A DNA stretch of 57,628 bases from assembly GCA_965372715.1 (NCBI GenBank), contig CBDVDH010000019.1:1-57628 (forward strand), read 5' to 3'. The notes beneath the pieces were generated by a model. That model had not been told where the DNA came from. It made no database searches and worked only from the letters and a program-made list of their open reading frames with translations. The stretch comes from an uncultured bacterium. GTDB lineage: Bacteria > B130-G9. Positions 1 through 57,628 of the stretch are shown one piece after another; positions within the stretch are counted from its first letter, which is position 1, and the number at the start of each line of letters is the position of its first letter. The position numbers and the translations under genes are program-made.

Positions 1-35
1 TTGGGGTGGGTCTGCGTGTTGCACCCTTTGGGTTT

Positions 36-212
36 TTTTGGTGTGCGGCGGCTTGCCGCCGCTTTCGCTCGCCGGGGCTGGACGCGGCGTGGGCTCTGCT
101 GGACAATGTCCTGTTCTCCAAATCGCCACCTGTAAGGTCAAAAGGGCAATCTTTCAGAGGTGGTGTCAAGCCACCACCAATGAAAGCGGCGTCAAGCCGC
201 CGCAGTCCAAAA
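36..212. repeat. REP-like inverted repeat pair (REPIN-type)
   Basis: 36-66 TTTTGGTGTGCGGCGGCTTGCCGCCGCTTTC is the reverse complement of 182-212 with 3 mismatches; each arm contains an internal palindrome. Confidence 0.75.
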
Positions 213-372
213 GGTGGCCGCACGGCTGGGTCAATCTGATTATTGGGGACGCGACGATGCATTGACTGTTCAAGTTGAACTGGATAATCTTGCGACGACA
301 GGCCGCGCAGCTTAGGAGTCCGCGGCCGACATGTTTCTGGTTTCATAGCAACACTTTAGGGGAGATGATGTC

Positions 373-1803
373 ATGAGAAGCAGACTCGTTGTTCTGATGT
401 TGTCGGTCGCTTTTGCCATTGGCTTGTGTGGGTGTGCTGGCATGCACCACGAAGAGGCGCAAGTTGTGAAGGTTCCAGCCAAGTCCATCGAAAGGCACAT
501 CGAGGTCGAGAAGCTGGTGGTGGGCTCTCAAGCGGAAGGACTTGGGATTCTGCCGGGCGATGTGATTCTCGAGTATGACGGCGCGGAGATCGAGACGGTG
601 TCCGACCTGAAGAAGGCGATCGCGGCAGCCACTGCGCCGGAGGTCAAGCTCGTCGTCAGGCGTGGCGACAAGGTGATTGAGATGACGGCGAAGCCCGGCA
701 AGATCGGCGTCTATCTGCGGACTGTGGCGAAGGTTCATCGGATGCCCGACGCGAAGATCATCGAGGGAATCGAGCCCCTGTCGTGGGATAGCGGTGAGAT
801 AATCAGCTTCATCGGCTGCGTCAGGCGTGTACTGGCACACTACGGCGAGCAGCACAATTACATGTATCTCATGGGCATCTCAGGCGCCGCGTTCAGGATA
901 CACTTCTGGGGCGGGTGGTGTCCGAGTTCGGCGGATCCGGGCTGCGGCTTCAACTGCTCGGCTGCGCTGCTCCGCGCGCTGGGCAGGAAGAGCGAAGAGC
1001 ACTTCATGAAAACCCAATTTCACGAAATGCCGGGCGCCCTCGATGCGGAACAGATGAAGCAGAAGATCACCGAAAGCATCGGCAAAGGCGTCCCGGTGGT
1101 CGCAATCGACATCGTTCACGTTCCCGAATGGGGCATCATCACAGGCTATCAGAACAACAAGCAGGACTTCCTCTGCCGCTCGTATTTCGACTATGGGATG
1201 GAAGACTACAATATCGCGGAGAAGACCCCCTGGATTGCACTGACTATTGGTGAGAAGGGCGAGGCGCTCTCCGGTGAGGAGGCGGTGCGACAGTCGCTGG
1301 CACTTGCCCACCACGTTGGCGTTACGGAGAAGTTCGATAACTACTTCTCGGGCACGGCTGCCCTAAAGGCCTGGATAGCGGCGCTCGAGAACGAGGCGTC
1401 GTTTGCGACGGTTGCCCTCGCGGAGACAAAGCCGGAGGAAGACCCATGCGGGGCCAATGCCTGGATATATGAGACTTTTCGGGCCAGCAAACCGGTCGCG
1501 GCCGAGTTTGTGCGAACCTATGCCGGCGTGTTCGGCCAAATGAACAACGCTGCTCTGGAGCTGGCGAGTATCTACGATGAGCAAGCCAAGCTGCTCGAGG
1601 CAGGCACGGAAAGCGTTGTGTTCCCTTATATGGGCGATGCGAAGGAGTGGACACAGGAGCTTCGTAACAAGCAGGCCGCCACGCTGAAGGAGGTTCTGAA
1701 GCTGGAACGTGAGGCGCTGGAGCTCATCGAGACGATCATGGAGGTCTGCGAGATCGAGCCTTACAAGGAGCCTGACAAGCCGCAGGAGGAGCCGGCGCCA
1801 TAG
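373..1803 (+). CDS. Exported (lipo)protein with N-terminal PDZ domain and a C-terminal BtrH/papain-like-fold domain
   Basis: Signal peptide ending LCGC; PDZ motif GSQAEGLGILPGDVILEYDG...VVRRG; C-terminal YLMGISGAAF...WCPSS...EWGIITGY; GGAG RBS upstream. Confidence 0.7.
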   Translation: MRSRLVVLMLSVAFAIGLCGCAGMHHEEAQVVKVPAKSIERHIEVEKLVVGSQAEGLGILPGDVILEYDGAEIETVSDLKKAIAAATAPEVKLVVRRGDKVIEMTAKPGKIGVYLRTVAKVHRMPDAKIIEGIEPLSWDSGEIISFIGCVRRVLAHYGEQHNYMYLMGISGAAFRIHFWGGWCPSSADPGCGFNCSAALLRALGRKSEEHFMKTQFHEMPGALDAEQMKQKITESIGKGVPVVAIDIVHVPEWGIITGYQNNKQDFLCRSYFDYGMEDYNIAEKTPWIALTIGEKGEALSGEEAVRQSLALAHHVGVTEKFDNYFSGTAALKAWIAALENEASFATVALAETKPEEDPCGANAWIYETFRASKPVAAEFVRTYAGVFGQMNNAALELASIYDEQAKLLEAGTESVVFPYMGDAKEWTQELRNKQAATLKEVLKLEREALELIETIMEVCEIEPYKEPDKPQEEPAP

Positions 1804-1925
1804 CGCCCGGATGTGTGTGGCGGGCTTTCCAGCCTGCCTTCTGTAGCGATTGCTGTACTGCTCACACGCAACACTCTGTCGCGCGAGACTCTGTCGCGCG
1901 AGACTCTGTCTTTGGCAGGCTGGAA

Positions 1926-2190
1926 GAGGCTGGGTCGTAAGTCGATTGACGAGGATTTCGTTGTCCATTCAGACAACAACGATACAGGAAATACGGTCGA
2001 TTGTCAAGATCAACGCGGCGGTTTTCTTATGCGACGCGATTGTCGGAATCGGCCTGTAGGGGCGGTGTCTCAGACCCGCCCGCCTACATGAATCCCTGCG
2101 GATACGAGGCATCTTATGCGAGCATCAATTCGAGAGGGCGGGTCTGAGACCACGCCCCTACGCAACCGCAACGAATTATGACCCAGCCTC
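1926..2190. mobile_element. MITE (265 bp) with 19-bp terminal inverted repeats and 4-bp target-site duplication
   Basis: Left end GAGGCTGGGTCGTAAGTCG; right end reverse complement GAGGCTGGGTCATAATTCG; GGAA on both flanks (1922-1925, 2191-2194); homologous copy at ~54761-55052. Confidence 0.85.
2056..2161. repeat. GTAG-type REP doublet inside the MITE
   Basis: GTAGGGGCGGTGTCTCAGACCCGCCC (2056-2081) and inverted GGGCGGGTCTGAGACCACGCCCCTAC (2136-2161). Confidence 0.8.
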
Positions 2191-2299
2191 GGAAAGCCTG
2201 CCCCGCACCCACGGGAGTCACGACCTCGAATTATTCAGGCTAGCATTCTACTGTCCCCACTTCGGCGAAAGCCCTGACCTGTGTTAGATTCGGTTGGCC

Positions 2300-4780
2300 A
2301 TGCAAAGCGCAAGCAAGGCTGAGTCATTCTGTAACCTCGCGTTCGTCGCGGTTCTTTCGTTCGTGCTGTTCGTTTCACCGCTCGCGAGAGTGGAGGACGA
2401 CCCGCTGGGCCTTATCAAGTGGTTCATCACGCACTGCGGCGTGTTTGCGATGCTTGCGTTTCTCATCTCGTCGTGGGCGTTCGCTGGGCGAGTACGCCTC
2501 TTCAGCTCCCCTGTCCTGCTCCCCATCCTGCTGATGATCTGCCTTTCTGCACTCTCGCTCATCTGGACCGCGCCTCGTTTCGAGAGCTTCACTCGTATGC
2601 GATACATCCTGCTCTCCTGGGCCCCCTTCTTCCTGTGCCTCCTCGCGCCGATTGGCCGCCGGATGAAGTGGATTGCCGCGGTCTCGCTCGTAGTGGGAGT
2701 GTCGATCTGCTCGTCCATCGGCGTCACCCAATACTTTGAGGTTCTAAAGACGGTATGGGAGAGGCTCCCCTGGGAGCCTGAACTCGGCAAGCGAGTGTTC
2801 TCGACAATGTGGAATCCCAACTTCCTCGCTGGCCTTCTTATTCTGATCTTGCCGGTCATTTTGGCGCTTGCACGAACGTCGAGGAAACGATGGCTCAGCC
2901 TAGCGTTTCTCGCCCTTTACTACCTCAACTTCTCGTGCCTGCTCTTCACCAACTCCTGGGGCGGATGGGCTGGCTATGTCGCCTCATTGATCTTTGTCTT
3001 CGTAGCTGGGAGGAGGACCAACGGGCGTTCGCCGGAGAAGCCCACTGCCCAGAGACGTCTCACGGAGCCCGACGTCGGGCGCGTAGCCGCCGCGCATTGG
3101 GTATCGGCGAGGCTGGTTCTCATGCTACTGTGCGTCGCAACCGCCATAGCCTTCTTCGCGTCCAAAGGGAAGACGGTCGCCGGGACCACGGTCGGCATCT
3201 CGGAGCGCGAGAAGATGTGGAACAGCACGATGATGCTGATCAAGAGGCGCCCAATGGGAGTTGGCGTCGGCAATTTCGCGGTTTTCGAGAACAAATACGA
3301 GCACAAATTCATTGAGCCGCTTCAAGCCACAACGGCGGAGTTCCGCAAGGACAGAGACAACCTGCTCCACAACTCGCTCTACTGCCATAACGAGTTTCTC
3401 GAGACCGCTCTGGAGACGGGCTTCGTCGGCCTCATTCTGTTTTTCTGGCTCATTCTGACAATAGGGCGGCTGCCGTTTAAGGAGAGGCCTTATCCCCCAG
3501 GTGGCCAGAAGAACGCGGACCCCGCCGCTGTCGAGGCCCGATTCATGGTCCACGCCGTTGCGGCCGGGGCCATAGCCGTCATCGCGCAGAGCATCGTCAG
3601 CTACCCCTTGCGAGTGCCCACAACGGTCACGACACTCGCGGCGCTTCTCGGCCTCTTTGCGCCTCGCAGACAACTCCTTGAGTTCAAGTTCAACATTCCT
3701 CAGCCCCTCAAGTATGCTGTGCTCTGCTTGACATTGCTCGGAGCCGCGCTGGCCTGCGTACCGGGGTACCGGCCGCTCGCCGCAGAGGCGCTCTACGTTA
3801 GGGGGATGAAACATCTTTTGGCAGACAGGGACTACGCCGCCGCGAGAGGGCAATACGAGCGTGCGATCGCTTTCGGACTGCCGCGCTACAACGTCTATTT
3901 CCGGCTGGGCGAGTCGCAGTTAAGGCTGAAGCAGTTTGACTTGGCTCTCAAGACTTACCAGAGGGCGCTTGAGATTCAGCCTTACCACGAGTATTCGTTC
4001 TTCGGTATCGCCGAGGCGTCAAGGGGACTGGGGCGGACAGAGGACGCCATCGCCAACTACGAGAAGGCAATAGAATACGAGCCGAGGTTCCTCGACGCCT
4101 ATCTTGAGTTGGCGAGGCTCTTGAGGTCCGAAGGCGAGTCAGAAGAAGCCGTCAGGACGCTGGATCTGGGGCTGCACTACGTGCCCAAGGGCCGTGAGAT
4201 GGCGCTGGATGCTGCCGTCGCCTCGGTCGAGCTGGGAGCCATTAAGCAGGCCGAGGCCTATCTCAACAGCATGTTGGCCAACGACCCGTCAGACGCGGTC
4301 CTGCTCTACAATCTCCGCATTCTACGCGACGTGGAACCGGATGAGGCGGGCGCCGACCGATCGGCCGTTGCTCGGCGGATGATCGACTCGGACGCGGCAA
4401 AATGGCTGCTCACACTGTCCAAGATGGGCGCGGTCTTCGTCCAAAAGGGCAAACACGTCGCGGCGAGGCGCGAGTTCGAGGCGATCTTGGGCCGTTTCCC
4501 GGGCTATCCGCCTGCGCTCTCGAACGTCGCGACAGCCTACTTCCTGGAGGGCGACGCGGCCCGCGCCGAAAGCTACCTACTGCAAGCCATTTCGTTCGCG
4601 CCCCGGCACGTCTCATATCGGGCCGCACTCGCCGACATCTACGCCAGCCTCAAGAAATGGGACGCCGCCGAGGACCAGCTCCGCCAGGCCCAGCAGCTCG
4701 ACCCCAATAACGCGGACATCGAGAATCGGCTCCAGTGGCTGCGGCGGCAGCGAACGCTAGCTAGCGGCCCCGGGGACTGA
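2300..4780 (+). CDS. O-antigen ligase (Wzy_C)-family membrane protein with C-terminal TPR repeats
   Basis: Multiple TM helices; STMWNPNFLAG, GVGVGNF and HNEFLETALETGFVG motifs; TPR repeats in the C-terminal third. Confidence 0.85.
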   Translation: MQSASKAESFCNLAFVAVLSFVLFVSPLARVEDDPLGLIKWFITHCGVFAMLAFLISSWAFAGRVRLFSSPVLLPILLMICLSALSLIWTAPRFESFTRMRYILLSWAPFFLCLLAPIGRRMKWIAAVSLVVGVSICSSIGVTQYFEVLKTVWERLPWEPELGKRVFSTMWNPNFLAGLLILILPVILALARTSRKRWLSLAFLALYYLNFSCLLFTNSWGGWAGYVASLIFVFVAGRRTNGRSPEKPTAQRRLTEPDVGRVAAAHWVSARLVLMLLCVATAIAFFASKGKTVAGTTVGISEREKMWNSTMMLIKRRPMGVGVGNFAVFENKYEHKFIEPLQATTAEFRKDRDNLLHNSLYCHNEFLETALETGFVGLILFFWLILTIGRLPFKERPYPPGGQKNADPAAVEARFMVHAVAAGAIAVIAQSIVSYPLRVPTTVTTLAALLGLFAPRRQLLEFKFNIPQPLKYAVLCLTLLGAALACVPGYRPLAAEALYVRGMKHLLADRDYAAARGQYERAIAFGLPRYNVYFRLGESQLRLKQFDLALKTYQRALEIQPYHEYSFFGIAEASRGLGRTEDAIANYEKAIEYEPRFLDAYLELARLLRSEGESEEAVRTLDLGLHYVPKGREMALDAAVASVELGAIKQAEAYLNSMLANDPSDAVLLYNLRILRDVEPDEAGADRSAVARRMIDSDAAKWLLTLSKMGAVFVQKGKHVAARREFEAILGRFPGYPPALSNVATAYFLEGDAARAESYLLQAISFAPRHVSYRAALADIYASLKKWDAAEDQLRQAQQLDPNNADIENRLQWLRRQRTLASGPGD

Positions 4781-4895
4781 AGATCGCCTGCTCACCCGGC
4801 CAGGCAAATGTGATAGGCTCTTCCCTCACAAAACTGAGGAATCAGGCTGAAGGCGAAGAACTAACGACGCAAGAACGATATCGAAAGGAGATGCC

Positions 4896-5354
4896 GTGCC
4901 ACTCAACGTTGGAGATGACGCGCCCGATTTCACGCTAAAGGACCAGAACGAGGAGAAGTTCCACGCTGCTGACTGCAAAGGCAAAAGGGTGCTTCTGTCG
5001 TTTCATCCGCTGGCCTGGACGCAGGTCTGCGCGGACCAGATGAAGTCGCTCGAGGCCAACCAAGAAACGTTTGCTGAACTGAACACGATCGCGGTCGGCC
5101 TCAGTGTTGACTCGCATTTTAGCAAGAAGGCTTGGGCCGAGTCACTTGGGATTGAGAGAACGAAGCTGTTGGCGGATTTCTGGCCACACGGCGGCGTCGC
5201 GAAAGCATACGAGCTCTTTATCGACAAGATCGGCATCTCAAATCGAGCCAATGTGATAGTCGATGAGAACGGCGACATTGCCTTTGTGAAGGTCTATGAC
5301 ATCCCTCAGCTGCCAGATATCTCGGAGATACTTGATTTCATCAGAACCATGTAA
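4896..5354 (+). CDS. Peroxiredoxin (AhpE/AhpC-TSA family)
   Basis: GDDAPDFTLKDQN; FHPLAWTQVC (PxxxTxxC); GLSVDS; LLADFWPHG. Confidence 0.9.
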   Translation: MPLNVGDDAPDFTLKDQNEEKFHAADCKGKRVLLSFHPLAWTQVCADQMKSLEANQETFAELNTIAVGLSVDSHFSKKAWAESLGIERTKLLADFWPHGGVAKAYELFIDKIGISNRANVIVDENGDIAFVKVYDIPQLPDISEILDFIRTM

Positions 5355-5356
5355 GG

Positions 5357-5836
5357 ATGCACAAAATGCTCATAAAAGGAGATACAGCGCCGGAGTTCTG
5401 CCTGCCTAACCACGAGGGCAAACCGATATGCCTTAGGGATTTCCGGAGGAGATGGGTCGTCCTCTACTTTTACCCAAAGGACAACACGTCCGGCTGCACT
5501 AAGGAGGCGCTGGAGTTTTCTGGGCTCAAGTCCAGATTCGAGGGCATGGAGGCCGTCATCATCGGGATCAGCCCTGACTCGGTCGAGAGCCATCGAAAGT
5601 TCCGCGAGAGGCACGCGCTGACGATCACGCTTTTGAGCGACTCTGACCACGAGGCGCTAGAGGCTTACGGCGTCTGGCAGCTCAAGAGGATGTATGGGCG
5701 GGAGTATCACGGCGTCGTCCGCAGCACTTTCCTGATCGACCCCGAAGGCAAGATCGCGGAGGTCTGGGCGAAGGTGAAGGTCAAAGGCCACGCCGAGGCC
5801 GTGCAGTGTGCCCTGCGGGACGCGCAAGGCGGCTGA
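5357..5836 (+). CDS. bcp: Thioredoxin-dependent peroxidase BCP/PrxQ
   Basis: VVLYFYPKDNTSGCTKEA; GISPDS; RSTFLIDPEG. Confidence 0.92.
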   Translation: MHKMLIKGDTAPEFCLPNHEGKPICLRDFRRRWVVLYFYPKDNTSGCTKEALEFSGLKSRFEGMEAVIIGISPDSVESHRKFRERHALTITLLSDSDHEALEAYGVWQLKRMYGREYHGVVRSTFLIDPEGKIAEVWAKVKVKGHAEAVQCALRDAQGG

Positions 5837-5872
5837 GGCGATCTATGAGGCTATTGCAGGCTTGAGGAGAGA

Positions 5873-6727
5873 ATGCCCATGACGAAGAGCTTTTCGGAAA
5901 ATTATGGATACAAGCAGCGCAAGCAGATTCAATTTGAGAGCATGGACGATGAGCTGAGGACCTCATTGTGGAACGCGTTCTTGAGCGGATTGTGGCCGGA
6001 GGACAAAGAGGCGTTAGCTGTTATGAGCATCTGTGGGGAAGTTCCGCCAGGTGTGGAGCAGCTCTGGTGCGATTTTCTTAAGCGCGCGTCGGATGATATG
6101 CCGATAATACCCGTTACGATGCGTAACGAACTTAAGGACTGGTTTTTCAGTGCAGAATGGAACCAGGTGCTTGATTTTCTTGGTTTTGTCTATGAAAACG
6201 TCGGCACTAGCGACTATAAAGAGAGCTTCAGGAATGCATGTAATAGAGCGTTTGAAAGAGAGGCCTCCGCCTACCGGTTCGTCGGCGACGAGATCGCCCC
6301 AGTTACCAACGAGACGGAGATCAGGGAGATCGAAGAGGTCATAGACAGCAGCCCATTGCCAGGTGTCAGAGAACACATCAAGACCGCGTTGTCGCTCTTT
6401 GCAGATAGGGTGAATCCTGATTACAGGAATTCAATAAAGGAATCCATATCTGCGGTCGAGGGGATCTGCAAAATGATCGCAGGCGACGAGAAGACCACAC
6501 TGGGACCGGCGTTGAAGGTTGTGAAGGACGCGCTGGGCCTACATCCTCGCTTGGAGCAGGGCTTCTCAAAGATATATGGCTACGCAAGTGATGCCGACGG
6601 CATAAGACACGCGCTAATGGATGAACCCAACCTGTCTTCGGAAGACGCGCGGTACATGCTTGTCTCATGTTCAGCTTTCGTGAACTACTTGACTGAGAAG
6701 GCTCAGAAGGCCGGCGTGAAGCTCTGA
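5873..6727 (+). CDS. AbiJ-NTD4-like protein with C-terminal Abi/HEPN-like helical domain
   Basis: N-terminus SFSENYGYK...IQFESMDDELRTSLWN; C-terminus DYRNSIKESISAVE...YGYASDADGIRHA, recognised as typical of this family. Confidence 0.7.
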   Translation: MPMTKSFSENYGYKQRKQIQFESMDDELRTSLWNAFLSGLWPEDKEALAVMSICGEVPPGVEQLWCDFLKRASDDMPIIPVTMRNELKDWFFSAEWNQVLDFLGFVYENVGTSDYKESFRNACNRAFEREASAYRFVGDEIAPVTNETEIREIEEVIDSSPLPGVREHIKTALSLFADRVNPDYRNSIKESISAVEGICKMIAGDEKTTLGPALKVVKDALGLHPRLEQGFSKIYGYASDADGIRHALMDEPNLSSEDARYMLVSCSAFVNYLTEKAQKAGVKL

Positions 6728-6732
6728 CAGCA

Positions 6733-8007
6733 ATGAGGCAGGCAAGCTTATTCCAGCAGCAAGAGGTTACGGGATCCGGTCTGACTACAGCTGAGGCGCC
6801 GCCGTTCAAAAGGATAAGGGACCCAGGGCTCGACTTTCGAGGCGTTCAGGCATCGACTGGTGTCTATGGGATACATCCCTATCCGGCCATGCTGCATTTC
6901 CTGCTGGTCAGGAGACTCATGACAGACTATTCGGCGGAAGGGGAGCTTCTCCTGGACCCCTTTGTGGGTTCGGGAGTCACGGCCGTCGAGTCCTTAATCG
7001 GAGCCAGACGTTTCGCCGGCTTCGACATCAACCCCATGGCTGTGCTGATATCGAAGGTGAGAACTACGCCAATCGCAAATAGCAGGCTTACTGAAACGCT
7101 TGCGCACATCACGCAGAGGTACGAACGCGCCAGCGCCTCACCCGTTGAGTTCCATAACATCCACTACTGGTTTCACGATGACGTAATTCAGAAGCTGTCT
7201 AATCTGAGAGAAGCCATTGCTGCGATAGAAGACGATGCTTTGCGGAGGTTCTTTGAGGTGGCTTTCTCGGAGACGGTGAGGCGGGTCTCCAGGACCCGAT
7301 ACAACGAGTTCAAACTGCTGCGGAAGAAGGACGACGAAGAAAAAGTAAACGTTATGAAGACATTTCGGGATGTCTCGCTGAAGAATATCCAGATGCTGAC
7401 CGATTTCTATCGTGACTTTCCTCCTAAGACGCGCAGTCTCCAAGTTGAGGAGAGGAACGTCATCGGAGGTATACCGGTGGAGGACGGCTCGGTTGATCTG
7501 GTAGTAACCTCTCCGCCCTACGGTGATTCAAGAACCACTGTCGCCTACGGCCAGTTCTCGCGGCTCTCGCTCAGGTGGCTGGGGCTGGAGGAAAACGTCG
7601 ATAGGACTTCATTGGGCAGCAAGGCCCGCGACATATCCCGCGACCTGCCGTCCGGCGTGCTTTACGATTTCGTTGCGAGAATCGCTGACAAGAACGAGAA
7701 GCGAGCCCGAGAGGTCTTCTCGTTCTACTTCGACCTATATCGCACGGTCGAAATCATCGCGAGGAAGGTGAAGTCCGGCGGGTACGTGTGCTTCATCGTC
7801 GGAAACCGACGCGTGAAGGGCATCGAGCTGCCGACCGACAAGATCTCAGCGGACTTCTTCGAGAGCAACGGCTTTCGGCACATCGGCGCCTCAGTCCGAG
7901 CCATCTCCAACAAGCGGATGCCGGCTCAGAACTCTCCGTCCAACGTCGCAGGCCAAAAAGACCTCACGATGCGACACGAATACATCGTGGTTTTGCGCAG
8001 AAGTTGA
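6733..8007 (+). CDS. DNA amino-methyltransferase (likely N4-cytosine, alpha motif order)
   Basis: IHPYPAM; motif I LLDPFVGSG precedes motif IV VVTSPPY. Confidence 0.85.
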   Translation: MRQASLFQQQEVTGSGLTTAEAPPFKRIRDPGLDFRGVQASTGVYGIHPYPAMLHFLLVRRLMTDYSAEGELLLDPFVGSGVTAVESLIGARRFAGFDINPMAVLISKVRTTPIANSRLTETLAHITQRYERASASPVEFHNIHYWFHDDVIQKLSNLREAIAAIEDDALRRFFEVAFSETVRRVSRTRYNEFKLLRKKDDEEKVNVMKTFRDVSLKNIQMLTDFYRDFPPKTRSLQVEERNVIGGIPVEDGSVDLVVTSPPYGDSRTTVAYGQFSRLSLRWLGLEENVDRTSLGSKARDISRDLPSGVLYDFVARIADKNEKRAREVFSFYFDLYRTVEIIARKVKSGGYVCFIVGNRRVKGIELPTDKISADFFESNGFRHIGASVRAISNKRMPAQNSPSNVAGQKDLTMRHEYIVVLRRS

Positions 8008-8047
8008 CGCTACAAAAGGGCTGTGTCCTGAGTGTGCGTAGGTAGGT

Positions 8048-8503
8048 ATGATACATGATAGTGCGGGGAGCAAAATGGATGCAAAATCGCTGAAGAATCT
8101 GGTAGGTAAAGAGTTCTGGCAAGAGTCCACAAGCAGGCTCCAGAGCGCAGAGACGATTGAGGTGATGCGAGAGCTTTTCGATTACGTAGTGGATACTCTT
8201 GCGCCAAGATTGGACGACGTCAAAGCGCAAGATGGGAAGGCAATCTCTTTCTTCTCCTTGGGACGAGAGATTCTAACTATCAACGTAACCCGCAAAGACC
8301 TGCGCATTTATATCCATCCGCCGGCCGGGGCCTTCTTTGACCCAGAGGAGCATTTCGACGTCGAGAGATTCAGCCTTTGGAAAGGCTCGTTCCAGAAGAA
8401 ATCCGGGAAGTATAGGGCTATGAGCGTCTGGATTTCAGAAAGGAAATATCTATCGGCAGTCAAAAGGCTCATCCGTCGCATACCCAAGAGGATGGCCGAA
8501 TAG
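8048..8503 (+). CDS. Hypothetical protein (possibly DUF5655/YdhG-like fold)
   Basis: 151-aa ORF co-oriented after the MTase; fold guessed from the AISFF...ILTINV...LRIYI beta pattern. Confidence 0.5.
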   Translation: MIHDSAGSKMDAKSLKNLVGKEFWQESTSRLQSAETIEVMRELFDYVVDTLAPRLDDVKAQDGKAISFFSLGREILTINVTRKDLRIYIHPPAGAFFDPEEHFDVERFSLWKGSFQKKSGKYRAMSVWISERKYLSAVKRLIRRIPKRMAE

Positions 8504-8528
8504 GCCTAATCAAGAGGCGGGGGCCAGC

Positions 8529-8888
8529 CTAAATGCGAAGATGACTCCTCATTTTCGTGAGAATGTCCTTGGCAAGAAGCACGGCCCTTTCGGCAATGCC
8601 TTTAGTTACAGGCTTGTCTTCTCTGTAGTCTGCGTGATTTCGCGCTCTTCTGAGCTTGTCAAGGATGCTACCGATTTCGCGATCTTCTCTATTGCTCGAG
8701 TTCCTATACTCCTCAATCACGCTCCAATGAAGGTTCTTCGGGGTATGCTCCTTGAGGCCCTTTAGGTTTCTGGCGATACAGAAAACACCGTAATACGCCC
8801 TGCTAACGGCTGACCTCAAACAAGCTTCCTCGGGTCTGTCTGCAAGTTCCTGCGCAAGAGCAACATAATCCTGCCAGTCAAAGCTCAC
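8529..8888 (-). CDS. HEPN-domain protein (putative toxin)
   Basis: GTG start at 8888 overlaps the upstream stop (GTGA); FDWQDY...RSAVSRAYYG...H..V...LRRARNHADY. Confidence 0.85.
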   Translation of the reverse strand: MSFDWQDYVALAQELADRPEEACLRSAVSRAYYGVFCIARNLKGLKEHTPKNLHWSVIEEYRNSSNREDREIGSILDKLRRARNHADYREDKPVTKGIAERAVLLAKDILTKMRSHLRI

Positions 8889-9247
8889 AGCGGCTCTTCC
8901 GTCACGTTGAGCTTGCCTTTTGTGTGCATCATCCTGTCGAGGAACCACTCGTCCATCAGCCTCTTTTCGAGCCTTATCGCCTTCTCGGCGCTGCATTTTG
9001 ACCTGATCACGATGAAAAGCTCGTCCCAACCCTCCTCAGGATCGTGCTCGGGTTCAAGGCAGAGCTTCACATCGCTCCCAAAAATGGGGATTATCCGATC
9101 TTTAGCCTCCAAAAGTATCGGCTGCAGGAAGTCGTGTTCTTGCAGAAAGCGCAGTATCGCATTTTTCTGCGCCGAGCCAATCCCATACATCTCCACAATG
9201 TCGGTCACTCGCGAAACCGAGGTCCGAAGCGCTTGACTGCTGGCCAT
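8885..9247 (-). CDS. HEPN-partner protein, putative degenerate MNT-like antitoxin
   Basis: AAGGAGG RBS before ATG 9247; coupled to the HEPN gene; small alpha/beta protein without a clear GS...DxD motif. Confidence 0.6.
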   Translation of the reverse strand: MASSQALRTSVSRVTDIVEMYGIGSAQKNAILRFLQEHDFLQPILLEAKDRIIPIFGSDVKLCLEPEHDPEEGWDELFIVIRSKCSAEKAIRLEKRLMDEWFLDRMMHTKGKLNVTEEPL

Positions 9248-9570
9248 CCACAACCTCCTTCCCTTACCGTGCCGCCCGAGCAAACACACCGCCGATGCTC
9301 CAAGCTCATCGGCGACTCAATCATCCGATCAACAATGCCCTGGGTGCCGTTCGTAGTCAAGAAAACAGTTGGGTCACAAAAACTCAGATTGAGGATGATA
9401 GACCTCATGCAATGCACTCATTTGGCCTTTTGAATGGGCGATTGTTGCGATCATGGGCCGCATCACCCACCACAGGCAAATCGCTGCCCGGACATCTGAT
9501 GTAGCTGAACCAGGGACTCTAGATTGTGTATGTCGCTTGAGCTTCAGCGGTTGATGAGGCGCCGGGTCAT

Positions 9571-10137
9571 CTATGAGATCACCTCGTTATCGGGCTCTAG
9601 CATTCGCTGATTCGCGGTAAGGACGGTAATCTCGTAGCCTTTGAAATCGCCGTCATGTGTGATCAGAGTCAGGTTCTGGGTCATGCATATCTCAGCTAAA
9701 ACCTGATCGTTGAAATCGCGGCGGTTCTCCTCGAAGTCGCTAAGCAGGGCTTCCATGTCAATTGACTCGAGGCCTGAGTCCAGACGGCGACAAACTTTCA
9801 GAATCCCCCGCACGGCATCGGCTATATCCCTGGCAACAGCAGGATAATTGGTGCTGCTTCTGAAATCCTTCTGCGTGGCCTTAACACCGGGTCGCTTCCA
9901 TCCCTGGAACTTGATCTGTATATATCTATTGATGAACTCGGAAAGAACGACAACATCAACGAAGACCTCGCACTGGGCGCGCCTGATCTTCTTTAGTGCA
10001 GCTGAGTATTTGCGCGATTTGCCATCTTGCTTGACTTGCGGGCCATTAAGGTAGAGCCAAACGTTCGTGTCGATGAGAAGACGGTGTCGCTTCTTCAAAT
10101 CGAACCACTCGATCGGACGGACCTTAGCTATCCCCAT
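9571..10137 (-). CDS. PIN-domain ribonuclease
   Basis: LLIDTNVW, VVLSEFINR, DFND and LITHDGDF acidic motifs; GGAGG RBS before ATG 10137. Confidence 0.88.
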   Translation of the reverse strand: MGIAKVRPIEWFDLKKRHRLLIDTNVWLYLNGPQVKQDGKSRKYSAALKKIRRAQCEVFVDVVVLSEFINRYIQIKFQGWKRPGVKATQKDFRSSTNYPAVARDIADAVRGILKVCRRLDSGLESIDMEALLSDFEENRRDFNDQVLAEICMTQNLTLITHDGDFKGYEITVLTANQRMLEPDNEVIS

Positions 10138-10489
10138 CGTCTTCCTCCAAGACACTTCTTCTGGCCCTTTCGGCTCGCTCCGGGTCTTTGAAATAGGCCT
10201 TCGCGTCCTCAACTACTCTTTTGAGTGTAGGCAGATCCTCCTGGCTCATGTCTGATACGGCCAGGTGGGCGCGTACGAAACTCTCGTCATACCGTCCATA
10301 AAGCTGACCAATCGCCGGGTGTAAGAAGGCAGATATCACGTAGTCTATATTCTTAAAAGAAAGATTCACGCGACGTCCTTCTTTGAAAGCCCTCACCATC
10401 AGTTCATACACTCTCTGACCATCTTCGGAAGATATGCAATCCCCGCTGCCAACGATCTCGAATACTCTAACTGTTATCTGATCATTCAT
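10124..10489 (-). CDS. STAS-like domain protein (DUF4325 type)
   Basis: CISSEDGQRVY...VNLSFKNIDYVISAFLHPAIGQLY. Confidence 0.85.
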   Translation of the reverse strand: MNDQITVRVFEIVGSGDCISSEDGQRVYELMVRAFKEGRRVNLSFKNIDYVISAFLHPAIGQLYGRYDESFVRAHLAVSDMSQEDLPTLKRVVEDAKAYFKDPERAERARRSVLEEDDGDS

Positions 10490-10508
10490 GCCAAGCCCTT
10501 AAACGCTA

Positions 10509-11378
10509 TTAGAAGACATCTTCTGGGTCTATCTCCGAAGCCAGACAGTAAGAATCGGTGTCCGCCGTGTTGAACTCGAGATTGACCACAGTTCCCGGAA
10601 ATGGATCGACCATCCTTTTTAAGACTTCTTTTCCTTCTCTGAATTCCCAATAGCCCCTGTCCGAAATAATCTGCATCCTGCCCACGTTCATAGATATGAA
10701 TTCACGCAGGATTTTCAATCCTGAACCTCCTGGCACGCGCCCTGTTTTTGTCGTGTTTCGCTCGGAGATCGCCCATTGAATGGCTTGTTCTGCTGGCAGA
10801 TCGATCTTCCTTGTCTCCAGGATGTTCTGGCGGATGCCCATGCCAAGATCCGCGATAGAGAAATCAAGACGGTCCTTCTTAGGGAAATACTGGCCGCACG
10901 AGAAGATGCCCAGTTCGGTTCTCGAATGGCTTACGGCATTGCTGAATATCTCGAGAATCGACTCGAGCAGCTTTTTACGGAGTCCTCTAGTCATTTGAGG
11001 CATACCTTTGCCCCTCAAATGCGTATTGACGTAGGATGCCGAGTAGCGGCCGTCCTGACGCTCAAACCGTTTGTATGGTATCGTGGTTCGATACGTATCA
11101 AGCATGATTGGATACCCGTAATTCGCCAGAAACCCGTTCTTGCACAGTATCGTTTGAATGTTAGATCGAATGTTGGCAATTGACACCGTATTGACCGCCT
11201 GGCTAGTCCTATAAAGGATTGCGCCAAAAGGAGCGCACATATTTGCATCAAACCAGCCAACGTGGCTCATATCAATGTCAACTTTCTCAAGAAGATATCC
11301 CTCTAGCCGGTGGGCGAGTCGAGAGAGCAAGGAAAAGCCCTCGTAGCTGCTTTTGATATCCGTAAGATTCAGTTTCAC
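10509..11378 (-). CDS. HATPase_c (anti-sigma-factor kinase-like) protein with N-terminal STAS-like region
   Basis: N box EIFSNAVSHS, G1 IADLGMGI, G2 GGSGL, G3 FPGT; no H-box. Confidence 0.85.
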   Translation of the reverse strand: MKLNLTDIKSSYEGFSLLSRLAHRLEGYLLEKVDIDMSHVGWFDANMCAPFGAILYRTSQAVNTVSIANIRSNIQTILCKNGFLANYGYPIMLDTYRTTIPYKRFERQDGRYSASYVNTHLRGKGMPQMTRGLRKKLLESILEIFSNAVSHSRTELGIFSCGQYFPKKDRLDFSIADLGMGIRQNILETRKIDLPAEQAIQWAISERNTTKTGRVPGGSGLKILREFISMNVGRMQIISDRGYWEFREGKEVLKRMVDPFPGTVVNLEFNTADTDSYCLASEIDPEDVF

Positions 11379-11621
11379 GTTCTCACCTGAGGACGCCGGT
11401 CACCAAGCCACTGCGCACGAGTAGCATTCGACGCTCGCGTATACGCGCTGAATTGACAGCTCCCAATGTCAGACCCCATTGCCTTCTTGTCGCAAATCGT
11501 AACCCCTGGCATTAGCACTAGTCAACCCGCCGGGTGACAACGGAACAGGACGTGCCCGCTCTGCTTTCTTCCATGAGCGAGCTCCATGTCGCTTTGCCGG
11601 AGGCGGGGCCGACCATTCGCC

Positions 11622-13046
11622 TCAATGCTCGGTGTATAGCTTGCGCATCTGGAAGCCGAGCCAGGCCGTGAACCACAGCGGCATTCGATACGCCTTCGCT
11701 GTGTTGAGAAGATACGTCAAGCGGAAGACCGCCTCAAAGAGCGGGTTCTTGGGCAGCCTCACGAGGCGCCTGATGAGCGACGTGGGGATGCGCCACCTCA
11801 CGGCCGCGTAGAAGAGCTTTTGCAGGTTCTCGATCTCCTTTTTCTCCGGCAGATCGAACACGCTGCCCTTGAAGAACGAGGCGCTCATATTGGTAGGGTC
11901 GAATTCGGGCCCCACGAAGCCGTGCTCCACCACATATTCCCCGAGCTGCGTCCTCGGATATGGCTGCACGATGGAGGCCCATGGGCAATCGACCTCGATC
12001 TTAGCGTTGAGCGCCACGGTCTGAAGCGCCGTGTCGAGCGTCTCGCCGGGCAGACAGAGCATGTTGTAGGTCCTGAACAGTATCTTGTGCTTCTTCAGGA
12101 TTGACGCCGCGTTCTCGATCTGCTCACGGGTGATCGTCTTGCCAAGAACCTCTTCTCGTAGAAAATCGTTGCCGCTCTCGACTCCGAGCGAGACGAGGTG
12201 ACAGCCGCCGGCCTTGATCGCCTCGGCCAGCTCGTCATCCAGTAGGTCTGCGCGGATTTGGCACAAGAATGGCAGGCCAATGCGCTTGCGATAGAGCTCG
12301 CAGAATTGATGAACCCAATTTCGATTCAACAGGAACGAATCGTCCGCGAAATAGGGCGTCTTGAGCCACTTCCAGTCCGCCTTGACCTTCGCAATCTCCT
12401 CCACGACGTTCTCCGGGCTTCGGTGCCGAACGTAGCGCCCCTTGCCCTCATACATCTTCTTGAGGCTGTGGTTGAAGCAGAATGAGCAGTCAAACGGGCA
12501 GCCGCGGCTCGCGATAAACAGCTTGCTCGGGTATATGCGGACCGACTTATAGCGGTGATAGAACTCCCTGTCCGGGGAAGCGATGCTGTCGAGGTCTTGG
12601 TCCAACGGCCGAAGCGGATTCTGCTTGACCTCGCCGTCGGTCTTGACCCAGAGGTTCTCGATTCCGCTGAAATCCGAGCCAGCCTCGACAGAGTTCGCCA
12701 GCTCCACGATCGCGCCCTCGCCCTCGCCGCGACAGATTGCGTCGAGGCCGTCCTCTTGGACGATCTCCGGGAAATACGTCGGATGCGGCCCGCCCATCAC
12801 CATCAACGCGTTCGGAAACGCCTCCTTGAGTCGTTTGATCTCCTTGAGCGCAATTAGATGCGTCCCGGTCGTGCATGAGAAGGCGAAGATATTGGGCGGA
12901 CTGGCGCACAGCCGCCTCAGATAGCCCGGCTCCTCGGGCGCGATAACCATCTCTGCCTCATGCCCGTGTCTCTTGAGCTCGGCGCAGAGTATCATCGGGC
13001 CGAGGTTGTCGATCATCGTGAACTGGACAAACGCGACCTTGGCCAT
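11622..13046 (-). CDS. B12-binding radical SAM protein
   Basis: VMGGPHPT, GEGE; SRGCPFDCSFC (CxxxCxxC); GVESG. Confidence 0.92.
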   Translation of the reverse strand: MAKVAFVQFTMIDNLGPMILCAELKRHGHEAEMVIAPEEPGYLRRLCASPPNIFAFSCTTGTHLIALKEIKRLKEAFPNALMVMGGPHPTYFPEIVQEDGLDAICRGEGEGAIVELANSVEAGSDFSGIENLWVKTDGEVKQNPLRPLDQDLDSIASPDREFYHRYKSVRIYPSKLFIASRGCPFDCSFCFNHSLKKMYEGKGRYVRHRSPENVVEEIAKVKADWKWLKTPYFADDSFLLNRNWVHQFCELYRKRIGLPFLCQIRADLLDDELAEAIKAGGCHLVSLGVESGNDFLREEVLGKTITREQIENAASILKKHKILFRTYNMLCLPGETLDTALQTVALNAKIEVDCPWASIVQPYPRTQLGEYVVEHGFVGPEFDPTNMSASFFKGSVFDLPEKKEIENLQKLFYAAVRWRIPTSLIRRLVRLPKNPLFEAVFRLTYLLNTAKAYRMPLWFTAWLGFQMRKLYTEH

Positions 13047-13999
13047 TAGCCGAGCTGTTCGATGATCGCGGCGGCGAAGAGCGGAATGAGTATCTCAAAA
13101 TGCCCGGTGATAGCGTAGCCTGTGCCCCTGCCGGACGCGGTTGGGCGTCTGAGGACGTTCACAGTGGGGCGATAATGCTGGATGAAGTCGATGTTCACCG
13201 TCGTGAAACCCCTCGGGCACGCTCCGGTGTTCTGCGCGATTGCGAAGGCCTTGAGGAATACCTCTGGCAAAAGGACGGTCGAGCCAACGTGGAAGAGCAC
13301 CCCGCCCGTGAGCTCGGACACGACCGACGTAAACAGCCTGAAATCGAGAAATGACGCCTTGCCAATAGCCGCCCCGTCCGCCGATGGATGCATGTGGATG
13401 ATGTCCGTGCCGATGGCAACGTGAACAGTCGCCGGCACGCCTGCCTCGGCACACGTCGCGAGTATGCTCAGGTCCGCGTAGGGCAGCCTGTGAGCAAGAA
13501 TCTGCTTCCCGACTGTGAGGCCCAGGCCTTGCTCCGAATTCGCGGCCGCAATCGCGGCGTTGTTCAGGAAATCCGCCGTCTCCTTCGCCATGCCAAACTC
13601 GCCCGTGTCGAGCTGCGACGCGACATCCTCGGACGTCTTGCCCACCGCAGCCAGCTCAAAATCGTGGATAATCCCCGCGCCGTTCAGCGCAATTGCCGTG
13701 ATTACGTCCCGGCGGATAAGATCGCAGATCACCGGCGACACGCCGCACTTGATCGAATGCGCGCCCATCGCCCAGACGAAATGCCGTCCGTTCGACCTCG
13801 CCTCGACTATCGCCTCGACGACGCTCCTGAAATCCTCACCTGCGAGCACGTCCGGCAGCGACGCCAGGAAGTCGGCAAACGAGGCGCCTTTTGTGTGGGT
13901 CTTCGCCATCGTCGCAAGTTCGACCTTGCTCGCACGGTCCGAAAGACTCGTCGGCCGAATCCTGGCCAGGTCGAACGGCTCGATGGGTCTCTTAGCCAT
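13046..13999 (-). CDS. Deoxyhypusine-synthase-like fold conserved protein
   Basis: MGAHSIKCG, NGAGIIHDFELA, TVHVAIGTDIIHMHP, GSTVLLPEVFLKA, GHFEILIP. Confidence 0.65.
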   Translation of the reverse strand: MAKRPIEPFDLARIRPTSLSDRASKVELATMAKTHTKGASFADFLASLPDVLAGEDFRSVVEAIVEARSNGRHFVWAMGAHSIKCGVSPVICDLIRRDVITAIALNGAGIIHDFELAAVGKTSEDVASQLDTGEFGMAKETADFLNNAAIAAANSEQGLGLTVGKQILAHRLPYADLSILATCAEAGVPATVHVAIGTDIIHMHPSADGAAIGKASFLDFRLFTSVVSELTGGVLFHVGSTVLLPEVFLKAFAIAQNTGACPRGFTTVNIDFIQHYRPTVNVLRRPTASGRGTGYAITGHFEILIPLFAAAIIEQLG

Positions 14000-14591
14000 T
14001 GTGTTCACCAAACATGATCATCTCGACGAGCTCGCAAATCGTGTGAGCGAGGACGATATGCACTTCCTGAATCCGAGCCGAGTAGTGATGAGGCACTGTG
14101 AAGAGAAAATCGACCACCGCGTCTTTGCCGCCCTCGCCCGTCGAGAATATCGTCAGCATATTCTTGCTCCTGGCCACTGAAAACGCCCTCAGAACACTCT
14201 CCGACGTGCCGCTCGTCGAGATGCCCCACGCCACGTCACCTTCGTTTCCCAGCCCCTCGATCTGCCTCGAGAAGACCTCGGCGAACGAGCGGTCGTTGGC
14301 AATCGACGTCAGAACTGACGTGTCCGTCGTCAACGCAATCGCTGGCAGAGCGGGACGCTCAATCGACAGGCGATTGACGAACTCGGCCGCGATGTGCTGC
14401 GCGTCGGCCGCAGAGCCCCCGTTGCCAAAGAGCAGAAGCTTCCCGCCCGCCTCAAAGCAGTCCGCCAGACTCTGCGCGGCTTCCGCGACCGCGTCGGCGC
14501 ACGCATCCATGAACGCCCGCACAAGATGAGCGGATTCCTCCGACTTCTCCTTCGCAAGTCTCCCAAGAACATCCCGACCGACGGACTTCAT
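13992..14591 (-). CDS. gmhA: D-sedoheptulose 7-phosphate isomerase
   Basis: GNGGSAADAQHIAAEF, ISTSG, ARIQEVH. Confidence 0.95.
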   Translation of the reverse strand: MKSVGRDVLGRLAKEKSEESAHLVRAFMDACADAVAEAAQSLADCFEAGGKLLLFGNGGSAADAQHIAAEFVNRLSIERPALPAIALTTDTSVLTSIANDRSFAEVFSRQIEGLGNEGDVAWGISTSGTSESVLRAFSVARSKNMLTIFSTGEGGKDAVVDFLFTVPHHYSARIQEVHIVLAHTICELVEMIMFGEHNG

Positions 14592-14611
14592 CTCATTCTC
14601 CTTGTGCTGCC

Positions 14612-14953
14612 TTACAGGAACACCACGCAGCCGGCCGCCTCATGCGCGCTTAGAACGAGGCAGGCTTCGAAGACTCTCGCCACCGTCTCCCCAATCGAGT
14701 ACTTCAGTTGGTGGTGATACAGGATGCCGGCATGTTTGCGTCCTTCACTGTGGAGCCGTAGGAAGTCGGCATCGCAAGTATAAAGCAATCGTCCCTCGTC
14801 AAGCGCCAAATCGAGAACCTCCGAGTCCGACGCAGAGCTCCGGCCTAACTCCTGAACGCTCACTACCTCCAGTCCCCTTCTGCGCAACCCCGTGATAACC
14901 GGATGGGGGATGTGCTCGTCGCACGGAACAGAAAGAAGCTTCGGCCTCTGCAA
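14612..14953 (-). CDS. DUF5615 (Mut7-C/PIN-like) toxin-type protein
   Basis: DEHIP...LRRRG...SDSEVL...LYTCDADF...HAGIL. Confidence 0.82.
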   Translation of the reverse strand: MQRPKLLSVPCDEHIPHPVITGLRRRGLEVVSVQELGRSSASDSEVLDLALDEGRLLYTCDADFLRLHSEGRKHAGILYHHQLKYSIGETVARVFEACLVLSAHEAAGCVVFL

Positions 14954-14957
14954 TGGA

Positions 14958-15251
14958 TCAATCCCGCAGATTCAGACGGCCTTTGACGGATTCGGCAAAT
15001 TCCTCGTCGCGTCGGATGGCCTCGAGTATCTCATCACGGTGTTCGTAGTAGTAAGCGATTGCGGAATGAACAGCTGCAAGCGTCAGTCCAGGGTGCAAAT
15101 CGCAAATCCTGTCAGGGCTCAAGCCCTGTCGCTCGTATTCCGCCATGATATGTCGGACTTTGATTCGAGTGCCGGCTATGCGCGGCTCTCCTCCACAGAT
15201 GCCCTCATCCATAGCGATATGACGATCAATTCCTAGAGCTTCGGCAGACAT
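14958..15251 (-). CDS. DUF433 antitoxin-type protein
   Basis: ICGGEPRIAGTRIKV...HPGLTLAAVHSAIAYY. Confidence 0.88.
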   Translation of the reverse strand: MSAEALGIDRHIAMDEGICGGEPRIAGTRIKVRHIMAEYERQGLSPDRICDLHPGLTLAAVHSAIAYYYEHRDEILEAIRRDEEFAESVKGRLNLRD

Positions 15252-15459
15252 GGTTCGTAAGCCTTTATTCTTGAAATCCCAAGAAATCCTGTAGCCTCAT
15301 AAACGATAGGATGCTTGGGCATGAACTTCAACTGTTCAGTGGCATTTTTTGGTGGCGGATGATTCTTGGCATCTCGACCTCGTCCAAATGGCAACACATT
15401 GCTTCTGAAACCGCGCGCCCTTCCTGCTTCAGACCAAAGTGAGTGAAAGCCGTGCCAGG

Positions 15460-16578
15460 TCACCGCACTCCAAACACGCTCATCTTCTCGAGAATGAACT
15501 CCGATATCCGGCGCTTGAAAATCGCGACGTCGAACCTCTCGGCAGACCTCGTCAACACACTGGCGTCGAATTGGATACTATCCGCCCGATGAATCGCGTC
15601 AATGAGGGCTTCCGGCGTCTGTTCGTGGAACAAGACGCCTGTCTCGCCATCTTGGATCGTCTCCAGGACGCCGCCCTGACCATACGCTATGACCGGCCGG
15701 CCCGACGCAAGGCTCTCCAGCGGGACGATGCCGAAGTCCTCGACGCCCGGGAAAATGAGCGCCTTACAACGCGAAAGATGCATCGCGACCTCCTCGTCAG
15801 GGAGGGGACCCAAGAACTCAACGGTTCGAGGCGCGATAGCCTTGAGGCGCTTTTCCTCCTGACCTTTGCCAATTATCTTCAGTTTAGCGTCAAGTCCCCT
15901 GAACGCCTCAACCGCTATATCCAGTCGCTTGTAAGGAGCGAAGGCGGAGACGATCAGGAAGTAGTCCTGGACGCTGTCGGGATCGACTTTGAACCTCGAA
16001 GTATCGACCGGAGGGTAGATGACTTCCGACTCGCGACCATAATACTGTTCTATCCTCTTGGCGACGAAGTTCGATATTGCGACGAAATGATGGACTCTGT
16101 CCGTGGTCTTTACGTCCCAGACTCGGAGCCTTTCAAGAATAGGTCTGACGAGCAGTTTGTTCAAAGGGCGCTCGGGCGGGAAATACGTGTCGAGTTGGTC
16201 CCAAGCATATCTCATGGGGGTCAGGCATATACAGATCGAGAGCGCGCCCTTGGGCGCGATCGCGCCCTTTGCTACGCAGTGGCTCACACTGATGACAAGG
16301 TCGAAGCCAGAGAGATCGAGCGACTCGATGGCTCGCGGGAAAAGCGGCAGATAGAGCCTGTAATGCTTTCGGACAGAGGGCAGACGCTGCACGAAGCTAG
16401 TGCGAATCGGGTTCTTTTGAATTCGCTCAGAGACGCTGCCGGGCATGTGCAGGAGGGTGAAGATGGTCGCTGACGGGAACAGCTCACACAGCGCCTCAAG
16501 TATCCGCTCGCCGCCTCTGGTACCGGTCAGCCAGTCGTGAACGATGGCAACGTTCTGAGTTCCGAGTTCCAAGGTCAA
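15460..16578 (-). CDS. Glycosyltransferase family 4
   Basis: VAIVHDWLTGTRGGER; EDFGIVPLESLASGRPVIA. Confidence 0.92.
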   Translation of the reverse strand: MTLELGTQNVAIVHDWLTGTRGGERILEALCELFPSATIFTLLHMPGSVSERIQKNPIRTSFVQRLPSVRKHYRLYLPLFPRAIESLDLSGFDLVISVSHCVAKGAIAPKGALSICICLTPMRYAWDQLDTYFPPERPLNKLLVRPILERLRVWDVKTTDRVHHFVAISNFVAKRIEQYYGRESEVIYPPVDTSRFKVDPDSVQDYFLIVSAFAPYKRLDIAVEAFRGLDAKLKIIGKGQEEKRLKAIAPRTVEFLGPLPDEEVAMHLSRCKALIFPGVEDFGIVPLESLASGRPVIAYGQGGVLETIQDGETGVLFHEQTPEALIDAIHRADSIQFDASVLTRSAERFDVAIFKRRISEFILEKMSVFGVR

Positions 16579-16596
16579 GGCTGGAGCCCGTGGGAG

Positions 16597-17241
16597 CTAT
16601 TGCTTGTTTCGGCGTGGCAGGATGACGACGTTGCGACCCTCGACTTCGAGCCGCCTCTCAGCGAAGAGCTTTATCGCCGTTGGATAGAGCCTGTGCTCGA
16701 CCTGCTGGACGCGAGACCGCAGGCTGTCAACTGTATCGCCGTGGCGCACCTCCACAGGCTCCTGAAGAATCACAGGCCCGTGATCGTACTCTTCGTCAAC
16801 AAAGTGGACTGTAACGCCGGTGAACCTGACCCCGTAATCCAGCACGGCCTTGTGCACACGGTCGCCGTAGTAGCCTTTGCCGCAGAAGGCGGGAATTAGC
16901 GCCGGATGGATATTGATCGCTGGGATACTACGTCTCTTGTCCAACTTTATCAGATGGCTGTATCCCGCCAAGACAACCAGGTCGATGTCGTATTTCTCAA
17001 GCCGCGCGTTGACCCCATCGGCGAAAGCCTCCACATCCTTGAACTCCTTGCGATTGACGACCTCAACGGGAATGCCTGCCTTTTGTGCTCGTGTAATCCC
17101 GTATGCGTCCGGCTTGCTGGACAGCACAACCGCGATTCTGGCCGGCAGCTCGCCCGCCGCTATTCTGTCGATTAAGTTCTGAAGCGTTGTCCCAGTTCCG
17201 GACACCAACACCGCAAGCGAAGCAGGTTTTACGCTCCTCAT
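16597..17241 (-). CDS. purN: Phosphoribosylglycinamide formyltransferase
   Basis: VLVSGTGTTLQ; INIHPALIP; GVTVHFVDEEYDHGPVI. Confidence 0.95.
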   Translation of the reverse strand: MRSVKPASLAVLVSGTGTTLQNLIDRIAAGELPARIAVVLSSKPDAYGITRAQKAGIPVEVVNRKEFKDVEAFADGVNARLEKYDIDLVVLAGYSHLIKLDKRRSIPAINIHPALIPAFCGKGYYGDRVHKAVLDYGVRFTGVTVHFVDEEYDHGPVILQEPVEVRHGDTVDSLRSRVQQVEHRLYPTAIKLFAERRLEVEGRNVVILPRRNKQ

Positions 17242-17294
17242 TGCGCTTTAACCTCCGCCAAAGGCGAGATTGCGCCCCAAGGCGAACTTGACAT

Positions 17295-19208
17295 CTATCT
17301 GATCACCGAACCTATCGGAACGTCCTTGTCTATGGTCAAGAGTGAAACCATCTCTTTGGAATCAGCAGCCAGAACCATGCCCTGCGACTCGACGCCGAAT
17401 ATCTTGGCCGGCGCGAGATTCGCCGCGAAAGCGACCTTCTTGCCGACCATCTCATCAGGCCCGTAGAACTCCCTCATGCCGGCCACGGCGGTCCGAATCT
17501 CGTGGCCAATGTCAACTTCGAGCTTCAGAAGCTTCTTGGAGCCTTCAACAGCCTCTGCGCTCTTGATCTGGCCGACAACTAGCTGAACCTTTGCGAAATC
17601 ATCGATCGTTATCGTCTGTTTAGTCATTGTCTCCTCCTTCTTGCGTTCATCGTCTGAGGCCGCTCTGCGCTCGGGCTCCGACTTTGGCAGCTTCCTCTTC
17701 ACGAAAACCGGCGAGACATCGCCTAACTTGCTCCCCGCCAGAAGGCCTCCCCATCTCGCCTGCTCAGGTAGCTCATTTCCCGGCTCCGCAAGAACGCCGA
17801 ACTGGCTGAGCATCTTGCCGGCCGCGGACGGGATGAACGGCTGGAGCATGCGCAGAATGATGCGCCCCGCCTCGAGCACACCATACAACACGGCCCCGAG
17901 CTTTTCAATCTCTCCCTGCTTGTAAAGAGCCCAAGGCTTCTCGCGGTCGATGAAGACATTTGCGAAAGAGATGAGTCGCCACACAGATTCAAGCGCCGCT
18001 CGGAAGTCCAGCTCGTCCATGTATCGACAGTAGGCCCTGAAAGTTGATTCACACGTCTCGGGCAGAGTATCGTCTAAAGCAGCGCCGCCGGCCGGTATCC
18101 GCGAGTCAAAATACTTCTTGCACATCGACAGCGTCCGGTGAATCAAGTTGCTCAGATCATTCGCCAGGTCGCTGTTGTACCGCCCGATCAGGTTCTCCTC
18201 GGTGAAATTGCCGTCCTGCCCAAACTGAATGTCCCGCATCAGGAAGTAGCGCACCGGGTCCGAGCCGTATTCGTTGGCAAGATAGAACGGATCGACCACG
18301 TTGCCGGCGCTTTTTGACATCTTCTGGCCCGACACGCGAAGCCAACCGTGGTTGTAAAGCGACCTCGGCAGCGGCACATTCGCCGACATCAACATCGCGG
18401 GCCAATAGACACAGTGAAACTTCAGGATGTCCTTGCCCAGAAGGTGAAGGTCGCAAGGCCAGTATCGCGCAAACAACTCGTCGTCCGTCCCCAAGCCAAC
18501 GCCCGTCAGGTAGTTGATCAGAGCGTCTATCCAAACGTAAATCGTGTAACCTTCCGCCCCCGGAATCTGGATGCCCCATTTGAGCGCGGACCGGCTGATG
18601 CAGAGGTCCCTAAGGCCCTGCTCAACGAAGCGCCTCGCCTCATTCATCCTGAAATCAGGCCTGATGAATTCCGGATGTGCGTCGTAGTGCTCAAGCAGTG
18701 GCTTCTCGTATTTGGACAGCGCGAAAAAGAACGCTCGCTCGCGCGATTTCTCCACTGGCCTGCCGCAGTCGGGGCACTTGCCATCTTTAACCTGCAAGTC
18801 GGTCAAGAAATTCTCCTCAAACCTGCAATACCAGCCCTCGTATTCGCCCTCATAGACGTCGCCGCCGGCCATCATTCGCTCGAAGAGCCTCAAAACGCCT
18901 TTTTCGTGCCTCGGCTCGGTGGTCCGGATGAAATCATCGTTTGAAATGTCAAATTCGGTGAGGAGCCTCTGCCAGACCTGTGCCATCTCATCTACATATT
19001 GCTGAGGATCAATGCCCTTTTCGACTGCCGCCGACTGGACCTTCTGCCCGTGCTCGTCCATGCCAGTCAGAAACATCACGTCGAAACCCATCGCACGCTT
19101 GTAGCGAGAAATCACGTCCGCAACAATAGTCGTGTATGCGTTGCCGATGTGCGGCACGCTGTTCGCATAATAGATCGGGGTCGTAACGTAAAATGTGCTT
19201 TTTGACAT
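17295..19208 (-). CDS. metG: Methionine--tRNA ligase with C-terminal tRNA-binding domain
   Basis: FYVTTPIYY, PHIGN, KMSKS; C-terminal OB fold ITIDDF...ESQGM. Confidence 0.97.
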   Translation of the reverse strand: MSKSTFYVTTPIYYANSVPHIGNAYTTIVADVISRYKRAMGFDVMFLTGMDEHGQKVQSAAVEKGIDPQQYVDEMAQVWQRLLTEFDISNDDFIRTTEPRHEKGVLRLFERMMAGGDVYEGEYEGWYCRFEENFLTDLQVKDGKCPDCGRPVEKSRERAFFFALSKYEKPLLEHYDAHPEFIRPDFRMNEARRFVEQGLRDLCISRSALKWGIQIPGAEGYTIYVWIDALINYLTGVGLGTDDELFARYWPCDLHLLGKDILKFHCVYWPAMLMSANVPLPRSLYNHGWLRVSGQKMSKSAGNVVDPFYLANEYGSDPVRYFLMRDIQFGQDGNFTEENLIGRYNSDLANDLSNLIHRTLSMCKKYFDSRIPAGGAALDDTLPETCESTFRAYCRYMDELDFRAALESVWRLISFANVFIDREKPWALYKQGEIEKLGAVLYGVLEAGRIILRMLQPFIPSAAGKMLSQFGVLAEPGNELPEQARWGGLLAGSKLGDVSPVFVKRKLPKSEPERRAASDDERKKEETMTKQTITIDDFAKVQLVVGQIKSAEAVEGSKKLLKLEVDIGHEIRTAVAGMREFYGPDEMVGKKVAFAANLAPAKIFGVESQGMVLAADSKEMVSLLTIDKDVPIGSVIR

Positions 19209-19435
19209 AGCCTAAAATGGTCCCACGGTCAAACAGGAGCAAGAACGTTTCAACGCCACACAATATGCCACTCTGCGAGGGCGCAATCAAGTCAAAAGTC
19301 AAACATGGGGAGTTCAAAGTTTAAAGTCGAAGATTCGACGGACGGCGAATTTCAAGTTAAGAATTGGAGCACAGGGAAGCGAAGCGGGTCTAGTGTGTGC
19401 CTGTGAGCGAGGGTCTCGGGGTGTGAAAAACGAGC

Positions 19436-19465
19436 TTGACTTAGCCGGTTTCGAGGCGTTATGAT
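19436..19465 (+). promoter_or_regulatory. Possible sigma70 promoter for the repeat protein gene
   Basis: TTGACT-N18-TATGAT. Confidence 0.4.
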
Positions 19466-19615
19466 GCTCGTCTAGCGCGTGGGTACTGATTATTTACGTA
19501 TGTACACCATCAGGGGAGGTGATGTCTGGGATCTGAGGTTAGTTTGACCTTCTGAGGAAGTGTTTTTGGGGCTTTACACCAAATCACCATGAACCAAATA
19601 TGGAGGCTATTTTTG

Positions 19616-22525
19616 ATGGCTAGGAAGTATGTGATTCTGCTTTTTTCTGTTCTGCTACTTGTGCCGGTTATCTCTCTCGGCGATACGACGGGCGATCATC
19701 CGCCAGAGGACCTCGTGTTCCAGGAGACTGGGCATTACGCGATTGCGGAGGATACGATCCCAAATTTCGCCCCGGGCGAGTTGTTGGACGTGTTCAACAT
19801 CACTGGCATCGCGGCTGGCTCGTCGATAGTAAAAGCCTTTCTCTACCTCAATGGCGTGGAGATAGAACGTACCTATGAGGGCGCCGGCGGGAGCTTTAAC
19901 TTCAACACTCTGCCCTGGAAGAGCACAGCTGATTACGTTGACGACTTCTATTTGGGTGACTTCCGCTACTATTGCACCGGCTACCGATGGGATGTTACGG
20001 CCTTCGTGACTGGCGATGGCGCGTATGAAATCCGGCTCAACGGTCCCATGGTGTGCCTGAGTGCTTTTCTGGTTGTCGTGTATGAGAACCAGGCGCTTCC
20101 GGAAGTGCAGGTGTCGATCACGATGGGCGAAGAGATACTGATGCCCCAGCCCACTGGCGCATCATCGGGTGTTTCCCTGGTTCACATCCCTAACATAGGC
20201 GCCGGCGACGGGCGCCTATTCCTTTTCGGCGAGTCCATGTGGGCAATAGGGGAAGAGAAGCTTGAGTTCAACGGGATTGGCGGCAATGTTGACGTGTTCT
20301 GGGACCATGGCCAGGCTTATCATGCGGGCGCGGTTACTACGCTGGAAGGCATGAATACTGTGGGGCTCACAGCCCTGCAAGACCTTCTGCTCTGGAAGAT
20401 CGTGGTTCTCATCAGCCCGGCGGGCGAGGCGCCTGACCCGCTCGACAAGATCGAGGCCAAGCTCGACCGAGACCTGCCCAGGCTAGAGCGCAAGCTGGAT
20501 GAGGGCCTTCCAGCGATCATCGTGATCGAGGGTAAGCTGGACGAGGCGCTGCCCATGATAGAGCGGAAGCTCGACGAGCTTGGGGGCCTGAATGTTGATT
20601 TGCTCATCGAGGACCTTGCAAAGCTGGAAGCTAAGGCCGACAAGCTTGAGGCGAAGGTCGATCCGGTCGGGGATCAGCTGGAGGCGATAGAGGGCAAGAT
20701 GGATCGTCATTTCGGCGACTTCTCATTCTGGGAACTGGAAAAGAAGATCGACCAGGTAGGCGGCGACGTCACGGGTGGCTTGCACCATCTGTATCAGATC
20801 GCGACGGCCGCTGCGATCGATGCGATCGAGGCCAAGCTCGACCGTCTGGACCCGAACATTGGCGGCATCTCCGACGGCCTGGGAGAGCTCACCCGGATGA
20901 CGTTTACCACTACCACGATCATGAACGAAATCGTCACTATGACAACGATAATGCGGGCTAACCAGGAGGTAATACTCACATCCACCACGGTAATCGTATC
21001 GACCGTTGACCAGCTCGAGGAGAAGCTGGACGGGCTGGGATACGACACCGACATGATTATGTATGACACTTCGTTTGGCCTGACGACCATCCATTCTGAG
21101 ATTGCGCGACTCGAGGCCAAACTCGACGGCGAGAACGGTATTTCCGGCATGCTCTATGGCATTGAGGCGAAGCTCGACGACGGCCAACAAGGCGTGAGAT
21201 GGGACCTGGCTAAAATTGAGAACAAGCTCGACGGGGAGATCGACAGCTATCTGACTGGGATCGAGGCGAAGCTCGACGGCATGCATGATAGCATGTGGTT
21301 TGATTACTTCCAGGAGTATGTGTACAGCCAATTCGGCGTGCTTGTCGGGCAGGGCTATCAGCTGGAAGCCAAGATCGACGACGGCGTCCAACCGGGAATA
21401 GAGACCATTATCGGGTTGCTCGGCGCCGGAGGAACCGATGCTACACTTGCGATGATTGAGGCGAAGCTCGACGACATGATCCCGTTGGTGGATGAGATCT
21501 ATTGGGATCTGCTCCCCGATATCCGGGGATATGTGACGAGCAACAATCAGCTGCTCGGCGCGATTGAGGCGAAGCTCGACGGCGATGCAGGCCTGGTTTA
21601 CATGATCAATTACCTCGAGTCGAAGGTGGACGGGCTCGGGTACGACATGGATGTGATCATATATAGCGACTTCGGCCTCTTGGCTATCGCTAATGGTGTT
21701 GCCATGCTCGAGGCGAAGCTTGACGGCGAGGGAGGCATTGTCGATGTGCTCGAAGGCATTGAGGCGAAGCTCGACGCGGACGGTATCGGGGGTGCGATTA
21801 GCTACCTGGAATCCAAGGTTGACAGGTTCGAGCCAAAGATCGACACGATCTACAGCTATCAGCCGGACATCTACGGCTTGCTTCAGGGCAACAGCTATGC
21901 GCTCGGCGCGATTGAGGCGAAGCTCGACGACGGCCAAGCGGGCATAAAATGGGACCTATATCTGATTGAGGCGAAGCTTGACGGCGACGCAGGCCTCCCG
22001 GATATCTACGGTGGGGTGTTGGCCAACAACGATGCGCTCGGCGCGATTGAGGCGAAGCTTGACGGCGACGGTGGTATCACCGACTCGCTTGACGGCATTC
22101 AGGGGACGCTGGACGATACTATCGCAGGAGGGCTCTACCAGATTGAGACCAAGATCGATGGCAAGGTCTCCGATGGGATAGACGATATCCAGGCGTCGAT
22201 TGCTACGCTCGACTTCAAGATCGATCAGGTGGAGATTAAGCTCCTTCACACGCTGTTGCGTTATGAGCAAGAATGTCTAACTCCAATGGCCTACACGCCT
22301 GTCGAATTCAATCCGCATGGCAAGCTCGAAGAGGTCATGTGGTTCGTGAAGACGACGATTGAGGACCTGATAGGCATGGAATACCTCGGCGTTGACAGCA
22401 GGGCTTGGGGTGAGTGGGTCGCTGGCGAGGAAGACTACAACGCGGGCCTCTGGTATCAGGCTGGCTATCACTTCTGGTACGCATATAAATTTGCCATGTG
22501 TGACGCACAGCCACCACAGCAATAG
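19616..22525 (+). CDS. Exported protein: N-terminal beta-rich domain, long IEAKLD-repeat stalk and C-terminal helical domain
   Basis: GGAGG RBS before ATG 19616; signal peptide MARKYVILLFSVLLLVPVISLG; more than 20 [IL]E[AS]K[LIV]D repeats. Confidence 0.85.
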   Translation: MARKYVILLFSVLLLVPVISLGDTTGDHPPEDLVFQETGHYAIAEDTIPNFAPGELLDVFNITGIAAGSSIVKAFLYLNGVEIERTYEGAGGSFNFNTLPWKSTADYVDDFYLGDFRYYCTGYRWDVTAFVTGDGAYEIRLNGPMVCLSAFLVVVYENQALPEVQVSITMGEEILMPQPTGASSGVSLVHIPNIGAGDGRLFLFGESMWAIGEEKLEFNGIGGNVDVFWDHGQAYHAGAVTTLEGMNTVGLTALQDLLLWKIVVLISPAGEAPDPLDKIEAKLDRDLPRLERKLDEGLPAIIVIEGKLDEALPMIERKLDELGGLNVDLLIEDLAKLEAKADKLEAKVDPVGDQLEAIEGKMDRHFGDFSFWELEKKIDQVGGDVTGGLHHLYQIATAAAIDAIEAKLDRLDPNIGGISDGLGELTRMTFTTTTIMNEIVTMTTIMRANQEVILTSTTVIVSTVDQLEEKLDGLGYDTDMIMYDTSFGLTTIHSEIARLEAKLDGENGISGMLYGIEAKLDDGQQGVRWDLAKIENKLDGEIDSYLTGIEAKLDGMHDSMWFDYFQEYVYSQFGVLVGQGYQLEAKIDDGVQPGIETIIGLLGAGGTDATLAMIEAKLDDMIPLVDEIYWDLLPDIRGYVTSNNQLLGAIEAKLDGDAGLVYMINYLESKVDGLGYDMDVIIYSDFGLLAIANGVAMLEAKLDGEGGIVDVLEGIEAKLDADGIGGAISYLESKVDRFEPKIDTIYSYQPDIYGLLQGNSYALGAIEAKLDDGQAGIKWDLYLIEAKLDGDAGLPDIYGGVLANNDALGAIEAKLDGDGGITDSLDGIQGTLDDTIAGGLYQIETKIDGKVSDGIDDIQASIATLDFKIDQVEIKLLHTLLRYEQECLTPMAYTPVEFNPHGKLEEVMWFVKTTIEDLIGMEYLGVDSRAWGEWVAGEEDYNAGLWYQAGYHFWYAYKFAMCDAQPPQQ

Positions 22526-22548
22526 GGAAATCACACGTTTCTAACGAC

Positions 22549-22590
22549 AAGTGCCCGGTGCGCCTCATGCGCGCCGGGCATTTATTTCTT
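22549..22590 (+). terminator. Rho-independent terminator
   Basis: GTGCCCGGTGCGC-ctcat-GCGCGCCGGGCAT followed by a T-rich tail. Confidence 0.75.
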
Positions 22591-22622
22591 GCGGTTTTGG
22601 ATAGAAGAGGTATTCTCAGAAC

Positions 22623-23873
22623 ATGTTCAAACGCTGGGCCATCGTTCTAGGGATAGGCGCTGTCGCGTGCTTCGTGGTGGCGTTCGCGGCGCTTTCGCTG
22701 CGGCTTGAGAAGGTTCCGCCCAGCTCAACTCCGCCTGTCAAAGAGGTTGCGCCAGCGCGCCTGCTGTCCAAGCCCACGATTCGGCTTGACGACGAGAGGG
22801 CGCGGCCAGTTCGGGGCACAAAACCCGCCGTCGATCCGGCCTTGGATTCGCTCTCTGCGGAAGAGCTGATAGACATGCTCGGTTCCAAGGACAACGAGGC
22901 GACAAAGAGCGCGGCGCGTAAGCTGGAGAGTATGCCTTCTGAGGCTGTTCCAGCGCTTATCGAGCGTCTTTCGGAGACGTTCACGAAGGGTGATAGGTTC
23001 AACAAGCTGCGGTGGTGGTGTGTGAACACTCTCGGGAACATCAAGGACAAACGGGCGACTGAGGTCTTAGTCAAGTGCGCGGCGCTTGACGGGGACCCTC
23101 ACACGCGGTGGCGCTCCATTTGGGCGCTGAACGTGATTAGGGATGACCGTCGGGCTGCGCTGCTCAAGGAGCACCTTAAGAGCGAAGACGAGATTGAGCG
23201 CTTCAACGCGGCGACCGCGCTCAGCACAATGGACATCGACGATGGTGTCAAGGTGATTGAGGAGACGACCAAGAGCAGCGACACGTGGCTGCGTTGGCAG
23301 GCCGTGTCGGCGCTTGGGAAGATCAAGAGCCCTGAGACACTGCGACTGCTTGTAGCTTGTCTGAAGGACCCGACGGACAGCATTCGCCAGGAGGCAGCGA
23401 TGTCGCTCGGCCGGCTGAAGGATATCAATGGCGCCCCAGCGCTTGTTGAGGCGCTCGGCGACAAGAAGTCAGGCGTTAGATGGCGCGCTGCACGGTCGCT
23501 GGGCCGGCTTGGGGCCAAGGACGCGATTCCTAATCTGATTAATCTACTAGACGACCCAGACGGTTCGGTTCGCGGCCAGACGGCGGTGGCGCTCGGCGAG
23601 CTTGGGTGCAAGGATCGTGATGTCGCCAAGAAGGTGATTGAGATGCTCTCCGATCCTGAAAGGGATGTGCGCGGCAAGGCGGCGATTGCGATAGGCAGAA
23701 TAGGAACATCTGATGACCTTGACGCCGTGAACGAGGCGCTTGAGAACGAGAAGGAGGAGCGCGTGAGGCGCAAGCTCGAACGTTCGCTGCGCGCCCTCAA
23801 GTCGCTCAGGGCTGCCTTGACAGCGCCGATTCCCGTTGACTGGCCGTGCATACCGATAATGAGGGCCGCATAG
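22623..23873 (+). CDS. HEAT (PBS lyase-like) repeat protein with N-terminal membrane anchor
   Basis: Repeated L.D....VR..AA..LG units. Confidence 0.88.
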   Translation: MFKRWAIVLGIGAVACFVVAFAALSLRLEKVPPSSTPPVKEVAPARLLSKPTIRLDDERARPVRGTKPAVDPALDSLSAEELIDMLGSKDNEATKSAARKLESMPSEAVPALIERLSETFTKGDRFNKLRWWCVNTLGNIKDKRATEVLVKCAALDGDPHTRWRSIWALNVIRDDRRAALLKEHLKSEDEIERFNAATALSTMDIDDGVKVIEETTKSSDTWLRWQAVSALGKIKSPETLRLLVACLKDPTDSIRQEAAMSLGRLKDINGAPALVEALGDKKSGVRWRAARSLGRLGAKDAIPNLINLLDDPDGSVRGQTAVALGELGCKDRDVAKKVIEMLSDPERDVRGKAAIAIGRIGTSDDLDAVNEALENEKEERVRRKLERSLRALKSLRAALTAPIPVDWPCIPIMRAA

Positions 23874-24752
23874 ATGTTTTCTAGAGAGTCATTGCCCAAG
23901 GGCGCCATATTCGCCGGGTTGCTGGTCTTGATGCTTGCTGCGGGCGGCTTGTCCGCTGAGGAGTCAGGCAAGGAAACCGATGAAGGCGGCAAGGCGCTGG
24001 CCAGTGTTGGCGATGAGGTTCTTTTGCTTGACGAGTTCAACAGCGGCCTGGAGCTGCTCCAGCTCAAGGAGCAGGAGGACTTGACGCTCGAGAAGAAGAA
24101 GGCGCTCGTCGAGAACTGGATACTGACCCAGCTCATGGCTGACGAGGCTTTGAAGCGCGGCTTCGCCGAGCGCGAGGAGGTGAAATCGCGACTCGCGAAG
24201 AGCCGTGCGAAAATCCTTTCGGAGGAGCTGCTTCGTGAGGAGATGACGAAGATAACGGCGACGGATGAGGATGTGAGCAAATACTACGAGTCGCATCGCG
24301 AGTTGTTCACGATTCCTGAAACAGTCCGCCTGGGAGTTATCACGTTGCGTTCGCAAGAGGAGGCGAAAGGGGCCTTGAAGCGATTGTCGGCGGGCGAGGA
24401 CTTTGCGGAATTGGCCAAGGCCGTATCCATCGACAAGTATCGGGATTCGGGGGGCGACGCGGGAATCGTTGTGAAGTCAGACAAGCTGCCGGAATACATG
24501 AGGGCCGCGTTCTACCTTCAAGAGGGCAGTTTGAGCGACGTCATCCGTTCCCAGGAGGGCTATTGCATCCTGAAGGCGATCACGAAGTCTTCACCGAAGA
24601 CGCTGACGTTTGAGGAGCTCAGTCCCAAGCTAAAAGCCGTAATTAAGAAGCGCGCACTGCGAGAGAAGCGTGCGAAGGCGATCTTGCAGCTGCAAACGGA
24701 GCTTGAGAAGAAAGTGGCCGTAAAGCGGAATCTTGGCCTGCTGGAGAATTAA
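23874..24752 (+). CDS. PpiC-type peptidylprolyl isomerase (PrsA/SurA-like)
   Basis: Signal peptide; GEDFAELAKAVSID...SGGDAG...SDVIRSQEGYCILK. Confidence 0.88.
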   Translation: MFSRESLPKGAIFAGLLVLMLAAGGLSAEESGKETDEGGKALASVGDEVLLLDEFNSGLELLQLKEQEDLTLEKKKALVENWILTQLMADEALKRGFAEREEVKSRLAKSRAKILSEELLREEMTKITATDEDVSKYYESHRELFTIPETVRLGVITLRSQEEAKGALKRLSAGEDFAELAKAVSIDKYRDSGGDAGIVVKSDKLPEYMRAAFYLQEGSLSDVIRSQEGYCILKAITKSSPKTLTFEELSPKLKAVIKKRALREKRAKAILQLQTELEKKVAVKRNLGLLEN

Positions 24753-24855
24753 GCAGAGAAGCGCCAGCCCCTTTGTTGCGCTGATCCTTTTGTGACCTCC
24801 TCCCGGTCGGCAGTCACAGTTGACAGAGAGCGGGCTTACTTGTTATTTATGGCCC

Positions 24856-25101
24856 ATGGGAAAAAGAAGAAAGAAACAGAAGCCAGCGGTCGCGGCAAAA
24901 GCTGATGAGCGAAGACACCATTATACTTTCTCACATCTCGTGCTGGCCAACATTATCGCATGGGCAGTGTTTCTTCTGGTCCCGTTCATAGTGGGCAAGT
25001 CGTTTATGGGGCACGGCGCTAACATCTATCCGTTTTTCTCGCTGCTGGGTCTTGGATTCACGGCAGGCTCAATTCTGGACTATACATTGGACAACATTTG
25101 A
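24856..25101 (+). CDS. Small membrane protein
   Basis: Basic N-terminus plus two hydrophobic helices; co-oriented with the cluster. Confidence 0.5.
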   Translation: MGKRRKKQKPAVAAKADERRHHYTFSHLVLANIIAWAVFLLVPFIVGKSFMGHGANIYPFFSLLGLGFTAGSILDYTLDNI

Positions 25102-25128
25102 AAAAACGATTAGGGGATAGTTGACAAG

Positions 25129-25365
25129 ATGGAACGGGATAAGCAAGGGCTGGGGCTAACTGAGCTCATTTTCGAGGGAATGGCCAAGATTGGGTCGGAG
25201 TATGACTTCACGGTGTTGACCGCGGCTCGCGCGCTTCAGATACAGTCGGGGCTACTGCCTTTTTCTCGCTCGGGTGGCAAGGGCTGCCTTGAGATGGCGA
25301 TTGAAGAGATAATCGAAGGTAAGGTCGAGATCAAACCCGATGATGGAGAATTATCGCTTGAATGA
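25129..25365 (+). CDS. rpoZ: RNA polymerase omega subunit-like
   Basis: SEYDFTVLTAARALQI...MAIEEIIEGKV matches the omega pattern. Confidence 0.75.
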   Translation: MERDKQGLGLTELIFEGMAKIGSEYDFTVLTAARALQIQSGLLPFSRSGGKGCLEMAIEEIIEGKVEIKPDDGELSLE

Positions 25366-25390
25366 GAACTCACTGCTTTAGAGGTGGGAG

Positions 25391-26140
25391 ATGTCCGGGC
25401 ACTCCAAATGGAGCACAATAAAGCGTAAGAAGGGCAAAGAGGATGCCAAGCGCGGCAACCTTTTTACCAAGCTAATCAAGGAGATCACGGTCGCAGCTAA
25501 GGAGGCTGGCGGTGATGCTAACACCAACCCGAGGCTGCGAACCGCCGTGGTCTCCGCGAAGTCCGCGAACATGCCCAACGACAACATCGAGCGGGCCATC
25601 AAGAAAGGGACCGGGGAACTTCCGGGAGTGTCGTATGAGGATGTCAGCTACGAAGGCTATGGCCCGGGCGGCGTGGCGGTTTACATTGAGTGCCTGACCG
25701 ACAACAAGAACCGAGCGGTCTCCGAAGTTCGGTATATCCTATCCAAGAACGGCGGGAGAATGGCGGATGTCGGCAGCGTCTCGTGGGTCTTTGACAAGCG
25801 AGGCTTAATAGCGATCGACGAAAAGGACGTCGATGACGAAGAGCGGTTGATGGATGCCGCGATCTCAGCTGGCGCGGACGATATGACCAATGAAGATGGC
25901 GTTTTCGAGATCGTGTCCGCGCCCGAACATCTCGCTGACCTACAGGAGGCGCTGACCGGCGAGGGTTTTGAGATACAGTCGGCAGAGGTTACGATGATCC
26001 CCAAGACCACCGTCAAGGTCGAGGGCAAGGATGCAGTCCAGATGCTAAGGCTGATGGAGCGCCTCGAAGAAAGCGACGAAGTCCAGAACGTTTTCGCTAA
26101 TTTTGACATCGATCCCGAGATCATGGAGAAAGTCGGCTGA
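25391..26140 (+). CDS. yebC: YebC/PmpR family protein
   Basis: [28 protein letters not shown]. Confidence 0.97.
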
Positions 26141-26661
26141 GAGTTCTGGGCGTTGACCCTAGCTGTAGATCGACCGGCTACGGAATAATAGAACAAGACG
26201 AGAAGGGCAAGCTTTCCCTGATAAGATACGGGGCAATCCCGGTCCCCACCAAGGTCTCGTTGCCAGAAACGCTTCAGATCATTCATTCCGATATACTTGC
26301 CACCATCTCGGAATTCTTGCCTGACCTCGTCTCAATGGAGGCGGTCTTCTACGCCCAGAATGTGCGGTCGGCCTTCAAGCTCGGCGCCGTCAGGGGAGTT
26401 GTCATGCTCGCGGCGCAGAACTCCGGCGTGCCCGTCATGGAATACTCCACAACTGCTATCAAGCTCGCCGTCGCCGGCTTCGGCAGAGCCACGAAGGAAG
26501 CGGTCCAGAAGATGGTCAAGGTGGCACTGGACTTGAAGGAGATACGGCTTCCGCACGACGCCTCGGATGCCCTGGCGGCAGCCATCTGCCACCTCAACAC
26601 CGAGAAGCTGAGGGCACGGGTTGAGGCCTCAACCAGCAAGCAAGTCGCGAGTAATAGATGA
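26137..26661 (+). CDS. ruvC: Holliday junction resolvase RuvC (CTG start inferred)
   Basis: Frame extends upstream of the listed ORF to (L)[17 protein letters not shown]; also EAVF and [12 protein letters not shown]. Confidence 0.92.
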
Positions 26662-26686
26662 CTGGATATGAAGTCTCTGGTCAAGA

Positions 26687-27277
26687 ATGATTGACTACAT
26701 ATCCGGCACAATTGTTGAGAAATCCCCGGAACGCGTGGTTCTTGACGCAGGCGGTGTGGGTATCTCAGTTCAGATCTCGTTTTGGACCTATCAGCAGCTC
26801 GGTCAGGTTGGCTCAAAGGTGAAGCTCCTGGCGCATCTTCATTTCAGAGAGCCGACGTTTGAGCTCTTTGGGTTTGCCACATCTTCGGAGCGAGATGTCT
26901 TTCGCCTGCTCATCCAGGTCTCTGGCGTTGGGGTCAAGGTCGCCAGAACGATCCTTTCGGGCATCGAACCTCGCGAGGTCAGGAACGCCATCGTGGAAAG
27001 CGACATCTCTCGACTTGCGTCCGCCCCGGGAATTGGCCCGAAGACCGCGGAGCGCATCGTCGTCTTTCTACGAGACAAGGCGAGCCAGATGGCCATCTCA
27101 GCGGAGCCCGGCGTCCCCGCGGCCGGAGGAGTCGAAAGGGACGCCGTCGCCGCGCTCGAATCCCTCGGCATCCCGCCAAATACCGCCCGAGCCGCCGTCC
27201 GCAAGCTCATCAAGCAGAAGGGCCCGTCAATTCAGCTCGACGAACTCGTCAAAGAAGCGCTGAAGGCCCTGTTCTAG
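26687..27277 (+). CDS. ruvA: Holliday junction branch migration protein RuvA
   Basis: MIDYISG; LFGF; VSGVGVK; PGIGPKTAERI. Confidence 0.96.
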   Translation: MIDYISGTIVEKSPERVVLDAGGVGISVQISFWTYQQLGQVGSKVKLLAHLHFREPTFELFGFATSSERDVFRLLIQVSGVGVKVARTILSGIEPREVRNAIVESDISRLASAPGIGPKTAERIVVFLRDKASQMAISAEPGVPAAGGVERDAVAALESLGIPPNTARAAVRKLIKQKGPSIQLDELVKEALKALF

Positions 27278-27391
27278 AATGAACTGCCCTAGAGGGGAAA
27301 CGGCCGAAAAACCGATCAGGGAACATTCTGCTCGCCCCGTGCCTCGGCCACGAAATGCGGAAACCTTAGACGGAGCAGGGCCATGAGCGCA

Positions 27392-28171
27392 TCATTGTCC
27401 GGCGGGAGAGCTGACTAGGAAGGATTGGCTAATCGGAGGTATGAGTTGGGCTGGCATCTTCTCGCGGGAGGGAACACACTCTGCGCTCGATCGCAAAATC
27501 ATCTGTCGCAGGGCAAAGAGATAATGTGTTCGTGAAAACGGCCTGGTTTTACGGGATTTGAGCAATACTTCGCAGAACTGTGTGTTGGCGTCAAACAACA
27601 TAATGCCGACCTTCATTGTTTTGAACGCCCTCAGGTTCTTTCTCAGTATTCGCTCGCGCTCCTTCGGAAACACTGTCATAACGCGAGTGGCGAAGGCCCT
27701 ATATTGCGTTGCCTGATAAAGAGCCCGGCGCCAATCATGCAACTTCAGCTCAAACGCCCACATATTCAATTGTGCATCCCGCCACATCTCCGAGAGGACA
27801 TACGCCCCGGTGTCACGTTGCACCACAAGCCTATCCGTTACCAGACGTGAGAGAATCCGGCGTGTTGTCGTATGAGAAAAGCCCGTAGCTTCCGCGATGT
27901 AATGTCGCCTCCGTGGTGCGCCGAATCTGAGAGCTGATAAGACATGGATACAGGCGGTATCGGAGACCCAGTAGCTATTTAGGGGTTCTTCAACGCTCAC
28001 TTCGACCGAGCTTGAGCCCTCGGCAGCCACAAAATCCGCAATCCCCTGTCGGCAGGTCACCTCCGGATGGACGGTTGCGAAATCCGGAAGGACGCCCCAT
28101 GAGGCCGAGGAGTCCAACCACTCCATAAAGGCCTTCGCCATTTCCTTTTCGGAAAACGAGAATTGACTCAT
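27392..28171 (-). CDS. PD-(D/E)XK nuclease-like protein with inserted winged HTH
   Basis: EVTCRQGIADFV ... IAEATGFSHTTTRRILSRLV (wHTH) ... AFELKLHDWRRALYQATQY (ExK...QxxxY). Confidence 0.75.
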   Translation of the reverse strand: MSQFSFSEKEMAKAFMEWLDSSASWGVLPDFATVHPEVTCRQGIADFVAAEGSSSVEVSVEEPLNSYWVSDTACIHVLSALRFGAPRRRHYIAEATGFSHTTTRRILSRLVTDRLVVQRDTGAYVLSEMWRDAQLNMWAFELKLHDWRRALYQATQYRAFATRVMTVFPKERERILRKNLRAFKTMKVGIMLFDANTQFCEVLLKSRKTRPFSRTHYLFALRQMILRSSAECVPSREKMPAQLIPPISQSFLVSSPAGQ

Positions 28172-29406
28172 GCCGGAATCCTCATTCCCAGTGTTTGGGC
28201 AAAGCCGTCAATTGCCCTTCGCCAGCTGTTCAGATGGGATGATCCGTGTGAACCAGCAGAGTTGATCCCAGCTCTACGAAGCCTTGAATAAATATTCTCG
28301 GCATTCAGGATGACTTCCTTCACTTTGGCGAGGCGAGCGCCCACATTCTGCTCTCCGGACATGACGTCCTTTATCGTTTCCTGTATCGCTGCCCAATTAT
28401 ATAACATCAAATTGCCCGGCCGCCAGAATGAGTCCCTTGTAGGATCCACTGCAATATCCTCGTGGATCGACTTCTCCAAAATCACATCCGAGCGAGGCAC
28501 TACGGGCAGTATGGCATTAAACTCCGCTTGGGAGAAGGAGTTCAGAAGAGGTGTCGATAGATAGCGAGGCAGCGGGGCCCGCCAACCAGCCTTCTTGCCC
28601 TCGGGGAGGGCCGGTGGCGGTCGCATCGCCTTGGAGGAGAAACGTTTTAGATTGTGGAGCCATCCGAAGGCCGTTGCCTTCGCTCCTACAGCATGAAGAG
28701 GAATGCCCAGCAAATCAGTGTACCCAACAACTACATCCACATCCTGATCCTGTGCTCCGGCAAGAACATAGACAAGATACAGAAGATTCTTCAGGCGCTC
28801 CCAGTCGATCTCTTGTCCATATTTGCCATCCTCGCGATTAAGGACTACGTAGAATCCATCTGCCTGGAAATTAGTGATGACATCAAGAAAGGCCATGAGA
28901 TTATCAGTATCATCCAAGGCTGTCTCAGAGAATACAAGAGAAAGCAGAATCGGCAGTTCATCTCTCGAAGCCGATTTGAATTCAAGACTCGCGGCAGCCA
29001 TTTGAATAGCAGCGAGACGTCTCCAGTTCTCCCCAAGACTCCTTATTAGAACAGTCGGGCTGACCAAGTATGAAACCGGCAATCGCATCTGAAAATCAAG
29101 CACATCACTAGTATATCTTATAATGCTCGATGGAACGAAGAAATCCTCGCCCTTTAAATCTGGCCGGTAATAGTCATAATCTGGGAGCCGGCATTCCTTC
29201 AGGGGTGTTATCGTAGATAAATGAAATTGCGGGTCTAGAAGCAAGCTGGCACCGGGGAAGTCACGTCTCAAGCTCCCTGCCCATTCGATCAATTTCTCTG
29301 GCTTTTCGTTTCTGGGCCCGATAATGACTCCATCGACAATACCCAAGTTGAGTCCTCTATCGATCTTGTCTGACTTGCCATACCCGTGCTGCGCATAGAT
29401 TGTCAT
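28168..29406 (-). CDS. Hypothetical protein, putative TIM barrel (beta-protein/sce7725- or TGT-like)
   Basis: 412-aa ORF with ATGA overlaps on both sides; alternating beta/alpha pattern (GVIIGP, LLLDPQ, LVSPT, DGFYVV, VVVGY); fold is inferred. Confidence 0.55.
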   Translation of the reverse strand: MTIYAQHGYGKSDKIDRGLNLGIVDGVIIGPRNEKPEKLIEWAGSLRRDFPGASLLLDPQFHLSTITPLKECRLPDYDYYRPDLKGEDFFVPSSIIRYTSDVLDFQMRLPVSYLVSPTVLIRSLGENWRRLAAIQMAAASLEFKSASRDELPILLSLVFSETALDDTDNLMAFLDVITNFQADGFYVVLNREDGKYGQEIDWERLKNLLYLVYVLAGAQDQDVDVVVGYTDLLGIPLHAVGAKATAFGWLHNLKRFSSKAMRPPPALPEGKKAGWRAPLPRYLSTPLLNSFSQAEFNAILPVVPRSDVILEKSIHEDIAVDPTRDSFWRPGNLMLYNWAAIQETIKDVMSGEQNVGARLAKVKEVILNAENIYSRLRRAGINSAGSHGSSHLNSWRRAIDGFAQTLGMRIPA

Positions 29407-30338
29407 AATTCAGATTCCTCTGCATTCATTTTGATCGCCCGGAGCGCCGAGGTCATGCGTTCACAGCTTCGATAGCGAAGATGAGGTTCTTTGGCCAAGA
29501 CCCGCAGAATGACGTCCTCAAATTCTCTGGGCAAATCCCGGCGATAGAGCGTCGGACGATCGGGGGGATTGATACGAATTCTCTCATAGACTTCCGAATC
29601 AGAAAGGGCCAAACGGTGAAAGGGATGAACTCCAGTCGCAGCCTCATACAGCACTTGGCCCAGCAGGAACAAATCTGAGCGGAAATCCATGAGCCTCCTT
29701 TTGCCCAAGTCGAGTTGCTCCGGCGAATAGTAGGGGAAGGTACCAACAACAAAACCATGGCGAGTTAGGGATCGATCCGCCAAATCAAAGACCAAACCCA
29801 TATCAAGAAGGACGAAACTCCCATCCGAATCTCGCCGCATGATATTCTCCGGCTTGATGTCTCTGTGGATCTGTCGATGAACCCACAGATGCTGTATCGC
29901 TTCGGCAATGTTTAATCCGAGACGGATCAATTCAGGCGTGGCTAGAATGGACTTAGTGGTCAGAATCCGTCTGAGATTCTCACCGTCAATGAATTCCTCA
30001 CAGAAATAGATGAGTGACTGGCCTCTGAAATCAACATGGCGAGTAGGAATCGGGCCCAATTTGGCAATATATGGCGAATCACACAATCCCATGACCCGCA
30101 CCTCTCTTTCTATCCGGGCAGTCACATGATCGATTCTCTCTTGTATCACCTCGGAAGTTTCACCATGGTCTTTGCTCACTTCGACAAGTGCGAATTTCAC
30201 CACCCAGCGCTCGCCCTCGATGGTACATGGAAAGACAAGTTTCTGGCCCCCACGCATAGGCTCACCAATGTCGGACACCTCAGGCAATAGCTGAGAAACA
30301 TCATCGGCTGTAAGATTCGGAAGCACCATCCCCTGCAC
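29403..30338 (-). CDS. Hanks-type Ser/Thr protein kinase (stand-alone, cytoplasmic)
   Basis: GGQKLVF, VVK, IEREV, IHRDIKPENI, DMG, GTFPYYSPEQ, SDLFLLG. Confidence 0.93.
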   Translation of the reverse strand: MQGMVLPNLTADDVSQLLPEVSDIGEPMRGGQKLVFPCTIEGERWVVKFALVEVSKDHGETSEVIQERIDHVTARIEREVRVMGLCDSPYIAKLGPIPTRHVDFRGQSLIYFCEEFIDGENLRRILTTKSILATPELIRLGLNIAEAIQHLWVHRQIHRDIKPENIMRRDSDGSFVLLDMGLVFDLADRSLTRHGFVVGTFPYYSPEQLDLGKRRLMDFRSDLFLLGQVLYEAATGVHPFHRLALSDSEVYERIRINPPDRPTLYRRDLPREFEDVILRVLAKEPHLRYRSCERMTSALRAIKMNAEESEL

Positions 30339-30495
30339 CAGTCAAAAAAGTCCATTCCCTCGTCTATGAAGAGTATACAACCCATTGGGACTACTTTTCA
30401 AAGGTTTTCTGTGAATGAGAACCAACCAGGCGAGCCGGAATGGGTTTCCTGAATGCCATCGCGGCAAGGAGTGCGGTTGACGAATGAGATGAAGT

Positions 30496-30633
30496 CTAGC
30501 CCGCCCTCGCGGTCAGGCGCATCACAGGCGAGTCGAAAGTGAATGGTTTGCCGCGCATGTCGGGCAGGACCTCGATGTCAGCGAATCCCGCTCTCTCAAG
30601 GAGCGAGACCAGTTTATCCCCAAGGGACACGTC
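30496..30633 (-). pseudogene. 3-prime remnant of a paralogous SAM-methyltransferase gene
   Basis: WDKLVSLLERAGFADIEVLPDMRGKPFTFDSPVMRLTARAG* aligns with the neighbouring MTase C-terminus CHELIALLCSCGFCDVKAFGDLEGGPVTFDSRMMRLVAKRK*. Confidence 0.75.
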
Positions 30634-30694
30634 GGGCCAGCAGTCCGCTTTGTCCGTTACCTTCTGCTCTTCGTGTTCTTCGTGGCTTTGTGGT

Positions 30695-31472
30695 TCACTT
30701 CCTCTTGGCCACTAGGCGCATCATCCGCGAGTCGAATGTGACGGGACCACCCTCGAGGTCGCCAAACGCCTTGACGTCGCAGAAGCCGCAGCTGCACAGA
30801 AGCGCGATCAGCTCGTGACAGGAATAGACCCGCAGGTCCAGCGGCATCTCTGTGAGCTTTCCGTTTTCCAGAAAACGCCAGAGGCAACGATTGACGCTTG
30901 TAGCAAGGTCAAACTCTCGCTCCTCGATGACGACTAGGTCCTCATCCCCCGGCCACCAACCTCTCGGTTGGAAGTTCTTGATTATCCAGTCGCGGTTGAT
31001 GAGTTCGATAAAGAACTTGCCACCGTCAACCAGGCAATCCCTGAACTTCTGGACGATTGAGGCGTTGGTTTTCTCATCAAAGAGACCGAAACTGGTCCAC
31101 ATATTGATAACGAGATCGAACTTCCGCTCGAACGAGAGCTCGCGAACGTCCATCGGGATGAATTCGGCTTCAACATCCTCTGATTCCGCTCGCTTCCGCG
31201 CCTCGTTCAGGTAGCTCTCAAAGCGATCGACGCCAACGACGTTGTAGCCTCGTCTGGCGAGCTCAATACAGTGCCGACCATAGCCACAGCAGGCATCGAG
31301 GACGCTCGCTCCGGGGGGAGATGCCCGTCTTGTCGATTATGCAATCAACCTGTTTCAGCGTGGCCTCATCCGAACGGGTCGCTATTACCCGGCCAAACTG
31401 CGCCGCGAAGAAATCGTCCGTCCAGTGTTTTTCAAGTTTCAAGTTTCAAGTTTCAAGTTTCAAGTTGGTCAT
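30695..31472 (-). pseudogene. Class I SAM-dependent methyltransferase, frameshifted (or sequencing error)
   Basis: VLDACCGYGRH motif I lies upstream of the listed ORF; N-terminal HWTDDFF...IDKTGIS is in another frame, joined across G6 at 31313-31318. Confidence 0.75.
31433..31466. repeat. Heptamer tandem repeat (CAAGTTT) x~5
   Basis: Read directly; lies at the 5-prime end of the methyltransferase gene. Confidence 0.9.
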
Positions 31473-31511
31473 TGCAGACTTAGGGGCAGACTCGGGCATC
31501 TGCCGTCAATT

Positions 31512-32618
31512 TCAGCCCTTCTTGGTGAAGAAGAGGCCGTTCTGGACGAGGCCTTTCTGTGTGATCAGGACACGCTTTTTCTCATCGTCGATAGTTGTCC
31601 CAATTCTGTCGCAAGTTGCGCCGTACTTGCCGGCGATCTCGCCAACCCGAGCGATTACGTTGGAATCCTCGGGAACGATGAGACAGAAGCCCATACTCAT
31701 GTTGAAGACACGGAACATCTCCTCGTCGGGGAGCTTGCCCCATTCTTGGAGCAGCGAGAATATCGGCTGGGGCTCAGGTAGAGCTTCAATCTCGAAGCCC
31801 ACGTTCTCGGCTGCGATTCGGTTGAGATTCAGAAGGCCACCGCCAGTGATGTTGATTAGCGCCTTGATGGGCAGTTTCTCGTCGAGGATTTCGAGCACCT
31901 CCGGCACGTAGATGTGCGTCGGCGTCAGGAGCTCTTCGCCTATCGTTTTCCCAAGGCTCTCGTTGTAGGTCGAAACGTCCAGGCTCATTTTGTCGAAGAC
32001 CACCTTGCGGACTAGAGAGTAGCCGTTGCTATGCAGGCCAGAACTCGAGAGCGCAAGGATGGCGTCGCCTGGCCTGACATCCCTGCCAACGACCACTCTG
32101 TCCTTTTGCACCAGCCCAACACATGTCGCAGCGAGGTCGAAACCACGACTGCGTCTTACCCCGGTGATGATCGGCGCCACCTGCGCCACCTCGCCGCCGC
32201 ATATCGAGGCGCGGGACAATCTGGCGCCCTCGTATAGGCCCTCTGCAATTGCCTCCAGAAAGTCTGGGTCGGGCTCCTGGACCGCAAGATAGTCAACGAT
32301 AGTAATCGGCGCCGCGCCGACGCAGATCAGGTCGTTGACGTTCATAGCGACGCAGTCGATTCCGATTGTGTCATATTTGGCCATCATTTGGGCGATGAGA
32401 ACTTTGGTTCCAACGCCGTCGGTGCAGATTGCCATATACTCTGGCAAGCCGATGTCTATCAAGGCGGCAAAGAACGAGAGGTCGGTGATTGGTCGCGCAC
32501 GGTCGTTGAATTCAAACGTTCGGGACAGTACCCGGCGGAGGCGCGCTACTCCTTCGCCTTCCATTTCAGCCTTTACTCCCGCCTGATCATATGGGTGATC
32601 GCTCGAAACACTGGTCAT
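31512..32618 (-). CDS. purM: Phosphoribosylformylglycinamidine cyclo-ligase
   Basis: YDQAGV; TDGVGTK; VAMNVND; SSGLHSNGYSL; ITGGG; MFRVFNM. Confidence 0.95.
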   Translation of the reverse strand: MTSVSSDHPYDQAGVKAEMEGEGVARLRRVLSRTFEFNDRARPITDLSFFAALIDIGLPEYMAICTDGVGTKVLIAQMMAKYDTIGIDCVAMNVNDLICVGAAPITIVDYLAVQEPDPDFLEAIAEGLYEGARLSRASICGGEVAQVAPIITGVRRSRGFDLAATCVGLVQKDRVVVGRDVRPGDAILALSSSGLHSNGYSLVRKVVFDKMSLDVSTYNESLGKTIGEELLTPTHIYVPEVLEILDEKLPIKALINITGGGLLNLNRIAAENVGFEIEALPEPQPIFSLLQEWGKLPDEEMFRVFNMSMGFCLIVPEDSNVIARVGEIAGKYGATCDRIGTTIDDEKKRVLITQKGLVQNGLFFTKKG

Positions 32619-32723
32619 CTGCTGTCTCCATGACCTGACAAAACGGATGTTGACAACTCATTGATCTATGAGACTATACTCGCAGGGGAGCAGAGTAAAG
32701 AGTTCAATCATAGGAGTTAAAAA

Positions 32724-33530
32724 GTGAGAGCAAGTCAGTTTAGTCCATTATTGATTGCGTTCGTGGCGCTTCAGTTTGCTGCGTTTGCGTCGGGAGAGGC
32801 GAGACTTGAGGCGCCGGAGTTCAAGGTCGGCGAGTGGGTTTCATACACGATGACGAAGGACATGAAGGACGGCACAAAGCAGACGCTTGAGACCACGTAT
32901 TCGATCGTCGGCGCGGAGCAATACGAAGGTCAGGATTGCCTTTGGCATGAGATGACGTTCGAAATAAGCAAGAAGCGGATAACTGTTTACAGGGTGCTGC
33001 TGCCCACCACAGAAAAAGTGTCGGCGGAAACGATGTTGTGTTATATTTCCCTTGTGGCGAACATCGGCGATGCAAAACGTTACATACTCTGGGCGCCTGG
33101 GGCCCGGCCTACCGAGGCTGACATGGGCGTCTTGAAAGCTGTGAACGACGACTTGATTGTGAAGGGAAAAAGAAAGGGTTTCGCCCAAGAGGAGCCGATC
33201 AAATCCCTTGATGAAATGAAGCTCAGGCAGAAGACCGTCATCGTGAAGACGGACGGAAAAGAACTTACTTGTCAGCATTTCGCGGCGACGCTCAAGAGTG
33301 AGTTGTCGAAGCACAGGGAATGGAGGTATCAGGTCTGGCGCAGTCACACTATACCGGTTTTCGGTTTCGCCCGATTAAAATGTGAAAAGGTGTTGTTCGG
33401 TAAGTCTGAGCTAATGGAGCTTACGATCAAGGGCTTCGGATTTTCTGGCGCCAAATCGGTCGTGCCTGGAGAACTTATAAAGGCGAATATGAGCATAGGA
33501 AAGGGGCCTTCAGCTCCAAAACCAGAATAG
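32724..33530 (+). CDS. Hypothetical exported protein
   Basis: AGGAG RBS; signal peptide; beta-rich body. Confidence 0.7.
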   Translation: MRASQFSPLLIAFVALQFAAFASGEARLEAPEFKVGEWVSYTMTKDMKDGTKQTLETTYSIVGAEQYEGQDCLWHEMTFEISKKRITVYRVLLPTTEKVSAETMLCYISLVANIGDAKRYILWAPGARPTEADMGVLKAVNDDLIVKGKRKGFAQEEPIKSLDEMKLRQKTVIVKTDGKELTCQHFAATLKSELSKHREWRYQVWRSHTIPVFGFARLKCEKVLFGKSELMELTIKGFGFSGAKSVVPGELIKANMSIGKGPSAPKPE

Positions 33531-33539
33531 ACCCTGGAG

Positions 33540-33995
33540 GTGCTCAAGATCATGTCACGGCATTATAAGCTTCCGTTCATATTCTTGCTGGCTTGCTTGT
33601 ATGCCGCCATCTTCTGCAGCGGCTGTTCCGAAAGAGAAATCGATCTTACAAGCCCCGAGAGCACTATCCGCACCTACGTCAACGCCCACAATTCTGGGAA
33701 TGATCAGGCAACGCGGAAATGCGGTGTGGCTACCAGCCTCAGAGACGTTTTCACAGTGGTCGATTATGACGTGAACAGCAAGAAGATCAATATCCCGATA
33801 GATGGGATAGAGTATAAAATACTGAGGTCCACGCCCGGCAGGGAAAGCGTAACCAGGATGTTCACGACGAGAGACATGACGCTCCAAATCCGTTTTTCAT
33901 CGAAATACTACAGAGCATTCGACAAGACTGTTGAAGTGAGGTTGGAGTGCCGGCGCACCGTGTACGACGAAGAGGACACCTGGCAGATTTTATAG
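33540..33995 (+). CDS. Hypothetical lipoprotein
   Basis: Hydrophobic signal ending CSGC; SPESTIRTYVNA. Confidence 0.65.
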   Translation: MLKIMSRHYKLPFIFLLACLYAAIFCSGCSEREIDLTSPESTIRTYVNAHNSGNDQATRKCGVATSLRDVFTVVDYDVNSKKINIPIDGIEYKILRSTPGRESVTRMFTTRDMTLQIRFSSKYYRAFDKTVEVRLECRRTVYDEEDTWQIL

Positions 33996-34068
33996 CCCGA
34001 TCTTTCTCCTCGGAGGGAGCCCGACCGATAGTCGCGTGCGATGTTGTGTAGGGGCGAACGCGAGTGCT

Positions 34069-35748
34069 CTAGGACTTGAGGAATGAGAAAAGCAGAGCGA
34101 TCGCAAGGACGATCGCGGCGATAAACCCCAATACTGAGTATAGGAATGCGCCCGATGGCTGGGAGCCTATCTCAACCGAAGCAAGGAATGAACACCCGAT
34201 TATCAGAGCGCTAATGATCATCCCGAGCGTCAGTCTATAGCCGACCTTTTCGAGCCGGGACGAGAACCCCTCCAGGCCTTTGTGCACAAACCCAATTTCC
34301 ATTTGGCTCTCCTTCAGCCGGTTCAGAAGCGAAGATATGTCCCCGGGCAGCGTCTTGGACAACTTCGCGTAGTGGCCCAACGTCTCGAATGCGTTCTTGA
34401 CCATCTGGACCGGCCCGAGCTTTTCTCGCACGAATTTCTCCACAAAGGGCCTCGCAAACTCGAGCATGTTGAAGTCCGGATCAAGACGGCGCCCAAAGCC
34501 CTCGATCGTAATCAGCGCCTTCGACAGAAGCATGAGGTCCCTCGGGAAGACTATACCATGGCGCTGCATGATCTGCCTCAGGTCCGAGAACAACGACGTT
34601 ACCATTACGTTCTTGAGCGGGACGTCAACATAAAGATCGCACATCTCAAGCGTGTCCCGAATGAACGCATTTCTATTGAAGTTGGCCATCGGAACTTGGC
34701 TCTCAAGCACGATGTCAGCAACTTTGTCCGGCCTGTTCTGCGAGATTGCGACCAGAATCTCCGCGATCATGCGCCTCGTCTCCGGATCGGTTCTGCCAAC
34801 CATGCCGTAATCCACAAGACCCAGTCTGTTCCCGGGGAGCAGAAACATGTTGCCGGGGTGCGGGTCCGCATGAAATAGACCATGCGAGAGTATCTGTTTC
34901 AGAACGATCTTGGCGCCCTTCCGGGCCAAGTCCCTGCGAACGTCCATCGACAAGTCCTCGAAATTGACCCTGGACAGTTTCCTGCCCATCAGCCTCTCCT
35001 GGGTCAGAACCCCTTGGCTGCAATAGTCCCAATAGACATCTGGCACGTGAATCGTATCGTCGCCCTCGAAGTTCGACGCGAAACGCTGCATGATGCGGCC
35101 CTCTCGCCCCAAATCCACCTCTTTTGAGATCGAGATCGACAACTCATCCACCAAACCCACCGGGTCCATAAGCTCCGACTCCGGAAAGTGCTTGGCAACG
35201 AGGCGCGCTATCTCTCGAAGGATGGCAAGATCGGTCTCTATCACCCGTTCTAGGCCAGGCCGAACCACCTTCACCACAACCTCCTCGCCTGATACAAGCC
35301 GGGCAGAATGAACCTGGGCTATTGAAGCGCTGGCAAAAGCCTCCTGGCTGAAAACCTCGAACATCTCCTTGATCGGGCGTTTCAGTTCGGCCTCGACTCT
35401 TGCCCTAATGCTTTCTCCGGTTACTGGAGCAACCTCGTCCAAGAGCTTCGTCAGCTCCCGCGCGTATGCCGCCGGGATTAGGTCTGGTCTGGTGCTCAAC
35501 ACCTGGCCCAGCTTCACAAACGTAGGTCCAAGCTCCTCCATCGCCATCCTCACCCGCATCGGCCTGGTATGCGATGCCACTTCTTTGGGAGCCTTGCGCC
35601 GGGTTACGATGCGGTTCATCCAGCCCAAATAGTGATCAATCCTGAGCGACGAGACGAGATCGCCCAGACCATATTTCACGAGAATGGCCACGACTTGCCT
35701 AAGCCGGCGGATGTTCTGATACGTTTGGTCTATACGCAGAATGGACAT
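34069..35748 (-). CDS. ubiB: ABC1/UbiB family kinase
   Basis: ELGPTFVKLGQVLSTRPD; ASASIAQVH; VVVKV; FHADPHPGN; DYGMVG. Confidence 0.93.
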   Translation of the reverse strand: MSILRIDQTYQNIRRLRQVVAILVKYGLGDLVSSLRIDHYLGWMNRIVTRRKAPKEVASHTRPMRVRMAMEELGPTFVKLGQVLSTRPDLIPAAYARELTKLLDEVAPVTGESIRARVEAELKRPIKEMFEVFSQEAFASASIAQVHSARLVSGEEVVVKVVRPGLERVIETDLAILREIARLVAKHFPESELMDPVGLVDELSISISKEVDLGREGRIMQRFASNFEGDDTIHVPDVYWDYCSQGVLTQERLMGRKLSRVNFEDLSMDVRRDLARKGAKIVLKQILSHGLFHADPHPGNMFLLPGNRLGLVDYGMVGRTDPETRRMIAEILVAISQNRPDKVADIVLESQVPMANFNRNAFIRDTLEMCDLYVDVPLKNVMVTSLFSDLRQIMQRHGIVFPRDLMLLSKALITIEGFGRRLDPDFNMLEFARPFVEKFVREKLGPVQMVKNAFETLGHYAKLSKTLPGDISSLLNRLKESQMEIGFVHKGLEGFSSRLEKVGYRLTLGMIISALIIGCSFLASVEIGSQPSGAFLYSVLGFIAAIVLAIALLFSFLKS

Positions 35749-35829
35749 GGTCTTTTGCCTCGTCTCATAGGGGGTTTCCGTTTAGGAAAACGGGGCGAAA
35801 GAGAAATGGAGTATGGGGCAAAAGAGAGA

Positions 35830-35980
35830 AAGCCCAACCTGCGTAAGGGCACCACTCGTCTCCACCCGTTTCAACGCCCGTGGACCTCAGGAAGCATCGC
35901 GCGACACAAGACTATCACCCACTCATGGGATGGCCGGTGAAAGCCGGTGAGAAAAATTCAGTGAACACGGCCGGTTGTCC
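35830..35980. ncRNA. Candidate rod-shaped structured RNA (6S-like?)
   Basis: Nested long-range complementarity between the two ends plus a CCGGT-GAAA-GCCGG hairpin; no credible ORF. Confidence 0.3.
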
Positions 35981-35994
35981 GGCAAAAGGTAACG

Positions 35995-37215
35995 CTATTC
36001 GCCTTTTTTCTCCTTCTCGGCTTCTTCTTTCTTCTCAGGCGCCGCTTCTTCATCGGCTTTTGCTTTCTCTTTGTCCTTTTCTACTTCTTCGTCTGGCTTG
36101 GGCTCAGCTTCAGCCTCCGGCGCGTCCGCTGGCGGTTTCTTTTCGGCCTTCTTCTCGGCAGATTCTTTCTCCTCCGCCAAACCAGGCTCTTCCTCCTTCG
36201 CCGGGGCCTCTTTCAAAGCCTGTCTGGCCCGCTCATCTTCAGCGAGCTGCTCCGCTGTCTTCAGTATCCTAAACTTGTAGGACTTTAGAGACGACCGAAC
36301 CCACCTGGTTGCTCCCTTATAGACAGCCACCTGAACGTAATGCGGTCGTCCATCCGCGGTAACATCGGGGTCGGTCTCGTAGGTCAGGATCGTCGCCTGG
36401 GCCCGGATGTCCTTAGAGATGCTTTCATAGGCCGCTGGCAGCGATTCTTCGGTCGGTGCGGTGAAGATATTGCCCTTGGTCTCGCGGCAGATACGCGAGA
36501 ACGTTCTTCTGTCCGCTTCAAGGCCTAGCGCCACGAAGAAAATCCTTACGTCGTGTTCCTTTGCGAACCGTATAGCAGTGAACCATTCCCGAACGCTGTT
36601 ATTGTCTTCGCCGTCGCTCAACACGATTATCACCTTGGTCGCATCGTGGTACGCCGGGAAAAAGCTATCGCTAGCGTCAGCGATAGCATCGTATATGGCG
36701 GTTTGGCCACGAGGCTTCAGCTTCGCGATCTGCTCTTGGATTAGCTCGGTGTCGTTTGTGAAATCCTGAACAACGGGCGTATAACCGCGCCAACTGTTGA
36801 ATTCCATCACCATTACTTTGTCGTCGGGCCCGAGTCGGTCAAGATACGTCTCGACACCCTCAGCCACCTTCTCCATCCTGCCAAGCATGCTGCCGCTGGT
36901 GTCGATCAAAAAAACGGTGGCGGTCATGCGAGACGACTCCGCCATAAAGTCAGTGATCGGTATCTCGTCCTCAAAAAGCCTGAGCGAAAGATCACCATTG
37001 AATGGGATCAGGTTACCAGCGTAGTCGCGGAAGATTATCTCGCAGCTGACGGTCGGGTACTTCGAAATGTCAAGGTTGACAATCTTCAGAACTGCGGGTC
37101 TCAGGCCCGGCGGGAATTCGGTCTCGGAATACCCGAGCGAGTAGATAAAAAGCGTGCAGACTAAAACAAGGATAAACGCCCCATGAGCGCGAAAACTGCG
37201 CCTCGCCTGACTCAC
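35995..37215 (-). CDS. Exported VWA-domain protein with a charged low-complexity tail
   Basis: MIDAS DTSGSM; TAIYDAI; LSDGEDN; E/K/A-rich C-terminus. Confidence 0.9.
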   Translation of the reverse strand: MSQARRSFRAHGAFILVLVCTLFIYSLGYSETEFPPGLRPAVLKIVNLDISKYPTVSCEIIFRDYAGNLIPFNGDLSLRLFEDEIPITDFMAESSRMTATVFLIDTSGSMLGRMEKVAEGVETYLDRLGPDDKVMVMEFNSWRGYTPVVQDFTNDTELIQEQIAKLKPRGQTAIYDAIADASDSFFPAYHDATKVIIVLSDGEDNNSVREWFTAIRFAKEHDVRIFFVALGLEADRRTFSRICRETKGNIFTAPTEESLPAAYESISKDIRAQATILTYETDPDVTADGRPHYVQVAVYKGATRWVRSSLKSYKFRILKTAEQLAEDERARQALKEAPAKEEEPGLAEEKESAEKKAEKKPPADAPEAEAEPKPDEEVEKDKEKAKADEEAAPEKKEEAEKEKKGE

Positions 37216-37532
37216 TGCAATCTCCTTTCGACTTTTGAGAATACGGTCGGAACTGTGAGAGACAGTTCCCCAACTAAACAGCCCACCATATCTTTATACA
37301 ATGGCAGATTACCATAAGCACGCTTGCCGAATCAACCCAAAGCCTGCGAGTTTCCTCGCCGGGGAAACGGGACAAAAGGAGAAAGGGAAAAAAGGGGAAG
37401 GGGGATTGACCAGTAGTCGCCTCCTTGCGTAATCCCTCACGAACTGTGCGGCCATGGGGGCTGGCTCGACCAAACCGAAGCCGATGTCTAACGTGTGGCG
37501 GCGCTCAGCCTCGCCGAAAGACAGTTCCCACC

Positions 37533-39131
37533 TCACGAGAGAAGCGCCGAAAGTCCCTTCTCCGGAGAAACGACCTTATGAACAAGCCAGTGTTCGTCAT
37601 CCCGCGAAGGGAAGTCTGCCCTAGAATGCGCACCTCTACTTTCGGTTCGTATCTTTGCAGCATACCGTATAGCTGCCGCAGTATAGAAGATGTTCCTTGT
37701 CTCCAGCGCGTGAGCATCGGCTGTCACCGTGTCCGCGAGCCAGCTGAGCTTCCTCAGCTCGTTAGCGGCGCTTTCGAGCCCCTCCGCGTCCCGAATTATG
37801 CCCACGTGTTCCCACATCACTCTCTGGATAGCTTTTCTGGCTGCGCCAATCTCACCGGCAGACAGTTCCGCAGACGAAGCAGGTCTCTTCGTGAAGCTCC
37901 GAAACAGAGAATCCGGGGCGTTAAAGGAGCGCGAGAGCTGTTCCCGGGCCGAATTGCCGGCACGCTTTCCGAAAACGACACCCTCAAGAAGAGAATTGGA
38001 CGCCAGCCGATTCGCGCCGTGGACGCCGGCACACGCGACCTCTCCGCAAGCGAATAGCCCCGACAAAGATGTTCTGCCGTCCGTGTCCGACCGGACCCCG
38101 CCCATCATATAGTGTGCAGCCGGATGGATAGGCAGCAGGTCCCGGTCGGCGCGTAGGCCATAGCTCAAACACGTCTCGTAGATCCGGGGGAAGCGCTTCT
38201 GGACAAAACCAGCCTTGAGATGCCTCAGGTCAAGAAAAACCTCGTCCCTCCCAGACGCGCGAATCTCGGTCATTATGGCGCGAGAAACAACATCGCGAGG
38301 CGCAAGCTCCGCCTCGGGATGAGCATTTAACATGAAGCGGTCGCCATGGGCGTTTCGTAGAACGGCTCCCTCTCCTCTCATTGCCTCGGAAAGCAGGAAG
38401 GTAGGCACGCCCTTCTTATGAAGCGTTGTCGGATGAAACTGGACGAACTCCATATCGACGATCTCAGCGCCCGCCCTGAACGCGATGGCAACTCCGTCGC
38501 CGGTCGAGACGTCGGGGTTGGTTGTGACGGCATAGACTTGCCCGGCTCCGCCAGTCGCAAGAACCGTCGCCTGGGCCTTTAAGCAGACTATGCTAGCAGG
38601 TTCGGAGCCCACGAGAATGAATGCGCCACAGCATACTCCGTCGTGGACCAAGAGGTCTATCGTGAACCCGTGGTCAACGAATACTATGCTTCTAAGCGCC
38701 CGCGCCTTTTCCAGTAGAGTTCGTTCGATCTCCGCACCGGTCGAATCCCCGCGAGAATGGATGACTCGTCTTCTGCTGTGCGCGCCCTCCAGGCTAAACC
38801 ACAGCTTCCCGTCCTCGGTATCAAACGACGCGCCCCATTTCATCAATTCTCCTATTCCCTCGGGGCCCTCCGTGACCAGTATCCTGACCGCTTCCCTGTT
38901 ACAAAGCGAGGCGCCTGCTCTCAGCGTGTCCTGTTCATGGAAGATTATCTCGTCGTCATCGCTCATCGCAACCGCCACGCCACCTTGGGCCCATTCCGTG
39001 CTTCCTTCAGAGACGGCGGATTTGGAGAGAACCGTAACCTCGCCCGCGTCGGCGAGCGCTATCGCAGCTGAAAGGCCCGCGACGCCGCTGCCAATCACAA
39101 GAAAATCAGTTCTCGAGCTTTCCCTGTTCAC
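37533..39131 (-). CDS. nadB: L-aspartate oxidase
   Basis: GSGVAGL; WAQGG; EGAHSRRR; QFHPT; HYMMGG; HGANRLASNSLLE; ESRGAH. Confidence 0.96.
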   Translation of the reverse strand: MNRESSRTDFLVIGSGVAGLSAAIALADAGEVTVLSKSAVSEGSTEWAQGGVAVAMSDDDEIIFHEQDTLRAGASLCNREAVRILVTEGPEGIGELMKWGASFDTEDGKLWFSLEGAHSRRRVIHSRGDSTGAEIERTLLEKARALRSIVFVDHGFTIDLLVHDGVCCGAFILVGSEPASIVCLKAQATVLATGGAGQVYAVTTNPDVSTGDGVAIAFRAGAEIVDMEFVQFHPTTLHKKGVPTFLLSEAMRGEGAVLRNAHGDRFMLNAHPEAELAPRDVVSRAIMTEIRASGRDEVFLDLRHLKAGFVQKRFPRIYETCLSYGLRADRDLLPIHPAAHYMMGGVRSDTDGRTSLSGLFACGEVACAGVHGANRLASNSLLEGVVFGKRAGNSAREQLSRSFNAPDSLFRSFTKRPASSAELSAGEIGAARKAIQRVMWEHVGIIRDAEGLESAANELRKLSWLADTVTADAHALETRNIFYTAAAIRYAAKIRTESRGAHSRADFPSRDDEHWLVHKVVSPEKGLSALLS

Positions 39132-39249
39132 GTATCCTTCGACCCTCGCGTGAAGTCACGAAAGCACGGCCCACGTCGCGTCCCCTTGATTGCACGGTAT
39201 CGTTCAACCATGCCAGACCGGAAAGTGGAGCCCGACGCCCTTGCCGGTC

Positions 39250-39615
39250 TCAGCCGGCGCCCTTTTCGTGGAGTATCTTGCGTATAGTGGTTTTCAGTTC
39301 GTTCAGATCGGAGGACTTGACGATATAGGCGTCGGCTGCCCACGTTCTGAAATCGTCCTGATAGCTGCTATAGGCCGTGTTTAGGATAACTGGTATGGAT
39401 TTGTCGCCGGTCATTACCTTTTGGAGCGTTTCAAGGCCATCAATGCCCTCCATTCGAATGTCAAGGACTATAATGTCCGGTCTTTGTGCCGAGATGCTCC
39501 GAACTGCGTCTTCGCCCGAAGCGGCGAGGGTTACCCCCCAGCCTTCGTTCGATAGTTCTTCTTCATATAGCATCCTGAGAGCAGCGTCATCGTCCACTAC
39601 AAGGACCGTAGCCAT
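39250..39615 (-). CDS. Single-domain response regulator
   Basis: VLVVDDD; LDIRM; TAY; YIVKS. Confidence 0.92.
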   Translation of the reverse strand: MATVLVVDDDAALRMLYEEELSNEGWGVTLAASGEDAVRSISAQRPDIIVLDIRMEGIDGLETLQKVMTGDKSIPVILNTAYSSYQDDFRTWAADAYIVKSSDLNELKTTIRKILHEKGAG

Positions 39616-39680
39616 GCTCGATCACCGCCTTTCGTCTTGGGGAAACACCAAAAACCTCACGTCGTCAACGAGGTCCAGAT

Positions 39681-41363
39681 CTAAAGATTCCCCTTGTCCT
39701 TTGTTTTCAGCGGAAGCGTTAGAGTAAATGTTGACCCCCGCCCCGCCTTGCTTTCTACCGAAATACTGCCAGACATAGCCTCAATGATTCTGTTGGCAAG
39801 CGGCAGACCGAGCCCTGTGCCGGCTGGCCTGGATGTGTAAAATGGATTGAAGATCATCTCCTTTTCGCTCTCTTGTATGCCAATACCCGTGTCAGAAATC
39901 GATAGCAAAAGATTCCCGTCCCGTCCGGCCGACGCAATCGTGACTGTTCCCCCCTCCGGCATCGATTGCATCGCATTCTGAAGCAGATTTATCAAGACCT
40001 CCTTCAGCTTGTGCCGATCTATAAGTATCTGTGGAAGGCCGTCGTCAAGAATCTTCGTGATCCTTATTGACTTCTTCTTGCACTCTGACGAGATAAGATT
40101 CAAGGCCTCCATGACGAGGAAATTGATGTCTTCAGGTTCGGACTGCAGCTTCTCATCTTTCGTCATTCGCAAAGCGTCGGTAAGAAGCTCCTCAAGTCGC
40201 GCTATCTCGCTGGCAATGACCTTGGCCTTCTTGTGAAGGTCGCTTCCCTTGGGAAGTTTCCGAGCCAAAATGTGGGCAAAGCCACCGATCAACGTCATTG
40301 GGTTCCTGATCTCGTGGGCAAGGTCGGCCGCCAGGCGACCCATCTCAGCCAACTGCTCCGACCGGGCTATCACTTGCCGCTGGGAGCGGAGTCGCTTGTG
40401 AGCCCTATCCAGTTCCGCCACCTGACGCTGAAGTCGATCATGCAATGAGGCGGCGTCGATTGCGATAGCGGCAAATGACGTGAAAGGGGCGAGCGGATCG
40501 AGGTCTTCGTCAAGAATCGGGGTTCGGGTCACGAAATTGTCAACGACTATCACACCGATTCTCCGTTGGTCCTTGACCAGCGGAAAGACCGCAAACGCCT
40601 CGGTCTCGATGCCTCCTGCAACATCCCAGGCCCTCTTGTCAGCGGAAACGTCCGGAATGTTGATGATCCTATTCTCCATCAGGGATTGGACTAGGACGTT
40701 GTCTTGATCGCCAAGACGGAACTTGAGCGAGCGTATCATCTTGCTGATCTTGGTCCGCCCACCAGGTTCGCCCCACGCTCTCATCAGTTCCTTAAGCGGC
40801 CTTTTTTCCTCCGACAGGCGACCCCAGATGCGGGTCGCCTCCTCCCGGTCGGACGGACCAACCGCAATCTCGCCGGCAAGGAATTTGTTCGCATCGTCAA
40901 CCAAGAAAAGAAAGGCTCTGTTGAAGCCAAAACCCTGCCCAGCGGTAAGTGCGGTCAGGATCATATACAGCACTTGCTCCGGCTTATAAGGCCCCAGAAG
41001 CGCCTCGCTGACATCTTGGACAGACCGTAATGTTGCTACCTTTTGCTCAAGAACCCTATTGGTCTCTTTGATCGAGATGTGATAAGAGTAAAGGTTGTTG
41101 ACCATCCGGTCGAACGTGGCGAGTATCGTTTTGTCCGAGATGCGGCGGCCGTCTGCTCTTTTTCTAACTTCGAGATAGACGGGGCATCGAGAACATATCA
41201 TTAAGAACCTGTCCTCGAATGGGCGGCCCCTGCCCTCGCAATGAGCGTTATCAACGAGCCAGCACGCCACGCCGGGCGTTTCATAGAGCGGGCACTCAGT
41301 CATTTTACACTGCTTCACTTCCCAGCACAGGGGAAGCGTAGGTCTATCGCGCTCGGCCGACAA
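39681..41363 (-). CDS. Cytoplasmic sensor histidine kinase with N-terminal Cys-rich (two-CW) and GAF domains
   Basis: CWEVKQC...CPLY...CWL...C..CPVY; H-box AHEIRNP; NLLQNA; DTGIG; GTGLGL; TTG start after AGGAG inferred. Confidence 0.9.
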   Translation of the reverse strand: MSAERDRPTLPLCWEVKQCKMTECPLYETPGVACWLVDNAHCEGRGRPFEDRFLMICSRCPVYLEVRKRADGRRISDKTILATFDRMVNNLYSYHISIKETNRVLEQKVATLRSVQDVSEALLGPYKPEQVLYMILTALTAGQGFGFNRAFLFLVDDANKFLAGEIAVGPSDREEATRIWGRLSEEKRPLKELMRAWGEPGGRTKISKMIRSLKFRLGDQDNVLVQSLMENRIINIPDVSADKRAWDVAGGIETEAFAVFPLVKDQRRIGVIVVDNFVTRTPILDEDLDPLAPFTSFAAIAIDAASLHDRLQRQVAELDRAHKRLRSQRQVIARSEQLAEMGRLAADLAHEIRNPMTLIGGFAHILARKLPKGSDLHKKAKVIASEIARLEELLTDALRMTKDEKLQSEPEDINFLVMEALNLISSECKKKSIRITKILDDGLPQILIDRHKLKEVLINLLQNAMQSMPEGGTVTIASAGRDGNLLLSISDTGIGIQESEKEMIFNPFYTSRPAGTGLGLPLANRIIEAMSGSISVESKAGRGSTFTLTLPLKTKDKGNL

Positions 41364-41790
41364 TCGCCCGTCTCCTACCTTTGCGCCACCACCACGTGTT
41401 CTCTCTGAGCGGGTCGTAGAGTAACCACTGACCATCCTTGTGGATCAGCGGGTATTGTGTGCCCGCAAAAGACGTGTCCCGCATCAATCTGTCCGAGGTC
41501 AGCATCATACCACGAAAGAAGCCGTGCTTCTCAAACGCCTCCTGTGCATAGGCCGAGCAGGATGGATACATACGGCACGAGCTGGCGCCAATGGGTGAGA
41601 TGATTCTCTGGTAGAACCTGATAAGCACGCGGCAAACCGGCGCTTTGCGGCGGGAGCAAAAGCCCGCCTCAACATCGGCCCGTGTGAAATCCTCGCTGGC
41701 TATGACAGCATCAGCAGCCAACAGGACGATGAGTAAAAAAGCTAAACCGAGTCTCTTGATACGGAGAGAGATTCTACTCCGGTTGAGCAT
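41344..41790 (-). CDS. yidD: Membrane protein insertion efficiency factor YidD-like
   Basis: IRFYQRIISP...CRMYPSCSAYAQEAFEKHG. Confidence 0.8.
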   Translation of the reverse strand: MLNRSRISLRIKRLGLAFLLIVLLAADAVIASEDFTRADVEAGFCSRRKAPVCRVLIRFYQRIISPIGASSCRMYPSCSAYAQEAFEKHGFFRGMMLTSDRLMRDTSFAGTQYPLIHKDGQWLLYDPLRENTWWWRKGRRRAIVGRAR

Positions 41791-41814
41791 TGAACTGCCC
41801 TCGGTAATGAAGAC

Positions 41815-42522
41815 CTATCGCCTGCCTGGAAACCCGCGTATAACAATCGTCCCGTCTTCACTCAAGGAACGATACAATCCGCCTCCGCCTGAGAATGTAG
41901 CAGTCCCGCTGACCGTCGTTCGCCGTCCACTGAACGTGAGATAGGCTTTCTTGACCATCCTAATGAATCGGACAGTCTCCCCGTACGGTGGGATGCCGCC
42001 ATATCGGTCCACCGCGCTGGAACCAGCGTTGTAGGCCGCAAGCACAAGGTCAACATCATCATCGTATCTTTCGAGCAGCATACTTAAGTGCCTCACGCCG
42101 GCGTCCGCGTTGGCGGCCGGATCGTAGTAGTCTCTGAGCCCATACATCCGCGCAGTGGCGGGCATGAGCTGCATCAACCCCCTTGCACCCTTGGGTGATA
42201 TGGCACAAGGGTTGAAGTTCGATTCGACCTTCACGAGGGCCATCACAAACGCAGGATCGAGACCATATTTCCTTGCGGTCTTCATGATAAGCCAGCTCAG
42301 CTCCGCATACTTCGGCCGGCGACCGTTGACCTCGGAGCACTCCGATAGCTGATAGGCTGTGGAATACGCTTTCGCGGCAGTCCGCGCCGCCAGTTCACTT
42401 CTTCGAACGATCCGGATGACCCCGTCATCGCCAGCAATTGCGGCCAGCTCCGCAGCCGAGTCCGTCGCCAACACCCCCACGACAATCAACGCCAAGACTA
42501 TCACTCGCGAAAACCCTCGCAT
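41815..42522 (-). CDS. Lytic transglycosylase (SLT domain)
   Basis: VESNFNP; GARGLMQLMP; LAAYNAG; PPYGET. Confidence 0.92.
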   Translation of the reverse strand: MRGFSRVIVLALIVVGVLATDSAAELAAIAGDDGVIRIVRRSELAARTAAKAYSTAYQLSECSEVNGRRPKYAELSWLIMKTARKYGLDPAFVMALVKVESNFNPCAISPKGARGLMQLMPATARMYGLRDYYDPAANADAGVRHLSMLLERYDDDVDLVLAAYNAGSSAVDRYGGIPPYGETVRFIRMVKKAYLTFSGRRTTVSGTATFSGGGGLYRSLSEDGTIVIRGFPGRR

Positions 42523-42542
42523 CCCCCCCTTAGATAACAACA

Positions 42543-45198
<2,656 letters not shown>

Positions 45199-45215
<17 letters not shown>

Positions 45216-45714
45216 ATTCTGCATCCGAATCGCGCGACAGGCGGTCTCTGACGACTTGCAGGATCAATCCCTCCGAAAAGCCCCTGTTCCTGAGAAATCT
45301 GGCCAGCTTCGCGGGCCTGGCCTTGGGCTCATCAGCTTGTAGCTTCGCCAGTTTAGAAGAGGCAGCCCGAAACGCCAAATCGCTTTCGCTGACCTGATCG
45401 AAAACCTTATCCAGAGCTTCCTCGATAACCTGCTTGTCTATGCCTCTTTGAAGGAGCTTGTGAAAGAACCAACGGCGGCCATAAGCCTTTCGCTCGATGA
45501 GGGTTTGAATATAAAGCTCCGAGAGCTTCTCGTCATCTAGGTATCTCCTAGCCTCCAGTTCTTGAATGACGACCTCAACTGTCCCACTCTCCACGCCGCG
45601 TGATCTGAGCTTCCGTCTGAGCTCAGCAACCGAAAGGGAGCGCGCAGCCAAGAGCTTGAGCGCGAGCTGCCAGGCCTCGCTACGGGTCTTCTGCGCTTTC
45701 GTGCTCGCTGCCAA
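45199..45714 (-). CDS. recX: Regulatory protein RecX
   Basis: ALKLLAARSLSVAELRRKL; YLDD; LRNRGF; lies upstream of alaS. Confidence 0.9.
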
Positions 45715-45772
45715 TTGAGTTACACCTTCAGGGCAAAACCGTCGAGGCTTTTCGGTCTTTGGAATTCGGCCT

Positions 45773-46948
45773 CTACTCCTCCGAGCCCGTGTTAGAGAAA
45801 TCGAACGACGCCTCCTCCTCTTGGAAGCCGACGCCGACCTCCTCGGCTTCTTCGGTCCTGGCCATGTCGCTGGTGGTGCTGATTCCCTTAATCTTGAGCA
45901 TGAAGTCGTCAGGATTGGAGCAATACCGCATGGCGCTGTCGAGCGTGATCAGCTTTTGGTGGAACAGCCCTATCAAACACTGGTCAAACGTCTGCATACC
46001 GTATTGGACCACACCGTCGGCGATCGCCTCCTTGATCTCAATTGTCCTCTCCTTGTCGATGATCTTGTCGCGGATGAGGGCTGTCGTGACGAGAACCTCA
46101 ACGGCCGGGATACGGCCCTTGCCGTCCGCCCGCGGCATAAGACGCTGCGAGATGATGCCCTTGATGATCGAGGCGAGCTCCAACCTGATCTGCTGCTGCT
46201 GATGCGGAGGGAAGAACGCCACAATGCGGTTGACCGACTCGACCGCGTCCAACGTGTGAAGCGTGGTCAGAACAAGGTGGCCTGTTTCAGCGGCCGCCAG
46301 CGCAAGCTCGACCGTGTCGAAGTCACGCATCTCGCCGACGAGTATTATGTCGGGGTCCTGCCTCAATGTAACCTTGAGCGCGCCGGCAAACGATTCGGTA
46401 TCCGAGCCAACCTCTCGCTGGTTGATGATGCAGCGCTTGTCCCTATGAAGGAACTCAATCGGGTCCTCAATAGTTACGATGTGCTCGACCCGATGAACGT
46501 TCATGTAGTCTATCATCGCTGCGAGCGTCGTCGATTTCCCGCTACCGGTCGTGCCCGTCAGGATGACCATACCCCTGTTTTCCATCGAGAGCTTCTCCAT
46601 GACCGGTGGCAGGTAAAGCTCCTTAAACCCTAGTATCTTGGAGGGCACAACCCTTAACACGATGGTGACAGTGCCCCTCTGTTGAAAGCAGCTAACGCGG
46701 AACCGACCAAGACCCGGTATCGCGTGGGCGAGGTCGATCTGCTTGTGCTTGCGAAATTTCTCTCTCTGCCCAGGCGACATCATGCTGAACGCAAGGTGCA
46801 GCGTATCGTCCGGCGTAAGCCTCTTCTGGTCAATCATTGTGGTAAGATGACCATCGATCCTGATGACCGGCTGAGCGCCGATCTTCAAATGAAGGTCCGA
46901 TGCTCCCCTGGCAACCGCCAATTCGAGCAGATCATTGATGCTAACCAT
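45773..46948 (-). CDS. pilT: Type IV pilus retraction ATPase PilT/PilU
   Basis: ASDLHL; GTTGSGKSTT; TIEDPIE; LRQDPD; GEMRD; AETGH; GMQTFDQ. Confidence 0.93.
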   Translation of the reverse strand: MVSINDLLELAVARGASDLHLKIGAQPVIRIDGHLTTMIDQKRLTPDDTLHLAFSMMSPGQREKFRKHKQIDLAHAIPGLGRFRVSCFQQRGTVTIVLRVVPSKILGFKELYLPPVMEKLSMENRGMVILTGTTGSGKSTTLAAMIDYMNVHRVEHIVTIEDPIEFLHRDKRCIINQREVGSDTESFAGALKVTLRQDPDIILVGEMRDFDTVELALAAAETGHLVLTTLHTLDAVESVNRIVAFFPPHQQQQIRLELASIIKGIISQRLMPRADGKGRIPAVEVLVTTALIRDKIIDKERTIEIKEAIADGVVQYGMQTFDQCLIGLFHQKLITLDSAMRYCSNPDDFMLKIKGISTTSDMARTEEAEEVGVGFQEEEASFDFSNTGSEE

Positions 46949-47058
46949 TTTCCTTCGTCTCCTATCGCCAGTTCTAGAGAATGCTTGTGAGGGAGATCGT
47001 GCCTCAAAAAACGTGCGACTCTTCTCCACATTATCGACCTAGAATAGATACCACAGCG

Positions 47059-48906
47059 CTACGAGTCAACAACCAAAAACCGATCAGGGGGCTTGTCGCT
47101 GCTCAGCGGATCACGAGCCCGCCTTGCAGCGACCCCGGAAAGTACAAAGGCTGCCGCCGCAAAACCCGCTATCCAGACGTAAGTGGCCGCGTTTACTCTT
47201 ATGAACGACGGGACGTGCTCCGGGCACGGCCTGGCCCCTCCAAGTAACCGCTCCAGCGCCCTGTTTCCCGCACCGGGCGTCATATATCGATCGATCGGGA
47301 AGATGATCATCACCATTGAAAGCAGCGCTGTATATGCGAACGTCAATATCAGGAATGAGCGACCCAGAAACCCCTTGCAGAACTTCAGCCCAAATGAGAG
47401 GTTCAAGAGCAGAAACGGCAAGAGACAGACGAGATACCGACACGGAGGGCAGCCTCCTCCAAACCACCAGCCGAGCGTCGAAAGCGCCAGCAGATACGCG
47501 ATGGCGCCGCATACGGTAATTCCAACCAAGAGGCGCCCCTGCTTGAGTAAAACGACAAAGCCCCACAACGCGAACAAGAATACGGGGGAGTAAACCAGAA
47601 GGCCATATTGGTAATCGAGAAACAGCGCAAACAGCTTATACCAGCACCTTGACCACTCGAGATGAAGGATGTCCTCGAGATTCATCGCACCAAAGAACCG
47701 AGAGGCAACCTTCCTGTAGAACAACAGGGCAAGCGCCAACGAGGCGCCGGCTGCCAAAAGGATTGAAGTAACGAGGCGCTGATGTGCGCATCTTAGCTCT
47801 TCGCGCGCACAGTTTTTTCTCGTGCTCAGAAGGTCCACCAACCAGAGGCCCAGAATCGGCAGCCCAATTAGGGCGTATCTGGCCTTGAGCCACGGAAGAA
47901 TGACGGCAGCAATCGCTCCTGCCGCCCACAATCGGCCCTTTGGATTCCGTAGCAGTGCGGTCAATAGGACCATAATCAAAAGGCAGGCGAGCGATTCAGG
48001 ATAGACCTGCGTGGAATATGTCAGCCCCGGCGTCGCGATCAGCGCCACAACCCAGGTCCAGAAAGCAGCTCTTGAAGAGCCGGTCTCTCGCTCACAAACC
48101 GAGAACACAAGAGTGCAGAAAATCGCATACGCAACGCAGCAAAATGCCATCGCGCCGACGCGCCCAAATGAGGCATAGAACGGGGCTAAGAGTAGCGGGA
48201 ACAATGCCCCGTGCCTCGAGATATATCCTCCTGTCTCGTTCACGTCCCGCTGAGGCAGAAGCGTTGCTGGATAGTAAGCAGCATACTGCCGGGCCTCAAG
48301 GTTGTTATTGAGGTCGAGATCGCCGTCATAAATGATGCTTTGAGCGATTAGAAGGTAGAAAGGCTCGTCCGGCTGGGCGCACATCTTTGTGGCCGCGTGA
48401 AGCCCCAACAAGAGGCAGAACAGAAAGCCGATCAGGAATACGCCCGTGAGAAGTCTCCTTCTGTGGGGGCTGCTCTTCGACACGCCGGACATGTATCGCA
48501 CCTCGAGAGTCGCCGGCCCTGTGTCTATTTTTCTGTAAATCGCGGCGAATAGGACGGCGAACTTAGCAACGATTAGAGCGGCGAAGAGAATGCTGAGTTC
48601 AACCGAGAAGACCTCCCAGCTGTTCATCGCAAAGATGGGTCGCACCACGAGCAACAGGCCGGCGTAGCTGCCTGTGTCGAACCATGCCGCCCATCCCCTA
48701 GGGGCCAGCAGCCGTAGCCTGGTTGCGACCGAATTGAGAGCAGTAATAAGCAGGAAGCTGAGCGGGAACAGGGCCCTCGTCAACATCGCATCGCTCGGCC
48801 CGGGAAGCCACACAAGCTCAACCGGCGCTAGCAGCCAGACCAGCGAGATAGACCCCATCAAATACGCGATCGCCCGCAGGCAAAACGCTAATCGAATCGT
48901 TCGCAT
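47059..48906 (-). CDS. Polytopic membrane protein, GT-C glycosyltransferase-like
   Basis: Many TM helices; DEPFYLLIAQSIIYDGDLDL; YSTQVYPE; GLLVYSP; GGGCPPCRYL. Confidence 0.7.
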   Translation of the reverse strand: MRTIRLAFCLRAIAYLMGSISLVWLLAPVELVWLPGPSDAMLTRALFPLSFLLITALNSVATRLRLLAPRGWAAWFDTGSYAGLLLVVRPIFAMNSWEVFSVELSILFAALIVAKFAVLFAAIYRKIDTGPATLEVRYMSGVSKSSPHRRRLLTGVFLIGFLFCLLLGLHAATKMCAQPDEPFYLLIAQSIIYDGDLDLNNNLEARQYAAYYPATLLPQRDVNETGGYISRHGALFPLLLAPFYASFGRVGAMAFCCVAYAIFCTLVFSVCERETGSSRAAFWTWVVALIATPGLTYSTQVYPESLACLLIMVLLTALLRNPKGRLWAAGAIAAVILPWLKARYALIGLPILGLWLVDLLSTRKNCAREELRCAHQRLVTSILLAAGASLALALLFYRKVASRFFGAMNLEDILHLEWSRCWYKLFALFLDYQYGLLVYSPVFLFALWGFVVLLKQGRLLVGITVCGAIAYLLALSTLGWWFGGGCPPCRYLVCLLPFLLLNLSFGLKFCKGFLGRSFLILTFAYTALLSMVMIIFPIDRYMTPGAGNRALERLLGGARPCPEHVPSFIRVNAATYVWIAGFAAAAFVLSGVAARRARDPLSSDKPPDRFLVVDS

Positions 48907-48953
48907 TACGTCAGCCTATCATAATATACGATGTGTGAAAGCAGGATCGGCGC

Positions 48954-49670
48954 TCATTCTCCTCGGCTGTGTGTCCGCGTTCGCCTTCTGCCAAGTAGGT
49001 AGCGCGCGATGACGCGCGCGATAGCGATCGTGTCGCCCAGCTGCTTGAAATGACTGCCGCCAGCCTTGTAGATAAGCGGCACCTCGACCTGCTCTATACG
49101 TCCCCCCTGACGACACGTCTCAAGCAGGACCTCCGTCTCCGTGTCAAATGAATGTGTCGTCAGCTTCTCGAGCAGAAGCGTCCGCAACTTATAAAGCCGA
49201 AAGCCGCACTGACTGTCGAGGACCTTGCTCCTGCACGCGACCGAGACCCAGAAGCTCGACAGTCGATTCCCAAGGAGCCTAAGGAGCGGCATTTTCCCGA
49301 GCCGAAACGACCTGTAACCAAGCACGAGTTCGCAGGCAGTCTCCTGATACTTGGCGACGAACTCCGGTATCCACCCAGGCGGATGCTGCCCGTCCGCGTC
49401 GAGCGTTACTGCAACGTCATAGCCGTTATCCTTGAGGTAGGTGAGGCCCGTGATGAGAGCCGCGCCCTTGCCGCGATTGGCCTCGTGCCGAAGCACAACG
49501 TCAGCGAGCTCGTCAGCGATTGCCCCAGTGCCGTCGGTTGAACCGTCGTCAACAACGACAACCCTGTCCGGCGAAACCGGCCTCGTCCCTGTTACAACGG
49601 CCCCTATCGTCTCGGCAGCGTTGTAAGCCGCGATAAGGACGGCGTATCGGTCGATCGGTCTCTTCCCCAT
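48954..49670 (-). CDS. Glycosyltransferase family 2 (polyprenol-phosphate sugar synthase-like)
   Basis: IAAYN; VVDDGSTDGT; NRGKGAA; TLDADGQH; DSQCGFR. Confidence 0.92.
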   Translation of the reverse strand: MGKRPIDRYAVLIAAYNAAETIGAVVTGTRPVSPDRVVVVDDGSTDGTGAIADELADVVLRHEANRGKGAALITGLTYLKDNGYDVAVTLDADGQHPPGWIPEFVAKYQETACELVLGYRSFRLGKMPLLRLLGNRLSSFWVSVACRSKVLDSQCGFRLYKLRTLLLEKLTTHSFDTETEVLLETCRQGGRIEQVEVPLIYKAGGSHFKQLGDTIAIARVIARYLLGRRRTRTHSRGE

Positions 49671-49689
49671 AGGCGCTCCCCGATGATTG

Positions 49690-50592
49690 CTACACAAGAT
49701 AAGAAATCGCCATCCCCATCTGGGCAAACAACAGAATCAGATACATGTGCTTCCAGGAGGGATGATTGCGCTCCGTGGCGAGCTGCTCTGGGTCTCTAAC
49801 CAAGAGATATCCCGCATAAGCGCCCCAGGCTACCAATGCGACAGAGACCGCAATCAGCGCCCAAGAGTTCCCAGAAAGGAGCCCGGTGGCCGCGCCCACA
49901 GGAATGAGCAAGAACGGCAAAACCAGGGACGACGCGACCACCCAGGCGGCTCTCCTGACGCCAATCACTATCGGCAGCGTCATGCAGCCGAACGCCCTAT
50001 CGCCATCCATGTCCGCGAAATCCTTCGTCGAGGCGGCGCCCAGCACGAATAGTCCGAATATCAGGCCAATGAACCACGGCTCGGCCGCATCGATCTCCGC
50101 GACCGAAGCCCAGCCAGCCACGATCAAAAGCAGCCCTCGCGGCACGGCAATCGTCAGATTCGCAAGCCAAAAAACACGCTTGGTCCTCAGCGGAGGCGCC
50201 GAATATGCGAACGTTGCGAAGGCTGTGAATAGCACAATAATCAGAAACGTCGGGTTCACAAGCGCAGCGAGTGCGAAAGACGTCACATAAAGGATGACAA
50301 CGGCGGCGCCGGCCTGACGCGTCGTCAGTCTTGCGGACGGAAGGGGGCGTGCCGGCTTGTTGACCCGGTCAATTTCGAGATCAAAAATCTGATTCAGCCC
50401 ATTTGACGCAGCATTTAGGAGCATCGCTGCAAGCGCCCCGAGATACGCTGAACTTGGCGGAAACGAATGTCTGGCCATCACGGCGGCTGACAAAAATCCC
50501 ACGAATGGCGCAAGCAGAGTAAACGGCCTGCAAAACTCAAGCAGCGACTTGCTGACTTCGCCATAGTAGCCTTGGCTACGTCGGCTGAACAT
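49690..50592 (-). CDS. UbiA-family prenyltransferase
   Basis: NQIFDLEIDRVNKPARPLPS; YSAPP; KDFADMDGD. Confidence 0.9.
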   Translation of the reverse strand: MFSRRSQGYYGEVSKSLLEFCRPFTLLAPFVGFLSAAVMARHSFPPSSAYLGALAAMLLNAASNGLNQIFDLEIDRVNKPARPLPSARLTTRQAGAAVVILYVTSFALAALVNPTFLIIVLFTAFATFAYSAPPLRTKRVFWLANLTIAVPRGLLLIVAGWASVAEIDAAEPWFIGLIFGLFVLGAASTKDFADMDGDRAFGCMTLPIVIGVRRAAWVVASSLVLPFLLIPVGAATGLLSGNSWALIAVSVALVAWGAYAGYLLVRDPEQLATERNHPSWKHMYLILLFAQMGMAISYLV

Positions 50593-50604
50593 AGCTTCTG
50601 CCGC

Positions 50605-51579
50605 TCACTGCGCGTGCGACACCCCAAAGAAATCCACAACGGCGGCCCTAAACGCGGCGTCCGTTCTTATGGAGTTGACCCACCTTCTGAACCTGACGCT
50701 GCCCGGGAAGCGCCGGCTATACCACGCCGCGAACTTCCGGAACCGCCGCACCTGACAGCCCGGGGACTCGAGTGAGCACATCCTGTAATGCCAGAGAAGC
50801 ACTTCGCCAACCTCCTGGCGTTCGGGCCTAGTCCTATTCACCTGGTCTCCGTTTAGCGCGGCCGCAATGTCCCTGAAGACCCAGGGATTGCCGAGCGCGG
50901 CCCTGCCAACCATCACCCCGTCGCAGCCGGTCTCGTCAATCATTCGCAAGGCCGCCTCGGCCCCATCAACGTCCCCGTTGCCAATGACGGGTATGCCAAC
51001 CGCCGCCTTGACTTTCGCGATAAGCGACCAGTCCGCCTGCCCTCTGAACCGGTCCGCGCCGTAGCGAGCATGAACGGTAACGGCTGAGGCGCCGAAATCT
51101 TCGGCCAGCTTGGCCACGAAGACGCAATCAGGTGAGTTTTTGTCGTAACCAGCGCGCATCTTGACCGTGACAGGGGTCCGAACAGCCTTCGCCACGTTGC
51201 TGATTATCTGGCTCAAGAGCTTCGGCTCTCGCATCAGAGCAACACCAGACCCGCTCTTGAGCACCTTGGGCACTGAACAGCCAATGTTGATGTCTATCAC
51301 ATCGACCCCAAAGGACTCCGCAATCGCGCCGGCATCGGCCATCACCTGGGGCCTCGCGCCAAAAATCTGCGCCGAGATGGGCCGTTGAAACTCGTCGAAC
51401 CGCAAGAGCCGCTCGGTTTTCCGCGAATCCCTGACGAGCGCCTCAGTGCTTATCATCTCTGTGCAGACCAGAGCGCAGCCGAACCGCTTGGCGATCTGCC
51501 TGTAAGCGTTGTCAGAGATGCCGGCCATAGGCGCGGCGGCGAGCCGGCCCACGAGCTTCACGGCGCCAATTGAGAACAT
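50605..51579 (-). CDS. dusB: tRNA dihydrouridine synthase
   Basis: APMAGISD; IDINIGC; VTVKMR; VHAR; GNGDV; GRAALGNPW. Confidence 0.92.
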   Translation of the reverse strand: MFSIGAVKLVGRLAAAPMAGISDNAYRQIAKRFGCALVCTEMISTEALVRDSRKTERLLRFDEFQRPISAQIFGARPQVMADAGAIAESFGVDVIDINIGCSVPKVLKSGSGVALMREPKLLSQIISNVAKAVRTPVTVKMRAGYDKNSPDCVFVAKLAEDFGASAVTVHARYGADRFRGQADWSLIAKVKAAVGIPVIGNGDVDGAEAALRMIDETGCDGVMVGRAALGNPWVFRDIAAALNGDQVNRTRPERQEVGEVLLWHYRMCSLESPGCQVRRFRKFAAWYSRRFPGSVRFRRWVNSIRTDAAFRAAVVDFFGVSHAQ

Positions 51580-51582
51580 GCC

Positions 51583-52386
51583 TCAGGCAACGGCCGCGAT
51601 GGCTCGCTCGTTCACGATCGCCTTCGTAGGGCACTTCGCAACGCAAAGCCCGCACTGCTTGCACTTGACGTAGTCGATTACGGCGAGATTGTCCACAACC
51701 TGTATCGCCTCAAACGGGCAGACCTGTTCGCAGAGCTTGCAGCCTATACAGCCAACCGGACACACGGCCCGGACATCCTTGCCGGGCGCCCGCGAGCTGC
51801 ACAAGACGTGCACCGCTTTGCCGAACGGGACGAGCTCGATGATGTCCCTCGGGCACACCTCAACACACCTGCCGCAGCCTGTGCACCGCGCGTCATCGAC
51901 CACTGGAATGCCCCCTGGGCCCTCGCTGAGCGCGTCGAAAGGACAAACGGCGATGCAGGTATCGTAGGCGAGGCAGCCGTAGGGACAGCTCTTGTCGCCG
52001 CCCGCCAAGAGCGCCGCCGCTTTGCACTCCCGCACGCCGTTGTACTCAAACCTCTTGCCTACCTTGTCGTTGCCGCCCGCACAGAGTATCCGAGCCACTC
52101 GTTTGACGACCGTCTCCGCCTCAAGACCGAGCTCCTTACAGATGTTGTCGATCGTCGACACATCGCAGACCGGGCACTTGCTGACCTGCACACCTTCATT
52201 TATCGCGGCCTCCGCCAGGCCGCTGCATCCAGCGTAGCCGCACCCGCCGCAGTTGACGCCCGGCAGCAGGTCTGTCAGTTTTTCTATTCTCGGGTCGATC
52301 TCTACCGCGAGCTTCTTGGAGGCAATCCCGAGGCCTAAACTCGCGCCAAGTCCCAAGGCCGCCATCACGAGAATCGCGTAAAGCAT
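51583..52386 (-). CDS. rnfB: RnfB-type iron-sulfur electron transport subunit
   Basis: N-terminal TM; LPGVNCGGCGYAGC; several CxxCxxCxxxCP motifs. Confidence 0.9.
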   Translation of the reverse strand: MLYAILVMAALGLGASLGLGIASKKLAVEIDPRIEKLTDLLPGVNCGGCGYAGCSGLAEAAINEGVQVSKCPVCDVSTIDNICKELGLEAETVVKRVARILCAGGNDKVGKRFEYNGVRECKAAALLAGGDKSCPYGCLAYDTCIAVCPFDALSEGPGGIPVVDDARCTGCGRCVEVCPRDIIELVPFGKAVHVLCSSRAPGKDVRAVCPVGCIGCKLCEQVCPFEAIQVVDNLAVIDYVKCKQCGLCVAKCPTKAIVNERAIAAVA

Positions 52387-52627
52387 AGCCCGTCCTTTCT
52401 GACGCCTATTCTGTCGTCTTTCTTTCCGGCGAGAATAACGCAGCCCAAATGTAGTGCCCGACTGAGTCGCTGTCAACACAACTGGCCGCGCCTGAGACGT
52501 CCAAGGGCCCTGAAGCTCAGTTCGTTGCTTTCTGCCGTTGCCGACCGGAACCAGGCTTCAGGCAAGCATTCGCATTCAGCTTTTCTGACCCGTTTTGCCT
52601 CTTTAGAAGGCTCTTTCACGCAGAAAC

Positions 52628-52656
52628 TTGACAGTCTGAGAAGAATTGGTAATAAT
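52628..52656 (+). promoter_or_regulatory. Possible sigma70 promoter pointing into a region without a gene
   Basis: TTGACA-N17-AATAAT. Confidence 0.45.
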
Positions 52657-52750
52657 GAAACATGAAAGCGATTTGGGATGACACAAAAAGGGATCACTTG
52701 GGATCAATAGACCGCATTAGTTAGACATCTCCTCCTCCATTTTTGATTTC

Positions 52751-52817
52751 AAGAGGAGGCAACTCCAGTCTCCTCTTTTTGCGGGGGAAGGGCGAATCCC
52801 TTCCCCCTCCAGTCTTT
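52751..52817 (+). terminator. Tandem hairpins, terminator-like
   Basis: AAGAGGAG...CTCCTCTT followed by TTT; then GGGGGAAGGG-cgaat-CCCTTCCCCC. Confidence 0.55.
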
Positions 52818-52854
52818 TACCCCGCGCCAAATCGCCTGTCCCATAGCCCGACTC

Positions 52855-52954
52855 GTGGCGGTGTCTCAGACACGCTTCAGCCGATCCCATTGGATAGACC
52901 GCTCACGCCACCGCAATCAATACAAAACGGGCGGGTCAGAGACCACGCCCCTAC
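52855..52954. repeat. GTAG-type REP doublet (left arm degenerate)
   Basis: GGCGGTGTCTCAGACACGC ... GGGCGGGTCAGAGACCACGCCCCTAC; same family as 2056-2161. Confidence 0.75.
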
Positions 52955-52999
52955 AGAACCGGGCGGAGGATATAGGGAAGCGCAGCAGCCGTGCCCACT

Positions 53000-54730
53000 C
53001 TAACGATCCGCGTCTAAATCTGCCAACAGGCTCGCGGCGAACCCGTGAGCATCCTCCTTGCCCTCGCCGCCGAGCATCCTCGCTAACTCATTGATGCGCG
53101 GCTCGCGCCCGAGCTCGGTGACGGCAACACTAACACCGGAATCGGACGCCTCTTTGACGACGGATAGGTGCTTCTGGGCGAACCGGGCTATCTGCACCAG
53201 GTGCGAAACCACAAGGACCTGCCGCGAGCCGGCGAGCCTTCTGAGCATCCTGCCAACGTGGACCCCGGCAGTGCCGCCGATACCTGCGTCCAGCTCATCG
53301 AAGACCATTATCGGCACGTCGTCCGCGCCGGCAAGCGCGGTCTTGAGCGTAAGCATGACGCGCGATATCTCCCCGCCGGACGCGACCTTTCTGAGCGGCA
53401 TCAACGGTTGACCGGGATTCGTAGAGATAACGAACTCCACCCGATCGAAGCCATCCTTGCCCGGCAACTGACTACCCTCATCATCGCCAGAAGTCGCTCT
53501 GACCGCAAAATCGACGCCGAAATCGCAAGCCTGCATCGCAAGCCTGGTGAGGTTGCCTCGAACTGCCGCGGACAGTTCCTTCGCGCGACCCTGGCGGTCT
53601 TTGGATAGCTGCCCGGCCTTCTGTTGGAGAGCATCCCCAAGCACATCTCGCTGCTCCTTCAGATGTCTTAACTGCTCCCCCTTGTGCTCAAATCCAGCGA
53701 GCTGTTCGCGGAACTCATCGAGCTTACTAAGCAGGTCATCGGCCCCACAGTGATGCTTGCGGGCGAGTGAGGACAGCGCCGCCAGCCGGTCCTCAACCAC
53801 TTCTAGCCGGTCCGGATCGAACGAAAGCGAGTCAGCAAGCGCCCGCGCCTCGCCAGCCACTTCTTCGAGCGAAAGCCGCGCATCGGCGACCCTGTCCGCT
53901 ATTGTGGTCATCGCGTCGTCCATCTTTGTGCCGGCGATCATCTGCCGCTCAAGCGTCGAAAGGCTCTCGCAGACCGACCTCGGGGCTCTCCAGAGCAGAT
54001 GGTCGGCCGAGGCATAAAGCTCCGCGAGCTTCTCGGCATTGGCCAGTCTTCGCCTCTCGTCCTGAAGCGACTCGAACTCGTTTTCAGTCATTCTCAGCTG
54101 CTCAAGCTCTTGAACGTAGAACTCAAGCAGCTCCCGCTCGTCGTCAGCGCGGCGGTTCGCTGATTCGGCGGAGCGGACCTGAGCGTCGAGCTCCTTGAAC
54201 CGCTCGTAAAGCCGCGTTACCTCATTCCTTGCGTCCGAGAGACCCCCGAACTCGTCGAGCGTCAAGAGCTGATACCGGGTCGAGAACAGCCGCTGATGCT
54301 CGTGCTGACCGTGGAAATCCACGACAAGCTCACCTATTCTCTGCAACACCGAGAGAGGCACAGGCCGATAATTGACGTACGATTTGCCCCGACCGTCCCG
54401 TCTCATGCTGCGCTTCAGAACCACAATATCGTCATCCGGATCGACCAAGCCCGCCAAGAGCGCCAACAGCTCTTCGCGAAGCCGCGCCTCGACCCGGCTG
54501 GACCTCTCCGTCGGACCGATCTCAAGAACGACCTCGACAACCGCCTCGTCCGCGCCCTGCCGAAGAACATCACGAGTGGCGCGCTCGCCCAATGCAAAGC
54601 CGATGGCGCCGACGAGGATCGTCTTGCCCGCGCCGGTCTCGCCCGTGATCACGTTCAGGCCCGGCCCGAAACTGGCCGCCAATTGATCGATGATCCGGAA
54701 GTCTGATATTCGCGCCTCGGATATGTGCAT
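53000..54730 (-). CDS. recN: DNA repair protein RecN
   Basis: TGETGAGKT; HGQHEHQ; ASGGEISR; FDELDAG; SHLVQIA. Confidence 0.96.
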   Translation of the reverse strand: MHISEARISDFRIIDQLAASFGPGLNVITGETGAGKTILVGAIGFALGERATRDVLRQGADEAVVEVVLEIGPTERSSRVEARLREELLALLAGLVDPDDDIVVLKRSMRRDGRGKSYVNYRPVPLSVLQRIGELVVDFHGQHEHQRLFSTRYQLLTLDEFGGLSDARNEVTRLYERFKELDAQVRSAESANRRADDERELLEFYVQELEQLRMTENEFESLQDERRRLANAEKLAELYASADHLLWRAPRSVCESLSTLERQMIAGTKMDDAMTTIADRVADARLSLEEVAGEARALADSLSFDPDRLEVVEDRLAALSSLARKHHCGADDLLSKLDEFREQLAGFEHKGEQLRHLKEQRDVLGDALQQKAGQLSKDRQGRAKELSAAVRGNLTRLAMQACDFGVDFAVRATSGDDEGSQLPGKDGFDRVEFVISTNPGQPLMPLRKVASGGEISRVMLTLKTALAGADDVPIMVFDELDAGIGGTAGVHVGRMLRRLAGSRQVLVVSHLVQIARFAQKHLSVVKEASDSGVSVAVTELGREPRINELARMLGGEGKEDAHGFAASLLADLDADR

Positions 54731-54760
54731 CCGTATGTTCTCCTTTGACCGATAGGCTAT

Positions 54761-55052
54761 GAGGCGCAGCTTGCGGTGTCAACAGCGTAGGGTGTTAGCG
54801 AGGGCATTAGAATCCGTAGTAACTGTGTTTCAGACCCGCCCGCTTAGCTTACATGAATCTCTACGGATACGAGGCATCTTATGCGACCGTCAATTCGAAC
54901 GGGTGGGTCTGAGACACCTACAGGCCGATTCCGACAATCGCGTCGCATAAGAGAACCGCCGCGTTGATCTTGACAATCGGCAGTATTGCCTGTATCGTTG
55001 CTATCTGATATGGACAACGAAATCCTCGTCAATCGACTTATGACCGAGCCTC
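54761..55052 (-). mobile_element. Second, degenerate copy of the MITE
   Basis: ~54917-55052 is a close reverse-complement match to ~1926-2060, including the TIR; the far end (54761) is degenerate and uncertain. Confidence 0.75.
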
Positions 55053-55115
55053 ATACGCCCCAAGTCTCAATTCGATAACTAAGATAGTCGCATAGACACA
55101 TGCAAGACGACATAC

Positions 55116-55230
55116 AAGGGGCAGGGCTTGTCTCCGCCCGTTTCGGCGCACATGAGCGACACGAAGAATCGGGCAGAAACAAGGAGCCTGGGTTATATGT
55201 GAGACGGGCGGAGACAGGCCCCGCCCATAC
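55116..55230. repeat. Second REP-like doublet family
   Basis: GGGGCAGGGCTTGTCTCCGCCCGT ... ACGGGCGGAGACAGGCCCCGCCCATAC. Confidence 0.7.
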
Positions 55231-55322
55231 GAAACGTGATACAACTGCAACGACCCAGGCTCACGAAGTCGCCCCGCGCCAAACCATCATCGTGCACAAA
55301 CAGAAGAACCAACGGTTGCCAA

Positions 55323-56096
55323 ATGGCTGAGAAGCTGGGATTCAGGTCAGTCTCATTCGCGCGGCTAGAGCTCACCCAAAAGGCAAAAGAGCCGCCTCAA
55401 AAGAGAGCCATCATAAGGAACGTCTCGTTCAGCGTGAAAGTCGGCGAGCTCTTCGTAATCGCTGGCCCATCAGGGTCCGGAAAAAGCACCTTGCTGAGGC
55501 TCGCAAACCGGCTGCTGATACCCACGACCGGGGCCATCCGTCTCGACGGACACGACATCTCCGAGCTCGAGGTTACCGCGCTTAGGCGAAAGGTGGGCCT
55601 CGTTCAGCAGACCCCGGCGCTTTTTCCCGGCACAGTCCTTGAGAACGTCCGATACGGCCCGAGAGTGGCAACCACGGAGAGAGGTCGAATCGCCAATACC
55701 GATGAGATGGCGCTCGCGATAAGATGCCTGCGTCTGGCCGGGCTTAACGATAGCTTCTTGTCGCGCAAAGTCAATGAGCTCTCCGAAGGAGAGATGCAGC
55801 GCGTCGCAATTGCCAGGGTACTTGCGAATCAACCCGAGGTGCTGCTCCTGGATGAGCCGACAGCCTCGCTAGACCCGACATCGACGCTGACTGTGGAGAA
55901 GCATGTCCAGGGCCTGAAGGAAGTGCAGGAGATTGCGATTCTCTTCGTCACGCACGATGTCGAGCAGGCCAAACGCATCGGCGATCGGGGGGTTCTCCTC
56001 GTCAATGGCCAAATCGTCGATGAAGGTCCTCTTCCCAAGCTGCTTTCCGACCCGCAGAACGAGACCACACGAGCATTCGTGAGCGGCAAGCTTTGA
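55323..56096 (+). CDS. ABC transporter ATP-binding protein (PstB/FetA-like)
   Basis: GPSGSGKST; LSEGEMQR; LLLDEPT; VTH. Confidence 0.9.
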   Translation: MAEKLGFRSVSFARLELTQKAKEPPQKRAIIRNVSFSVKVGELFVIAGPSGSGKSTLLRLANRLLIPTTGAIRLDGHDISELEVTALRRKVGLVQQTPALFPGTVLENVRYGPRVATTERGRIANTDEMALAIRCLRLAGLNDSFLSRKVNELSEGEMQRVAIARVLANQPEVLLLDEPTASLDPTSTLTVEKHVQGLKEVQEIAILFVTHDVEQAKRIGDRGVLLVNGQIVDEGPLPKLLSDPQNETTRAFVSGKL

Positions 56097-56596
56097 TACT
56101 GATTCTCGCGAGGGGTTTAGGGGCCCGAATTGTGCCAAGTTTCTTGCGTTCAGGGCCGCATGTGTAGAGGGATTTCAGCCTCTTGATTTGGTCGGGTTGT
56201 GACGCTTATAGGTAGCCTGAATCTGATTGTAATCCTGGCCAACTGATAGCTTCCGGCCAGTTTCCACAGCGCATTTGGGCGTTATCAGGCTGGGACAGTC
56301 ATCGTTCATCTTGGCAGTCCTGCATGGGCGTCTTCGGACATGCGAGGTAAAGACGGATGTTATCCAGACAAACCGGATCAAAAGAGGAACCGGAGAATTG
56401 TCCTTGCTTCCCGTCTATATCATTCGTGGGAGCGATTCTGCTGGGGATGGCGCGCGATCATACCTGGAAGCGTGGAAGGCTATCGCAGAGATCATCCAGG
56501 GTCTAAGGACTCAGGCGGGAGGACTGACTCGTCAACGCAGCTCGGACGTATTATTATGATCGGCGTGGATTTTGGGTTCTTGAGGATGGTTGGCGA

Positions 56597-57376
56597 ATGT
56601 CAGAGAGCGACGTGATCATAGAGTATCGGGACGTTCACAAGCGTTTCGGCGAGCTGGTTGTGCTTGACGGCGTGAACCTTCGCGTGCGGCGCGGCGAGAC
56701 GCTGACGATTGTGGGTCGGAGCGGGATTGGCAAGTCGGTGATGCTCAAGACGCTGACAGGGCTGATGTCGGTTGATTCGGGGCGCATTTTCGTTGATGGC
56801 GATGAGGTTACCGAGCTCGATGAGGACCAGCTTCGGGACGTTCGTCGCAAGATGGGCATGCTCTTTCAAAGCGCCGCGCTCTTCGATTCGATGACGATCT
56901 ATGAGAACGTGGCCTACCCGCTCAAGGAGCACACCGATTTCAATGACGCGAGGCGCCTCGAGGTCGCTAAAGAGACGCTGGAGATGGTCGATCTTCACGG
57001 CATCGAGGACCAGCTGCCGGGTGAGCTGTCGGGCGGGATGAAGAAGCGCGTCGGGCTTGCCCGGGCGATTGCGCTTCGTCCGCCGATAATCCTCTACGAC
57101 GAGCCAACCACGGGGCTCGATCCCATAACAGCAAACGTCATCAATCGGATGATTCGCAGGCTCCAGGAGCGACTTGAGATAACATCCATCATCGTTACGC
57201 ACGACCTTCAGAGCGCGTTCATGGTAACAGACCGCATCGCGATGCTTCACGGGGGCAAGATCATTTCGGTGCAAAGCGTCGAGGACTTCAGAGAGTCCCA
57301 TGACGAGCGGATTTATGAGTTCGCGACGGGCGGCCTGACCGAGCAGGAGCTGAGAAGCGTTGGCCGAACCCTTTGA
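56597..57376 (+). CDS. mlaF: ABC transporter ATP-binding protein, MlaF/Mkl family
   Basis: GRSGIGKSV; FQSAALFDSM; LSGGMKKRVGLARA; YDEPTTGLDP. Confidence 0.88.
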   Translation: MSESDVIIEYRDVHKRFGELVVLDGVNLRVRRGETLTIVGRSGIGKSVMLKTLTGLMSVDSGRIFVDGDEVTELDEDQLRDVRRKMGMLFQSAALFDSMTIYENVAYPLKEHTDFNDARRLEVAKETLEMVDLHGIEDQLPGELSGGMKKRVGLARAIALRPPIILYDEPTTGLDPITANVINRMIRRLQERLEITSIIVTHDLQSAFMVTDRIAMLHGGKIISVQSVEDFRESHDERIYEFATGGLTEQELRSVGRTL

Positions 57377-57470
57377 GACGCGGTTGTTGGGGAGGCGGGT
57401 CTATATGTGCGAAGTGTTTCTCGTAGGGGTGGGGCTTGTTACGTTAGGCAATAATTGCGAACGGTTCTTT

Positions 57471-57497
57471 GTAGGGGCGCGGTCTCAGACCCGCCCG
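57471..57497 (+). repeat. GTAG-type REP arm
   Basis: GTAGGGGCGCGGTCTCAGACCCGCCCG; flanks also resemble the reverse complement of 52912-52962. Confidence 0.75.
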
Positions 57498-57628
57498 TTC
57501 CAATTGATTGCCCGATCATGGGTTGCGCACCGCGTTCGATCCACAGAGGCGGGGGGGGGGGGGGGCCGCCCCCCCCCCCCACGAAAAAAAGTAAAGACAC
57601 AAAACGAAAACGACACAAAAACACCCAC

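Follow-up and report, generated by a model that had tools for sequence, protein, structure and literature searches.

A kinase, a TGT-like barrel protein and a winged-helix nuclease form a conserved gene trio, probably an undescribed relative of the P4 gop-beta-cII anti-phage system

A stretch of 57,628 nucleotides from an uncultured bacterium, referred to here in its whole length as the window, carries three tightly packed genes for a Ser/Thr kinase, a protein with a putative TIM barrel and a nuclease-like protein, which raises the question of whether the three belong together and what they might do. An initial annotation, made from the letters of the sequence, proposed a phage-defence system in which the kinase controls the nuclease. 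Here we examine the conservation of the three genes, the predicted folds of their products and their relationship to known systems.

Organisation of the locus

The locus comprises the following features.

29403-30338, minus strand: Hanks-type Ser/Thr kinase gene (open reading frame list, 311 aa, GTG start)
29403-29406, minus strand: ATGA stop/start overlap of the kinase and middle genes (the plus strand reads TCAT, 4 bases)
28168-29406, minus strand: middle gene, for a predicted TGT-like TIM-barrel protein (open reading frame list, 412 aa)
28168-28171, minus strand: ATGA stop/start overlap of the middle and third genes (the plus strand reads TCAT, 4 bases)
27392-28171, minus strand: third gene, for a putative cII/sce7726-type PD-(D/E)XK nuclease (open reading frame list, 259 aa)
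27782-28018, minus strand: winged helix-turn-helix (wHTH) insert, about residues 52-130, separating strands 2 and 3 of the nuclease core (placed by wHTH family matches, Foldseek and D-to-ExK spacing)
30372-30401, minus strand: promoter-like site TTGAAA-18-TATACT (consensus match only, 10/12 positions; the kinase start codon follows after about 35 bases)
26687-27277, plus strand: RuvA gene, convergent with the trio (RuvA_N 1.4e-19, HHH_5, RuvA_C)

The overlapping minus-strand genes, their convergence with ruvA and an AT content above that of the flanks had all been described initially and are borne out here. At 0.511, the trio is poorer in GC than the window as a whole (0.561) and than its 5-kb flanks (0.571 on the left, 0.540 on the right), and so low a value is reached by just 2% of 547 equally sized windows. 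The ruvA gene is preceded by genes for RuvC and YebC. Promoter-like sites number four in the region against 2.9 ± 1.6 in shuffled sequence, which is not significant alone, and scans of the window with Rfam and for tRNAs gave no match.

A gene trio conserved across bacteria and archaea

The trio remains linked across many phyla of bacteria and archaea, as a neighbourhood search of the kind suggested by the initial annotation makes clear. In all 31 related loci the middle gene is immediately preceded, on its own strand, by a kinase gene, and the third gene adjoins the middle gene in each of the 29 loci that reach far enough past the latter (these 29 include L002, L026, L028, L029 and L031, which fall outside the profile used). 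Within the same 29 loci the third gene is co-directional in seven, as it is in the window, and convergent in 22, while a haloarchaeal plasmid has the permuted order third-kinase-middle. Kinase and barrel genes are adjacent and co-directional without exception, whereas the nuclease gene shifts strand and position; a linkage that outlasts such rearrangement argues for joint function and supports the view that the three genes are a real, conserved functional unit. A fourth conserved gene was not present among up to four nearest open reading frames in the 31 loci. Loci were scanned with a single N-terminal peptide pattern, and the sample is accordingly that of members carrying it; members without the pattern, perhaps with other partners, lie outside.

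Record titles assign the bacterial loci to Planctomycetota, Acidobacteriota, Omnitrophota, Cloacimonadota, Chloroflexota, Actinomycetota, Bacillota and a delta proteobacterium, and the archaeal ones to Bathyarchaeia and Halobacteria. The middle-protein family comprises 1551 representatives of 50%-identity clusters at E<=1e-3. Plasmid records yielded one homologue of this protein, from a haloarchaeon, and 50,697 phage records yielded none.

Nine of the 31 loci have restriction-modification or other defence-type domains in their nearest open reading frames (up to four per locus), with R-M, TIR, HEPN or BREX-type genes among them, and five have an integrase, transposase or relaxase there. Together, defence or mobile-element neighbours are found in 13/31 loci (counts without a background control), and the other 18 loci have housekeeping or unannotated neighbours only. 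Given these 13 loci, the role in phage defence proposed by the initial annotation is plausible.

A kinase with intact catalytic motifs

The product of the first gene matches Pfam Pkinase (E 1e-26, residues 68-293) and contains no further domain. All Hanks-type catalytic motifs are present, namely the subdomain II Lys, the helix C Glu, HRDxKxxN, DxG and the GT...PE segment. Across an alignment of 29 members of the family, residues K48, E79, H158-R159-D160, K162, N165, D179 and T200 are invariant, and G181, P206 and E207 are nearly so. Two further conserved elements are a family-specific C-lobe motif, P285-H286-L-R288-Y289-R290, and an N-terminal peptide in which P7 is found in at least 26 of 32 sequences.

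PD-T4-6 and Stk2 are single-gene kinase defence systems. The best PADLOC matches of the kinase are PD-T4-6 kinase models (best E 1.6e-44), which span the generic kinase domain only and are accompanied by matches to many other kinase models. Like PD-T4-6 and Stk2, the trio kinase is a Hanks-type Ser/Thr kinase lacking a sensor domain, and its sequence suggests that it is active; unlike them it is always paired with the barrel gene (31/31 loci) and never stands alone.

A middle protein resembling tRNA-guanine transglycosylases

In the copies of Pfam, NCBIfam and PADLOC that were searched, the middle protein falls into no family (the window protein; 40 members against Pfam and NCBIfam), and a search of the ESM Atlas returned unnamed clusters only, none with a usable name. 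Its AF2 model (pLDDT 90.9, pTM 0.92) nonetheless predicts with high confidence a TIM barrel, as had been suspected from the sequence, and one most like tRNA-guanine transglycosylases (TGTs). The best Foldseek matches in the PDB include QTRT1 (E 2.4e-6, TM normalised to the query 0.49), ArcTGT and bacterial TGT, with E-values of TGT fold matches from 2.4e-6 to 3e-4 and TM about 0.5, as well as CBASS Cap10 (E 2.6e-4). The best viral fold matches, in BFVD, are phage TGT/DpdA-like proteins; P4 beta was not identifiable among the 50 matches listed there.

Besides a conserved N-terminal QHGYGKSDKI, residues D58, P117, L174, G184, D231, G241, G248 and R281 are invariant in the family alignment (A1). 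According to the model and this alignment, D58, D231 and the near-invariant E161 and R191 each come immediately after a barrel strand, P117 is placed just past one, and G184 and R281 lie inside strands. The modelled barrel is followed by a beta-hairpin (residues 281-292) and then helices.

The model thus shares with the TGT superfamily (bacterial TGT, QTRT1, archaeosine TGT, DpdA and Cap10) a barrel with a subsequent hairpin and helices, and the predicted position of the acidic residues D58, D231 and E161 directly after strands may be a further likeness. Against this stand the TM to TGTs of only about 0.5 (rmsd 7-9 A) and the lack of a sequence match: the Pfam TGT family (PF01702) matched neither the window protein nor any of the 40 members, and a profile search of PDB sequences with A1 gave chance-level matches only, none to a TGT. 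TGT structures have a zinc-binding Cys/His cluster after the barrel. Such a conserved cluster is missing from the middle protein, with no Cys in the invariant or near-invariant columns of A1.

A remote homologue of P4 cII with a winged-helix insert

Nuclease motifs interrupted by a wHTH had been read from the sequence of the third protein, and both hold across its family. The motifs are E8, E37, G43-x-x-D46, E141-L-K143 and Q153-x-x-x-Y157, and although the members share a mean identity of only 27% (n=31), E8, D46, E141, K143 and Q153 are present in 31/31 and E37 in 29/31. The model (pLDDT 85.6) has a helix (8-20), two strands (31-40 and 43-51), the insert, a strand (137-142), a helix (147-159) and a strand (163-169), and the third protein is thus predicted to have the alpha-beta-beta-beta-alpha-beta core of PD-(D/E)XK nucleases with its E, D, (D/E)xK and later Q. 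The insert between D46 and E141-x-K143 measures 91-95 residues in 29/31 members, whereas the same D-to-ExK spacing is 11-12 residues in 34 cII-family proteins; one member (L027) is intermediate with 33 residues. At about residues 74-128 the insert matches wHTH families only (HVO_A0261_N, MarR_2, HTH_20, IclR and others). Foldseek with the model likewise found mostly MarR/IclR-type wHTH proteins, together with 3dnx, a small protein whose function is not known, and no nuclease below E 1e-3.

Removing the wHTH columns brought out a link to P4 cII. When the third-protein alignment (A2) so cut was compared by hhalign with an alignment of the P4 cII family (A3), the four cuts tried were aligned over 114-116 columns at 70-91% probability (E 1e-6 to 4e-5), three of them at 85-91%; the probability was only 9-16.5% with the insert kept and at best 0.7% in column-shuffled controls (n=30). 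In addition, the NCBIfam family sce7726_fam (NF033832) is matched by 10/31 members (best E 1.8e-4) and is the only family outside DNA binding and transcription regulation that is matched by more than one of them. These matches are far weaker than that of P4 cII itself (151 bits) and do not pass the cut-off of 70 bits, and the window protein has no match to NF033832 at E<=1. With the motifs in the same order in both, the third protein is, by profile comparison, a remote homologue of the P4 cII/sce7726 family, so that an aside on sce7725/sce7726 genes in the initial annotation proved the right lead.

Relationship to P4 gop-beta-cII

In P4, gop (247-648, plus strand) is followed by beta (651-1718, plus) and cII (1746-2540, minus). 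[quoted passage not shown] A 2026 preprint presents beta (Pfam PF14350, 'TIM-B') as a TGT-like barrel with many alternative effectors and a convergent restriction endonuclease (REase), and gives the cII family helical extensions at both termini and a C-terminal HeH domain (10.64898/2026.10.19.760177).

The trio and P4 gop-beta-cII have in common a variable effector gene, a gene for a putative TGT-like barrel protein following on the same strand and a REase-fold gene of about 260 aa. This last gene is convergent in P4, in 22/29 trio loci and next to the plasmid beta homologues L033-L036, where it overlaps beta by 4, 4 and 38 bases and is annotated sce7726 in L034-L036, and overlaps by 4 bases and is annotated as a hypothetical protein in L033. 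The two differ in the effector, a 311-aa Hanks kinase in the trio and the 133-aa Gop in P4, and in the nuclease, which carries a wHTH inside its core rather than the terminal helical extensions and HeH domain reported for the cII family (10.64898/2026.10.19.760177). Moreover, the nuclease gene of the window is co-directional and translationally coupled, whereas P4 cII is convergent.

No sequence link was found between the middle protein and beta. PF14350, which P4 beta matches at 4e-56, is matched by none of the 40 middle-protein members even at E<=10, and hhalign gave 0.4% against P4 beta and 0.2% against a six-sequence alignment (P4 beta and five plasmid homologues). The gop-beta-cII-type models of NCBIfam and PADLOC gave no match either. 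The connection between the two rests on fold class and gene order; a TIM-B barrel would bear a hairpin and helical extension at its C-terminal end, and a hairpin with helices after it is present in the model of the middle protein.

Searches for an existing name agree with the initial view that the trio is not a named system: PADLOC-DB 2.0, Pfam and NCBIfam give generic kinase and wHTH matches only. In the literature searched we came across no account of a kinase combined with a TGT-like barrel and a cII-like nuclease, and kinases do not appear among the TIM-B partners in the TIM-B text of the preprint (10.64898/2026.10.19.760177). The trio is probably an undescribed relative of P4 gop-beta-cII; to call it a kinase-bearing relative of a known architecture is more apt than to call it a system without relatives.

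A putative conflict module with a kinase effector

The predicted structure of a kinase-barrel complex supports binding of the kinase to the barrel protein. The model reached an ipSAE of 0.74 (runs 0.73, 0.76 and 0.74), compared with 0.00 for the best of three controls. The mark that it passes is reached by 58/80 solved complexes and 2/110 mismatched pairs, counts that apply only roughly to a model built on our own alignments. At least 94% of contacts are shared between runs, and the partner pLDDT is at least 86. On the kinase, the predicted interface involves residues 214-220, 279 and 284-294, including the conserved PHLRYR region, and on the barrel the region around the invariant L174, on the outer helices and away from the active face.

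On balance we lean towards the trio being a horizontally spread three-gene conflict module, anti-phage or abortive-infection in nature, built on the P4 gop-beta-cII plan. We infer its defence role, the direction of restraint and the chemistry of the barrel, as follows. An active Hanks-type Ser/Thr kinase would have replaced the small Gop toxin in the effector slot, and the nuclease would have gained a winged-helix DNA-binding insert. Kinase and barrel protein would be produced together and form a complex, in which the barrel protein might check the kinase in uninfected cells, either by binding or through a product or modification of transglycosylase type. An infection cue would relieve this check, and the freed kinase could phosphorylate host or phage proteins and so stop growth or phage development. 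The wHTH-nuclease may serve as a second effector acting on DNA, as a regulator of the operon, or as both.

If this is true, the gop-beta-cII plan would be no curiosity of enterobacterial P4-like satellites but a single branch of a far wider class, which extends to Planctomycetota, Acidobacteriota, Actinomycetota, Chloroflexota and archaea and has a eukaryote-like kinase as effector there. A kinase effector is easily assayed, which makes the trio a tractable route to the role of the TGT-like barrel, also for P4 beta. The trio is in addition a candidate for defence catalogues, as PADLOC-DB 2.0 does not detect it.

Alternative readings of the trio

The wiring proposed by the initial annotation differs from this: the kinase would be a switch, the barrel would sense or modify nucleic acid and the wHTH-nuclease would be the sole effector under the control of phosphorylation. 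Catalytic residues retained in 31/31 nucleases that bring their own DNA-binding domain, a barrel resembling tRNA- or DNA-acting enzymes and the translational coupling of all three genes in the window agree with it. It is harder to reconcile with a nuclease gene that is on the opposite strand in 22/29 loci and upstream in one plasmid beside a kinase-barrel pair that never splits, with the complex model, which pairs the kinase with the barrel, and with P4, where the toxic partner restrained by beta is reported to be the first gene and not cII (PMC9122126). This wiring is not supported in the form proposed, and we regard it as unlikely.

Within the favoured conflict-module reading, the barrel could catalyse nucleobase transfer, either placing a covalent mark on the kinase bound to it, in the way Cap10 marks the CBASS cyclase, or making a small product that the kinase senses. 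The conserved N-terminal peptide of the kinase and the passing complex model leave room for such a reaction, but the modelled interface is not at the active face of the barrel, and we consider such chemistry distinctly unlikely. If true, a kinase immune effector gated by a transglycosylase-type reaction would be a new form of kinase control and would offer a first biochemical handle on the P4 beta/TIM-B class.

A non-immune function, either as a mobile addiction (toxin-antitoxin) cassette or as a regulatory or metabolic module whose wHTH protein is mainly a transcription factor, is improbable. It would suit the housekeeping or unannotated neighbours of 18/31 loci, the stable chromosomal context common to the window and L002, and the transcription-factor wHTH families that are the only library-level matches of the third protein. 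It is opposed by the patchy distribution across bacterial and archaeal phyla and the low GC, by nuclease residues kept in all 31 members despite 27% mean identity, by the homology of the nuclease to cII, part of an anti-phage system that has been tested, and by the R-M, TIR, HEPN or BREX-type neighbours in 9/31 loci.

Least convincing, and improbable in our view, is modification-restriction of the Dpd type, in which the barrel would swap a base in the cell's own DNA like DpdA, the wHTH-nuclease would cut unmarked DNA and the kinase would regulate or assist: fold matches to DNA/tRNA base-exchange enzymes and phage DpdA-like proteins, a restriction-endonuclease fold with a DNA-binding insert and the frequent position of the trio beside R-M genes speak for it, but PF01702 matches none of 40 members, the Cys/His cluster is not conserved, neither a deazapurine-synthesis gene nor one for a DpdB-like ATPase recurs in the nearest open reading frames (up to four) of the 31 loci, and we know of no role for a Hanks protein kinase in Dpd-like systems.

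A methyltransferase gene neighbouring the trio was considered as a further component and rejected, as it adjoins the trio only in the window and in L002. In these two loci the trio lies in a shared chromosomal context (purM and the methyltransferase) and is therefore not a recent insertion there.

Organisation and conservation of the three-gene locus

The initial annotation described three minus-strand open reading frames joined by ATGA overlaps, low in GC and lying beside RuvA, and this arrangement was recovered in full. The genes encode a kinase, a TGT-like TIM-barrel protein (the middle protein) and a nuclease containing a winged helix-turn-helix (wHTH; the third protein), and lie between housekeeping genes on both sides:

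29403–30338, minus strand, kinase gene, 311 aa, GTG start
28168–29406, minus strand, middle gene, 412 aa
27392–28171, minus strand, third gene, 259 aa
30401–30372, minus strand, promoter-like site TTGAAA-18-TATACT, a match to the consensus only
left of the trio, ending at 27277, plus strand, YebC, RuvC and RuvA, housekeeping
upstream of the kinase gene, minus strand, AIR-synthase-related gene and class-I methyltransferase gene, housekeeping

The overlaps occupy 29403–29406 and 28168–28171 (TCAT on the plus strand at both), and the GC content of the trio is 0.511 compared with 0.561 for the window, a value equally low in 2% of 547 equal-sized windows. The same gene order (AIR-synthase-related, methyltransferase, kinase, barrel, nuclease) is found in L002 (1–4604), a genome locus whose kinase is 65% and middle protein 43% identical to those of the window, indicating that the trio is old in this lineage.

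Relatives of the middle protein were located by scanning one genome per species with an N-terminal peptide pattern of the family, so that members without the motif fall outside the sample. The neighbourhood search that the initial annotation had proposed shows the linkage of the trio to be kept: a kinase homologue lies directly upstream of the middle gene on the same strand in all 31 loci, and a homologue of the third gene, sought with a family profile, directly adjoins it in all 29 loci that reach past the middle gene (L024 and L025 stop within it and were excluded; L002, L026, L028, L029 and L031 among the 29 lie outside the search profile). Seven of these 29 loci share the window's co-directional third gene; in the other 22 it is convergent. 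A further arrangement, third–kinase–middle on a single strand, occurs in a region left unannotated in the record of the Natribaculum breve plasmid CP095393.1 (L038, 2384–5140), from a haloarchaeon. According to record names, the bacterial hosts comprise Planctomycetota, Acidobacteriota, Omnitrophota, Cloacimonadota, Chloroflexota, Actinomycetota, Bacillota and one delta proteobacterium, and the archaeal hosts Bathyarchaeia and Halobacteria.

No recurrent fourth gene was seen among the 101 neighbouring ORFs surveyed (up to two nearest on either side of each of the 31 loci). By raw count, restriction-modification or other defence-type domains neighbour nine of the 31 loci, namely Type I HsdM/S/R, MmeI, an Mrr-fused methylase, HEPN, CAP12-type TIR, BrxC/D, SNF2-PLD and HNH, and an integrase, transposase or relaxase neighbours five. 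Combined, these amount to 13 of 31 loci, the remaining 18 having housekeeping or unannotated neighbours (again raw counts).

Kinase and barrel protein

The sole Pfam domain of the kinase is Pkinase (E 1e-26, residues 68–293). An alignment of 29 family members shows no variation at K48, E79, H158-R159-D160, K162, N165, D179 or T200 (the family was also collected as 32 sequences), and together with the Pkinase match this makes the protein look catalytically competent and of Ser/Thr type. The PADLOC kinase models of PD-T4-6 and MADS match it with a best E of 1.6e-44; these matches span the generic kinase domain only, and many unrelated kinase models match as well. In L006 (2334–5994), another genome locus of the set, a second, divergently oriented Ser/Thr kinase gene (Pkinase 6.8e-47) lies just 5' of the trio kinase, and the trio-kinase ORF is 634 aa long with its kinase domain at 360–622, which may reflect an over-extended call or an N-terminal fusion.

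The middle protein of the window has no family match in Pfam, NCBIfam or PADLOC, nor did any of 40 family members scanned singly against Pfam and NCBIfam, and in the ESM Atlas it falls into unnamed clusters only. An indexed search returned 133 proteins, and an exhaustive search 1551 representatives of 50%-identity clusters at E<=1e-3, of which the best 150 matches were listed. The TIM barrel put forward tentatively in the initial annotation is borne out by an AlphaFold2 model built from 40 sequences (pLDDT 90.9, pTM 0.92), in which strands and helices alternate and the barrel is followed by a hairpin (281–292) and then helices. Foldseek against the PDB ranks tRNA-guanine transglycosylases first (mouse and human QTRT1, E 2.4e-6, TM ~0.5; also the archaeosine and Zymomonas enzymes); CBASS Cap10 matches as well, at E 2.6e-4. 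In BFVD the top entries come from phages and carry the annotation TGT or queuine tRNA-ribosyltransferase. D58, D231 and the near-invariant E161 and R191 each sit immediately after a predicted strand, the usual place of TIM-barrel active sites; P117 lies just past a predicted strand, and G184 and R281 lie inside strands. No conserved Cys/His cluster was found in the family alignment.

When the kinase and middle protein were modelled together, with both family alignments supplied, ipSAE was 0.74 (runs 0.73, 0.76 and 0.74), against 0.00 for the best of three controls. When the tool was calibrated, 58 of 80 solved complexes attained the ipSAE mark, as did 2 of 110 mismatched pairs; these figures are approximate here because our own alignments were supplied. 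Contacts agreed between runs by at least 94%, and partner pLDDT was at least 86. The predicted interface comprises kinase residues 214–220, 279 and 284–294, containing the family-conserved PHLRYR and the invariant D218 and R220, and barrel residues 171–181, 214–223 and 406, around L174, which is invariant, and L215 and N221, which nearly are; the latter surface lies on the outer helices, away from the active face. As a prediction, this supports binding of the kinase to the barrel protein.

A nuclease with an inserted DNA-binding domain

Library matches to the third protein are confined to a winged helix at about residues 74–128. Seven residues (E8, G43, D46, E141, K143, Q153 and G189) are nevertheless invariant among 31 sequences of 27% mean identity, and the model (pLDDT 85.6) runs from a helix (8–20) through strands 31–40 and 43–51, the wHTH, strand 137–142 and helix 147–159 to strand 163–169. 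By this predicted topology a DNA-binding domain interrupts a PD-(D/E)XK core between strands 2 and 3, so that motifs and model both uphold the wHTH-interrupted nuclease first read from the sequence. Foldseek with the model is dominated by wHTH matches, with no nuclease match below E 1e-3. In L010 (7140–7875) the third gene appears as two overlapping ORFs (7140–7772 and 7552–7875), probably through a frameshift or sequencing error.

Relationship to P4 gop-beta-cII and TIM-B systems

[quoted passage not shown] 2022, PMC9122126), and to be triggered by a phage gene (Silas et al., 10.1101/2023.04.06.535777):

247–648, plus strand, gop
651–1718, plus strand, beta
1746–2540, minus strand, cII, 264 aa (near the 259 aa of the third protein), NCBIfam sce7726_fam at 151 bits

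The main text of an October 2026 preprint (10.64898/2026.10.19.760177) describes P4 beta (Pfam PF14350) as a TIM barrel related to deazaguanine transglycosylases, and names as alternative effectors of such TIM-B systems Gop, PAACC, HigB, REase, Pol-beta, GNAT, sirtuin, RES, caspase and 2TM-B, with an overlapping, convergently transcribed REase gene in the P4 type. A kinase goes unmentioned in its running text on TIM-B, figure and supplements aside. Among five plasmid homologues of beta, four have a convergent gene 3' of beta and the fifth record is unannotated; the gene is annotated sce7726 in three (overlaps of 4, 4 and 38 bases) and as a hypothetical protein in L033 (a 4-base overlap). Varied genes for hypothetical proteins of ~160–350 aa lie 5' of beta in the plasmid loci L033–L036, which fits the variable effector slot of TIM-B systems; in L036, nearby genes also encode a factor of the sigma-70 family and an ImmA/IrrE peptidase.

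The third family and cII have a motif order in common (E, E, [R/G]-x-A-D, A-F-E-[I/L]-K, Q). Whole-protein profile comparison is weak (9% and 16.5% probability) because of the wHTH insert; with the insert columns cut at four alternative boundaries, hhalign gives 70–91% (E 1e-6 to 4e-5) over 114–116 columns including all motifs, against a best of 0.7% for 30 column-shuffled controls. Independently, 10 of 31 third-family members match the sce7726 model (best E 1.8e-4), the sole family outside DNA-binding and transcription regulators matched by more than one member. On motif order, profile alignment and model matches, we assign the third protein to the cII-type nucleases, as a remote member into which a wHTH has been inserted. 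The D-to-ExK spacing is 91–95 residues in 29 of 31 third-family members whereas it is 11–12 in 34 cII-family proteins; homologues in L027 (7112–7777) and L030 (7151–7891), with spacings of 33 and 73, are possible intermediates. The middle protein gave no sequence signal towards beta in sequence and profile comparisons (Pfam and NCBIfam, 40 members), the two having in common only gene-order position and the TGT-like fold class, assigned by Foldseek here and, for beta, by statement in the preprint (10.64898/2026.10.19.760177).

The best-supported interpretation is that the trio is a gop-beta-cII-type conflict module with the kinase in the effector slot. Given the gop/beta analogy, the invariable kinase–barrel pairing and the complex model, we propose that the barrel protein would restrain or gate the kinase, that infection would lift this restraint, and that the wHTH-nuclease may be a second effector and/or regulator. 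The initial annotation had given the switch role to the kinase and the effector role to the nuclease, which is a rival account, as are a Dpd-like modification-restriction system and, outside immunity, an addiction or regulatory cassette. PADLOC, which had been suggested as a check, matched the trio to no named system (PADLOC-DB 2.0), nor did Pfam or NCBIfam detect it as one, and no description was found in the literature searched. We regard the trio as a relative of the tested gop-beta-cII system and the recently described TIM-B class rather than as categorically new, since its nuclease shares homology with cII and its gene arrangement resembles theirs.

Other features of the window

The methyltransferase gene 5' of the kinase (30496–31445, minus strand) has an apparent frameshift near 31330, its N-terminal part lying in a different frame (31263–31445) from the SAM-binding part, which is open at 30695–31336. 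A diverged second copy of its 3' end (~45 codons, 30496–30640) lies between it and the kinase promoter, and frameshift and partial copy could be a scar of the trio's arrival. The RuvC ORF as listed (26260–26661, plus strand) matches only positions 40–148 of a 148-position profile; the absence of ~39 N-terminal positions from this frame points to a start that was not listed or to a frameshift. The stretch 35750–36750 has a strong negative AT skew, reaching -0.42 at 36000–36499, that is unique within the profiled stretch.
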